This document shows, piece by piece, positions 1-64,000 of a stretch of DNA of 64,000 bases (its first letter is position 1; each line of letters starts with the position of its first letter). The notes beneath the pieces were generated by a model. That model was not told the DNA's origin and ran no database searches. It saw only the letters and a list, made by a program, of their open reading frames with translations. Both the position numbers and the translations under genes were made by a program. This DNA is from Eledone cirrhosa (taxonomy: Eukaryota): assembly GCA_964016885.1 (NCBI GenBank), contig OZ024740.1, positions 366,358,001-366,422,000 of the forward strand, in the 5' to 3' direction.

Positions 1-157
1 GATCATCCTCCTCATCATCACCATCATCATCAATATCAGCAGTAGCACCATCACACCCCCATTATCATCTATTCCTCCTCCTCCTCCTCCTCTTCCTCCT
101 CCTCCTCATCATCATCATCACCATCACCATCACCATCATCACCATCATCATCATCAT
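1..157. repeat. (CAT)n/(CCT)n microsatellite
   Basis: Imperfect CAT/CAC/CCT triplet runs. Confidence 0.9.
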
Positions 158-1099
158 TGCTGCATACTAACATTGTTTTGTTTTCCTTGATGACTTGAGT
201 TTGATCTGTCTTCAGCATAGTAAAAAAAAAAAAATCTCCATTCATCTTGATTTTTCATCATGTTGTGTGTGAGGTGTAACATTATCAGATCTAACCACAC
301 TTCTTCCCATCATGTTATGTGTTTCTTAGGTCTTCTTCTACCATGATTACATTCCAATGCCTGCTTACAACACTTTTTCATTCATCAGGTTTTGTCTACT
401 ACTCTTACATATCACTATCATGTAAAAGAAGCAGACGAAATCTCATGAATGAAAAACTTGTGAGCTGGCAGTGGAAAGCCACCAATGAAGCCTCTACATG
501 GTTGTTCACTCTTCTAGAAATAGCAGCTAAATTTCTCTCATATCATGTAATTTTATAAAAAGGAAATATTGAATAATAAAGCAATCACAATAAACCTGTA
601 ACACCTGGTGTAGTCATAAGGGTGATGTAATAACATAGCATTTCTTGGGTATTTTAAACCTGACTGAGCCCATCCCTTTCCAGGTCTGAATATATCCCAT
701 GCTCTAATTATTCTGCTAATTTACCACCTCATATAAGTTCATAAGAAGATTCCTAGAAAATTACAATAAACCCAATTGTTATCAGAAGTATAGTGGAACA
801 CATAATTCTCTTATACTTGTGAGTTAAGTTAAACGCTGCACTTCAAGCTAACAAGATATTCATCAATTTTATTGTAGTACTGAGTGAGGTGTACCACTAT
901 GTAGTGTCTATTCACAGTTGAATCAAATAGGGTGCCTCCACCTGGTACCTGATCTGTTAGAAAGAATAGCTAAATAAAGCAGTACATTTTACATAAAGCA
1001 TTATGAGATAGGTAATAAATAAAGTGTTTGGAAAGTCGGTACAATATAGATAGAAATATAAAGGGGGTACTGAGGTAAAAGGAAGACAAAACAAAATAA

Positions 1100-2155
1100 T
1101 GTTTCTTTACCCAATATATTTCTTCATGATATTTCAAGATGAAGACCTTCTTTTCAAATAAATGTAGAAAAACGAAGTGTTCTGTTCTCATGAAGATTTC
1201 TTATGTTGTGTGAATGGTTGACAGTTGGATTGTACATGAATAGAGTATCATAAAAGCCACTCTGCTTCATGTAGCTCCATTCTATTGTTGATTAGTGGTC
1301 TCTTGCATGTTTAAAATTATCAACAATAGAACTGAGCTACATTGAACAAAGTGGGTATTATGAAGCTCTGCCAAAGTGGGTATTATGAAGCTCTGCCAAA
1401 GTGGGTATTATGAAGCTCTACCAAAGTGGGTATTATGAAGCTCTGCCAAAGTGGGTATTATGAAGCTCTGCCAAAGTGGGTATTATGAAGCTCTGCCAAA
1501 GTGGATATTATGAAGCTCTGCCAAAGTGGGTATTATGAAGCTCTACCAAAGTGGGTATTATGAAGCTCTGCCAAAGTGGGTATTATGAAGCTCTGCCAAA
1601 GTGGGTATTATGAAGCTCTACCAAAGTGGGTATTATGAAGCTCTGCCAAAGTGGGTATTATGAAGCTCTGCCAAAGTGGGTATTATGAAGCTCTGCCAAA
1701 GTGGATATTATGAAGCTCTGCCAAAGTGGGTATTATGAAGCTCTACCAAAGTGGGTATTATGAAGCTCTGCCAAAGTGGGTATTATGAAGCTCTGCCAAA
1801 GTGGGTATTATGAAGCTCTGCCAAAGTGGGTATTATGAATCTATGCCAAAGTGGGTATTATGAAGCTCTGCCAAAGTGGATATTATGAAGCTCTGCCAAA
1901 GTGGGTATTATGAAGCTCTACCAAAGTGGGTATTATGAAGCTCTGCCAAAGTGGGTATTATGAAGCTCTGCCAAAGTGGGTATTATGAAGCTCTGCCAAA
2001 GTGGGTATTATGAAGCTCTGCCAAAGTGCTATCCAACTGTCAACTACACACACATCATAGGAAAGGTTCACGACAACAGAACGCCTCATTTTTCTACATT
2101 CATTTGAAAACAGGGTTGGTACCTTAAAATATCCTGAATAAATATAGTGGGTAAA
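1100..2155. repeat. Diverged foldback (inverted repeat) with a minisatellite expanded in its right arm
   Basis: 1156-1186 and 1217-1235 are reverse complements of ~2075-2105 and ~2026-2044; 1241-1292 is the reverse complement of ~1319-1370. Confidence 0.8.
1347..2028. repeat. 25-bp minisatellite (CCAAAGTGGGTATTATGAAGCTCTG), ~27 copies
   Basis: Units start every 25 nt (1371, 1396, ... 2021) with no spacers. Confidence 0.97.
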
Positions 2156-4130
2156 AATAGTAGTTCTTCCTTAAATCTTCCTTAATGCTTTAGAATTTGA
2201 TCCGGGCATATCTGGCCAGAATTCTCCCACCGTTTCTGTTCAAACTGGCTCTAACTGACCAATCATTGAAATAAATAATATCTAAATCTCATAGAATCGA
2301 TATTATGTGAGATAAAGCCTTTACCATGAAAATACAATAGCATATATAGAGTAATGTAAATGCTAAAGGGTTAAACTCTATCACCTTTAAAAAAAGGACA
2401 TGTGCAATGTTTCCTGCATGTAAAAAAAACAGAATGGCTACAGTTATATGCTTTTGATCATAGATCTGTCTGTTTTGAGCTGACTTGGGGCTAAACAACA
2501 ACAAAAATAGTCTTCTCCTAGCTAATCAGTCTTAGCTATTTGAAAGTTACATGTTCTTGCCATATACACAGTACTATACAGCTGACAGTATAAAAACTAC
2601 CAACTCAACCCCATCATCTAAATTTCAACTTTCCTATATGAAAATATCACAATGGGTCATTAGGTCAGTACTTCTTTGCTTCAAGAAGTGAGTCATGTGT
2701 TGAAGTACCTATATCTTATATGTAGGCTGTTGACAATAGCTGGAAACCATAGGTAAGAGAATGCAGTGAGATGGAATAACTCAACTGGGAATTGAACTTG
2801 AAATACTGAGATTACTATTATTATTTGGAACTCTCAACTAGCAAATCTAAATGAAAGGAGCTAATTGTCAGATTGGACCAGTGAAGCAATGTTTTACTTG
2901 GCCTTTCCATTGCTGATACTATCTATTGGTCACAACTCCTGGCAGAAGGAGCAATGTGAAATAAAGTATTTTTCTCCAGAACCCAACACACAGCCTGGTC
3001 CAAGAATCAAACCCATGACTTTATGATCACGAGCCTAACATTCTAACCATTAGGCCATGTGTTAAAAGCTTGATACTAACATGGTCTGACTCAGGGCAAT
3101 AGTTTTATCAAGTTAGCCTTGATCTTTTTAGAAATAGTAAATGGGATAACATCACAATTTTTACCAGATTAAAGTACTCTTCACTCTTTTTCTATCATAT
3201 ACACAAACATACATACATACATGCACCACACATATATATGCACACACACACACATACACACACATGTAGACATATATACACATGAACACATACAGTAATA
3301 CACAGATTCTCACACATCTCTGTCTTATTTGGCAGGAATCCACAGGTAATCTCTCTGTGACTTTATCAACTGCTCTATTTTTAACCATGGGGAGAGGGGA
3401 AAGAACATCAGAGTGAGTTCCTCATCTCAAATTATTATCTTTAAGAGACTCCCTTATCGCTTTTATTTATTTTTTCTCATCTTCTTTCTCCCCCATTTTC
3501 CCTTCCCCAATCTTCCATCTATCCCATCTTCCTTTCTTCCCTCCTCCATCTCACACACCTTTGCCTCCTTCCACCTTGATTCTAATTTAGATTCCACTCC
3601 CTTCCCTCTAGGCAATTCTTTAGGAAATAGTTATGTTTGAAGTTCTGTTGTTCTAGGATGAAGATAGTAATGGTGGGGGTGTGATGATAATGGGAGGGGT
3701 TATGAGGAGTGATTGATGGTAATTCTCCTGCCTATTCTTATTACTCTTATTGTGGGGTGAGTTTTTCAATAAAAGATCAATGCTGACTGTACCACCCATC
3801 CACTTACCCACCATACTACCTTTCAGTCACCTATTTACACCTATCTACCCTATCCACTCAATATGGCCCATTCTTCATCCACATAATTCACCCCCATCCA
3901 TCCTTCATCTACCTACCCACCTCCATCCAGCCAACCAGCACATCCACTTCTACACTGCCATCTATCTGATAGGAATGGCAAGCATTATTTCTGGAATGAA
4001 ATTTGATTGGAGCAGGGCCAAATTGATAGTAAAATGAAATCCACCTCTCCCTACCACCAACCATTCAGTTCTTGAATGAATGACACTCTACCACTGACTC
4101 CTACAAGTCTCATGGAGAAAGAAGCTAAAC

Positions 4131-4290
4131 AGTGAAAAAATCTAACTGGTGAATCAAGCTTAAAAGTGAATCAAGCCAAACAATGAATCAAGTTAAATGG
4201 TGACTCAAGTTAAACAGAGAACCAAGCAAGCTAAATAGGGAGTCAAGGTAAAGGTTGAATCAAACCAAATAATGAATTAAACAAATTTCA
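4131..4290. repeat. Degenerate ~17-bp tandem repeat (GAATCAAG core)
   Basis: gaatcaag/gactcaag/gaaccaag recur at ~17-nt spacing. Confidence 0.6.
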
Positions 4291-4889
4291 GATTTCAAGC
4301 CAAATGTAAATATCACTGAACAGACATTATCACCAAGGATACATATCAATGTCTTCTGCACCAGAAAATGAAGTCTTATGGCAACTTTTGTGAACTTTTC
4401 TCAAGCATTTGTTGATGTCGTGGGTTTCTGTATGTCTCATGAGACCATAGATCTGCAAAATCTGAGTCAGGTTTCATGAAGAGGATCAGCAGTAACCCAT
4501 GCAGGTGTTCTTTCTCCATGTGTTGTTTAAGGGAATACAACTAAGCTCCATTGCTGTAACAAGTACACCCAGAATTCAAAGAGCCAAAAGAGATATTGCA
4601 AGACAGCTTGTCTTATGTGCTAACAATTTCACCAATCCAACACCCTGAGCTGCTAATTTATTTATACACCCTGAATATATGAAAAACAAAGTTGATCTCA
4701 TCGGGATTTGAATTTAGAACAGGGATCTGGAAGAAATTTCATAAAGTATTTAATCTGACTAACGATTCTGTCAATTCACCGCCTGTAAATGGAGCTGCAT
4801 TTCAAGGTATAAGTTTCTATCAAATACCAAATTCATTTATTAACATTATTATATCAACTCTTGGTAACATGAACATATTTCAAGGAAAC

Positions 4890-5270
4890 TCACTTGTGAT
4901 ATATGCTGCCTATTAGCGAGATATGGGTGGTGAATGCAGAGGATATGTGAAGGCTGGAGAGAAAGAAAGGGATCATGCTCCAATGAATGTGTAATGTTAG
5001 TATGCATAAACGGCAAAAATGGGTGGGCTGAGAGAAAAGCTGGGTATAAGGGAAATCAGATGTAATATGCAGGTGATAAGACTGCACTGATATGGACATG
5101 TGATGATCATTGGGTGAAGAAGTGCCAAGAAATTCTAGTGGAAGGTAGAGACAGTAAAGGAAGACCAAAGAAGACCTAGATTGTGAGAGCTGATCTCAAA
5201 TTATTGAATCTCAAAGATGTAATGATGAAGGACCACAATGAGTGGAAGGATGCTGTGCTGAAAAGCAAAG
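4890..5270 (+). mobile_element. Highly decayed RTE LINE 3' fragment
   Basis: Resembles the better-preserved RTE copies in this window (RLERNE...MLRWMCN...LRWYGHV region). Confidence 0.55.
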
Positions 5271-6288
5271 ATAAAATGATAACAATATCTTTGTAAGATC
5301 AATACATTGTCATGACCCTCAAGTCTTTGTTTCTTGATATATAGTGTATCTAGGACTATATTATTCAATGTCTCCTGTCAAGACAACAGGTCAAACAATC
5401 ACATAGAAGCTCCTTCATTGGTTCAGCTCACTCATATTCTGTTGGAGGCAACGGTGCTAGCAATGTTTCCGCTACCTTCTTTTATTTCTTATTTCACTCC
5501 TCCTCCCCCTTAAAGCCATAATTTTTCTTCAGTCTGTTCTATAGAAAGAACTTCTTGTCTATATTTTTTGCCACACTTTACAACATAGAGCTCCAGTTGG
5601 CACCTGTTCTTCAAGTAAAGCAACATATGGAATTAGTAAGTAGCTTGCAGTAATAATATGATGTGTGTAGTCTTGTGGCTGCAACTGGTAATTAGTAATT
5701 AGTGCATTTGCTTGAATACCTGTAAGAGTGTGTGTATCTGTATGAATATGCATATATTGTTAGTATGTGGATAATTCCAAATACCTGCCTTCTCGTCTAT
5801 ATATGTATATATGTATATGTGCGTGTAATGTATGTATGTATGTACAGCATGGAAACATGTACGTTAAATGATGATGCGCATGCAGACACACACACTTACA
5901 TGCAAACACAACCTTCCACACTCCTCTTTTTCCTTACTTTTCTTTTTCCCGATGAAGGACTGACATCTGATATGTTGAGACATTTATTTTTGTTTTTATC
6001 CCCCCTTTTCCAACAAGTAGGAAACTGATAAAGCTTTGTGTAATCGTATCTCTGTTTGTTTTTTAAAATCTTGAACTATATATATATATATGTATATCAT
6101 CATCATTTCACGTCTATTTTCCACGCTAGCATGGATTAGATGGGTTGTCTCGCTTGAGGCAAGTCAGGCCAGGTGACTGTGTCTTGTTCATACAGAACTG
6201 TCTTTGGCTTGGTTTCAACGAGATTGGAACTGGCTTTGCAAAGTATACTTCTTAACCATTTGGCTATGCTGGTTCCACACTCTCTACA

Positions 6289-6344
<56 letters not shown>

Positions 6345-6469
6345 TGACACACACATGTATATGTGTTCAACCCTTGCTAGCAGGGAAAGCAAACATTAAT
6401 TAATGATGATGATGATGATGATGATGCGTGTATACCTGTAAATCTATATACATATATATGTATATATTG

Positions 6470-6780
6470 TGAAGGTGCATTACTCTGTAGTTAAGGTTTT
6501 GAACTCACAATCTTACAATTGTGAGTTCGATTCCTGAACCTGGTGGGGTGGGGCAGGGTCTGGTGCATTGTGTCCTTGAGCAAGAGGCTTAATTTTACAT
6601 TGCTCCAGTTCACTCAGTGGGCAAAAATGAGTTGTACCTGTAATTCAAGGAGTTATGACATATTGTGTCACACTGAATCTTCATGAGAACTATGTTTAGG
6701 GTGCACGTGTCTATGGAATGCTTAGCCACTTACAAATTAATTTCATGATTGAATCAACTAGAGCCCTTGAGCTTATGGTG
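6470..6780 (+). mobile_element. tRNA-derived SINE, family B (also ~14860-15170 +, ~17445-17670 +, ~23480-23730 -, ~47960-48240 +)
   Basis: B-box-like gagttcgattcc, CORE-like ttgtgtccttgagcaag...ttgctccagt...ctcag, shared tail gctgaatctccctgagaactatg. Confidence 0.7.
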
Positions 6781-6849
6781 ATTTGACAACAACAACATAT
6801 ATATGATGATGATATTTATATATATATGTATATATACATATATAACATA

Positions 6850-7175
6850 TCATCATCATCATCATCATTTCATTTTACGTCTGCTTTTTCCCTGCTTGCA
6901 AGGGTGGGACGGGAACTGATTCTAACTTGATTTCTACAGCTGGATGCCCTTCCTAACACCAACCTCATTTACAGTGAGTGCTGGGTGCTTTTTTGCCGTG
7001 ACACCTCCACGACCACTTTGCAGTGGAATGATAGGGACCCCAGTCCCTATCATCTCATTTCTACAGCTGAGTAAACTGGAGCAATGTGAAATAAAGTGTC
7101 TTGCTCAAGGAAACAACACATCACCCGGTCTGAGAATTGAACTCACAACCTTTCGATTGCAAGGCCAATGTTCTA
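6850..7175 (-). mobile_element. tRNA-derived SINE, family A (RTE-type tail)
   Basis: Near identical to 12708-13049. Confidence 0.85.
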
Positions 7176-7186
7176 GGTCCATTTTT

Positions 7187-7393
7187 TCAGTGGAATGATA
7201 GGACCCTTGTCCTATCATTCCACTGTAAAGTGGACGTGTAGGCGCCACGGAAGAAAAAGCACCCAGCACTCACTGTAAATGAGGTTGGAGTTAGGAAGGG
7301 CATCCAGCTGTAGAAATCAAGCCAGAATCAGTTCCCATCCCACCCTTGCAAGCAGGGAAAAGTGGACGTAAAATGATGATGATGATGATGATG
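7187..7393 (+). mobile_element. SINE family A 3' half, inverted relative to the preceding copy
   Basis: gttaggaagggcatccagctgtagaaatc...ggacgtaaaa(tga)n. Confidence 0.8.
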
Positions 7394-8087
7394 TTATAAG
7401 TGTGTGTGTATGAGTGCGTGTATGTGTATATATACACCTTCCACTTATATTGTCAAACGATATAAAGCTTGATGAAAAACTAATAAAATGGCGATACTCT
7501 TTTGTTATTTTCCCTGTCAAAGTGGCAGTGTGCCAATGATTATCTTATTGAAAACCTGTAATCAAGGATGCATTTGTTCAGCTACTGTAATATAAAATGA
7601 ATAGAATAACTAAATAAATATATAGCTCTATGGTGCAATGTCTTGATGGTGTAATGGCAGGTATGCTTTTTTTATTTGGTCATTAAACAAGAGCAACATG
7701 GTTTAAATTCTATCAGAATAGCATCATTGGTAGAAGAAAGCCTTGACTATCTAAGGTGATAGTTTAGCTGACAGCAAGTGAAAATAATATTTCTGTGCAG
7801 TCCAAAATATTATGATGAGCAAAGAGATTGAAAATGTATATTAGGAAAAAAAGAAAAAAAAATGGTTTACAGAGGCTATTAATAGAAAGCAGAATGAATG
7901 GGAAGAGAGGAACAAGAAAAACTAAGAATTACTTGGATGGAAAATATCAAGAATTGGACAGTCTTCAAATATGGTGAATGTATAAAGAAAGGCAGCACAG
8001 AAAAGACTGAGATGGCAATTCACTGTGTTCAATCTTCCGAGAGAAGACTGTAACTGATAATGATGATGATGATCAAAGAGGTTTGTT

Positions 8088-8515
8088 ATACATACATACA
8101 AGCATACATACATGCATACATGCATGCAAACACGCACATACATACATACATGCATACACACATATATATATATATGCAAACACATACATACATGCACATA
8201 CACATACATACATGTACATACATACATACAAACATACATACATACATATACATACATACATATACATACATATACATACATACATATACATACATACATA
8301 TACATACATATACATACATATACAAATACTTACATACATGCACATACACATACATACACACATACATACATGTACATACATACACATACATACATGTACA
8401 TACGCATACATACATGTACATACATATATATACATACATATATGTACATACATACATGTACATATGTCCATACATACATACATACATACATACATACATA
8501 CATGTACATATGTCC
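8088..8515. repeat. (CATA)n-type degenerate microsatellite
   Basis: Explains the H/T/Y/I and M/Y/V/C pseudo-ORFs. Confidence 0.95.
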
Positions 8516-9150
8516 ATAAGGCACTATAAGAAGATTAACCCTTTCTTAGCTGCTTTATATGCTATCTACTTGGCCAAATGCCTTAACACTCAATAGCTCA
8601 CTGATAATAACTGTAAGATGGAATGGTTCATCACTAGTGTTAAAAGAAAAGGAGGTGCAAAGTTTGTGAACGATTTGTGATATGATACAAATCTCAACAA
8701 AAAGATTGTAACATTCAATTCTATGAACACCATTCCAGAGAGGACTTACAATGTATGACTATAAGGTGTTTATAATATTACTCTCTTGCTCTCTCTCTCA
8801 TGCATACACGTATATAGATATATATGCACATTCATTCAGATGCATGCAGGCACACACACTTGCAGAAAAACTCTATTTCCCCCTCCTTCTAGAATAGATA
8901 TACTGTATCCCTGCATGTTGTATGAGATAGCTGAAAGGGTTGATGTTAGGAAGGATCTTCAGCTGCAAAACTGCCTCAAAATTGCCCATCCAACCCATAC
9001 CAACATAGACAAGCAGATGTGAAAAAGATGAGATGGATGATAATGGCATTATTATATCATCCCCACCAACATTTTTACATCTAGCTTTCCATGTTTGTAT
9101 GGGCTGGCTGGAACATCTTGTGACAGTTTTTGTAGCCAGAGGGATTTATG

Positions 9151-9257
<107 letters not shown>

Positions 9258-9291
9258 ATAAGATCAAAAGATGGTTAAAAGAGTTCCATGT

Positions 9292-9360
9292 ATTTTATTA
9301 TGCGCATTTCAAAAACAAATATCATCATGCAATAACATTTGCGTTTTCGTCAGATAAAAT
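9292..9360 (-). ncRNA. Type I hammerhead ribozyme, canonical core
   Basis: Minus strand: ATTTTAT-CTGACGA-long stem II-GAAA-TGCGCA-TA-ATAAAAT; 7-bp stem I, palindromic stem III ATGCGCAT, AUA cleavage triplet. Confidence 0.8.
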
Positions 9361-9494
9361 AGGGAGACATGATATGAAGGTTAAAAAACACTTGTGAATA
9401 GTGCAGTTTTAAATCAACATACAACAAACTGTAGAGTGCTACTTATCCGATATCTGCATTGCTTTATTGTACTACAATAAAACTCACCTCCTAC

Positions 9495-9536
<42 letters not shown>

Positions 9537-9709
9537 ATATTTATATTTATATTTATATATGTTTGCTATAACTATAAATATGTAGGGTAGTACTAAGTAC
9601 TAGCTGGTTACCGGTATGACAAAAAGCTCAATGCAAAATTTTCAAGTGTTTTACAGAGCCGAGATACAAAGTGTTAAAACGATCAAATTTTAGTTTAGAA
9701 CATTTATTA

Positions 9710-9754
9710 GCTGACAATTGTTTCTTCCAGAGGGAAGTCTGGAATCATCGGAGC
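9710..9754 (-). ncRNA. Type I HHR motif, CCGATGA core variant (left arm)
   Basis: Reverse complement of 10460-10504. Confidence 0.65.
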
Positions 9755-10459
9755 ATAAGGAATGTCGATAACGTGTAACTAGAATCCTAGTCATTTAGAA
9801 CATTTAGGGTACATAGTTGTTATTAGTGTCAAAGGCATCATGTGGAGATTCAGGAGTTAAAAAGATGTTCCGCTTGAAATAACACAATTACAGGCAGCAC
9901 TGGTTGGAAGTGTAATAGGTATAAGTAAAAGTAAAAAGCACAAGCAAAAAAATCACAGGGACAATCGGTGTACAATGCAGGAGTCAATACAGTCAATAAG
10001 GCATGTATGAGGAGAGAGTTATAATGCAGTTGAAATAAACATATTTTGTGTGGGGTGTTAAAGCATGTTATATTTGTTATAAACATTTAAGATAATGTGC
10101 AATTTGTTAAATTTGCACACCATCTTAAATGTTTATAACAAATATAACATGCTTTAACACCCCACACAAAATATGTTTATTTCAACTGCATTATAACTCT
10201 CTCCTCATACATGCCTTATTGACTGTATTGACTCCTGCATTGTACACCAATTGTCCCTGTGATTTTTTTGCTTGTGCTTTTTACTTTTACTTATACCTAT
10301 TACACTTGCAACCAGTGCTGCCTGTAATTGTGTTATTTCAAGCGGAACATCTTTTTAACTCCTGAATCTCCACATGATGCCTTTGACACTAATAACAACT
10401 ATGTACCCTAAATGTTCTAAATGACTAGGATTTAAGTTACATGTTTCAACATTCCTTAT

Positions 10460-10504
10460 GCTCCGATGATTCCAGACTTCCCTCTGGAAGAAACAATTGT
10501 CAGC
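10460..10504 (+). ncRNA. Type I HHR motif, CCGATGA core variant (right arm)
   Basis: GCT-CCGATGA-TTCCAGA cttccc TCTGGAA-GAAA-CAATTG-TC-AGC; GUC triplet, palindromic stem III. Confidence 0.7.
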
Positions 10505-11147
10505 TAATAAATGTTCTAAACTAAAATTTGATCGTTTTAACACTTTGTATATATATATGTATATATATATCATCATCATTATTGTTTAACATCCATTTTC
10601 CTTGCTAGCATATATATATGAATGAAATAATTATATTGTGTTGTTTATTATGTAATTAAATAGCACTGTACGATACATAGAGCACTCTTCTTTCCTTTAC
10701 CTTTTCTACCGAAATTTCTTACATATATATATATATATATATATCATCATCATCATCATCACCGATTTACGTCCATTCTTCCATGCTAGCATGGGTTAGA
10801 TGGGTTGTCCTGTTGTGGGCAATGCCAGATTGGGTGACCTTGTCTTGCTCATATGGGAACTAATTTTGGCTTGATTTCTACAACTGGATGCCCTTCCTAA
10901 CACCAACCTCATTTACAGTAGTGGCAAGTGAAAAGCCCCCAGTACATGCTGAAATGTGGTTGGCATTAGGTAGGGTATTCAGCCATAGAGAAACCAAGCT
11001 CCAAACCAATCTGTATGACCAAGATTTGACCACTTGATGTGTTTAGCCTCATAACATGGCAACTCATCTAACTCATACAAGCATGGGAGATCGACATTAA
11101 AAAGGTGATGATGATAATGATGACGATTATGATATATATAATTGTCA

Positions 11148-11356
11148 GAAGAAATAAGATTCTGTTTATCACTTTGGTCAGAAAATATAATAATAAAATG
11201 TTTATGATTTAAATCTATTTCTTTCATCTATCATGAGACTTATCAAGATATATACTTAGTTCTTGTTAAGTCTCATGAAAGATGAAAGTACTAGATTCAA
11301 ATTATAAACATTTTATTATTATATTTTCTAACCAAAGTGATAAACAATCATTCTTC
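11148..11356. repeat. Foldback, ~95-bp arms
   Basis: tgtttatcactttggtcagaaaatataataataaaatgtttat is mirrored by ataaacattttattattatattttctaaccaaagtgataaaca. Confidence 0.85.
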
Positions 11357-11416
11357 TTCTTCTTCTTCTTCTTCTTCTTCTTCTTCTTCTTCTTCTTCTT
11401 CTTCTTCTTCTCCTTC

Positions 11417-11447
<31 letters not shown>

Positions 11448-11470
11448 TCCCTCTCCTTCTCCTCCTCCTT
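11351..11470. repeat. (TTC)n/(TCC)n microsatellite
   Basis: Direct reading; probably the (AAG)n tail of the adjacent RTE relic. Confidence 0.9.
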
Positions 11471-11479
11471 GCCTTGCTT

Positions 11480-12090
11480 TTGGTCTACCTCTGTCTCCTG
11501 TGAGTTGGTTTTCATCATCAAATCTGTCAGCAATTCTTTCCCCAGACATGCTCACCATATATCCATAGTACTGAGGCTGTAATCTATGCACCCTATCGAG
11601 TATCATTACTCAAAAGACCCTTTGGAGGAACCCCATTTCAGATACTTGTATTTGCAAATCGTATTCTTTCGGCAATTACCCAAGATTTATAACCATAGGT
11701 AAGGGTAGGCATGAACACTGAATTAAAGATAGCTAGTTTGCCTTTTTACACCTACTTCTTTTCTTCTGATGATTGAGTGCTGAAGCTAGCACATTACTGC
11801 AATGGCATCTGCAATTCTTCCATCTAATTCAGCCTCTTGCTTTCTATCTCTTGTGAAAACGTCCCTGAGATACTTGAACTTCTCCACCTTTCATCAGTGG
11901 AGCTCCAATCACATGTAAAGTGCATTGCACAGGCTTTCTTGAGAGGATGAGAGTTTCAGTCATTGCAGAACTGATTTTCATTCTTGCTGTGCAGCACTCG
12001 GTAGCAAACCAATCAAGTGCATGTCGGAGTTCACATTCAGACAAGTTAAGTAGTACCATGTTGTCTGCATATTCCAGTCAATTGATTCTA
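11480..12090 (-). mobile_element. Decayed Rex3/Expander-like RTE LINE 3' part (related fragments ~19480-19950 +, ~30315-30645 +)
   Basis: YADNMVLL...FATECCTARMKISSAMTETLILSRK; sister fragment RVHSSEIRESLQVE...IERSQLRYYGHVVRM; (AAG)n tails. Confidence 0.65.
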
Positions 12091-12396
12091 CTTGTGTCTT
12101 ATTACTTCTGATAATTACATCTTTATTAAGATATTCTTCTCTACACAACCAAACATTTAGATATACATACAAGTACATACACACACTCACACACACACAT
12201 GCACACAAATACATACACACATGTATGTATTAATACACTATGTGTTGTTTGTTTATGTCTCATAACTTAGCTGTTCAACAAATAAGGAATAATAAAATAA
12301 GTATTGAGTACTGACTTCAGTGCAATGACTAACATCAGTAAAAGAGTAAAATATACCAAGTACTTTTTCTCTAGTTTCTTATTATAGACTTATATA

Positions 12397-12496
12397 CAGG
12401 GTGTCCCCAAAAAGGTATACACACTTTAATTACCTGTACAGGCAGTATTTATTAGAATGCTGTTGAAGTGTGTATACATTTTTGGGGGCCACCCTC
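12397..12496. mobile_element. ~100-bp Tc1/mariner-type MITE
   Basis: TA|CAGGGTGTCCCCAAAAAGGTATACACACTTTAA ... TTGAAGTGTGTATACATTTTTGGGGGCCACCCT imperfect TIRs. Confidence 0.75.
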
Positions 12497-12510
12497 TCTC
12501 TCTCTATATA

Positions 12511-12562
<52 letters not shown>

Positions 12563-12566
<4 letters not shown>

Positions 12567-12701
12567 GAAGGAATTGTGGTAAGGAACCAGATGGACCATA
12601 ACGCACCAAAGTACTCAATACTTAGGGTAGTAGAGTGGGTAATAGGAACAAGTATGACCCCGAAGGTAGAGCTCAAGCCGTTTCGACGGCTATTTCTGGA
12701 C
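12563..12701. mobile_element. PLE-derived repeat fragment (homologous to 43061-43294), with half of an HHR
   Basis: Shares aggaac...gacccc...gagctcaagccgtttcgacggcta with 43061-43117; its first part matches 43215-43294 inverted. Confidence 0.6.
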
Positions 12702-12707
12702 GTATAT

Positions 12708-13049
12708 ATCATCATCATCATTTCATTTTACGTCCGCTTTTCCCTGCTTGCAAGGGTGGGACGGGAACTGATTCTGGCTTGATTTCTACAGCTGGATGCC
12801 CTTCCTAACACCAACCTCATTTACAGTGAGTGCTGGGTGCTTTTTTGCCATGGCACCTCCACGACCACTTTACAGTGGAATGATAAGGACCTCAGTCCCT
12901 ATCATCTCATTTCTACAGCCGAGTAAACTGGAGCAATGTGAAATAAAGTGTCTTGCTCAAGGAAACAACACATCACCCGGTCTGAGAATTGAACTCACAA
13001 CCTTTCAATTGCAAGGCCAATGCTCTAACCACTAAGCCATATGCCTCCA
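12708..13049 (-). mobile_element. Full-length tRNA-derived SINE, family A (other copies ~17850-18053, ~30663-30988, ~52678-52970, head at ~38520-38600)
   Basis: Minus-strand head ggaggcatatggcttagtggttagag (A box) ... gagttcaattc (B box), CORE-like middle, 3' tail matching the RTE 3' UTR, (TGA)n end. Confidence 0.9.
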
Positions 13050-13066
13050 TGTATATATATATATAT

Positions 13067-13161
<95 letters not shown>

Positions 13162-13259
13162 TGGGGGAGAGAGGTTGAAATATATAAAGACAGATAAACA
13201 ATACATTTCTGAATACACAGGGATACATATATCCCCACCGCCACCAAAACTAGTAAATG

Positions 13260-13291
<32 letters not shown>

Positions 13292-13385
13292 CATTATCAT
13301 CATCATCCTCATCATCATTTTACATCCACTTTTCCCTGCTTGCAAGAGTGGGACAAAATATAATATATGTGTGTGTGTGTATATA

Positions 13386-13582
<197 letters not shown>

Positions 13583-14735
13583 CATGATACAATAATCTGA
13601 GAAGCAATAACATTAACAACAACAACAACATAAATCCTACTTTGGACACTCTACGACAAAAGGCAGTCATTCAGAACTGAATTGTCTTTTACAAATCACA
13701 AAAGATTCTAACATAAATCCTCCGACCGTAATCTCATAGAATATTGGGATCAAGAGACTAGGCTTCCAGTCTATAATTCTTATATTGACAGCATTAAGAA
13801 ATTTCCAGGCAAATACTAGAATTAAATTTAGCTGACAGAAAATTGGCACTGATTCTAATCTACCACAAAACAAGACAAAATAAAAAAAAATGCCAATTGG
13901 TATCATATGAAAGTGAGCAGGTTCTTTGGATCTTTGCCCAATTGTCTAAGTAATGCACTCCAAGCCCGGCATGTGGGACCTTTCTTATATGTATTACTGC
14001 ATGCTACATGGCATCTTGTCGATTGTAAATGCAAGGCCAGTTGTGAAAGCTGTATAAGCTGTGGTGTTAAGCAGGTAAGCAGTATTGGATGGAGATTAGT
14101 CTCTGTAATATTATGACCTGGAATGTTGTCTGGTTGGTATGTGTGTGTGTGTGTGTGTGTGTGCATGCGAGCACATACACACACACACACACACACACGC
14201 ATATATATATATGCATATATACATGTATAATTGTGACTGTGTGTATGCATATGTATGTTTATGCACTTATATGAATAAATACTTGTGAACACATAAACAC
14301 ATACATTTTATATATATATATACACACACACACATATATATATAGGTGGTAGTATGTTTGAAACTGTTATTACATATGTGGTAATGCTGCAAAGAGAAAG
14401 AGACTGGTTTGAATAGAATAAATATTATATATATAATTATCATCAGCATCAATGTTTTATTTTTATGTTCATTTCCACAATGAAGACTGGACAGGTTGGA
14501 AGAGCACACTCTGCTCATCCTTTCTAGTTTGGTATAGTTTCTATGGCTAGATGTCTTTCCTAACACCAACAGCTTTGCAGATAGTACTGGGTGCATTTTA
14601 TAATGACACCAGCACTACCACTTTACAAAATGTATTGGGTACATTTTATTGTGACACCAGCACCACCACTTTACTGAGTATGTATGGTGTATTTAATCTT
14701 GGCACTGACACTGACACTTTACAGACTGTACTGGA

Positions 14736-14774
<39 letters not shown>

Positions 14775-15199
14775 TATATTATATTATCAAGATTACTCTC
14801 TGTTGCTACACTGAATGTATGTGTGTGTGTGCGTGTATGTGTGCGTGTGTGTGAAATCACCTAACTTAGTGGTTAGAGGGTTGGCTTACGATCGTAAGGT
14901 TTTGAGTGTGATTCCCGGGTGTGCATTGTGTCCTTAAAACACTTTATTTCTTGTTACTTCAGTCCACTTAGCTGGAAGAAAAAAATGAGTTGTATCCATA
15001 ATTCAAAAGGCCAAACTTATCCATACTCTGTGTTATGCTGAATCTCCCTGAGAACTATATTAAGTGTATACATATTTGTGGAATGCTCAGCCATTTGCAT
15101 GTTAATTTCATGAGCAGGCTGTTCTGTTGATCAAAAAACTGGAACATTCATTGTTGGAACATATGGAAGTCCAACTCACACACACACATACACACAGAC

Positions 15200-16090
15200 C
15201 TGGTCACAATGCAGCAATGGATCATGGACTGGCAACTCAAGCTGGCTGTGGACAAGTGTACCACTATGCATTTTGGGAGGAAAAACTCAGCGTTCACATA
15301 CTCCCTCCACAACACTAATATCAAGAAGTCTTCTTGTGAATGTGACCTGGACATTACTGTCAGCAGCGATTTGTGTTGGACAAAGCACATATTTAAAATT
15401 GTAGAAGGCCGAGGGTGTCTTAGCATCACTCAGCAAGACATTTGTCAACAGCTCTCCAGCTATCTATTTAAAGCTGTATATAGCTATGGTGCGGCCACAC
15501 TTGCATCACCAGTCTGGAACCCCTATCTTGCCCAGAATATCGACCTCCTGGAAACTGTTCAAAGATGTGCAACCAAGTGAATACCCTCCACCAGGCATAT
15601 ATACCATACTCTGAACACCTTGCTTCCCTGGGCATGGATACATTGAAGCTCCGATGTCTGGCAACTGACTTGGTAAACACCCACAAAATGATTAACCATC
15701 TTGCCAACAACAACCCTAGGCACCTTTTTGAATTCCATGTGTCTAACCCATGGAATTCAAAAAGGTGCTCGGGGTTGAGGGCATGTCTACAAAATCAGAA
15801 AACAGTACAGCTTCCATGATTTTGGAAACATTTTTCGTGCTCAGAGTTGCTGAAGCATGGAACAAACTACCTGCATCAGTTGTTAGCTGCTGGGACATTG
15901 CATCCTTTAAAACCTCCATGCTTCCTGAAATTTGCCAACACTACACCTGATATTCTCCCTCCATACACATGAACACATGTATATCATACACTGTTCACTT
16001 TCCTGACATTTGTACATTATTCTATGTATTATACATGCACCTTTGATGAGTTGTAGTGCACCTGAGCACTGTACACAATAATTTCATTTT
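15200..16090 (+). mobile_element. CR1-clade LINE 3' fragment (decayed)
   Basis: WIMDWQLKLAVDKC..MHFGRKN...DLDITVSSDL.W..HI; ASPVWNPYLAQNIDLLETVQR.ATK; FF.LRVAEAWNKLP. Confidence 0.85.
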
Positions 16091-16164
16091 TTATGCTTAT
16101 GAACATCAACTGATGAAGCTCATCTACATACAGAGCAAAAGCTGGTGGGCTCTAATTAATGGTT

Positions 16165-16375
16165 TCTTATATAGGCACAAGGCCAGTAATTTGGGGGGAG
16201 GGGAAAGTCGATTAAATCGGCCCCAGTACATTACTGGTACTTTATTTTATCGACCCCATAAGGATGAAAGGCAAAGTTAACCTCGGCGGGATTTGAGCTC
16301 AGATCATAAAGAGCCGTAACTCTATGATGCAAAGCATGGCGTCTGACCCTCTACTGATACTGCCAATCCACCGCC
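16165..16375 (-). mobile_element. SINE family C (also ~17005-17095 -, ~23140-23320 -, ~52050-52240 +, ~53170-53395 -, ~53860-54035 -)
   Basis: Repeated ggcggtggattggcag...gagttcaaatcccgccgaggt...gcctttcatcctt...gtcgataaaataaagtaccagt. Confidence 0.8.
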
Positions 16376-16403
16376 CTCTGGTGGGCTCTAATTAATGAGA
16401 GGC

Positions 16404-16720
16404 AGTAATGTTCTGACATAGCATGGTTGATATTTGACTGGGCTTATATATTGAATAATACACAAAATGTTCATGTAGATAAACATTTTTACAGCCTTGC
16501 TATGAATTTTCAGATGTGATAAGTTTCAGCTGAGTTAACCCCTCTTAAGATGGTTAATGAACCAGAAATGTTTGTGAGAGTCCTTGGCTGCTAATTCACC
16601 ACTTCCAAAATTCATAGTCAGGCTGTAAAAATGTTTATTTACATGAACATTTTATATATTATTCAATATACATCCCCAATCATGTATCAATCCTGTTATG
16701 TCAGAACATTACTACTTTTC
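16404..16720. repeat. Diverged foldback with a possible HHR relic in the loop
   Basis: aatgttcatgtagataaacatttttacagcc is mirrored by ggctgtaaaaatgtttatttacatgaacatt; loop has CTTAAGA-TGGTTaatgAACCA-GAAA (16544-16568). Confidence 0.7.
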
Positions 16721-18070
16721 ATATATATGTAGTTTTTAAATAACTATTTAACTCTGTTCCTGCAACTGCCATGGGATACCACATCTATGATGGATGATTT
16801 GCATAATGTTAAGTGCTTTAACTTATTACATCATGGTTTGCTAACCGGAATGACCAGCATAACATAAATGGTGTGTGTGTGTGTATATATATATATTGGA
16901 AAATGTGTGAAATCCTTGGAACAGTTAGGTATATTTGAAAAAAGGAAAAGAATGACTTCACTTGTAGCTCTAAACAATTTGATTTAATTTTATAATATTA
17001 TAATTGTTTCTACGTTTGGCACAAGGCCAGCAATTATCCAGTGCATTACTGGTACTTTATTTTATTGACCCTGTAAGGATGAAAGGCAAACTTAACATAA
17101 TTTTATAATATTATAATATTATGAGTTGGTAGATCTAGTAAGTTCTTTGTTAACTTCGGTAGGAAGATTTTTAAAGATTCCTGGTTAACTTTCCTGGTTA
17201 ACTTTCCTGGTTAACTTTTCTGGTTAACTTTCGCATTCATTGGTGGTGATTGTCAAACTGAGATCAGGTTGTGTTGTGATTTGTGACTCAATATATAAGA
17301 GAGATTTGGATGTGTCTGGATGGTGGTGTGCAGTGTTCATGAGTTAACTCCTCTCCACACCACCGATGTTGTCCAAGGGAAAGGCAATGGTCAATACAGC
17401 TTGGCTTCAGTGATGTTACAACTCATTTCTACAATGTTTGGCATGTGTTTGATTCCCAGTGGTGCATTGTGTCCTTAACTAAAACACTATATTACATGTT
17501 GCTCTTGTCCACTCAGCTGACAAAAGAAAAAAAACAAAAAACAGAGTTGTACTTGTAATCTAAAAGGCCAGCTTTGTCACACTTATGTCACACTGAATCT
17601 TCCTGAGAATTATGTTAAGGGCACATATGTCAATGAAATGCTCAGTCATTTGCATGTTAATTTTTAACTGGTATCTGGAAGATATGGTGTTTGATTCTTT
17701 GTAGCAGCTGCTGTCAACATTTTTCCACCTTTACCTGATTTTTATAAGCTATTTCATAGCAACTGACTGTAATTGCAGTTATTTTCTGTGACTGACCATC
17801 TTGCATCCTCTTATAAATTAATTTATATGTCTATACACATATATATATATATCATCATCATTTCGTTTTATGTCCGCTTTTTCCCTGCTTGCAAGGGTGG
17901 GACGGGAACTGATTCTGGGTTGATTTCTACAGCTGAGTAAACTGGAGCAATGTGAAATAAAGTGTCTTGCTCAAGGAAACAACACATCACCCGGTCTGAG
18001 AGTTGAACTCACAACCTTTCGATTGCAAGGCCAATGCTCTAACCACTAAGCCATATATATATGGGTAGGG

Positions 18071-18162
<92 letters not shown>

Positions 18163-19738
18163 ATACATACATACTTACATACATACAGCAGTTGTGTATA
18201 TTCACATGTCTAAATATAATTGCATGTCAATAAAATGAAACAACCAATTAGAGACATAGAAACTGATAGAAAATGATAGGTTTCATCTTGAGAATTTGGT
18301 GTTTACACCTTAAACATGAAGGTGTATTTTTCCATGTATATGAGTAGCTGTATGTGCACACACACATACATATATAAGGTGATACTTACATATGTTTTAT
18401 TGCATACAGCATGTCTTTATGCTGGTGTACATGCCAATGCCTTGTGAACCAAAAACAAGGAAAAGCCCATGGACATATGTGTGTGTGTGTGTATATATAT
18501 ATATATGTGTGTGTGTATGTATGCCTTTATGTATATATATATATATATAAATGTATCTGTATTTGTCTGTATGTATATATATATATGTATGTATATGTAT
18601 GTATGTATATGTATGTATATATCATCATCATCATTTAACATCTATTTTCCATGTTAATATATATATATATATATATATATCATATGCAAATAAACTTGTC
18701 TGTTTACTAAGAAATGCAGCACATAGTTGGCAGTAAAAGTACACTTTAAGGAAATCCATGCGGTAACAGAAGAGAAAACTATGTGCGTGTGAAAGAGTGC
18801 ATGGTGAAGAAGAAGACAAGGAGGAAGAGGAGAAGTGAGAGAGAGAAAGAGGGAGTGGGTGAGTGAAGAAGGAATCGAAGAATGAGAGATAGTGGGAATA
18901 AGAATGAACAGTAGAGTTTTGGCAAGGGGAAGATGCTATGTCTTGCACTCTAGATCAATACTATAATGAGAAACTATATATATATGACAGAATTATGGTA
19001 ATAGATTTGCTGTACGTTTGTTTGGCTAGCAACATTGAGATTGTAAATAGAAACGCAGCTTACTATATATGTGTAGATGTATAGAATGATATATGTAGAT
19101 GTGGATAGATAGGTGGAAGATGGATGGACAGATGGATATGGAGATTCAAGCAAATACCTATACATATATGTATTGGTATTTGTTTGACTATAACACACAT
19201 ACACAGATGTATGTTCTTATGTACTACTTTGTTCCTCTCATACAGTTGTCCTGTACATCAGACAATAAACATTCACCAATCACTCTGGGTCTGTGTTTAG
19301 TCAACCTCCTTTTCCCATGTTATATTAAGTATTGCACCATGTCTTATATAGTCTTCCCATTTTAATTCTTTCCTCTGCTAGTACCCACATCATAACAGTC
19401 CTGATTATTTGTCATTCTGGCATTTTCTGATACATGGCTTACAAATCTCATTCTTTGCTCTCCACAATTTCCTGCACGCTACACAATTTGGCTCTCTTCA
19501 TAACTTCATGATGCAGAGACAGATGTCAGTGGATGAAATGATGTTCTTCCGAAGAATCTTTGGAGTAATGTTACTCGATAGGGTGCATAGCTTAGAGATC
19601 AGGTAATCACTTCAGGTAGAGATCACAGCCCAAATACAATGAACATGTTGTTAGAATGTCTAAAGAAAGAATTGTTAGGCAGATTTTATAGGCAAAGCAA
19701 ACTAGCAGGAGACCTAGAGGCTGACCAGGAGCAAGATG

Positions 19739-19870
19739 GTTGGCTAACATCTTATAAGTTCAATTTATCTCACTTATGAGATCCAGCCAGATCATTTAGA
19801 GATAACCATCTCTAAATGATCTGGCTTGATCCCCAAGTGAGATAAACTGAACTTATAGATGTTAGCCAAC
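19739..19870. repeat. ~65-bp inverted duplication inside an RTE fragment
   Basis: gttggctaacatc...gccagatcatttagagat aacc atctctaaatgatctggc...gatgttagccaac. Confidence 0.85.
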
Positions 19871-20527
19871 TATGGGACCCTCTGGAAGGCATGTCTGAGA
19901 CTCTGCACCCATAACTTTTTCAGGAATAAGTGGGCAAAGAAGAAGAAGAAGAAATCTTGTTCTCTGCAAGACAAAAGAAAACTCTCCACACTACACAGTC
20001 TCCATTTTCTTCAAAGCAAATGGGACAAAGGGGATTATTTGAAGGAGGATGGTGACTAAGAGTAGACACAGAAGATAGCATGAGTGAGTGTGAATGGGAA
20101 AGCAGAGTGACAATTTTGTAGGTAGGGAGCTGGATAGAGTATTTGAGTAGGGAAAATGCCTGAGTAAAATGACAGGATACTAAATAAAGATACCAAATAT
20201 AGTAGTAACAAGGAATTGGACATGCTAATTTGCATATTATTAGTGCTTCTTTGGCAGTTAATTTTACTTTGAAATGTGTGCCTCCCAATGTAAATGACCA
20301 TAAGAGTTGATCACTGTAAATAATAGTTGAAAGAATTGGTTAAATACCCATGGAGATGGAAAAAACAGTGGGAAGAGGTACCTACAAGGAATTGAATCCT
20401 GCAACACATTCTCTCTATATGTTAGATATAACATCATACCAATGAATCAGCACACATTGGGTATTATATGTTTGAGATAAATATATACATACTTAAGTGT
20501 GTGCGCACACACACACATATATATATA

Positions 20528-21780
20528 TACAGGATGACTCTAAAAAACTAGCCTTGCACATGTTTTCCATCACTGTATATTCATTTTCGTACCAATCAAC
20601 CTTAAATTTCAGGCCATGGCAGATACAACGTCTGAGAAAACAAAAAGACTCCAATGGAAGCTTCACCACTGGAATTTCTGTGTGAAACACTACTATAAGT
20701 GTGGCTTGTATCATACAAGCAGGGCCAAGAGCAATTTCATGCATTCTTTGGAACAGACAAATCTTCCTTTAAAGCCAACATAAAAAACTAGGCAAAGAAA
20801 TTTGAGACCTATGGGACAATGGAGAACCTCAATACAATGTCTGAGGACCATCTTACCCATTCTGTATGACTCAGAAAGCATACACAGGAAGTTATGACAT
20901 AGTTAGAGAGTCTATTGTAAAGAGCCCAAAACAATCACTGTGCAGGAGGAGCCAATACTTGGGTCTCTCTACAGAAACTTGGCAGGAGCATTGTTAAAAG
21001 GGATCTTAAGTACCACTACAGAATACAGACTAAACAAAAGAGAAAGGCTATGGCTGAGAAAATGCTGGGGAAGATAGAAAATAACCCAAATTTTCTGAAT
21101 CTCTTGTGAACCTCTGCTGAAGACCACTTTCACTAAGAGGGGAAGATCAACTTTAAAACAATATGTTCTGAGAATTAGAGAAATCCACAGAAGTGGCTGT
21201 GAAACCTCTGCACTAGACTAATCATACCATCTGAGATGCCATTTCTGAGAGAGGGTTGATTGGCCAATTCTTCTTTGAAGAAAATGTGTCATTGCTACAA
21301 TCATAAAGGACTGCTATGTAGAGGTCCTGGAAGACTTCAGAAAAAAAGCTACAGACCATTTACCCATTTCTAATAAATAAGTTCTTGTTCCAGCAAGATG
21401 GAGTAAGCCCTCATGACTAAAATGAGTCACAAGAATGATTGAAAAATAACTTTGGAAATCATATGATGAGTTTGAGTGGGCCCCACACAGTTCTTATTTA
21501 AGCCACCCAGATTTCTTTCTTTGGGTATTTGTCGACAAACCCAAAACCATCAATGAACTAAAGGAAAACACCAGGAAGGAGATCAGAGCCACCCCTATGT
21601 CTATTTGTAAAGACATGCTAAACTTCACCATATACCTCAAAAACTGCATAGATTCAAATGAGGATCACTTGGAACATGTACTATAACTCTGGATAGAATC
21701 ATCAGAAGATAGTGAATTCTTGATATTTTGTTTTGAATGGTTTGAAATAAAGATATTTGAAGTTTCATCAGTTTTGTCAA
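20528..21780 (+). pseudogene. Tc1/mariner (probably DD37D/maT-like) transposase relic
   Basis: TA-CAGGATG start; remnants TSAEDHFH (cf. FSDEAHFH), LFQQDGVSPH, W.PHSSYLSHPDFFLW (cf. WPP.SPDL.P.DFFLW); many stops. Confidence 0.75.
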
Positions 21781-24700
21781 ACAAATGAATCATCATCATC
21801 ATCATTATCATCATCATCATTGTTTAATGTCAATTTTTCCATGCTAGCATGGGTTAGATGAATTGTCCCATTGTGAGACAAGCCAGGTCAGATGACTTCG
21901 TCATGCTCATGCAGAACTAATTCTGGCTTCACCTCTACAGCTGGATGCCCTTCATAAACGCCAACCACATCTACAGTGTTTACTGAGTGCTTTTTGTAAT
22001 GATACCTACACAACCAATTTACAATGTAGACTGAATACTTTTTGTAATGTCACCAACACAACTGCTTTACAGTATGGGCTAGGCTCTTTTGTCGTGACAC
22101 CAATATGACAATTTTACAGTGTGGACTGGAGGCTGGGGTGGGGGATGTGCATGGGAATTGTGGAAGTAGATCTAGGGACATGGGTGAGGGGTAGGGTGTT
22201 AGGACGTGGGAGAGAGAGGTAAGTAGGTAATTTGGTGGGTGGGTACGTAAGTATGTTAGTAAGTAGGTAGATATATAGATAAATTACATGAAACTGATAG
22301 ATAAATGGATGCAAATAAACTAATAAATTGATGGAGATTGATATTTAGACCTAGATATCTCAAGACAGGTCGATATTGATACAGATAGATTGATAGATAA
22401 ACAAGTAGAGATCAATAAACATACGGGTACATAGATAAACAATCACAGTTTGGAATTTATAGCAGTATATAGCATTGATATATAATTTGCAAATTGTATT
22501 TTTATTAACATTTGGTCTCTTCTTTCAATCTTCTATATATATCATCGTCATTATCCTCCTCATCATTATACTTTCCTCATCATTATACTTTCTTCTTCTT
22601 CTTCTTCTTCTTCTTCTTCTTCCTTCCCCTCTCTCTCCTCTCTCTCCTCGTCCCCTACAATCACCACCATCATCATCACTGTTATCATCATATATAAACA
22701 TACAAATTTCTTTCTTTCCTGTTTTTTACTTTCTTTCATTCTTCTTTTCTTTATCTTTACAAACCAATGCCAATCTATAAAGACTTGATGAACACACATA
22801 ACTATAAAGGAAATATTTCAGAGATTTTATGAAAATCATATGACTTCTTAATTCAAACAGTGAAACACTATTGCAAGAGAGTATGAATTCTATAAATTTG
22901 ATATCACAATTGTTCAACAATAGCGTCATTGTTTACATATTTCCAACAAACCAATCACCAGTTCTCTGAATTTTTCATAAAGATATCTTTAAAGCAGAAA
23001 TTTAAACCATTTTGATACCACCCTGCCTGAGATTGCCCCTGGTTCTATAATACAAAACTGTTGGTTTTAGATTAAGATTTTTCATTATATTTGTCAGTGA
23101 AATCTTTATTTTCAGATATATTCTAAACAATAGTTTAATAATTATTTCTACTTTTGGTATAAGGCCAGCAATTATCCCAGTGCATTACTGGTACTTTATT
23201 TTATCGACCCTGTAAGGATGAAAGGCAAAGTTAACCTCGGCGGGATTTGAACTCAGAATGGCAAGGGCCGTAACTCTATGGGTCAAAGCTTGGCGTCCGA
23301 CCCTCTACCGATTTTACTAAATTATTAAATTATTCAAAAAATTAATTGAAACATATAAACAGTGTTTATTTTTATTAGAATTATGGTAACTAAAGGGTTA
23401 CCTCTGAGCAGAACAAATATCATAAAGGCCTTCATTATAAAGCACCATTTATATCCTACAAGTTTTAGAAACACTGAACAGCCTCCTCATGAAATTAATC
23501 AGCAAGTGACTGAGATTTCCACAGATGGCATGTACCCACAACATATTTCTCAAGAAGATTCGGGATAACATGAGTGTGGCATGGCTGGTCCTTTGAATTA
23601 CAGGTGCAACTCATTTTTACCAGTTGAGTGGACTGGAGCAAAGTAAAATAAAGTGCTTTGCACAATGAAATTGAACTCACAACCTTACAATCATAAGGCA
23701 AATACCCTAACCACTTAGCCACACACCTCCATTTTGTTGATATATATGTGCTGCAAAAGGCCTACACATACACATATATTATGATGATCATCATCATTAT
23801 TTTACATCCTCTTTCCATGGCTGAATAAGTTGAATGAGTTTATCTAGTCTGAGTAATGAGTTGATATAGTCTGAGTTAGTTTTTATTTGGTGTTATTGCC
23901 TTCCTAGATTATGTTTGTAGTAGGTTAAATGTAAGCTCAAATGTTTTTTTAGCAGCTGATACTGAATATCGTGATCCAGGAAAATGGGATAGATTTTCGA
24001 GAAGCTATTGACCTTTCTACAACTATGAATTGCAAAAAAAAAAAAAAAAAAAAAAAAAAAACGAATAATTTTTTGTTTGTTTTAGATGTTAATGCCTTAT
24101 GTTAATGTAAGCTATTCCTTTAAAAAAAATATCTGCAAAATTTCCTTTAAAGAATATGAATATTATTAAGAGATTTATAGGGAAATAAAGCTGGGGGATA
24201 ATGCTAAATTGTATGATATTTATGCCCAAAAATATCCATATATGTATATATACATGGTCACACAAACACACACACTTACATATGGAAACACACTTAAACT
24301 GCTCTGCATTATCTAGCAATAGCCAAAATCTTGTGAAGCAATACAGATTGATTGCAAATGTTGCTTGTGTATGATTATATTTAGAAAAAATATTTCTACA
24401 AAATTTTGCTTATCTTTTATATTAATAAAAGATTTCTTAGTTTATTATTACTCACACTTTCTTTTTTTTCTCTTTAAATTGGCAATTTGTTTTCTTTTAA
24501 TTAAACTAGCTGATCATAAATAACACCATCCAATCAGGTATGTGTTAATTCCCAGGCTATCTCTGCTGGCTATGAGTATGACTGTGTACATATGTGTATG
24601 TAATTGGGAGTATGAGTGTATGGGTGCTAGTGTGTTTCTTTATATGTGAGTGTGTATGTATATATGTGTGAATGGGCATATGTCACTATCATTATCATCA

Positions 24701-25398
24701 TTTTTATGCCTGCTTTTCCATGCCATATATATATATATGTAAAAGGTAAACAGAAATAACAACACAATTGGTACAGTATATGGAAGGAATATGTTGGATT
24801 TTCAAGTTAGATTTTCACCCTGAAACTGGATATAAACCCAGAATTTACCTGAACTTCCACCAGGAAATCTTTTCATATCACTGAAATTTTCTTTGCTTCT
24901 TATATATATATATATATGTATATACACACACACATATACATGCACACACACATATATTTAGTAAATCAGCAGCAACACAAGTAAAATTATTTGGGATACT
25001 CCCTATGCACTCAGTGATGTGAGAAATGAATTCTTTGCATCAGAGTGGACTCGTTATGATATTAGATGGGAAACACTATGAATAATATTTAGACCATGTG
25101 TATGATGCTACCTACAGTGGATGACAACAACAACATATAACAAAGAGAAAAGTAAGATCTTACCCAGAGCATAACAGTTTCTGACGAATTATCTGTTGTG
25201 CAGTTGCAGTTGCAAGTGTACCCTAACAGTGATTGCATGAGGAAATGGAAATGGTTGCATCATCCTCAGTGGGCATTTGTTCTATGAATCTGACTTCAAA
25301 CTCGAGAATAAGATATTGTTCGGTACTATAGTAGTTCAGAGATTTTGTAATATTATATCATTATCATCATTTTACGTCCGCTCTTCCCTGCTCGCAAG

Positions 25399-25434
<36 letters not shown>

Positions 25435-26319
25435 CTGTACTAGTAATAGATATTTGCTTTACGGGTTTATATATACTTTTATATATATATATACAATCCT
25501 TATTGAGACCTCTTCAGATTTTGGTCTTCGTAATTATTATTACTTATATATATATAACCATGGTAGAGTGGAAGAACGGACATAAAACGGTGATGATGAT
25601 GATGATATATATAATATATCCTTATCATCATCACCCTTTTGTGTCCATTTTACCATGCTTGCATGAGTATGTATATATATATATATGAGACAAACTTGGA
25701 AACTTTTAAGCAATTTATTTGATTTGAAACAGTTTTATTTGTTTTTAAAATTTAAGTTTTTGTCATTTTGGTCCTTTTCAAAGAAGATATTGTTGAAGAA
25801 GTAGACAGACAAACAATATAGCACATGTTGTCTAGAGAATATTTACAGGTCAAATGAATTCATGGCAAAAGATTAACAGCAGCTGTCAGTTTCCCCATCA
25901 GTTTTAGTGTCTTCATTATCTCCATTAAGTTTTCTGTTTAATTCTATGGACAGAAAAACACCAAAAACAAAATGTGAAGGAAAGCTGAAGGTGAAAATTT
26001 TGCAATTTGTCTAAAATTTCAAATTTATTCCAATGCTTCAAGTTTACTTCAGAAATGTAAATCTCCAAATTTATCTAATAAGAATGTATATATGTCCATT
26101 GGTACAGACATGTGATGCGCATGTATGATGATTGATGGGTGAAGAAGTGCCAGGAAATGCCAGTGGAAGGAAGCCATTGTAGAGGTAGACAAAGAAAGAC
26201 ATAGGCAGAGGTGGTGAAAGCTGACCGCAAAACACTGAGACTCACAGAGGAGATGACGAAATGTGAGTGGAGAGATGCTGTGTTGAGAAGAATGTAAAAA
26301 CAATGATGATATATATATA

Positions 26320-28070
26320 TATCATCGTCATCATCGTTTAACGTCCATCTTCCACGCTAGCATGGGTTAGATGGGAGTTGTCCCACTTGAGGCAAGATTG
26401 GTCGGGCGACCGTGTCTCGCTTGTATAGGACTATCTGGCAGGTTTTCTACGACTGGATGCCCTTCCTAAGACTAATCACATTTACAGTGCGGACTGGGAA
26501 CTTTTTACCATGTTACCTACACGGCCACATTACAGCGTGGACTGCGTGTTTTTTGTTGTGACACCTACATGATCTCATTAGTTTGAACTGGATGTTGTGG
26601 TACCAACATAACTTTATAGAGAAAGGGTGGTGTTGGCGGGAGTAGGAGGATGGAGTGGGGTAGTGGGTTGGGTGTTTTTGGTTTGCAGGGGCCCACTGAC
26701 TGTAGGTTAACATTGCATATAGGAAAGTGGGTCTTCTTTAATACTGTGTGGCGCCAAAGATCCCGATCCAGTGACATTGTCTTAGAGAGGTGCAAGTGTG
26801 CAAGGTTGGACTTGATCATGTCGTCCCAGGTTTTTCTGGGTCTACCTACTCCGTAACTTCCCTCAATTTTGATTGACCTGCACTTTTTTATACAGCTGTC
26901 GTCTTTCATACACATCATGTGACCATACCAACGTAATCTTTTCTCGAGTAAACAGCATCTGATCCCTCTTATTCCTAATTTCTCACTTAGTTCATTTATG
27001 TTTTGCTGTTCGTGTATCACACATCAAACGGAGCATGCATGCTTCGTTCCTCTCCAGTCTGCGCAGGGCCTCTGCACACAATGCCCATGTCACATTGCCA
27101 TGTAACATTGCTGTTCATATACAAGCATCATACAATCTGCCTTTCATTTAGTAGTTGCTTATAGTGACACTTCCAAGCTACCTTCTTATCAGTATCAGTG
27201 AGGGCAAGTACGCCATCATCATTACAGACACACTTCTCTCCGACAATATCACAGTTTTCCTTGACACATTGTCTTGCAATCCTGAACACTTCACGTTGTT
27301 GGTCCTCGCGTTGTAGAACATGCTTGAATTTTCTATCCTCTGCTTCCCTTCTTGCAAGGTACACTTGTCTCCTAGCTTCTCTCTTGGCCACTTGATAGTG
27401 TTCTCTACTTACCCCATCCTGCCATACTTTCCAAGCCTGCTTTTTAGCCTTGATTAACTCCTCCACCTTACTGTTTTACCACCAAGTTACTCTCCTCCTG
27501 CCTTTAGGTCTGTTCCAGCCACAGATTTCATCTGTTGCCTTCAGCAGGTTAACTTTCAAAAATTCCTACTGTTCCTCTATATTGTATGTCTCTAATTGCT
27601 CTTCCTTACTGTCAAAAGCATCAAGTAATAAGCTTTGAAATAGGTCACTGGCTGTGGGGTCCTTCAACTGCCATATTCTTCTCCTCAAGGTAGTCCTCCT
27701 CTGTCGTCGAGTACATCTAGTCCTGACTATGAGGTCACTAACTACTAGGCTATGTTGGGAGGTGCATTCTTTATGAGGGAGGGACTTAGTGTTTATAACA
27801 GTACTCTGACACGTCTTCTAGTAAGGATATAATCTATCTGGCTGGCGTGTTCTCCTGATCTATAGATGATCAAGTGATTATCTCATTTTTTTAAGTTTGT
27901 GTTACAGATAGTTAGGTTATTAGCATCACAGAATTCCAGGATTCTGAAGCCTTCCTCATTTCTAGTACCAAACCCACAGCCTCCATGGATTCCATCATAG
28001 CCATCACTCTGTTGTCCAACATGACTATTTACGTCGCCAGCAATAATTAAGTAGTCACTTTCGGTTATTT
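26320..28070 (-). mobile_element. RTE-clade LINE with AP endonuclease, RT core deleted, C-terminus and 3' UTR retained
   Basis: IIAGDVNSHVG...GCGFGTRNEEG..ILEFCDANNL; SQIDYIL; junction at ~27150 jumps to MKGRLYDACI; ORFs 27128-27466 and 26565-27020. Confidence 0.9.
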
Positions 28071-28175
28071 AGGAGGTAGTGTGCAGTAGTGACTCATATA
28101 TATATATAATTCAAGCCAGAATTCAGTTCCCATCCCACCCTTGCAAGCAGGGAAAAGCGAACGTAAAATGATGAT

Positions 28176-29690
28176 GAATTCAAGCATGTCTTGCAACGTG
28201 AGGACCAGACACAGGAGGTGTTCAAGATTGCAAGGCAGTATGTCAGAGAGAATTGTGATGCCATTGGAGAGAAGTGTATCCGGAATGATAAAGGTGAGCT
28301 TGCCCTCACAAGTGCTGAGAAGAAAAATGCATGGAAGAGCCATTATGATAGATTACTAAATGCGGAGAATGCATGGGAAGAAGAGACGCTACCCCAAGTA
28401 GACCCTATAGAGGGGCCAGCAGTACAAGTCAGCAGCAGCGTAGTAAGTAAGGCAATCAAAGATATAAAGATGGGGAAGGCAACTGGTCCATCGGGTATAG
28501 CTGCCGAGATGCTGAAGGCATCTGGGTCGGTATGTCACACCATAACCACACGTATTGTTAACCAGGTAATACTAGAAGGTGTCATACCAAAGGATTGGTG
28601 CAGTAGCATCATTGTCAACTGCTACAAAGGTAAAGGTGATGTACTAGATAGAGGAAACTATGGAGGTATAAAGCTGATGGACCAGGTCATGAAAGTAACA
28701 GAAAAAGTTATAGCACAGTTGATTAGGGAGCGGGTGAAGCTAGAGGAGATGCAATTTGGGTTTGTGCCAGGAAGAGGCACCACTGATGCCCTCTTCCTTG
28801 TGAGGCAGTTACAGGAAAAGTACCTAGCTAAAAGTAAGCTGCTCTACCTGGCATTCGTCGATCTCGAGAAAGCCTTTGACAGAGTTCCCCATGGTATAAT
28901 CTGGTGGGCTTTTAGAAAACTAGGAGTAGATGAATGGCTTGTGAAAGCTGTACAAGCCATGTATAGGGGAGCAGTCAGCAAAGTTAGGATTAGCAATGAC
29001 TATAGCGAGGAATTTAGCATACAGGCTCTGTTCTTAGCCCTCTCCTGTTCATCATAGTTCTGCAGGCAAAAATAAGACCAGATGCCCATGGGATCTCCTG
29101 TATACAGATGACCTCGCACTTATAGCTGAATCTATGGTAGAACTAGAGAAGAAATTCCAAACTTGGAAGCAGGGACTAGAAAGAAAGGGTCTCAAAGTCA
29201 ACCTGACAAAGACTAAGGTCCTTTTGAGTAGACGAGAAGACCTGGGATGAGGTGATAAAAGCCGACCTTATCCAATTACACCTCTCAAAGGCCATGACTT
29301 CACACGACTGTGACCTCTGGCGTCACGCAATAATACAGAAGACCCCCTCCCAAAAAAAAAAGGTACAAGCCGAAGCTGAAGCATATACACAATATGCCCA
29401 CACACCCTCCCACTGCAAAGTGGTCGTGGAGGTGCCACGGCAAAAAAGCACCCAGCCCACACTATAAAGTGGACGTGTAGGCACCACGGAAAATAAATGC
29501 ACCCAGCACTCACTGTAAATGAGGTTGGTGTTAGGAAGGGCATCCAGCTGTAGAAATCAAGCAAGAATCAGTTCCTGTATGAGCAAGGCATGGTCAGTCG
29601 ACCGGACACTGCCCACCACAGGACAACTTGTCTAACCCATGCTAGCGTGGAAGAACGGACGTAAAACGGTGATGATGATGATGATGATGA
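28176..29690 (+). mobile_element. RTE-clade LINE, RT N-terminal half plus 3' UTR
   Basis: ORF 28191-29057: GKATGPSGI, YKGKGD..DRGNY.GIKL, QFGFVPGRGTTDA, FVDLEKAFDRV; LLYTDDL follows; (TGA)n tail. Confidence 0.92.
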
Positions 29691-30228
29691 TGATAATATA
29701 TATATATGATATGTAAAAAGACACAGTACACTCTGTAAAGTAGTTGGCATTAGGAAGGGTATCCAGCCATTGGAACAAAGCCAAGTGGAATGTATAAGCA
29801 AGACATGGTCTTTTAGTCTTAGGCTATGACAAATGTTCCAACTCATGCCAGCATAGAAATAGACATAAAGTGATGATGATGATGATGATATATGATATAC
29901 TACTGTACAACTTTCATTGATCAATTCTACTTTCTTGAAGTGCAATGCAGTGGGATGAAACTGGAACCACCTGGTTACATAGTGAACTCTTTAATCACAC
30001 AGTCATTTTAAAATGAAATTCCACTAATATAACTTAAGAAACTTCTGTAGTTTTGTAAAGGCACTTTGTCTTAAATTCCAAATTCTTGATTCCCTGTTTT
30101 TGCTAACATATTTCTACAATGTTACAACACTTTCAGACATCAGATATATAACTTAAAGTGAAAATACAGCTGCCAATTCTATTTTTATTTTTCTTATTTT
30201 ACTTCCAGCTTTGTCTGATTGTGTGTGA

Positions 30229-30263
<35 letters not shown>

Positions 30264-30987
30264 CACACACACACACACACACTTACATACATACATGTAT
30301 ATATATATATATATATATGAGAGTGCATAGCTCGGAGATCAGAGAGTCACTCCAGGTAGAGCTGCTATTTCTCCAAATTGAGAGATCACAGCTCCGATAC
30401 TATGGGCATGTGGTTAGAATGTCTCAGGAAAGAATTGCTGGATAGATTTTGTGGGCACAACCAACCTGCAGGCGACCTAGGGGTTGACCCTTAGCAAGAT
30501 GGTTGGATAACATCTATGAGCTTGGCTGGTCTTGCTTGGGGATCCAGCCAGATCAGTTAAAACCAGTTGCTTCTGACAGGACATGCTGGAAGAAGTGTTT
30601 AAGACCCCATGACCCTCTCAGAAATAAGTGGGCAAAGAAGAAGTATATATATATATATATATATCATCATCATCATCATCATTTTATGTCTGCTTTTCCT
30701 TGCTTGAAAGGGTGGGATGGGAACTGATTCTAGCTCGATTTCTACAGCTGGATGCCCTTCCTAACACCAACCTCATTTACAGTGTGCGCTGGGTGGTTTT
30801 TTGCCATGGCACCTCCACGACCACTTTGCAGTGGAATGATATGGACCCCAGTCCTAGCATCTCATTTCTACAGCTGAGTAAACTGGAGCAATGTGAAATA
30901 AAGTGTCTTGCTCAGGGAAACAACACACCACCCGGTCTGAGAATTGAACTTACAACCTTTCAATTGCAAGGCCAATGCTCTAACCAC

Positions 30988-31018
<31 letters not shown>

Positions 31019-31034
31019 TAAAATAACAGATTAA

Positions 31035-31085
31035 AGTTTAAGCAAAGAATCGCTGCTTTCACCCTTAACGGGATCTTCTGAAACT
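31035..31085 (-). ncRNA. Minimal type I HHR, CAGAAGA core variant (inverted pLTR)
   Basis: Minus: AGTTT-CAGAAGA-TCCCgttaaGGGT-GAAA-GCA...TGC-TT-AAACT. Confidence 0.6.
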
Positions 31086-31304
31086 AACAAAGTCAATCTG
31101 TAAACGCAGAACTGGATATTTCAAAAAACGTTGCAACCGGAGGAAGACAGGAAGACGATACTTTGGTTCGTGGAAACGTTCGCTGGCAAAGAACGGGAAA
31201 AAACGAATAATACGTCATTAATAGGAGCGGTGAAAAACAATTACGCCCAAAGACAGAACCACGTTTATGGTATAAAAGAGGTCGTAGACTAATGCTCTCT
31301 TACG

Positions 31305-32198
31305 CTTAATTACATAAGTAAGCATTCCAACCATCCTGCCAGCATAACCAAGAACCTGGTAAGAAACGTTTCGTTGAGGCTTTCTCGTCTTTCCACCAAC
31401 GAGCGTATTTTCAACGACCATTCCACTTATTACAATGAAGCTCTTGCCCGAAGTGGATTTGTCGATAAGGTAGCATATACAGAGTACGAAAATAGACCTA
31501 GAAGAAATAGATCCCGTCGCATTTGTTGGTATAACCCACCATATAATATGGAGGTGGCCACACCATTAGCTAAGATCTTTCTTTCCCTTATTACGAAGCA
31601 TTTTCCCCCTACACATAAATATAGTAACATTTTTAATAGAAATACTATTAAAATTTCTTACTCTACGACTCCTAACCTTGTACATAACATCACAGCTTCA
31701 AATTTAGCTAAACTACCTAGCCGTAGGAACACGTGCAACCCTGTAGTTAGTACTAACTGTAATTGTAGGAATCGGGCTGATTGCCCCCTATCCTGGAAAT
31801 GCCTCTCTAGTAACATTGTCTACAAATGTAAGGTTGTAACACCCACGTCCCGTAGGGCCTACATAGGGTTAACCGCCAATAGATTCAAGCAGCGTCTTTA
31901 CATGCATACCCATTCTTTTCGTTACCCTCTAAGAAGGAATATGACGTCACTTTCAGCTTATATCTGGAGTCTTAAAGACAACCACACCCAATATAAGTTA
32001 CACTGGGAGATCCTAGCTGGGGCTAGATCGTATAACGGAAATAAAAGACCATGTGACCTCTGCGCCGCTGAGGCCCTGGAAATACTCTACGCCACAGACC
32101 ACATCTTAAACAAAAAATCTGAGGCAATTTCGGCTTGTAAACATAAATTGCACAAAACTTTCCTGTATTACAGCCCCACGTTATACCCTAACGGATAG
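31305..32198 (+). CDS. PLE RT thumb, Cys linker and GIY-YIG endonuclease (5'-truncated, open frame)
   Basis: YISKHSNHP, WYNPPY, KHFPP.HKY..IFNRNTIKISYS, CNCRNRADCPLSWKC, NIVY...YIGLT..RFKQR...H. Confidence 0.85.
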   Translation, partial: LNYISKHSNHPASITKNLVRNVSLRLSRLSTNERIFNDHSTYYNEALARSGFVDKVAYTEYENRPRRNRSRRICWYNPPYNMEVATPLAKIFLSLITKHFPPTHKYSNIFNRNTIKISYSTTPNLVHNITASNLAKLPSRRNTCNPVVSTNCNCRNRADCPLSWKCLSSNIVYKCKVVTPTSRRAYIGLTANRFKQRLYMHTHSFRYPLRRNMTSLSAYIWSLKDNHTQYKLHWEILAGARSYNGNKRPCDLCAAEALEILYATDHILNKKSEAISACKHKLHKTFLYYSPTLYPNG

Positions 32199-33126
32199 TA
32201 CGATCTATACGTGGATATTTTACGTCTTGATGTGGGAGCTAAGTATATGTTTTGTTTATTCATTTACTTATTTGCATAGGTAAATATATATTACCCGTAT
32301 GTTTTGTGAAGGTACGTATACCTTCTCGTACGTATATTTGCTTGTTATGGCGTATAATTTTATATATTCTGGTACATAGGGTTTGGCTATGTGTATACGG
32401 GAGTTTTGCGTCTGTGTGAGTATGCAGGTTCGTACGTATGGTGGGTGTGTGTATTTGTGTACTTCTTGTTTTAGTTGACTTACGTCTCCGAACATTCGTG
32501 TATTTATATGTAGGTATGTGTGTGCGCTTGTTATATACGTATTTATTTATTTATATACGTTTATATAATTATTTATTTATTTGTATACACGCATACGCAC
32601 ACACACATATTTATATGTGCGTGGTTTTGTATACGTATGGTAAGGTTTTGCGTATGCTTGTGTATATGCGTATTTGTTTGCGTGTATGTATTTATTTATT
32701 TCTATTACTTCTGTATTGTATTTATTTACTTTGTTCTTAACTCTGTAGCGGAGATTCATTTGGTCTCCTAGTTAGAATTTTAGTCTACGACTTCTTCTAT
32801 ACCATTTACGTGGTTTTGTCTTTGCGTACTATTGTTCTCCACGCTCCACATATGACGTATTATCTTCGTTTTTTCGTTCATTGCCAGAGAACGTCTCTAT
32901 GCACCACCTAAGAGAACATTAGTCTACGACCTCTTTTATACCATGAACGTGGTTTTGTCTTTGCGCGTAATTGTTTTTCACCGCTCCTATTAATGACGTA
33001 TTATTCGTTTTTTTCCCGTTCTTTGCCAGCGAACGTTTCCACGAACCAAAGTATCGTCTTCCTGTCTTCCTCCGGTTGCAACGTTTTTTGAAATATCCAG
33101 TTCTGCGTTTACAGATTGCCTTTGTT

Positions 33127-33177
33127 AGTTTCAGAAGATCCTGTTAAGGGTGAAAGCAGCGATTCTTTGCTTAAACT
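33127..33177 (+). ncRNA. Minimal type I HHR, CAGAAGA core variant (3' pLTR)
   Basis: AGTTT-CAGAAGA-TCCTgttaaGGGT-GAAA-GCAgcgattcttTGC-TT-AAACT. Confidence 0.6.
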
Positions 33178-33284
33178 TTAATCTGTTATTTTAATAAATA
33201 TTTGCTCTACGGTTCTTATATATTTGATATATATTTATCCTTATCGAGCCCTCTTTGGATTTTAGTCTTCAAATTTATTATTAT

Positions 33285-33383
<99 letters not shown>

Positions 33384-33384
33384 C

Positions 33385-33479
<95 letters not shown>

Positions 33480-33481
<2 letters not shown>

Positions 33482-36281
33482 TTTTGCGAGGTTTTTTATC
33501 CACAACAAATAGATGACGAGACAGAGGCACAGTTCACCATAGCTAGAAATAAGATTAGACAAATAGTAGACAGGTATACTAAGAGACAGAGCAGACCAGA
33601 GGCCCAACAACTTGGGAGGAAACCTGTAGAAGGCTTGGTTAGCCTCAAGCAGCGCACAAGGGATGGTGAGGTAGTATGTCTACCCACGGATAAGTCTGGT
33701 AGGATGTCAATAGATAGCATGCCGAACTACATCAAGGCTATGCAACCCCACATCACCAACACGAGCGAAATTGCACAACAAACACACGATGGGAGAGAGA
33801 AAATCCTCAACGCTCACATGATGATGTGGACTGACATCCTAAAGCCAAGCAGACGCACTGCCAACAACTTCCAGGCGTCTAACAATGGCATACCACCCTT
33901 GAATGGTCTTCGCAAAGACCACAAGACAGTCGACGACCCGACAACAGGACCACCAACAAGACCCGTATGCGGAGCTAATATAGCTAGCAACTACAGGATC
34001 TCCTACTTCCTCTCAATGGTTATACGCCCCATAATCAAGATGTCCCCAGATGTATGTGACAGTACAGAGGACCTCCTCAACAGACTCAGTGAGTGCAACA
34101 AAAACAGGAACCTATCCAACTGCATAATAGGCAGCATGGATGTGGTGTCACTGTACCCATCCATTAACATTGATTTTGCTGTGAAAAGATGTGGAGATGA
34201 TCATTGAGAGTGAGGTGGAGTTCTGCGACGTCGACACAGACGAACTGGGCCTCCTACTTAGACTTACCTACGACACTGACTACCTAGACAGCCATGACCT
34301 TAGATGTTTCTGCCCTAGTAGACCTATAAGAGGTAGACCCCCCACCATAACCTCAGTGGCAAAAAAGACTCCCATGGGAAGGTGGATTGGGTGGACCAAA
34401 GCTATACGGACCCCCCAAAACAATGATCAGGTAAGAAAAATGGTCGCACACGCAATAGGAGCTAGTATCAAAACTACCCTAAAGGGCCACATATTTAAGT
34501 TCAACGAGAAGATCTACACCCAAAATGAGGGAGCAGCCATCGGCGTCAGCATAGCTGGTGATGTTGCCAACCTTTTCATGGTATGGTGGGAAAGGAGACT
34601 TAAAGATCTCCTTAATGAGAGCTCCATAGACCTCATCATGTACTCTCGTTATGTAGACGATATCAATATAGTTATAAGAACACCCCCACTAGAGAGCACT
34701 AACAAGTTTGATTTAGAACGTAGCACGATGGAAAGCATCCAGCAGATAGCTAATTCCATACACCAGAGTATAACTGTAACTATCGACTTCCCTTCCAAAC
34801 ACCCTAACAATAGACTACCTGTATTAGACACAGAACTCTGGATTAACACTATAGACGAGAGAGCCCAAATTCTCCACTCACACTATGCTAAACCCATGGC
34901 CTCCAAATACCTGATACTCAAAAACTCAGCAATGTCCAGTAGTGCTAAGTTTAATATTCTGATCGCAGATTTGGTACGAGTGATGAAGAATGTGTCCCGC
35001 ATGTGCGACCCAACAGAAATGGAAAGACACATCCAATACTTCATCAACCGCATGTAGTTCTCTGGCTACAACCAAAGAGACAGAATCAGAGTATACGAAG
35101 GAGCCATGGAGAAGTATAAGACCCTCATAGAACTGGACATGAAAGGAATTTGCCCATTATACAGGAGCAAATCATGGAATAGCTTAGATAGGGCTAGACA
35201 TAAGATAGGGAAAGCCACCTCATGGTACGACAACCAGAGATACCAGAGTGTCATGTTTGTGGACGCTACCCCTGGAGGGAAATTAGCTAACCAGTGTAGA
35301 AAGGCCCTGAGAAAGACCCACTTAAAAATAAAGGTGGTAGAAAAGCCAGGAACCACCATAAAATCCCTGATCAGCAAAACCTACCCTTTTAAGAAAACCC
35401 ACTGTAGGAAATGTATCATATGTAAGGTGAACCCCCGGATAAACTGTAAAACTAGAAACGTAGTCTATAGCATAAGATGTACAGAGGGTACTTGCAGAAA
35501 CATGACAACAACATACATAGGTGAGACAGCTCGTAGCATAGGTGAAAGGATAGACCAACACTGGGGGGGAAAAACGGGTCAGTACTATACGAACATGCTA
35601 GACAACAACATGACGGTAACATAGACAACATAGAAATTAGAATAATATCTAAACATAGAAATGACCCAGCAGATAGGCAAATCAGAGAAGCCAGTGAAAT
35701 AGAAACTAGAAGACCAAGGCTAAACAGAAAGAATGAATGGAATAACAACAACACCCAAACAAACAACACTGACCTAAGAGAAGTATAAATAAGTAAATAA
35801 AATAAAATAAATAAATAAATAAATAAATAAATAAATACATACACAAGCACAATAACAACAAGCACATAAACACACACTAGTCACCCATCACACAGCAAAC
35901 AAAACACTATACACACACGCAAACGCATGCGCAAAGAAGAAAAAATAAAATAAACAAACAAGCAAATAAATAAATAAATATATAGACAGACTGAATAAAA
36001 ATGGCGTAGACATACAATACAACAGGAGGAAAATATAGCACCACTGACGATGTTGCAGATGTGCAACGAAAGATTTATGATAAACTATATATATGTGTTT
36101 GTGTCTATATTGTATCTGTATTATTTTTGACCGCCGGTCAGTCAATGGCAACATTGAGGACCGAGTATATTAGATTACCGATATAAAAGACACAGAAGCG
36201 AGAAGCGAAAACCAACCAAACAGTGAGTGTGTTCTGTTATTAATTCTGGCAATATTACACAAATATGACCCTCCCCAAGTA

Positions 36282-36285
<4 letters not shown>
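33480..36285 (+). mobile_element. Penelope-like element (Cys-linker, Neptune/Nematis-like), RT plus GIY-YIG, disrupted
   Basis: PTDKSGR, GLRKDHK, PPTRPVCG, GSMDVVSLYPSI, Q.EGAAIG, RYVDD, LPVLD, CRKCIIC...NVVYSIRC...YIGETARS; frameshifts near 34190 and 35560, TAG at 35055. Confidence 0.92.
36044..36071 (+). ncRNA. HHR core in PLE 3' pLTR
   Basis: CTGACGA-tGTTGCA gatg TGCAAC-GAAA; stems I/III imperfect. Confidence 0.6.
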
Positions 36286-36317
<32 letters not shown>

Positions 36318-36343
36318 TACTTGGGGAGGGTCATATTTGTGTA

Positions 36344-36347
<4 letters not shown>
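36252..36347. repeat. Perfect palindrome of the PLE 3' end centred on (TA)n
   Basis: atattacacaaatatgaccctccccaagtataac(ta)n gttatacttggggagggtcatatttgtgtaatat. Confidence 0.9.
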
Positions 36348-36397
<50 letters not shown>

Positions 36398-36412
36398 GTA
36401 TATATATGTATA

Positions 36413-36443
<31 letters not shown>

Positions 36444-36450
<7 letters not shown>

Positions 36451-37092
36451 GGCGAGACAGCTTGTAGTATAGGGGAACGGATAAATGAACACTGGCGAGA
36501 GCTTCAAGATAGTAAAGAATCATCTGTACTCCACCAACCTGCTAAAATAGAACATAAGGGTAAATTAGAGAACATAGAAATAAAAATAGAATCTACACAC
36601 AGAAAAGACGCAATGTTTAGACAAATCACAGAGGCAATAAACATAAATGAACTCCAACCAAATTTAAATAGAAAACATGAATGGAACAGCAACATCACAA
36701 CTTACAATTAAGGAAAAAATGAAAACACACACACACATAGAACAAACAACCAACCAGTAACATGTAAATAAACAAATAAATAAACAAATATAAACACACA
36801 CAGACACCCGGATGTAACACATGTGCAAACTAACCACACAACACACACACAAACAAGATGGCGTAGGACAGAACAAAGCAGAGGCACAAAAACAAAGAAA
36901 AGAATCCCCAGTTACTGAAGAGGTCACAGAATGTGTGACGAAAGAACTTCGACAATATATGAACAATCATCTGGTTGTGGAACCAACCAACCAACCGTAA
37001 ATTTATAAATTCCTAAATTTATAAATTTAATTTATAATAAATTGAAGTGAAAGCAACTGGTGCTTGTGTTTCTTATTGGTAACATGACCCTC

Positions 37093-37096
<4 letters not shown>
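36444..37096 (+). mobile_element. Second related PLE fragment (GIY-YIG C-terminus plus pLTR)
   Basis: [16 protein letters not shown]...RQITEAINI...[10 protein letters not shown]; ends atgaccctcccaa(TA)n like the upstream copy. Confidence 0.85.
36915..36943 (+). ncRNA. HHR core in the second PLE pLTR
   Basis: CTGAAGA-gGTCACA gaatg TGTGAC-GAAA; stem II differs from 36044 but still pairs. Confidence 0.6.
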
Positions 37097-37143
<47 letters not shown>

Positions 37144-37489
37144 AAGCTTGAAACTAGTACATCGTTCCTGTGTCAGTGTTGAACAAAAAGGTGACGTGGT
37201 TGCCTTAACACCGTACGGCATAAATTCAGGCTGTCAGTTTGTTTACAAACGGACAAAGCGGGCGTTATAATAAACGTCCAATAAACTGATACGTATGTAC
37301 CTGTATGTTTATATATATATATATATATATATGCATGCTACTGTACTTCTGTATACATATATGTATGTACGTATACATACATACTTACATTTAAGTAAGT
37401 GCCGTACTAAAAGTGAGAAATGAAATTTCGTTTTCATTTTATTACAACTTATCGTTTTCGGTGCGCCTGGCCGACTGAACTCACTCGAT

Positions 37490-37497
37490 ATGCAAAT
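37490..37497 (+). promoter_or_regulatory. Octamer motif ATGCAAAT (repeated at 37997-38004)
   Basis: Exact POU/Oct site ~80 nt upstream of each HHR; function inferred only. Confidence 0.35.
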
Positions 37498-37572
37498 TAG
37501 GCTGCTCAGCCGTTAATTTTCATAAGGAAAGTATATACTTTCGAACGTTCAACCATCTGGCAGAAGGGTATA

Positions 37573-37613
37573 CGGTGCTGATGATAGCTAAGAAGCTTGA
37601 AACTAGTACATCG
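37573..37613 (+). ncRNA. Canonical minimal type I HHR
   Basis: CGGTG-CTGATGA-tAGCTaagaAGCTt-GAAA-CTAG-TA-CATCG; palindromic stem III ACTAGT; GUA site. Confidence 0.9.
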
Positions 37614-37761
37614 TTCCTGTGTCAGTGTTGAACAAAAAGGTGACGTGGTTGCCTTAACACCGTACGGCATAAATTCAGGCTGTCAGTTTGTTTACAAACG
37701 GACAAGGCGGGCGTTATAATAAACGTCCGCTAAACTGATACGTACATATATGTATGTGTAC

Positions 37762-37842
<81 letters not shown>

Positions 37843-38079
37843 TGCTACTGTACGTCTGTATACATATATGTATGTACGTATACATACATACTTACATTTA
37901 AGTAAGTGCCGTACTAAGAGTGAGAAATGAAATTTCGTTTTCATTTTATTACAACTTATCGTTTTCGGTGCGCCTGGCCGACTGAACTCACTCGATATGC
38001 AAATTAGGCTGCTCAGCCGTTAATTTTCATAAGGAAAGTATATACTTTCGAACGTTCAACCATCTGGCAGAAGGGTATA

Positions 38080-38120
38080 CGGTGCTGATGATAGCTAAGA
38101 AGCTTGAAACTAGTACATCG
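38080..38120 (+). ncRNA. Canonical minimal type I HHR (next unit)
   Basis: Identical to 37573-37613. Confidence 0.9.
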
Positions 38121-38268
38121 TTCCTGTGTCAGTGTTGAACAAAAAGGTGACGTGGTTGCCTTAACACCGTACGGCATAAATTCAGGCTGTCAGTTTGTTT
38201 ACAAACGGACAAGGCGGGCGTTATAATAAACGTCCGCTAAACTGATACGTACATATATGTATGTGTAC

Positions 38269-38319
<51 letters not shown>

Positions 38320-38431
38320 TGCTACTGTACGTCTGTATACATATATGTATGCACGTATACATACATACTTACATTTAAGTAAGTGCCGTACTAAGAGTGA
38401 GAAATGAAATTTCGTTTTCATTTTATTACAA

Positions 38432-38491
<60 letters not shown>

Positions 38492-38697
38492 GTTGGTGTT
38501 AGAAAGAGCATATATATATATAGTGGTTAGAGCATTGGCCTTGCAATTGAAAGGTTGTGAGTTCAATTCTCAGACCGGGTGATGTGTTGTTTCCTTGAGC
38601 CGACCAAGGTAGAAGCTGCTAAATGGTCGGTCGTCCTCTTGTCTCTGATTTTCAGCCCCATGGATTTTATCTGTTTTATTCCTTTGTTATATTTTGA

Positions 38698-38755
38698 ATA
38701 CCTGATGATGTCACCGGATTTATACTGAACCCGGTCATTGAAATGATCATAGTAT
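38698..38755 (+). ncRNA. Type I HHR, canonical core
   Basis: ATAC-CTGATGA-TGtcACCGG...CCGGTCAtt-GAAA-TGATCA-TA-GTAT; palindromic stem III ATGATCAT. Confidence 0.8.
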
Positions 38756-38798
38756 AATAAACCTTTCAAGGATTTATATATATATATATATATATATA

Positions 38799-39410
38799 TG
38801 TAGCGAAATCTATCCGCGCCTTGAACCTTGAGTGACACCTAAAGGTCAAATTATAGGTCAATACCCTTTTGGTGTAGACAGGTTGATGTGTTGACTATGC
38901 CCTCAAGGTGGGAGACAGGAAGCGACAGCTATATATAGAGCCTGTAACATCCTACATTAGCAGATACATCGGAGCATTACACCTATAACAAACTATGTAA
39001 GGATTTACTGCTATCAATAGACCCCAGTGTTCTACAGCCAGAGACATCGGTGCATTACGCTAGCAACTAACTATGTAAGGACTCACCACTATCAACAGAC
39101 CCCATGAGGTCTACAGATACACACAGAGAGATTTGAGCCCTACTACTAACAGACCATGTACAAGCCACAGTGGTCTACAACCAATTACAGTCCATTCAGA
39201 GGTATACAAATCATTACTCTCTCTTACTCACTACGGTCTCAGAATTACTACCACGGACTCCAAATAACAACAACATTATCTGTTTGCTCACTGTTTTCAC
39301 GTCAAAAACATTGTCAACCTTAACAACTCTTGGTAACTGTTTTATATGTACTTTTTAATTGATTCACGTGAAGTAAACCATATATAAACCAAATCATTTA
39401 TTCTTTATCA
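38799..39410 (+). mobile_element. Possible solo LTR
   Basis: TG...CA termini, TATA-like ctatatatag at ~38929, two ~78-bp internal tandem units (38961-39116), AGTAAA near the 3' end; no TSD resolvable. Confidence 0.4.
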
Positions 39411-40522
39411 TCATCATCATCATCATTATCGTTTAACATCCATCTTCCACGCTTGCATGGGTTTGGACGGGAGTTTTCCCACTTCAGGCAAGATTGGTTG
39501 TCCTGCTCGTATAGGACTGTCTGGCGGGTTTTCTACGCCTGGATGCCCTTCCTAACACCAACCACGTTTACAGTGTGGACTGGGAGGTTTTTACTGTGTT
39601 ACCTACACGGCCACATTACAGCGTGGACTGTGTGTTTTTTTTTGTCGTGACACCTACACGACCTCATGTTTTTCGGACTGGATGTTGTGGTACCAACATA
39701 ACTTCATATTTAAGGGGGATGGTGTGGATGGGGTAGTGGGACGGGGGTGTATTTTGTTAGAAGTGCCTACTAACTGTAGGTTTCGTTTTGTACTTAAGCA
39801 AGGCGGGTCTTCTGTATAACTGTGTAGCGCCAAAGATCTCGGTCCAGTGACATTGTCTTGGAGAGGTGTAAGAGTGTGAGGTCGGAATTTATCAAGTCGT
39901 CCCAGGTTTTTCTGGGTCTGCCTACTCCGTGGCTACCGTCTAATTTTATCGCCCTGCACTTTTTTATACAGCTGTCGTCTTTCATGCGCATCACGTGACC
40001 ATACCAACGTAGTCTTCTCTCGAGTAAACAACATCTGATCCCTCTTATTCCTAATTTCTCCCTTAGTTCGTTTATGCTTTGCCGTTCACGTATATTACTA
40101 TTACACATCCAGCGGAGCATGCAAGCTTCGTTTCTCTCCAGTCTGCGTATATCCTCTGCACACAATGCCCAGGTCTCACTGCCATGTAGCATTGCTGTTC
40201 GTATGCAGGCATCATACAGCCTGCCTTTCATTTTTAGAGAGAACCCTTTAGCGGCCAATAGTGGTATAAGCTCTCTGAACTTTTTCCATCCCGTTCTGAC
40301 GCTAGCTACTGTACTTTCAGAGCACCCTCCCCCACTGCTGATTTTATCACCCAGGTAACGGAAGCTGTCCACTATTTCTATAGAACCATCTGTGCAATGG
40401 AATGAGTTAGTATTCTGTGGGCACTTGCTGCTACTTATTGCACCAGAGCACCGGCCACATATAAAATCTATATTCTTAGTTAGCTTACCTGTGATCCCAC
40501 TACATCTTTTATGCACCCATAC
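39411..40522 (-). mobile_element. RTE LINE 3' fragment (open 240-aa C-terminus plus 3' UTR)
   Basis: HKRCSGI..FICGRC, VDSFRYLG, KGRLYDAC.R.AMLHGSETW, RRLRWYGHV, GRPRKTW. Confidence 0.92.
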
Positions 40523-40794
40523 TTGAAAACCCCATTATTCGCTTATTATTACTGTTATATGCTTCTCCAATTATGCCCAAAATTCGAACATTTCATTTAA
40601 ACCCTCTCGCTAACTACCCCATTTGTTTTTCTAAAATAACAATCTTGTTTGTTTAATTTTGGCCGAAAAATTCTAGGATTTATAAAATGGCCTCATTGTC
40701 CCTCTTATTCTTTACTCCCGGCCCCACTATATCGTATTACGCGCCGGCTAGTTCACCCTTTCAATCACTCCCTTCTCTCACCAATTATAATAAA

Positions 40795-40854
<60 letters not shown>

Positions 40855-41788
40855 CATATATAATTTTATGTCCATTTTTCCCTGTCTATATCGGTTGGAC
40901 AGATCTTCTCTAGAACAGCATTTCACCACTAGGTTCAATCATTTGATATCACCTATATCAGGTTCAGCCCACTGAGATTAGGCTTTACCACTTCTTCATA
41001 TGATTTTCTTCGTCTTTCTTTTTTACTGGTTTTGTCCACCTAGACCAACTGTCATTTCTTTACTCAACTGTCATTCTTCATATGCATAACCTGTCCACAC
41101 TAGCATAGTCTCTTCTTTTGGACACTTTATCTGATTCCTCTTATAGACATGTTTTTTTCCAGCACATTTATGATCTGTTATTTCTGCACACCAACATTAC
41201 ATATCCATCAAAGTATTCCTGCCTCATTCCTTTCTAGTCTTTTGCATTCAAGACCCATAATTTGCTATCATATATATATAAAGTAAATATTGATATATAA
41301 AAACATCCACCTGTTGACCAATAAACCCTCAATTCAAAAGGTGCTAAACATCCCAGCGGAGGGAATTCACATAGATATTTTTTATTGGTACAACAATTTT
41401 GATATCTTGCGCAAAAAAAGCATATAGAACAATGAAATATTACTTATATTAGCAATATATAGTTCTAATGAATGCTCAGACAACTGTTGTTTCTGATTTC
41501 AAAGAAACTCAATAATCACCACAAATTAATGGATGAGAACTATTGTTAGTGAACCAACCATAATTAATTAACTATATAAGATATCAATTGTCCATAATTA
41601 AGTTTGATTCAGAATATTAGGCATATATCATCATCATCATCATCACCATCATCATCGTTTAACGTCCATGTTCCACACAATTCTGCGTAGTACCCAGTGC
41701 CATGATCTCATCAGACATCTTCTTACATAAGGTTACGTTGAGTTCTCAAATTGAATTACACCAATAACGAGGTTGATGATGATGATGA

Positions 41789-41863
<75 letters not shown>

Positions 41864-41907
41864 CATATATATATATAAAATATATATATATACATATATA
41901 TATATAT

Positions 41908-42013
41908 AAACGGAAAAAATGAAACGAAATTTCCTTTCCCACTCTTAGTACGGCTGTTACTTAAATATAAGTATGTACACGTACATACATATATGTATAC
42001 AGACGTACAGTAG

Positions 42014-42088
<75 letters not shown>

Positions 42089-42270
42089 GCACACATATAT
42101 ATATGTACGTATGGATTCACCGAACATTTATTATAATGCTCGGTGTGTTTGTAAACAAACATCCCGTATTAAGCCGTAGTGTCTAGCAACCATCGTTGCT
42201 CGTTTGTTCAACACTGACAAAGGAATGCTGTACTAGTTTCAAGCTTATTAGCTATCGTCAGCAACGTTTC
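41908..42270 (-). mobile_element. Dispersed, diverged copy of the retrozyme-like unit (short end fragments also at ~42795-42835, ~42912-42955)
   Basis: Colinear with the 37141-38434 unit on the opposite strand. Confidence 0.8.
42227..42265 (-). ncRNA. Minimal type I HHR
   Basis: Minus: GTTG-CTGACGA-tAGCTaataAGCTt-GAAA-CTAG-TA-CAGC. Confidence 0.85.
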
Positions 42271-42599
42271 TTGGTGAGGAGGGTGACTTTGGACATTCTG
42301 CAGGACTAAAAACAAAACCTGTCAAAGGGCAAAGGAGCTCTTAGGAGTCAATGACCATCCAAAATCACCGGGAGAGATGACCCCCTTAGCCTTTGTCAAG
42401 GCAGAATTCTAGGAGAAGGAAAACTCTGATATAACACCTGCAACCCTGATGGTATCCAATGATGTTGACTTGTTCTTCTTTTTGGTAAATATCATCTTGG
42501 TTAAGAGAGTGGTACTGGCTTTGTGCAGTGCCTTTGCACACTATAAAAGCTTCACGGCACAAGCATTGTTTTATATCTGGAGATCTCTCTGCACTTGTC

Positions 42600-42780
42600 G
42601 TCACATGGCACCATGGGCCCAGCACTATGTGTCAATAATTGTCACAAGTGTAGTGTTTGTACCAGCGTTTTCAAGTTGCTGGCTGGACTAAAAAGTCACA
42701 CTCGTAGGGGTTCGGTAGGGGTTCTCCTACATGGATATAAAGTAGTGGCCGTACTCGAAAACGAGTTGGCAGCCACCATA
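42600..42780 (+). mobile_element. LINE (RTE-like) extreme 3' end with a C2H2-like motif
   Basis: CSVCTSVFKLLAGLKSHTRR, then hairpin actcgaaaacgagt and (TA)n. Confidence 0.45.
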
Positions 42781-42858
42781 TATATATATATATAAACGTA
42801 AAAAATGAAACGAAATTTCATTTCCCACTCTTAGTATATGTATATATATATATATATG

Positions 42859-42913
<55 letters not shown>

Positions 42914-42957
42914 CGTAAAAAATGAAACGAAATTTCATTTCCCACTCTTAGTATATG

Positions 42958-43063
<106 letters not shown>

Positions 43064-43073
43064 AACGAGTAGG

Positions 43074-43169
43074 ACCCCGACGGCTGAGCTCAAGCCGTTT
43101 CGACGGCTAATTCTGGACTAAATGAACATTTTTATCCTGGTATATGAATAGCCGAGCTTCTCAGGGGGT
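43074..43169 (-). ncRNA. Type I HHR with extended stems, core variant CTGAGAA
   Basis: Minus: ACCCC-CTGAGAA-..CGGCTA...TAGCCG..-GAAA-CGGCTtgagctcAGCCG-TC-GGGGT; GUC site. Confidence 0.6.
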
Positions 43170-43293
43170 AATTCCATATATGGTAAAAGTGATTGTCACA
43201 AGGATTATCCACTTATTACCCACTCTACTACCCTAAGTATTGAGTACTTTGGTGCGTTATGGTCCACCTGGTTCCTTGCCACATTTCCTTCGT

Positions 43294-43430
<137 letters not shown>

Positions 43431-43432
43431 GT

Positions 43433-44520
43433 ATCATCATCACATCATCATCACCGTTTTACGTCCGTTCTTCCACGCTAGCATGGGTTAGACGGGTTGT
43501 CCTGTTGTGGGCAGTGTCTGGTTGGCTGACTATGCCTTGCTCATACAGGAACTGATTTGGCTTGATTTCTACAGCTGGATGCCCTTCCTAACACCAACCT
43601 CATTTACAGTGAGTGCCGGGTGCTTTTTCGTGGCGCCTACACGGTACTTTACAGTGTGGGCTGGCTGCTTTTTTGCCGTGGCACCTCCACGACCACCTTG
43701 CAGTGGAGGGTGGGCATATTGTCTATATGCTTCAGCTTGTACCCATGGAAGGTCGGGTACTCTGTATTACTGCGTGACGCCAGAGGTCACGGTCGTGTGT
43801 CATCGCCTTTGAGAGGTGTAATTGGGTAAGGTCGGCTTTTATCACCTCATCCCATCTCATCTTGGGTCTCCCCACTCCGCGGTTTCCATCGACTTCTAGT
43901 GCTCTGCACCTTTTTATGCAGCTGTCATCCTTCATACGCATCACATGTCCATACCAACGCAACCGTCTCTCCTACACACAGCATTTGATTCCTCTTATGC
44001 TCAGTCTCTCTCTCAATTCATTTATGCTTTGACGTTCGCGTATATTACTATTACACACCCATCGGAGCATGCAGGCTTCGTTTCTCTCTAATCTACGTAA
44101 GTCTTCCACCTTCAGCGCCCAGATCTCACTACCATGCAACATCGCTGTTCGGATACACGCATCATACAGTCTGCCTTTCATTTTTAGGGAGAAGCTTTTG
44201 CAGCTAGCAGTGGTAGTAGTTCCCTAAACTTCTTCCATCCCGTTCTTACCCTAGTTATTGTACTTTCTGAACACCCACCTCCGCTGCTAATTCGGTCACC
44301 TAGGTAGCAGAAGCTGTCTACTGTTTCTACAGAGCCCTCCTAGAGATTGGTGGTACTTGTTTCCTGTGGCTGTTTGCTGCTTGCTGTCCCAGCACAACTG
44401 CTGCATGTGAAGCCTACATTCTTAATTAAGCTTCCTGAGATCCCGCTACATCTCTTGTGTACCCATTGTTTGCATTTGGGGCAGAGAATGGAGTTCCTAC
44501 CTACACCTTTCCTACATACT
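43433..44520 (-). mobile_element. RTE LINE 3' fragment with a Cys-rich PHD-like segment
   Basis: RKGVGRNSILCPKCKQWVHKRCSGI...FTCSSC; MKGRLYDACIRTAMLHGSE; RWYGHV; 3' UTR. Confidence 0.9.
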
Positions 44521-44524
44521 GATA

Positions 44525-44580
<56 letters not shown>

Positions 44581-44587
<7 letters not shown>

Positions 44588-45135
44588 AAACATGTCTATA
44601 GAATCACAAGATAAAATATATACTATTTTCTCTCCCAATTAGCATAATTAACCATATAAAAAATCGAATAGACCAGGCTATAAGAATGAGGCTTCTATGA
44701 AGAAATCTCCGACAAATAACCGAAAATAGCGCTTCGCGTCGGCCGTAGCGGAATATTTATCGAATATTTCGACAGCGTAATCGCCCAGATATAGTCAACT
44801 AAACAGAATTAGGTGTAAAATAAACTAGGAGAAAATAGAATACATTTAAGTACCTCTACCATGGTTTCGTCCGTAATTTGAGTTTTCCAATAATTATGTA
44901 ATAATTATATAAACTCGAGCGCCGGATTCATCAGGAAGCTCGCTCTTATCTAGACACTAAATTTTCCAAAGTGATCGCGCCAAGAAATTCATTTCAAAAT
45001 GGCTCGGAGATTTCTTCATAGAAGCCTCATTCTTATAGCCTGGTCTATTCGATTTTTTATATGGTTAATTATGCTAATTGGGAGAGGAAATAGTATATAT
45101 TTTATCTTGTGATTCTATAGACATGTTTTATGATA
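44581..45135. repeat. Foldback, ~130-bp near-identical arms, ~290-bp loop (PLE-derived)
   Basis: 44581-44712 is the reverse complement of 45004-45135. Confidence 0.9.
44853..44938 (-). ncRNA. Type I HHR, canonical core, long stem II
   Basis: Minus: CTTC-CTGATGA-aTCCG...GAGTTT...AAACTC...CGGAc-GAAA-CCATGG-TA-GAGG; palindromic stem III ACCATGGT. Confidence 0.8.
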
Positions 45136-45233
45136 TATAGCTCTGATTGTTTAATTTATTAATTTTTCATTGAGCCACAAAGTGACCAGTTGCAAAACAC
45201 GTATATGTATATGTATGTATATATATATGTAAA

Positions 45234-45363
<130 letters not shown>

Positions 45364-45379
45364 CATATATATATATATA

Positions 45380-46947
45380 TTTTTTTCTAAGGCGGGTAAA
45401 ATTCCCGAGATCCATGGACGAGTTCTCTCCAGCGGTCTCTGTCCCTCATTATCGCTGCCATGTCCTGCGTCTCCAACAGACCAGTGTCTGTCCTTAGGGC
45501 ATCAACATACGTTAACCTTGGTCTTCCTCTTCTAGTGTGTCCATGTAGGGGCTCCCAAAGGAGCACTGAGTGCAATGTCAACTCTGGATGTCGGTGAGCA
45601 TGTCCAGCTAACCTCAGTCTCCTCTGTGTCACTTTTGAGCTGACTTTTGGGATGCTCCCATACAGCTCTGAGTTTTTCATCCTCAGTGTATACTGATTAA
45701 TGTTCAGAGCCATCCTCAACATTCTCGTGTAGCACCCATCCACCATCTGAGTGAGTTTCTTGGTCAGTGTCCAAGTCTCAGACCCATACAGCAGCACAGA
45801 CTCCACTACAGCAATGAAGAGGCGGACTTTCAGGTCTCTACGAAGGTCCGACTTCCACACCGATCTCAAGCTGTGGCACGCCGCCTAGGCCTTGCTCTTC
45901 CTCTCAACCACATCATCTTCCGTATTCCCAATCTTTGCTCCCAAATACAGGAAGCCCTCAACCAATTCTAGCGGCTTCCCGCCTACATTAGTGATCCCCT
46001 CTGTCTTCTCAACATTCTCTACCAGATATTTTGTTTTAGTCTCATTCATTCTCAGCCCCACACTCATCGACACAGTCTCAACCTCCTGCATCAAATCCTC
46101 TGCCTCCTTCACTGTATTTGTCACCAAAACTATGTCGTTGGCAAATTCAGCATCCGATATCTTTTTCGCCCTAACTCTCCTGCTCTGAGCCGGTGCTACA
46201 GTAAAGCCAGAGTCCTGGTGTTTCTCCAGTGCAAGGCGCATACAATAGTCCACTACGATGATAAAAAGGTAGGGAGCCAATGTATCTCCCTGGAGCACTC
46301 CAGCCAGTATCTCAAAGAACTCTGTCATCCCATCAGGTGTAATGACTTGGGCTTTGGTGTTGGTGTAGAGCAGTGATATCAGGTCCACTATCTTCTTGGG
46401 GATTCCATAAGCCTGTAAGATCTTCATCAGGCAGTAACGGTCCACAGAATCAAAGGCCTTCCTAAAGTCAATGAAAACCATGACCGCAGGAAGGCACTTT
46501 GCTCTAGCTCCCTCTAATATCCTCCTCAGCATTAGGATGTGACTGGTGGTTGATCTACCCTCTCTGAAGCCGTTCTGGTTGTCTCTGAGCTTCTTCTCCA
46601 TCTCAGGCTGGATCCTGTTAAGAATCATCTTGCTGAGGGTCTTTGCCACAAGTGACGTCAGTGAGATCCCCCTGTAGTTGTTGGTGTTAGAGAGATCTCC
46701 CTTCTTTGGCACTGGGACGATGTTACTGATCCTCCACTGATTCAGGGCAACTCCCTTCTCCAGTGCCCCGTTACAGAACCCCAGGATGATATCATCAAAA
46801 TCACACCTCTTCATCACCTCTGATGCCACTCCATCTTCTCCATGAGCCTTGCCCTCCTTGATCCTCTTCTTGGCTCTCTGAAGCTCCTCTCTGGTGAAGG
46901 GCTCTGTCTCAACATCCAGTTCCTCAAACAGCCGCCTGATCTCCCCA
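45380..46947 (-). mobile_element. Second RTE family, 5'-truncated RT copy, inactivated
   Basis: NIVPVPKKGDLS...NYRGISL, QNGFREGRST, FIDFRKAFDSV, GVLQGDTLAPYLF; FAND where FADD is expected; TAG at 45885; LLYGSETWTL. Confidence 0.92.
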
Positions 46948-47648
46948 TATATATATATATATATATGAAAAACAAGGGGAGAAGAATACTGCATGGTTGC
47001 ACATGGATTACATATTATAAAATTAGTCCCTCATCAGTGATTTGCCAACCATCATTGGTATTTCATCGCATTAAAAATCAGATACCTCAGGTTGGTTCGA
47101 GCAATAACTAAAATAAGCTATTGGGACAAGTGAAACGCGTAAAGCGAGTGAGACAAGTAAACAAGAGAAGGAAAAGCAAACCGAAGGTTGGAAAAACAGC
47201 AAGCCACATGATAGTTATCCGATCAGCATAAGCTGGGTGAATTTCATGAGCGGTCAGAGAAGCAGACCGTACGCCGTGAATGCGGTGTGAGAAAGAAGGA
47301 ACCCCACTATTAGCGAACGGGAGGAAGTGAGAAGGGGAGAAACAGAGAGTGAGTGTGTGGAAGTGCGAGGAAGAGGCCAGTCGAGAGAAAAAGTGTAACT
47401 GACAGAGAGGGCGAAAGAAGGTAAGAGAAACAGAGAGAACGGGGGAGCAGTAAGAGAGAAAGAAAGAAACAGATAATCGCAGTTTAGGTAAATATATATG
47501 AAAAACAAGGGGAGAAGAATACTGCATGGTTGCACATGGATTACATATATATATATATATATATACGTTATTCCGGGTTGAATCGGAGGTAACCACAGTA
47601 AGTAAGGTACTCAATACATAGCAGAGTATAACAGTTTTAATATAGATG

Positions 47649-47801
<153 letters not shown>

Positions 47802-49649
47802 GTATATATATATATAACGAGGATGATGATGATGATGATGATGATATATATATATATAATCATCATCATCATCCTCGTTATTGATGTAATTCAATTTGAG
47901 AACTCAACGTAACCTTATTATGTAAGAAGATGTCTGATGAGATCATGGCACTGGGTAATCATTTGGCCATGCTGTGTCCATAGATATACATATGATTCTG
48001 AAGTGATAAATTCAATTCCCAGCAGTGCATTGTGTCCTTGAGCAAGATACTTATTTCATGTTGCTTAAGATGTGTCTGTAATTCAAACAGCCAGCCTTGC
48101 CATACAGTGTGTCATGTTGAAAACTATGTTAAGAGTGCATATCCTGTGGAACACTCAACCGCTTGCATGTTAATTTCATAGGCAGTCTGTTCCATCGATT
48201 GAACAATTGGAACACTTGTCATCAGAACTAATGGAGCTCCAATAACATATATACATATATATATATATGTTTTACAGCTTCCCTTATTTTTTCTTTTTAT
48301 TTTCGTTATCTTAGGCATAATCTGCCTCCCATTGGCCTTCAATATTTGAAATTTTATTTTTGTTATTTTATTTTCCCCCCTTTTTTCTCTTTTTTTAATA
48401 TTTTTATTCTATTTTATTTACTTTTTATTTTATTTATTTTTTATTATTTGTCTCACTCTCTGTTTTTGATTACCAACTGTAAGGAGCACTTGATACTTGT
48501 TCTAGTCTGTCGTGGCTTACTAGCTCTATACGGACGTTTAAAGTAAATAAACAAATAAATAAATAAATATGTATATGAAAACTGAATTAAAAGCTTTCAC
48601 TGTATTTTTTTTTTAAATACAGAAAATAGGATGAAAGCTTCTAATTCAATTTTCAAATTTTGCTCGCCATCTTCTAAACACATGCTTTGAAATCATCATC
48701 ATCATCATCATCATCACCATGTATATACATATATGTATGTTCTTCTGGTTTTATAATTTCACAAATTTTTGCCAATAGAGAGGGAGAGCTGGTTTCTAAC
48801 CTAGATATAAGACTGTCTCATTGGAATTTATACAACATCAGCTAGGTAGATATGTATGCATGTCTGCATGCATGGATGTTATGGTATGTGTGGATGTGGA
48901 TGTTTTGAGTTGTATGTGTGCGTGTGCATATGCTTTGTATCTGTACAAGTGTATATGCAATTATTAGATGCAGAATTTTTGGAATGTTTTACATATTTTT
49001 ACTGTTCCATTAATGGATTGTACTTGTAATTTGTACTTTAATGGATTGTACTTGTACGTATATATGTGTGAGTGAGTGTATATTAAAGAATTTATCAAAG
49101 TTGCATTTTCATGAAGGCAACACGAGTCAATATATTTTAGGTAGCCCTATCTTCACTCAATTATATATAAAATGAATTCATTGTCTCAAAGTGACAACCC
49201 ATATTTCAATTTAGAAAGGATTGTGAACAAACAGCTAAGACAATATTATATATATATTTCAATGTTTTTTAGACTACAAATTTTTTGTTCCAAGAATGAG
49301 GAGTTTCAGTTCAAGTTATTTCTCTTGTGTTTTAGTTTGAAACTTCAAATTGATATAACTTATGTTCTTTGATAAAACAATATTTGATTAAAAATTTGAA
49401 ATTGACAAAAAAAAAAAAAATTAAAATGAGAAAAAATTCAATTTGAATTTCGATTATAAAAAGAAACTCAGATTTTTTTTCAAATTTTGATTTCTAATTT
49501 CAATTCAAATTTCGTTTTAATTTCATAATTTATTATAATACTTGATTTTTGTTAATAGAATGAATTTAGTTTTATTATTTTAGAATTTAAATCTATAAAA
49601 AAATAGAGAATAGCCAACTATAAATTTTTTTTTATAGATTTATGAGTTT

Positions 49650-49750
49650 TGAATATATGTTAGCTTAAAGTTAATTGCTTCAATGCAAGTTTTTCATAGT
49701 TAAAAACCTGCATTGAAGCAGTTAACTTTAAGCTAACATACATTAAAAAT
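49650..49750. repeat. Short foldback (~45-bp arms)
   Basis: tatgttagcttaaagttaattgcttcaatgcaag...cctgcattgaagcagttaactttaagctaacata. Confidence 0.85.
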
Positions 49751-52628
49751 TCAGAATTCACTCAATGTTCTTAAAAACACACTTTTAAAAAAATCTATAT
49801 ATTTAATTGGGTTCTTAGAAATGTTCAAGTAAGCGAAGAAAAAATAAAGGAGGAAAATATGTTTATGATGCTTTATAAATGGGTAAAACCAAGATGGCAG
49901 ATGGTGCTTTATATGAAGACATTTTAAGTGTACAGTTACGTTAGTTATTTCCTGTCACCTTTTAATGTTATCCATGGTTAACTATGGGTATGTACATGGT
50001 AGGGTCTCAATCCCTTTCACAGCAGCAAGCCACCAGTCATTTTATGTCAGGGGAGGGCCGTATATATACCATATATCTTGCTGTTATGTCTTGAGAGCCT
50101 TTAGCATTTGATTTGATTGATCTGCCTCTTCTATCAAAACAGAGAACTATATTTTGGGGATTTAATTAGAAAAAACAAAAAGAAATAGAAAGAAAAATTG
50201 ATAGGTAGAGAAGGAGAGGAAAACAATTATTATATGGATAGATAATTTGAAGAGTTTGACAGGGTATTAATGTATAAAAAATAGCACAAGAAAGACTGAG
50301 ATAGCAATCAATTGTGCTATGGAAGAGCAGAAGTGTTAGAATGACTAAATGCACCTTATACAATCTAGTTCCATCTTTCTGTCTGAGTTTGAATTTTCAT
50401 TTCATTCCATCAAAGTTGAAAAAGAAGTAGCTATCATATATTCTGAAGTCAACGAAATTTTATGATAATTTAAACAAATGTAAGAAACGGCCTGTACATG
50501 TTTTAACATCTTATGCAAGCTTATTTTGTTTACTCAATTTTAGAACTGTTAAAGACCTCCTTAGCAGCCTATTTCTTATTAACAGAATTTCTTCCGCCCA
50601 AATGCTTGAATCTTGAGTGTCATATGTATAGATTCATTGAAAGATTTTGGCAAAGAAAAACTTCCAAGAAAAAATAATAATGAAAACGTAAAAAGAATGT
50701 ACTTGGAAAACATACAAAACATTGTAAAGTTATTTGATTTATGATGAAGTTATGGCAGGTAAGAAAGATAAATACTAAAAATAAAGCATTTTTTCTTCCT
50801 CATTTTCTATAATTCCTTTTCTCTTTATATGTTATGACAAAATATGAGTAAATAAGATGTTACACAGACAAGCAGGTGTTAACATAGTTAATGCATAGAA
50901 TGTTTGTTTAAAAAACTTAACTAGAAATGAATATGTAGTGAGGAATAAATGTTAGTTTGATGACTAATATTATTCATTTTCATTTTTCTAGAAAGTACAG
51001 GACACAACTCTGGATATATTTCTGCCTTTTTGGTTTTCATCAGCATAGCCTGGATCATAGCTTAGCAAAGTAATAGTTTTGCTTTTTCTTTTTTTGCAGT
51101 CTGGAGGAAGGGGATGTGCCCATAGCTTTTAGAGGCCCTTCATGATGAGGAGGCCCTGTGATTGGAATGAATCATTAAGTATCATCATCATCATCGTTTT
51201 ACGTCCATTATTCCATGCTAGCATGGGTTAGATGTGTTGTCCTGTTATAAACAATGCTAGGTCACAGGCAATTAAATACTGTGGTGTTACATTAGATAAT
51301 GTTATAGATATAAGTCTAAAATAACTGAATGGTCACAATTAGAATGTTTTGATTATATATCTGTCCAATCAAGATTGACTTGCACCATTTGATAATAAAA
51401 GATCAAGGTTAAGGTTAAGTTATTCAAGAAAAGAAAGTAAGCATCTAGCTTGGGAATGTTGTGAAAGCTATTTTCATAGCCCTGACCACCAGTGGGATTT
51501 GAATCCCTTGATGGAATTGGAACTGAGGATGCAAAGTGTTGGTACAAATTCCATTGTCCTATGCTCTAACAATTCTGCCAATTCATTACTGTGGACTAGT
51601 ACTTTATTTTATTGACTGCAAACACATTAAAGACAAATTTGACCTTTGTGGGATTTGAGTGCAGGGAGTCAGAATAAGTACCACAAGATACTCTAACTGA
51701 TCTCCTAACCACTTTGCTAATTTATCACCATACACAGAGACATGCAATCTCACTAGAAAGGTTGAAATATGCAACAACATGCTAGCAGTGGAATTAAACT
51801 CAAGATTTATGATCTGCCAGTACTATATTCAATAATTATAACCCACTCAACCATTTCACATCTTCAAGAAACCTTTATCCATTTGCCACAATGTCTAGAA
51901 CCATTTCTCACTTGTTCATTCATTGCTTTTCACTCATTATCAAAGTTTCATACTTTAATCCAATGAGCATTTCCCAAATCCTTATATCCAAACCACCTCA
52001 TTCTTGAAACAGAAAATTACTTTAAACTTGTCTCTATAATATTATTATAGGCGGTGGATTGGCAGTATCAGTAGAGGGTCGGACGCCATGCTTTCCAGCA
52101 TAGTTATGTCCCTTTACGATCTGAGTTCAAATCCCGCCGAGGTTGACTTTGCCTTTCATCCTTATGGGGTCGATAAAATAAAGTACCAGTAATGCACTGG
52201 GTAATTGCTGGCCTTGTGCCTAAAGTAGAAACAATTATTTATTGACTGAAAAGCTTTTAAAAAGTCAGAGACCATTTTGAAATTCTTGCTTCGTTTTAAA
52301 CTCTCTCTTTCCTTAACAACGAAAACATTTTCACAATGTAATCGTATTTCTAATCCTGCTTGAACTATAATAACTATAACACTACAAAACTTATATAAAG
52401 TGTCTTCTTCATTTTATTGTTTGCTTCCTTTCTACCATTCCTTTTACCTTTACCAAAATATTTAATCTGACCTGCCCTTTTTCTCCTCTATTTCATTATT
52501 TCATTATATTTGCTCCATCCTGTTTTCTTTGTCTCTCTGTCTAGTGGGGAAACCAGACATTAAATGATTATATATATATATACACACACACACACACATA
52601 CGTACATATATATACACACACAAACATG

Positions 52629-52679
<51 letters not shown>

Positions 52680-53393
52680 TCATCATCATCATCATTTTAC
52701 GTTCGCTTTTCCCTGCTTGCAAGGGTGGGACGGGAACTGATTCTGGCTTGATTTCTACAGCTGGATGCCCTTCCTAACACCAACCTCATTTACAGTGAGT
52801 GCTGGGTGCTTTTTTGCCGTGGCACCTCCATGACCACTTTGCAGTGGAATGATAGGGACCCCAGTCCCTATCATCTCATTTCTACAGCTGAGTAAACTGG
52901 AGCAATGTGAAATAAAGTGTCTTGCTTAAGGAAACAACACATCACCCGGTCTGAGAATTGAACTCACAACATATATATATATATATATACATACACACAT
53001 ATACACACACACACACATATATATATATAGAGAGAGTGATGAGATGTTACTAGTTAAGGCCAGTAAGGTCATTATTTAATGTAAAACACCTTACTTAAGG
53101 AAAGTTGTGTGTCATATAAATACAGTATTGGTATAACATCTGCCAGAACAAAAGCATTATGAACAACAATAATAATTGTTTCTACTTTAAGCACAAGGCC
53201 AGCAATTTGAAGGGGAGGGGAAAGTCGATTAAATCGATCCCAATATATTTCTGGTGCTTTATTTTATCAACCCCATAAGGATGAAAGGCAAAGCTAACTT
53301 CGGCAGTATTTGAACTCAGAACGTAAAGGGCCATAACTCCATGCTGCAAAGCATGTTGTCTGACATTCTACCTATATTGCTAATACACCACCC

Positions 53394-53437
<44 letters not shown>

Positions 53438-53438
53438 T

Positions 53439-53785
53439 GAAAAATTGAGCAAGTATAAGGACCTGGAGATAGAAATTGGAAAAATGTGGAAATTGAGAAC
53501 TAAAACAATACCAGTGGTTGTAGGCACTCTAGGAATGATACCTAAGGGGGCTAATGATTACTTATCACAAATCCCAGGAGTATAGGAGAAATATAAAAGA
53601 CAGTACTAATGGGAACTGCCCATATACTAAGGAAGATTCTGTCTAAACACCTAAAGATGCATGTGTGTGTGTATCTGTGTTCTTTCTTGAACATGGCGGA
53701 CCTTGTTGTCTCTTGAGGTCACTGGTTGTGACTTGGTGATAACTCGTATGAACATAAAGCAAGATAAATGCAACTGTAATAATAA
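53439..53785 (+). mobile_element. R4/Dong-like LINE 3' fragment in (TAA)n
   Basis: EKLSKYKDLEIEIGKMWKL.TKTIPVVVGTLGMIPK...VLMGTAHILRKIL (restriction-like endonuclease C-terminus); TAA repeats on both sides. Confidence 0.75.
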
Positions 53786-54199
53786 TGCTTTCTTTATTAT
53801 TATTACAGTTGCATTTATCTTGCTTTATGTTCATCCGAGTTATCACCAAGTAATAATAATAATGTTTCTATTTTGGCACAAGGCCAACAATTACCCCAGT
53901 GCATAACTGGTACTTTATTTTATCGACCCCGTAAAGATGAAAGGCAAAGTTAACCTCAGAGGAATTTGAACTCAGAATGTAAAGAGCCGTAACTCTATGC
54001 TGCAAAGCATGGCGTCTGACCTTCTACCAATACTGAATATAATGTCTGTTTTCCCTGCTAGCAAAGATTCAACAAATCTTCACTGAAGATGGTCTACTGA
54101 CATCACAGACAGTCTGGGAGCTGGCATTCCCACTTACATACAGTCCCACACTCTACCGAGTGCATTTTATTGTGGTGCTAGGGAGATTGACATAATGCC

Positions 54200-55520
54200 A
54201 ATCCACACAGTCTTTTGCATATCCACTGCATTCATTGCCCATATCTCACAACCATGCAACATCACACATCACACACAGGTGTCTTACAGTTTGCCTGCTA
54301 TTTACAAAGGTAGTTGCTCCCTTAACTTTTGCCATCCTGTTCTTACTCTAGCTACAATGCCCTCAGAACACCTCCCTTCACTGCTAATTAGAACACCAAG
54401 GTAGCACAGGCTATTAAACACTTCTATGGATTCTTCCTGAGATTAGAAGATGCTCTTATGACCAACTATCCCTGTGCATCTGCTATATACAAAGTTTACT
54501 TTTTCTGTTAGTCAGCCTGCCTACCACAACACCTCTTGTGCATTCAAGATTTACATTGTTTACATTGTAAATCTTGAATATTTCTGCAAACTCCTTTTCT
54601 ACATCAGCAAGGTCACTTCACTGATGTAATCAGAATCCTGTCTTCTTTCCTCCTTACTAAAACTTTCGTCTTTCTTTTCAATGTTTTTCTTAGTCACCTT
54701 GATTCTAAGTTCTGTTTCCACAGCTGGAATTTCTTCACTTGTTATTCTACAGATTCAGCTATAAGAACCAGATCATCAGTATACAGAAGTTCCCGTGGAC
54801 AGTGATCAGAAAGTTCTCTGTTATGGACTGGAGAATTATAATAAACAGATGTGGGCTGAGGACTGAATCCCAATGCACTCTTACATCCACCTTGAATTCC
54901 TCAACTCATTTCCTACTCTCACTTTACTGACAGCTTATTTGCACTGCTCTCACTAGCTATTCTTCTACATCTAGTTTCCATAAGGACCACCAGATCACAG
55001 ATCAAAGGCTTTCTCAAAATCAATAAAAGCTAAATATAGAGGCTTACTCTTAGTTAGGAACTTCTCTTGTAGTTGTCTCACTAAGAAGAGAGCATCTGTA
55101 GTACTCCTCTCTAGCACAAAACCAAACTGCATCTCATCTAATTTGATTATTTCCCTAATTAGCTGTACTATAACTCTTTCTGTCACTTTCATACCTTGGT
55201 CCATTAATTTTATTCCTTTATAGTTGCTCCTTTCTAGAACATCATTTTTTCACTTGCAGCAATTTATGATTGTACCACTGCACCAATTATTGGATGTGAC
55301 TCCGTCCTGCATTGCCTGATTGTCTATGTGGGTAAGTAGCTCAACTTCTACTTCCCCAGATGCATTCAGTAATTCAGCAGCTATCTCAGACATTACCATT
55401 TTTGTTACCATTTTTTCCCCTTGATTGCTTCTTTGTCAATTTTGATAGTTGGCCCCACTGCTGGGCAGTCTCATGTGTATCTAGCTTCTCCTCCCTTTCA
55501 TCATATGCATCACATAAGGC
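54200..55520 (-). mobile_element. Decayed RTE LINE RT region
   Basis: ORF 54995-55204 MQFGFV..RSTTDALFLVRQLQEK...FIDFEKAFD, homologous to 28191-29057. Confidence 0.85.
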
Positions 55521-55610
55521 TTTCCTGAACCTATATTTAACAGAAAGTTCCTATATATATATACCTATCACTTTCTCTGTATCTAAATATTGATCTAACT
55601 ATTATCTGTG

Positions 55611-56557
55611 TGACTACCTACCAACCAACCTACCTACCTACCAACCAACCTACCTACGTACGTACCAACCTACCTACCTACCAACCTACCTACCAACCTA
55701 CCAACCTACCTACCTACGTACCAACCTACCAACCTATCTACCTACCAACCTACCAACCTACCAACCTACCAACCTACCTACCAACCTACCTACCTACCTA
55801 CCTACGTACCAACCTACCAACCTATCTACCTACCAACCTATCTACCTACCAACCTACCAACCTACCTACCTACGTACCAACCTACCAACCTATCTACCTA
55901 CCAACCTACCAACCAACCTACCAACCTACCAACCTACCAACCTACCAACCTACCTACCTACCAACCTACCTACCTACATACCAACCTACCAACCTATCTA
56001 CCTACCAACCTACCAACCTACCAACCAACCTACCAACCTACCTACCTACCTACCTACCTAATGACCAACCTATCTACCTACCAACCTACCAACCTACCAA
56101 CCTACCTACCTACCTACCAACCTACCAACCTACCTACCTACCAACCTACCTACCTATGTACCTACCAACCTACCAACCTACCAACCTACCAACCTACCAA
56201 CCTACCTACCTACCAACCTACCTACCTATGTACCAACCAACCTACCAACCTACCAACCTACCAACCTACCTACCTACCAACCTACCAACCTACCTACCTA
56301 CGTACCAACCTACCTACCTACCTACCAACCAACCAACCTACCTACATACCAACCTACCTACCTACCTACCAACCTACCTACCTACCTACCAACCTACCAA
56401 CCTACCAACCTACCAACCAACCTACCAAACTACCTACCTACCTACCTACCTACCTACCTACCTACCTACCAACCTACCTACCTACCTACCTACCTACCAA
56501 CCTACCAACCTACCTACCTACCTACCTACCTACCTACCTACCTACCTATCTATCTAT
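55611..56557. repeat. (ACCT)n/(ACCA)n compound microsatellite
   Basis: Direct reading. Confidence 0.97.
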
Positions 56558-56850
56558 ACCCCTTCTCTGTGCTCCTGAGGAAAAGGGTTGCACACTTTTT
56601 CGGGGGTGTGTGCGACCCCCCAAGGCGCCTCCTCTCTATTGAGGATTTTGTTATAAATTTTATTTTTTGTTATATTTTATAACAAGATCCTCTATTGAGG
56701 ATTTTGTTATAATTCTATTTTTTGTTATATTTTATTTTATTTTTATATATTGTTATTGCCTCCTCCTTATTGAGGACGCCTTGTTTTGTAAACTCCCCCC
56801 ATTGTACTTGTCCCACTTTTGATGCCCTTGTGGCAAATAAAAGAAACATA
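56558..56850 (+). mobile_element. 5'-truncated copy (3' UTR only) of the downstream Tx1 element
   Basis: Matches 62362-62600 with an extra internal duplication; ends AATAAAAGAAACATA(TCTA)n. Confidence 0.92.
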
Positions 56851-57078
56851 TCTATCTATCTATCTGGGATGGACACACGCGTATAACTTGCTGAGTAAGT
56901 TCTGTTTAAATTTCTATAGAAATTCTTGTCTGATAACTTTAATTTTTGTACCATTTTGTAGAGGGACTGCCAGGTCAAACTTTGATCTGGTCAGTCTATC
57001 AAAATATTCTACGCCTTTAGACGAAATAGTTAAACAAAAAAAGTTTTTTCTTGTTGAAAAGTCAATATTTTTTTTTAA

Positions 57079-58872
57079 ATGGCCGAAGCTTCTTCACCAA
57101 AATTCGAAGGAGGAAAGGGGAAGATGAACTTACAGCTTCCCCCTGCCACTGTCACAGTAGCAGAGGTCAAGAAGAAAGGTCAGCCAGAGGAAGAATTCTC
57201 TCCACCTGTTAACCGACAACTTGACGTTGCCATGGCAACAACCCAAAGAACCAGCAGCAACAGCAATAACAACAACAATGCGACGGACGAAAACAACACC
57301 AATAACAATAACAATAACAACAACAACAAGACCAATAACGGTGACAACAACAACAATGATAACAACAACACCACCAACGACAACAACAACACAAACAAAC
57401 AAAATTTCTCCTTCGCCGAGACGACAAGGAAAACCCTCGACTATCTGCCAGTAGATATAACAAAAGCGAAGGAGCTACTGGCGGATGCGAAAAAATATAT
57501 AGTGTACGGAGAAAATGGTTCATTCACAATCCATTCCCCCCCGGAACTAAAAAGCCAGAGACTCCTAAACACGGTCATGTTTAGGACAATCTCGAACAAA
57601 AGTAAAAAACCAGCTCAACCATCACAGAGCGAGATAGAGCTGGTTTTAAAAGACGTCATGAAGGACATCACCTTCATTCAGAAGGATAGACTCTACGGGA
57701 GTCTATCCATTCTCATGAAGGACAGGGACACAGCAGTGAAACTGTCCATCAAACCAATCACATCCACCGCATACACCTTCTACCCTACGTACATGGGTAG
57801 AAGAACACAAAAAATAAAAATCCACACCATCCTGCCGATTATGGACATATGGTGGGTTTTGACAGGTTTTCTGGACCTGGAGGATGACATGCTGGTGTCC
57901 ATGGGAAAGGCATCGGGTGACGCGTTCAGTGGAACGAGCCTCGAACTTGTAGTTCAAATGAGGCCCGAAAGGATCGCCCAGATCCCTGAATGCGTCATAC
58001 TGGATGATCTAACCTTCATCAACATTACCGTTGAGGGTAGACGGCCCTCGTGTTACCTCTGCGGAACCAGAGGTCACCTGAGGGCTGTCTGTCCCCAACT
58101 TAATAAGAAAACCCCAATCCTGCCTACACCACCAACAACTGCACAACCAACACAATCACCACAACTACCACTACAAAAACAACCACCACAGCTCAAACCA
58201 AAACAAAACAATGTCCAACCCATCCCCTCCACTCAAAAAACAAAAACAATTTCCAAAACACCCGTACCGCAAACACAACCCGAAAATATACCCCTCCCCT
58301 CCAACGCGGAAGATGACCCTAGTTCGTCGTCAGACGAGGAGGAGCACTTCCACACAATCAAAAGAAAAAAAAGAAAACACACCTCAGACACACAAATGAA
58401 AAAAAACCCTCCCCAAAACATAACACTGACACCAACACAAAAGAGCTCACAACAACAGCAAACAAAAAACACCACACAAAAACAAAAACATGCATACACA
58501 TACATAAACACAAGAAACAAAAAACTGTTAAACATTGTGTACAACAACAATCTAATAAAAACACAAGGGCCTAACTTCACCCAGGCAGGGGATTTCCCCC
58601 ACCTCAAAATGATTAAGGCCCCACAGGACACCTATAAAACTTTAAAAAACAATTTTGAAGAGGACGTGGGTCACCCCTGCGTCGGGCCCATTAACCGCGT
58701 CCTCCTAAAAAACTATCCCACCCCCTTCCCAAACACCCACACAACTCCAAGCTCCCCAACCACACAACACACTGATGCCCCCACACTTCCACAAACCACC
58801 ACCCCACCCAACAACCCATCCCCCACCCTAATGGAAATTGTGCAGCCCGATACCCGGGACGCAGAGAGGTAA
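57079..58872 (+). CDS. LINE ORF1 protein (CCHC zinc knuckle, poly-Asn, Pro/Gln/Thr-rich tail)
   Basis: 597-aa open frame with CYLCGTRGHLRAVC, upstream of ORF2. Confidence 0.9.
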   Translation: MAEASSPKFEGGKGKMNLQLPPATVTVAEVKKKGQPEEEFSPPVNRQLDVAMATTQRTSSNSNNNNNATDENNTNNNNNNNNNKTNNGDNNNNDNNNTTNDNNNTNKQNFSFAETTRKTLDYLPVDITKAKELLADAKKYIVYGENGSFTIHSPPELKSQRLLNTVMFRTISNKSKKPAQPSQSEIELVLKDVMKDITFIQKDRLYGSLSILMKDRDTAVKLSIKPITSTAYTFYPTYMGRRTQKIKIHTILPIMDIWWVLTGFLDLEDDMLVSMGKASGDAFSGTSLELVVQMRPERIAQIPECVILDDLTFINITVEGRRPSCYLCGTRGHLRAVCPQLNKKTPILPTPPTTAQPTQSPQLPLQKQPPQLKPKQNNVQPIPSTQKTKTISKTPVPQTQPENIPLPSNAEDDPSSSSDEEEHFHTIKRKKRKHTSDTQMKKNPPQNITLTPTQKSSQQQQTKNTTQKQKHAYTYINTRNKKLLNIVYNNNLIKTQGPNFTQAGDFPHLKMIKAPQDTYKTLKNNFEEDVGHPCVGPINRVLLKNYPTPFPNTHTTPSSPTTQHTDAPTLPQTTTPPNNPSPTLMEIVQPDTRDAER

Positions 58873-58896
58873 GTGCCTTTTCTCTTCACCACCAAC

Positions 58897-61800
58897 ATGG
58901 CTATGCTAAGAGTAGGCTGTTTAAATGCGCGTGGCCTGGGCTCAACTTGGAAGCAAGCAATGCTTCTAAATGACCTCAGGTCACAACGTATAGATGTGAT
59001 GGTTATTTGCGAGGCCCGGATCAGCAACGTGCGACAGCTGGCCCCCACCTTTGATGACTTTGAGATGCACGCATCTCTCTGTCAGCCCGGAGGTGGGGGT
59101 GGAGTTGTCGTTCTGCTGCAAAAACATCTGGGTCTCGCAACACAGATGGTACATTTGGACCCGGAGGGTCGACTAGTGGTTCTGGACCTTGGCAGTGGTA
59201 AAGGCGGAGCGTTTAGGTTGGTAGCCGCCTACGGCCCTTTCGGGTCAATGCGGCCGGACTTCTTCCATCGTCTGGAGAGTTTTCTAGGGACGTCCCGCTC
59301 CTTGCTATTAGTGGGGGACTGGAATGGTATCCTAGATGCACGCTGGGACTACGTAGGGGCCTGCCCCGATAGAGAGGGGTGTAATAGCCTCAAAGGGTTA
59401 ATCGGTCGATTTGACCTGGCCGATAGATATCGACTAGATTTTCCGACTGCGCCAACCTGGACTTGGGCAAATCGTAGCGGATCATCTAGGTCGTACCTAG
59501 ATAGGTTCTTAGTTAGAATTAAGGATAAGGACTTTTTAAGTTGTCCAAAAATGCGCATGGTTGGCTATTCAGACCACAAATTAGTGACCTGCATGGTCAA
59601 CCTTGACAGAACTCATAGACAGGGCCCCGGTTACTGGAAGCTCAACTTGTCCTTGCCGGCAAGTAGAGCCTACAGGAATCGGATTAGTACGTTAGTTAAG
59701 GAACGGTTGACTGGAGCGATCGTCAACAGCAGGTGGTGGGTATCTCTAAAGAGAGAGATTAGAGTAGTCTCGATAGAATTTAGTAAGGTTCTAGCTGCGG
59801 ATAGGAATAGGAAGGAAAGGGAGCTAATAGATAGAGTAGAAGAGGCAATTAGAAGCGGCGACGTGGCCAGAGTGCTAGCGTCGAGAACGGCTTTGAGCCA
59901 GTTTTTCGACGCGAAGCACGAAGGCTGCGTTGTCCGAAGTAAAATACGTGCTCTAGGGAACGAGGGGACCAAAGCTGTTAGCTGGGCCCGCGTGACAGAG
60001 GCCAACAGTGGAACTAAATCCACCATCCGGTCTTTGCGAGACCTGGATGGACGGGCGATTCTTGAGCCTAAGCAGATGTGTGAGGCCTTTCAAAGGCACT
60101 TTGCCCGACTGTTCGGGAGGGGCGGGGAGCCGGTTGGGAACGTGGACTTCGGTCCATACCTCGACGGCCTGCCGCGCCTCTCGGACAGGGAGGCGAAGTC
60201 CTGCGAGGAGCCGATTTCGGCCGCTGAGATAGAGGACGTGCTGAGCCAATGCGGCAAACGCAAATCCCCGGGTCTCGATGGTCTTCCTTACGAATTATAT
60301 CTAGCTATGCCGGACTTGTTCCCCGATCTCCTCGAGGCGGTCTACTGCAACTGGCAACAGAACGGGAGAATTCCCTGTACTGTGACCAAGGGCGTAGTCA
60401 CGCTAGTGAGGAAGGACGAGAACAAGGGGGACGAAATAAGTAACTTCAGGCCCATAACACTGCTAAATACAGAGTTACAGATTTTGGCCAAGGTGCTAGC
60501 AAAGAGGTTGGCGCTTGTCGTGGGCAACCTGGTGGGAGATGCGCAGACATGCGCTATCCCGTCCAGGTCCATCCATGACAACCTCCACCTCATGCGATAC
60601 ATCATAGAGAGGGTTGGGAACGAACCCGGCTTTGGTGGGGCTCTGATCAACTTGGATCAATCTAAGGCGTTCGATAGGGTCGACCATGGTTACCTGGATG
60701 CGGTGCTGGCGGCGGCAGGCTTCGGACCCGTTTTCAGGGGCTGGATCACTGCTATGCACAGCAGCCGCATCTGCTCTAGGGTCAAGGTGAACGGCTACCT
60801 CTCGGAGCCGTTCAAAATCGCGCGGTCCATCCGACAAGGGTGCCCTCTCTCCTCCCTTCTGTATGTGTTGACTCTCGAGCCACTATTGCGGAAGTTGGAG
60901 TTGTTGCAGGGCATCCCTTTGGAACCGGGATTGCGGAAAGCGGTGTCGGCCTACGCCGATGACGTGACAGTAATGGTGTCGACGGCCTCCGAAATCGAGG
61001 CGGTCGGCACCTTACTGGAGGAGTACGAAAAGTTCACAGGGGCTAAGCTGAACCGGGACAAGTCGATCGGTTTGCAGCTCGGCACGTGGAGGGGCAGACC
61101 GATGCCCTCCGATGGCGTCGTCGGACGCTGGACGGAGGGCCCGGTGAAGTTGCTCGGGGTCTGGTTCGGACCGGACCTCCAGGTGGAGAAAAACTGGGCG
61201 GAGGTTACGAACAGGGTGTTTGCACTGACCCAGAAGTGGGCCAGTTGCAAACTATCCCTGAAAGGTCGGGCGGAGGTGGCGAACACCTACATAGCGTCCG
61301 TCATCTACTACCGCCTGACCGTAGTGCCCTGCCCAAGGGAAACCCTCACCAAGATGGAGCGCGCGCTCTTCCAATTCCTTTGGAAGAGGCGGGCTCCTAT
61401 GGTGAGGAGATCCATCTGCTGTCAACACCCTTCGAAAGGAGGGCTGGGGATGGCGTGGCTAATGATGCGTAAACACGCATTAAGGCTACGGCACCTCTAC
61501 GTATTCCTCACCGGACAACCGGTGTGGGCCTCGTTTGTGAGACGAACCTTTCCCAGACTCGTCTCACTCACCGAGCTGCAATCCTGGGTCAAGCAAAGAC
61601 CGAGAAAACTGGGCGCCTGGCACACTGAGTGTGCCCAGGCGCTCACTGCCCTCTGGCAGGCGGATCCGGTTATCAGTGGAGACTCCACCGCAACATTCTA
61701 TAGAGGGCTGGTACGCAGCAGGTGCGACGACGCCCTCGGAGAAGCCCTAGACATGGAGGAGGACGAACTGGCCAGCCTGTTCGGTAGGACATTCAGCCCG

Positions 61801-62142
61801 GGACCTATGGACAACTTCCAGAAGTCCCTGGCCTGGCAGTGCTACCGAGGGGCTTTACCCGTTCGAGAAAGGCTCTACAGACACGGGCGCCCGGGTAGGG
61901 ACCCCGCCAAAAAGATCTGTCCCAGATGCGTGTGCGACGAGGAAACCGTTGCACACGCATTGGTACACTGCTCGGGCGTAGCCGATCTGTGGGGCTATGT
62001 CGAACAACTGCTGTCAAGGGTGGGACCGATCCGGTTGACCACCGAGTCTATTGTAATGATCAAGCCGCCTCCCCCCTTCAAAGATGAAGCAGAGGCGGTG
62101 TTTCTGTGCGTAATAGCCATGGCGAAAGAGGTTGTATGGTGA
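58897..62142 (+). CDS. LINE ORF2: AP endonuclease, RT and C-terminal Cys/His motif (probably prematurely stopped; homology continues to 62334)
   Basis: LNARGL, GDWN, SYLDRF, SDHK, GPGYWKLN, KSPGLDGLPYE, NFRPITLLN, LDQSKAFDRV, RQGCPLS, AYADD, CPRC...ETVAHALVHC. Confidence 0.95.
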   Translation: MAMLRVGCLNARGLGSTWKQAMLLNDLRSQRIDVMVICEARISNVRQLAPTFDDFEMHASLCQPGGGGGVVVLLQKHLGLATQMVHLDPEGRLVVLDLGSGKGGAFRLVAAYGPFGSMRPDFFHRLESFLGTSRSLLLVGDWNGILDARWDYVGACPDREGCNSLKGLIGRFDLADRYRLDFPTAPTWTWANRSGSSRSYLDRFLVRIKDKDFLSCPKMRMVGYSDHKLVTCMVNLDRTHRQGPGYWKLNLSLPASRAYRNRISTLVKERLTGAIVNSRWWVSLKREIRVVSIEFSKVLAADRNRKERELIDRVEEAIRSGDVARVLASRTALSQFFDAKHEGCVVRSKIRALGNEGTKAVSWARVTEANSGTKSTIRSLRDLDGRAILEPKQMCEAFQRHFARLFGRGGEPVGNVDFGPYLDGLPRLSDREAKSCEEPISAAEIEDVLSQCGKRKSPGLDGLPYELYLAMPDLFPDLLEAVYCNWQQNGRIPCTVTKGVVTLVRKDENKGDEISNFRPITLLNTELQILAKVLAKRLALVVGNLVGDAQTCAIPSRSIHDNLHLMRYIIERVGNEPGFGGALINLDQSKAFDRVDHGYLDAVLAAAGFGPVFRGWITAMHSSRICSRVKVNGYLSEPFKIARSIRQGCPLSSLLYVLTLEPLLRKLELLQGIPLEPGLRKAVSAYADDVTVMVSTASEIEAVGTLLEEYEKFTGAKLNRDKSIGLQLGTWRGRPMPSDGVVGRWTEGPVKLLGVWFGPDLQVEKNWAEVTNRVFALTQKWASCKLSLKGRAEVANTYIASVIYYRLTVVPCPRETLTKMERALFQFLWKRRAPMVRRSICCQHPSKGGLGMAWLMMRKHALRLRHLYVFLTGQPVWASFVRRTFPRLVSLTELQSWVKQRPRKLGAWHTECAQALTALWQADPVISGDSTATFYRGLVRSRCDDALGEALDMEEDELASLFGRTFSPGPMDNFQKSLAWQCYRGALPVRERLYRHGRPGRDPAKKICPRCVCDEETVAHALVHCSGVADLWGYVEQLLSRVGPIRLTTESIVMIKPPPPFKDEAEAVFLCVIAMAKEVVW

Positions 62143-62600
62143 ACGCGTCTGAAAGGACTGAGGTCAGGCACCTTTCTCTCTGGCCAACAACTGGTCCGTT
62201 TCTTCCGATATCATTTCGGAAGAAGGATCAGGATGGAGAGAGAGGTGCTGCACCCCAGCCGTTTCTATGAAAGATGGGTGAAAGTGGCGAGAATGGCCCG
62301 TGTGAATGGGCCTTCACTCTACATCAGAATATAGGTGAGGAAGATGAAAGACCAAGGGAGCACCCCTTCTCTGTGCTCCCGAGGAGAAGGGTTGCACACT
62401 TTTTTCGGGGGTGTGTGCGACCCCCCAAGGCGCCTCCTCTCTATTGAGGATTTTGTTAAAAATTTTATTTTTTGTTATATCTTATTTTATTTTTATATTT
62501 TGTTATTGCCTCCTCCTTATTGAGGACGCCTTTTTGTGTAAACTCCCCCCTTTGTACTTGTCCCACTTTTGATGCCCTAGTGGCAAATAAAAGAAACATA

Positions 62601-64000
62601 TCTACCTACCTACCTACCTACCTACCTACCAACCTACCAACCTACCTACCTACCAACCTATCTACCTACCTAACTACCAACCTACCAACCTACCTACCTA
62701 CCTACCTACCAACCTACCAACCTACCAACCTACCTACCAACCTACCTACCTACCAACCTATCTACCTACCTACCTACCAACCTACCTACCTACCTACCTA
62801 CCTACCTACCTACCTACCTACCTACCAACCTACCAACCTACCTACCTACCTACCTACCAACCTACCAACCTACCAACCTACCTACCTACCTACCAACCTA
62901 CCAACCTACCAACCTACCTACCAACCTACCAACCTACCTACCTACCTACCTACCAACCTACCAACCTACCAACCTACCTACCTACCTACCTACCAACCTA
63001 CCAACCTACCAACCTACCTACCTACTTACCTACCTACCAACCTACCTACCTACCAACCTATCTACCTACCTACCTACCTACCTACCTACCTACCAACCTA
63101 TCTACCTACCTACCTACCTACCTACCTACCTACCTACCTACCAACCTATCTACCTACCTACCTACCTACCTACCTACCTACCAACCTACCTACCTACCTA
63201 CCTACCTACCTACCTACCAACCTACCTACCTACCTACCTACCTACCTACCAACCTACCAACCTACCAACCTACCTACCAACCTACCTACCAACCTATCTA
63301 CCTACCTACCTACCAACCTACCAACCTACCTACCTACCAACCTACCTACCAACCTATCTACCTACCTACCTACCTACCAACCTACCTACCTACCTACCTA
63401 CCTACCTACCTACCAACCTACCCGCCTACCTACCTACCAACCTACCTACCTACCAACCTATCTACCTACCTACCTACCTACCTACCTACCAACCTATCTA
63501 CCTACCTACCTACCTACCTACCTACCTACCTACCTACCTACCAACCTACCTACCTACCAACCTACCTACCTACCTACCTACCTACCTACCTACCTACCTA
63601 CCTACCTACCTACCAACCTACCAACCTACCTACCTACCTACCTACCTACCTACCTACCAACCTACCCGCCTACCTACCTACCAACCTACCTACCTACCTA
63701 CCTACCTACCTACCAACCTACCTACCTACCTATCTACCTACCAACCTACCTACCTACCTACCTACCAACCTACCAACCTACCTACCTACCTACCTACCTA
63801 CCTACCTACCTACCAACCTACCCGCCTACCTACCTACCAACCTACCTACCTACCTACCTACCTACCTACCTACCTACCAACCTACCTACCTACCTATCTA
63901 CCTACCAACCTACCTACCTACCAACCTACCTACCTACCAACCTATCTACCTACCTACCTACCTACCTACCTACCTACCAACCTACCCGCCTACCTACCTA
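62601..64000. repeat. (ACCT)n/(ACCA)n compound microsatellite, open at the window end
   Basis: Direct reading, >1.4 kb. Confidence 0.97.

Follow-up and report, generated by a model that had tools for sequence, protein, structure and literature searches.

Non-LTR retrozymes of metazoans have been described as tandem, non-coding units of about 170-400 nt with one type I hammerhead each (PMC7229834), and the repeat family analysed here in Eledone cirrhosa has this organization in common with them, as well as low GC content, the lack of LTRs, a predicted self-paired fold and the coexistence with Penelope-like elements (PLEs). Traits of the ribozyme also have precedents in that work, namely the U.U at the base of helix II in axolotl HHR_Amex2 and, in Amex1, a weak palindromic helix III that needs dimers; canonical metazoan hammerheads of this build act as dimers (PMC4209133, PMC7229834). 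The present units depart from those retrozymes in their length of 412-541 nt, in the expandable (TA)n that tips one of their hairpins, and in head-to-head arrays whose 3' ends fall at two fixed sites. The structures in PMC7229834 are energy predictions, and the term 'covariation' is absent from its main text. The retrozymes reported by Li, Clavereau and Pollet (2026, bioRxiv 10.64898/2026.07.22.740005), mostly from vertebrates, likewise comprise monomers, dimers and multimers with a proposed PLE origin; they differ from the present family, in which no pLTR homology to PLEs was found in the flanks and the adjacent PLE examined, and the strings 'secondary structure', 'mollus' and 'cephalopod' are absent from the main text of that report.

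With PLEs themselves the family has in common 5' truncation, an inverted 5' copy, a tail at one end, (TA)n targets and a hammerhead near the 3' end, while it differs from them in having no ORF and in an end offset of 50-70 nt compared with a tail of 30-40 bp (PMC8557442, PMC4209133). Its helix I of 6 bp and helix II of 4 bp are of the canonical kind, unlike the minimal PLE hammerhead (PMC4209133). In a limited literature search, titles and the starts of abstracts yielded no report on cephalopod retrozymes or on ADAR editing of retrozymes or retrotransposons of this kind. Newt satellite 2 likewise combines a dimer-type hammerhead with tandem repeats, and its promoter contains an octamer. This promoter is reported to be internal and of the snRNA type (cited in PMC2220036). 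The repeat presented below adds to the known non-LTR retrozymes, and what is new here is a direct test of selection on pairing outside the ribozyme.

A hammerhead repeat in the window and in the genome

Two insertions of the repeat, a minus-strand copy of subfamily B and a plus-strand array of subfamily A, lie within the 64-kb window, i.e., the whole stretch of DNA that was analysed (Table 1).

Table 1 Features of the hammerhead repeat and its neighbours, in window coordinates.
Feature	Position	Strand	Details
Subfamily B copy, 5'-truncated, from the 5' strand of stem I to 3' end S2, then (TA)n	41909..42267	-	
Type I hammerhead of the B copy	42225..42267	-	core 42255-42261, predicted cut after 42231
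Hairpin H1, B state	42120..42143	-	
Long-range helix of the B copy	41949..42178	-	arms 42172-42178 and 41949-41955
Subfamily A tandem array, three parts	37141..38433	+	
Complete hammerhead 1 of the A array	37572..37614	+	core from 37578, predicted cut after 37608
Complete hammerhead 2 of the A array	38079..38121	+	core from 38085, predicted cut after 38115
Hairpin H1, A state	37707..37730	+	arms 37707-37715 and 37722-37730; second intact copy 38214-38237
Long-range helix in A	37663..37913	+	arms 37663-37669 and 37907-37913
ATGCAAAT octamer	37490..37497	+	88 nt before core; again 37997-38004
Short 3'-end-only fragment of a B-like copy, between TA runs	42790..42812	-	second at ~42905-42930
Penelope-like element 3' fragment, neighbour outside the unit	36451..37095	+	joined to the array by (TA)n

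The minus copy is cut at 42267, at the 5' strand of stem I, and lacks the long rod that extends this stem; unrelated sequence lies upstream, and the other B matches all begin at the same query position as the minus copy or 2 nt away. In the hammerhead of the minus copy, stem I contains a C.A mismatch, stem II has U.U at its base and stem III is the palindrome ACUAGU; the long-range helix of the copy encloses H1 together with a UA-rich arm that has an internal (TA)n at the tip. The A array begins 5'-truncated inside the first ribozyme, its predicted cut sites delimit units of 449 and 507 nt, of which unit 1 has a broken 3' hairpin arm (37273-37281), and its final part runs to S2 into (TA)n. The adjacent PLE fragment retains the GIY-YIG C-terminus and its own hammerhead core at 36915. 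At gathering score Rfam yielded no match, and the PLE fragment received no name from Pfam.

Further elements were observed in the window. A hammerhead-like element between TA runs at 38572-38775 (+), with its core at 38702, has an ACCGGU-type stem III and a core change at this locus, and relatives occur at loci L200-L202. Motifs resembling hammerhead cores are present at 44934 (-) and 47693 (-), one of them with an unusually long stem II. The end of a recurrent TA-flanked element at 43062-43291 (+) adjoins many retrozyme insertions, and PLE 3'-end fragments form a short inverted pair around a TA run at 36262-36340. A 25-bp minisatellite (27 copies) and long (CTAC)n arrays occupy 1347-2028, 55614-56556 and 62602-64000.

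Genome-wide, the ribozyme-core pattern gave 28,547 matches in 3.0 Gb, compared with five for the control, and the repeat is likely a non-LTR retrozyme family, within which we distinguish the subfamilies A (the array), A2, an intermediate group, B (the minus copy), B2 and E. A position-ordered sample, for which likeness was not a criterion, came from the first 100 core matches, which correspond to 54 loci. The same genome holds other hammerhead families with the stem III palindromes ACGCGU, ACAUGU and ACCGGU. The ACGCGU family F (L203-L208, L344-L349) forms near-identical head-to-head arrays of 310-nt units that end at unit positions 139 and ~165, carries a TGACGT motif in place of the octamer and has an S2 end resembling that of the intermediate and E groups. 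Loci L197 and L198 hold older-looking hammerheads with an ACAUGU stem III; L197, with an octamer motif upstream, may be a distant relative.

Unit anatomy and predicted fold

Each unit, with the length given above counted between predicted cut sites, contains one type I hammerhead, in which a 6-bp stem I is extended into a long rod, the 4-bp stem II has U.U at its base and the palindromic ACUAGU stem III is unable to close as a monomer loop. By analogy with described hammerheads (PMC7229834, PMC4209133), the U.U at 10.1/11.1 and the 2-bp stem III predict weak cleavage of the monomer and better cleavage of the dimer. All ten natural monomers folded into a branched structure with z-scores from -4.9 to -8.8 (25 shuffles each) and folded better than their reverse complements, and nearly all of these folds share the main helices, with a variable (TA)n at the tip of the long arm. 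A further monomer, from E, folded better on the reverse strand. A stable self-paired fold of the monomer is supported by prediction and by the substitution test below. Upstream of the core, the ATGCAAAT octamer is found at a distance of 80 or 88 nt in A, B and E and of 100 nt in family D, and by analogy with newt satellite 2 it is a candidate internal promoter element; no fixed octamer was found at the corresponding place of the neighbouring PLE. The units are free of LTRs and of a reverse transcriptase of their own, with no RT frame among the long frames of 209 loci.

The homologous sister family D (L125, L149, L152, L341), which accounts for the majority of the first 100 among 11,359 pattern matches, offers a more distant comparison, as its units of 466-470 nt are 62-64% identical to A and B, close stem II at its base with a canonical G-C, lack the internal TA run and form arrays of at least 22 units. 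Folded separately, D shows the same helix order as A/B, and in a sequence-only alignment of D with A/B, 57-63 of ~150 pairs coincide by raw count, 9-10 of them with double-sided changes. When A/B and D were aligned with MAFFT and run through RNAalifold, misalignment removed the long rod together with hairpins a and j from the result, and these parts were therefore compared by separate folds.

Paired substitutions separate two master lineages

The sequence-only reading had described paired substitutions between the tandem and the minus-strand copies, and these are present at the places it gave. In H1, three pairs are changed on both sides (G-C to C-G once, G-C to A-U twice) around a central G.U that is kept; the long-range helix has A-U in the array and U-A in the minus copy; and in the ribozyme, G.U of stem I has become U.G and the core CUGAUGA has become CUGACGA. 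For the minus copy, that account had missed the truncation at 42267, the changed loop 2 and the stem I mismatch C.A (3' strand CAGCAU). The C.A variant occurs in at least 26 loci, of which likeness to the minus copy had brought in 25 and the position-ordered sample one. Exact 24-nt H1 hairpins number 567 for the A state and 15,279 for the B state genome-wide, compared with none for the reversed controls, which shows that the paired differences in H1 are not due to chance.

What these differences separate is, however, not tandem from dispersed copies, as had been proposed, but subfamilies A and B, which are 83% identical. Among the 54 position-ordered loci, tandems were seen within the fetched stretch at five of 20 A-type and nine of 34 B-type loci, the rest being single; since each subfamily thus occurs in both forms, the compared differences lie between two master lineages. 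The same counts bear out the accompanying proposal that the element both disperses and forms tandems. RNAalifold, run on a 17-row alignment of A/B and D, detected double changes in 18 of 71 pairs.

Spreading lineages keep the predicted pairing outside the ribozyme

Because inserted copies decay without selection, tip branches of a copy tree provide a neutral control, and founder branches, defined here as those ancestral to at least three loci, record the lineages that kept spreading. The tree comprised 126 natural copies, one per locus, and was rooted with E (whose pattern gave 1,247 matches, not all of them E). Loci L001-L060 were left out because they had been picked by likeness to the queries, and 44 of 69 further loci gave a usable ribozyme-bearing copy. 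Parsimony was used to place changes on 90 pairs, which came from the predicted fold of one A copy and excluded the ribozyme, the TA tip, hairpin a and the 3'-end hairpin, the latter two being masked because of register shifts and indels. The structure thus derives from predicted folds with one A copy as the main reference, and the reconstructed states are approximate, given weak nodes and hybrid copies in the tree.

On founder branches 30 changes kept and six broke a pair, in contrast to 121 and 210 on tips (p 1e-7). Off the path leading to the structure-defining copy the founder ratio was 21:3, and without A>G changes it was 17:6 compared with 71:209 on tips; a first pass that included hairpin a and the 3'-end hairpin gave 29:12 versus 93:153. 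The result was reproduced with three of four other reference folds on an earlier 82-row set; with the fourth, L096, where only 24 pairs passed, the test was not significant. Slid-pair controls were partly significant (two of six shifts, -1 and -2; OR 5-6, p 0.002-0.014), and the analysis was therefore stratified by mutation class against 85 unpaired columns. From these ~48 founder breaks were expected and six were seen, about one eighth, with a deficit that holds when each unpaired column is counted once (p 3e-5), and the 31 pair-keeping founder changes matched the unpaired-column rate (OR 1.09), so that the sequence is free to change while pairing is held. Three of the six breaks sit in clades of 36-38 copies and were mostly repaired in descendants. 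Changes common to all units of one array (without A>G) kept 13 and broke 25 pairs, compared with 146 and 435, and were hardly filtered. Under the fold model, these results indicate that spreading lineages avoid pair-breaking changes outside the ribozyme, i.e., that selection acts on the predicted branched fold.

It could be argued that selection concerns only the ribozyme and a few signals such as the octamer and the priming sites, with the remaining pairing owed to descent and AU-rich self-complementarity. The UA arm can indeed pair in several registers, two of the slid controls reached significance as stated, and several helices show no double-sided change in A, B and E. Nevertheless, the contrast persists without the UA arm and the ribozyme (founders 21:5, tips 80:163), pair-keeping changes proceed at the unpaired rate, and double-sided states, each present in at least three loci, were found for seven pairs in four helices outside the ribozyme, in addition to one in stem I. 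We therefore regard this alternative as quite improbable. Concerning the earlier claim that the whole unit is a folded RNA under selection, the part that stands is selected pairing beyond the ribozyme, and 'whole unit' is slightly too wide, as hairpin j is partly deleted in B (8 nt lost) and, within A, B and E, the changes in five helices are one-sided only. The spread of a B sub-lineage carrying C.A in stem I and the E monomer with the better reverse-strand fold also count against it.

The path of the compensatory changes is itself preserved. In H1, the intermediates G.G (three loci) and A.C (two loci) survive in separate loci, later A lineages gain U.G and then C-G at another pair, and the long-range helix has a further state in which C-G became U-A via U.G. 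These observations bear on a DNA-level explanation, in which template switching at the inverted repeats of a recombining satellite corrects hairpins and thereby mimics compensation. Template jumps do occur (5' inversions, junction microhomologies), and some arrays have alternating or irregular unit variants like those of unequal exchange. Against it stand the persistence of G.U pairs, the single-sided intermediates in separate loci, the excess of Watson-Crick changes to G.U over A.C on founder branches (14:4) compared with tips (56:65), the covariation of helices spanning at least ~190 nt and the fixed, strand-specific 3' ends in (TA)n, which do not suit a recombination satellite, so that hairpin correction is largely refuted and, in our view, has hardly any probability left compared with selection on the RNA fold.

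An A>G asymmetry in shared changes

Changes on the sense strand, counted relative to neighbouring loci (262 of 289 loci had events), were asymmetric when shared by all units of an insertion (A>G to T>C 48:18) and in solo copies (113:66), in contrast to unit-private changes (93:100), and C>T and G>A were balanced in all three classes. A strict rarity filter that gave an A>G count of 10:0 was set aside, as it overstated the effect. In A, B and E the 5' neighbour was U or A for 18 of 18 shared A>G changes, compared with 39 of 65 private ones (p 5e-4), and the 5'-neighbour preference of ADAR fits U or A. In one D insertion (L152/L341), built of 22 pieces in two arms, three A>G changes within 6 nt (unit positions 336-341) are common to all units and destroy the octamer.

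The A>G excess in an ADAR-like context suggests editing of the template, and A-to-I editing as a contributor of mutations is an option towards which we lean slightly. Taken further, edits reverse-transcribed as A>G, which turn A-U into G.U and A.C into G-C, might make part of the apparent compensation a mutational by-product rather than a result of selection, and besides the asymmetry, its sequence context and the clustered D insertion, it speaks for this view that 13 of the 30 founder keeps and three of eight repairs are A>G. The deficit of breaks, however, persists when A>G changes are removed, and the 13 A>G keeps do not exceed expectation (19 expected). Moreover, the shared ratio of 17:3 in the first set was followed by 31:15 in held-out loci (p 0.14 versus private), collapsing of events, some of which may share descent, leaves 36:16, and transcription-linked repair bias or wrong polarity could yield part of the asymmetry. 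Editing as the sole cause of the compensation is consequently unlikely, if somewhat less so than the two alternatives discussed above, and selection on the fold remains the preferred explanation.

Insertion ends, arrays and a possible link to Penelope-like elements

The 3' ends lie mostly at two sites, S1 and S2, which are located 50-58 nt apart beside TA runs, and exact S2-TA junctions amount to 917 for A, 2,567 for B and 1,810 for D. In A, B and E, 56 of 87 head-to-head insertions end at S1/S2, 31 have at least one end elsewhere and none uses the same site twice; in D, 28 of 34 end at S1/S2 and two are same-site. As many loci were fetched by their S2 end, the other arm alone is informative there. 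PLE-type traits, i.e., 5' truncation, an inverted 5' part, a tail at one end and a microsatellite target, were all encountered in the retrozyme.

Several long insertions hold identical units in both orientations, among them one D insertion with 22 pieces and zero variable sites, as the copying of one circle would give; other insertions are mosaic. Unit variants alternate in arrays of B (L105), A (L023/L342), A2 (L074) and D (L340), and in L105 and parts of L340 the ribozyme is weakened at alternate junctions, a pattern that dimeric circles might explain. A dimeric circle in which one ribozyme is dead would account for L105 and for part of L340, and it does not fit L023/L342, L074 and L125.

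A young PLE family of the same genome, with 41,367 candidates, best copies that are 96-98% identical and frames of up to ~1,240 codons, likewise contains a hammerhead and ends in (TA)n at two 3' sites separated by ~60 nt (window fragment; L356, L357). It is a candidate source of the partner enzyme. No sequence shared between retrozyme and PLE was found in the flanks of 282 merged loci (best 60 of 427 profile hits), and no retrozyme-like sequence was seen in the 3' region of the adjacent PLE. As to classification, the Hydra clade has been described with elements below 3 kb, an endonuclease without CCHH, a CxCX5C linker and DKT (PMC8557442), and it was rejected for the neighbouring PLE, which has frames of 1,238-1,240 codons, a CX4CxxC linker, DKS and an apparent CCHH. 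By motif rather than by tree, this PLE seems closer to Neptune/Nematis.

Discussion

Taken together, the minus-strand element is very probably a 5'-truncated B copy of a fold-selected hammerhead family, likely a non-LTR retrozyme whose copying is done by a Penelope-like reverse transcriptase. For its cycle we infer transcription, cleavage, a circle and a partner enzyme. Tandem copies would be transcribed, two neighbouring hammerheads would pair through the palindromic stem III and then cut, and the resulting monomer of 412-541 nt would probably be circularised. A Penelope-like enzyme might nick (TA)n and prime at the RNA sites S1 and S2, and such priming could give rise to single copies, tandems and head-to-head inverted arrays. 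New lineages would be founded solely by RNAs that keep the fold, and inserted copies would decay neutrally. A bolder and rather doubtful extension is that of a viroid-like RNA in an animal genome, whose whole fold is selected and whose ADAR edits are written back by a twin-priming PLE enzyme.

In conclusion, the folds previously given for retrozymes outside the ribozyme are energy predictions in the literature consulted, and the present analysis adds quantitative evidence for selection with the helices named. Thousands of copies that can be dated preserve the stepwise intermediates of compensatory change. Should the A>G asymmetry represent editing, it would link RNA editing to sequence change in the germline, and if the viroid-like reading were true, editing would supply the G.U steps and the A.C to G-C repairs, and thus heritable compensatory mutations.

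What the first reader, a model, noticed from the sequence alone, without database searches (positions are those of the whole stretch)
55611..64000. Tx1-clade LINE apparently targeting, or generating, an (ACCT)n/(ATCT)n microsatellite
Seen: two insertions of one family (truncated 56558-56850, full-length 56866-62600) in the same orientation within one array. Both 3' ends read AATAAAAGAAACATA-TCTA with no poly(A), and both 5' junctions abut (TATC)n. Established: Tx1-clade elements are often sequence-specific (Kibi/Koshi in TC/TTC repeats, Keno in U2, Dewa in tRNA arrays). Inference: this family has a tetranucleotide target specificity I do not recognise, or its RT extends the repeat as a tail, which would explain the kilobase arrays.
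Basis: partly seen in the sequence, partly recalled or inferred. Interest (0 to 1): 0.7.

Follow-up and report, generated by a model that had tools for sequence, protein, structure and literature searches.

The report
Octopus-type LINE targeting ATCT microsatellites
A young, abundant jumping-gene family, likely from an octopus relative, sits in one fixed orientation at ATCT repeats across the genome and likely cuts there; the kilobase ACCT array in this window is likely an older host it landed in, not a tail it wrote.

Summary
Observation confirmed: a truncated (56558-56849) and a full-length (56864-62599) LINE lie head to tail in an (ACCT/ACCA)n array, without poly(A). The target is ATCT, not ACCT: of 2,583 exact 3' ends genome-wide, 2,199 continue with ATCT, 1,542 with ATCTATCT, 28 with AYCTACCT, 0 with the reverse repeat. 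37 of 154 copies show diagnostic target-site duplications (mostly 8-20 bp) starting directly at the 3' end, around ATCT^ATCT. Tail-writing of kilobase arrays is not supported: the two longest of 20 other ACCT arrays (1.3 kb) have no LINE nearby, though 5 of 8 long ones do. Full-length copies likely bring a few ATCT units at their 5' end (9/16 versus 7/44 at off-target sites; a stricter test is not significant). A sister family, 69% identical in ORF2, sits in (ATT)n (27 of 28). Strict Tx1-clade membership is unresolved by trees. It works like Kibi, Koshi and crocodilian Tx1 families, with a target I did not find in eight paper searches (Repbase not searchable). This scan has already noted the same family group several times on other DNA.

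The parts
55614..56547 (+). left (ACCT/ACCA)n array, with 6 lone ATCT units
56548..56557 (+). left copy of the likely 10-bp target-site duplication of the truncated copy (ATCTATCTAT)
   Evidence: ambiguous in phase because it is a repeat
56558..56849 (+). 5'-truncated copy, 3' UTR only, subfamily with a 55-bp internal duplication
56850..56863 (+). (ATCT)3-AT spacer: right copy of the duplication plus the likely 5' ATCT leader of the full-length copy
   Evidence: leader inferred
56864..62599 (+). full-length L1-group (Tx1-like) LINE, about 99.6% identical in ORF2 DNA to its nearest fetched copies
57079..58872 (+). ORF1, 597 aa, Asn-rich stretch and one CX2CX4HX4C zinc knuckle; no Pfam match
58897..62142 (+). 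ORF2, APE endonuclease, RT (YADD), CCHC finger; 1081 aa, premature stop against 1145 aa in open copies
62586..62599 (+). AATAAA and the 3' end, no poly(A); joined directly to ATCT
62600..64000 (+). right (ACCT/ACCA)n array, beginning with a lone ATCT unit; runs on to about 64246

Best explanation
This is a young L1-group (Tx1-like) LINE family, with thousands of copies, that sits at ATCT repeats in one orientation, likely because its endonuclease nicks the AGAT strand at about AGAT^AGAT and primes reverse transcription there. Shown: ATCT after 85% of 3' ends, no reverse orientation, target-site duplications, no poly(A), stacking behind own and sister copies. Inferred: the RNA is likely read from upstream ATCT repeats through to just past AATAAA, so that both ends can pair with the target; full-length copies therefore likely finish with a few ATCT units at the 5' junction, which with the duplication makes a fresh target for the next copy. 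In this window the full-length copy likely landed first at a lone ATCT unit of a pre-existing ACCT/ACCA array, seeded the only (ATCT)n run of that array, and the truncated copy then landed in this run.
For: Genome counts: 2,583 3' ends, 2,199 +ATCT (19), 1,542 +ATCTATCT (20), 28 +AYCTACCT (33), 0 reverse (34). Both junctions read in 154 copies (75 full, 79 truncated; 26 more had no 5' end in view): diagnostic duplications in 12 of 75 and 25 of 79; median 13 bp among 21 truncated non-(AT)n cases; site profile from 28 sites is ATCTATCT upstream (T at -1 in 27 of 28) and ATCTA downstream. 71 of 75 full-length 5' ends have an 8-nt ATCT run within 25 nt. At sites whose 3' flank leaves the ATCT period within 7 nt, a 5' run of 8 nt or more is seen in 9 of 16 full-length and 7 of 44 truncated copies (Fisher P=0.006); L090 shows a 15-bp duplication followed by five ATCT units absent from its minisatellite host. 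34 of 75 full-length copies lie within 150 nt of an own or sister 3' end. L127 shows a truncated copy with a 16-bp duplication directly in front of a full-length head, and L112/L147 repeats the window's layout in another ACCT array. All 21 ATCT units of the window's arrays are single. 14 of 20 other ACCT arrays, among them the two longest, have no such LINE within about 3 kb.
Against: No nicking assay and no RNA data: specificity could partly come from RNA-target pairing rather than the nuclease. 117 of 154 copies gave no diagnostic duplication (most lie in pure repeat, where it cannot be seen). 10 of 35 truncated copies with a 3' ATCT run of 8 nt or more lack ATCT at the 5' side; some look nested or chimeric, but a short carried tail is not excluded for them. 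The strict leader test (extra bases beyond a diagnostic duplication) gave 5 of 12 versus 2 of 25 (P=0.025), and 2 of 7 versus 2 of 21 (P=0.25) once (AT)n hosts were dropped; L090 and L091 are likely one event. 5 of 8 ACCT arrays of 400 bp or more abut a LINE, against 1 of 12 shorter ones, so a link between insertion and array length is not excluded. Subfamily ages do not fix the order of the two window copies.
Confidence: 0.85

Rival explanations
1. The RT writes or extends the repeat as a 3' tail, and the kilobase arrays are its product.
For: No poly(A); repeats follow most 3' ends; 10 of 35 truncated copies have ATCT only at the 3' side; 5 of 8 long ACCT arrays abut a LINE.
Against: The array lies on both sides here and is ACCT/ACCA, while the family's junction word is ATCT; 37 copies join their duplication directly; 3' flanks include unique DNA, (AT)n and minisatellites; L243 and L246 are 1.3-kb ACCT arrays with no LINE.
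Confidence: 0.04
2. The nuclease is only loosely specific for T^A steps, and the ATCT bias comes mainly from pairing of the RNA's AUCU ends with the nicked target.
For: Off-target sites keep AT or ATCT at the junction; (AT)n hosts occur (3 of the first 30 copies); the 5' leader evidence suggests repeat-bearing RNA ends.
Against: The sequence upstream of the duplication, which a 3' RNA end need not pair with, is also ATCT-like; ATATATAT is far commoner locally than ATCTATCT (1,974 versus 3) yet seldom used; the endonuclease is the most diverged domain between ATCT and ATT sisters (61% versus 80% in RT), though that is usual for these proteins.
Confidence: 0.2
3. Insertion is unspecific and copies merely survive in, or accumulate next to, microsatellites.
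For: Passive accumulation near CA repeats is proposed for Waldo-A/B (PMC3812793, passage).
Against: Fixed phase, fixed strand (0 reverse of 2,583), and the youngest copies are the most faithful (ATCTATCT in 57 of 76 copies at 98% or more identity, 14 of 27 below 94%).
Confidence: 0.01

Closest known systems
Crocodilian Tx1 families on (TTCC)n/(TTTC)n (Tx1-1_Crp, Tx1-5_Crp, Tx1-6_Crp, Tx1-1_Gav, Tx1-2/3/5/8_AMi; PMC4494074, passages and section 15 read, supplements not available)
   Same: APE-RT LINE of the L1 group with a preference for a tetranucleotide microsatellite
   Different: Target is ATCT/AGAT; host is likely an octopod; no supported sister relation to vertebrate Tx1 proteins in my trees
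Kibi (TC)n and Koshi (TTC)n of teleosts (Kojima and Fujiwara 2004, not read; as cited in PMC4494074 and PMC3812793 passages)
   Same: Microsatellite-specific insertion by a Tx1-type element; close relatives differ in target word
Waldo (ACAY)n and Mino (AC)n, R1 clade (PMC3812793 and reference title, passage)
   Same: APE-type LINE specific for a tetranucleotide repeat
   Different: R1 clade, insects; this ORF2 is of the L1 group
R2 elements co-transcribed with their target (PMC4494074, passage in section 20)
   Same: Likely transcription from flanking target sequence that aids target-specific integration
   Different: R2 has a restriction-like nuclease and one site in 28S rDNA; here the leader is inferred from junctions only
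Octopus L1-Tx1 repeats (PMC13282606, PMC8967140, passages)
   Same: Recently active L1-Tx1 families are reported in Octopus vulgaris (13 families, 421 insertions)
   Different: The passages found say nothing on target sites

Membership tests
L1 group of non-LTR retrotransposons | ORF2 with APE endonuclease, RT and C-terminal CCHC finger | tested here: met
   Pfam domains, motifs, best solved match human L1 ORF2p E 2e-47 against R2 3e-19
L1 group of non-LTR retrotransposons | Two ORFs, 5' truncation, target-site duplications | tested here: met
Tx1 clade | RT groups with Tx1-type proteins apart from the L1 clade | tested here: inconclusive
   Quick tree of 56 rows: joined with YTX2-named proteins at SH-aLRT 92, not starred (one plant row dropped). 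Careful trees of 26 rows (RT) and 16 rows (EN+RT): unresolved. References are only source-named 'YTX2 protein', not curated Tx1 families.
Tx1 clade | Higher similarity to Tx1-type than to L1-type ORF2 | tested here: met
   BLASTP bits 283-296 to three YTX2-named proteins, 347 to a medaka relative of them, 206-224 to fish L1-like proteins (L1-like status)
Tx1 clade | Gag-like ORF1 with CCHC knuckle (feature recalled, from no call) | tested here: met
   CX2CX4HX4C at ORF1 residue 325
Microsatellite-specific APE LINEs (Kibi/Koshi type) | More than 20% of flanks in one repeat type (criterion of PMC4494074, passage) | tested here: met
   1,542 of 2,583 3' ends; 71 of 75 full-length 5' ends
Microsatellite-specific APE LINEs (Kibi/Koshi type) | Endonuclease cleaves the repeat selectively | not testable with these tools
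   needs a nicking assay
Kibi / Koshi | Target (TC)n or (TTC)n | tested here: not met
   Target is ATCT
Kibi / Koshi | RT clusters with Kibi/Koshi sequences | not testable with these tools
   no named Kibi or Koshi sequence came from any call

The most novel reading that the evidence does not exclude
An invertebrate LINE lineage, separate from the vertebrate Kibi/Koshi line, switched recently from (ATT)n to (ATCT)n with few changes in its endonuclease (about 18 fixed differences in six sequences, one in the predicted target-reading hairpin loop, Ser194 against Ile), and it seeds its own landing pads: each full-length insertion carries ATCT units in its 5' leader into foreign DNA, so the family both makes new GATA microsatellites and builds its own stacks.
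Probability: 0.35. Interest if true: 0.6.

Novelty: new variant of a known kind. Interest (0 to 1): 0.4.

Why it matters
How APE-type LINEs choose microsatellite targets is called poorly understood (PMC3812793, passage, 2013). Two young sister families in one genome, 69% identical in ORF2, with many open copies and different target words (ATCT, ATT), make the question testable by endonuclease assays and loop swaps. If the leader deposits ATCT units, LINEs are a source of new GATA repeats from the 5' end rather than from a poly(A) tail. The kilobase ACCT array itself is an ordinary microsatellite.

Tried and rejected
DNA search of the own genome with the 3' end gave nothing because common words are skipped; patterns were used instead. 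ACCT as main target: rejected. Counts of array starts (7,014 for ATCT, 1,076 for ACCT) miss arrays preceded by T and cluster in long arrays, so they give no sound per-array rate. RNA: no RNA holder listed; laid contigs of four runs show the family in three studies but cannot show RNA ends or empty alleles. The 3' UTR end does not fold better than shuffles (z -0.27). The last 5'-junction pattern fitted only the window's own junction type (40 of 361) and was not used further. ORF1 has no Pfam match and no look-alike search result was obtained for it. Dating the two window copies by subfamily did not separate them. only adds 543 further 3' ends of the variant ending in TAT plus ATCTATCT, without a total for that variant. 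No test of one clade was run on the trees.

Full report
Observation. The window holds, on the + strand, an (ACCT/ACCA)n array (55614-56547), ten bases ATCTATCTAT, a 292-bp 3' UTR fragment (56558-56849), fourteen bases of ATCT repeat, a full-length LINE (56864-62599) and a second ACCT/ACCA array that ends about 246 bp past the window. Both 3' ends read AATAAAAGAAACAT then ATCT, with no poly(A). ORF1 (597 aa) has a CCHC knuckle; ORF2 has APE endonuclease, RT and zinc-finger domains and stops early at 1081 aa, while 37 distinct 1145-aa versions were found among fetched loci. The nearest named relative is an Argonauta hians protein (67% over 41% of the query), so the host is likely an octopod.

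Target. The 20-mer that ends the element occurs 2,583 times exactly, a 27-mer of the 5' end 361 times. Of the 2,583, 2,199 continue with ATCT, 1,542 with ATCTATCT, 28 with ATCTACCT or ACCTACCT (25 and 3) and none with the reverse repeat within 3 nt. In window 1-55,000, both strands, ATCT makes 0.47% of positions, ATCTATCT 3 of 110,001 and ATATATAT 1,974. So the word is ATCT, in one orientation; ACCT is a minor host entered mostly at ATCT interruptions.

Junctions. I fetched copies from the head of the two lists (contigs C1 and C2) plus the 28 ACCT-context hits; after removing duplicates by flank, 180 copies remained, 154 with both ends in view. The sample is enriched for full-length and ACCT-context copies by design. 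A duplication that reaches at least 3 nt beyond the ATCT run was found in 12 of 75 full-length and 25 of 79 truncated copies; among 21 truncated cases outside (AT)n the lengths were 8-18 bp, median 13. In these the 3' end joins the duplicated target with no inserted tail; by construction the test cannot show copies that do carry one. The 28 non-simple sites give ATCTATCT upstream and ATCTA downstream, that is a likely bottom-strand nick at a T-A step of AGAT^AGAT; the position is uncertain by 1-2 nt because the element's last bases match the target. Ten of 35 truncated copies with a long 3' ATCT run have none at the 5' side.

5' leader. 69 of 75 full-length copies have CT before GGGATGG and 51 have ATCTCT; 71 have an 8-nt ATCT run within 25 nt. 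Where the 3' flank leaves the ATCT period within 7 nt, full-length copies still show a 5' run of 8 nt or more in 9 of 16 cases (L091 dropped as a likely duplicate of L090), truncated ones in 7 of 44 (P=0.006). The stricter count of extra bases beyond a diagnostic duplication gave P=0.025, and P=0.25 without (AT)n hosts. I read this as likely, not shown: the RNA starts in upstream repeat and a few units are copied.

The arrays. One search listed about 36 ACCT-array loci on C1 in its first 100 rows; I fetched 20, leaving out the window's own, three already seen beside family copies and twelve others. Six of 20 abut a Tx1-type LINE in the same sense; 14 have none within about 3 kb by tblastn and tail motif, including the two longest (1,284 and 1,324 bp). 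Five of 8 arrays of about 400 bp or more have a LINE, 1 of 12 shorter ones. Kilobase ACCT arrays thus arise without the element, and long ones are often hit, most simply because they hold more ATCT units; a feedback of insertion on array length is not excluded. In the window all 21 ATCT units away from the junctions are single, so the one (ATCT)n run is best explained as brought by the full-length copy, followed by the truncated copy with a 10-bp duplication. L127 shows this order directly in another ACCT array, and L112/L147 has the same layout. Subfamily ages do not decide the order here.

Relatives. Three further families (84-85% ORF2 identity; 5, 1 and 1 long ORFs) end in ATCT runs, and 34 of 75 full-length copies follow an own or sister 3' end within 150 nt. 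A family at 69% identity ends in (ATT)n in 27 of 28 ends read (29 loci), as does a single further copy at 68%. The ATCT families form a starred clade (100/100), with the large ATT family as sister (99/99) and the other ATT copy outside, which suggests an ATT-to-ATCT switch; sampling is thin. About 18 endonuclease positions differ in a fixed way between four ATCT and two ATT sequences, one of them (Ser194, Ile in both ATT proteins) in the stretch that aligns with the L1 hairpin loop (the loop's role in target choice is recalled, not from a call).

Classification. L1 group: met. Tx1: higher scores to YTX2-named proteins than to fish L1-like ones, a 92% SH-aLRT grouping in a quick tree, unresolved in two careful trees. 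It is best called Tx1-like. It is not Kibi or Koshi by target.

Literature. Eight full-text searches listed no paper on an ATCT/GATA-targeting LINE. Read as passages: PMC4494074 (also section 15; supplements unavailable), PMC4640811, PMC3812793, PMC8967140, PMC13282606. They give TC, TTC, TTCC, TTTC, ACAY, AC, TAA and TG as known targets, and report active L1-Tx1 families in octopus without target data. Kojima and Fujiwara 2004 and Repbase were not seen, so a database description cannot be excluded. Earlier notes of this scan describe the same family group in this and other genomes; they are not independent support. What this window adds is the ACCT question: secondary host, not product.

Verdict. 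A real, young, strongly target-biased LINE family; a new target word for a known way of life; interest 0.4, chiefly for the ATT/ATCT sister pair and the likely 5' seeding.

Noticed in passing
about 64458-65548 in window numbering (L100, past the window's end): A third, 5'-truncated copy of the same family about 210 bp after the array ends, same orientation, with a 10-bp duplication at ATCTATATAT.
   Followed up: partly
L264-L293: Sister family with open 1139-aa ORF2 whose 3' ends run into (ATT)n in 27 of 28 cases.
   Followed up: partly
L248, L249, L252, L262, L263, L170: At least three more ATCT-ending sister families, interleaved head to tail with this one.
   Followed up: partly
window 33482-35624 (+): Broken Penelope-like element: weak RT match followed by a GIY-YIG match.
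   Followed up: no
window 28167-29057 (+) and 45387-47653 (-): Other LINE remnants with RT matches (E 5.5e-12 and 1.4e-31); the second has a DUF6451 match downstream.
   Followed up: no
window 1347-2028: Homogeneous 25-bp minisatellite, 27 copies, 96% matches.
   Followed up: no
L002, L073, L187: Three separate insertions share the same upstream flank, so another repeat family ending in ATCT likely serves as a recurrent host.
   Followed up: no
L222: A full-length copy preceded by a duplicated first 25-30 bases of its own 5' end, likely a template jump.
   Followed up: no
P0002-P0077: The nearest non-octopod relatives (mostly 40-50% identity) are many unnamed proteins from ENA/JGI assemblies that form the sister group in the trees; their hosts and targets are unknown.
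   Followed up: no
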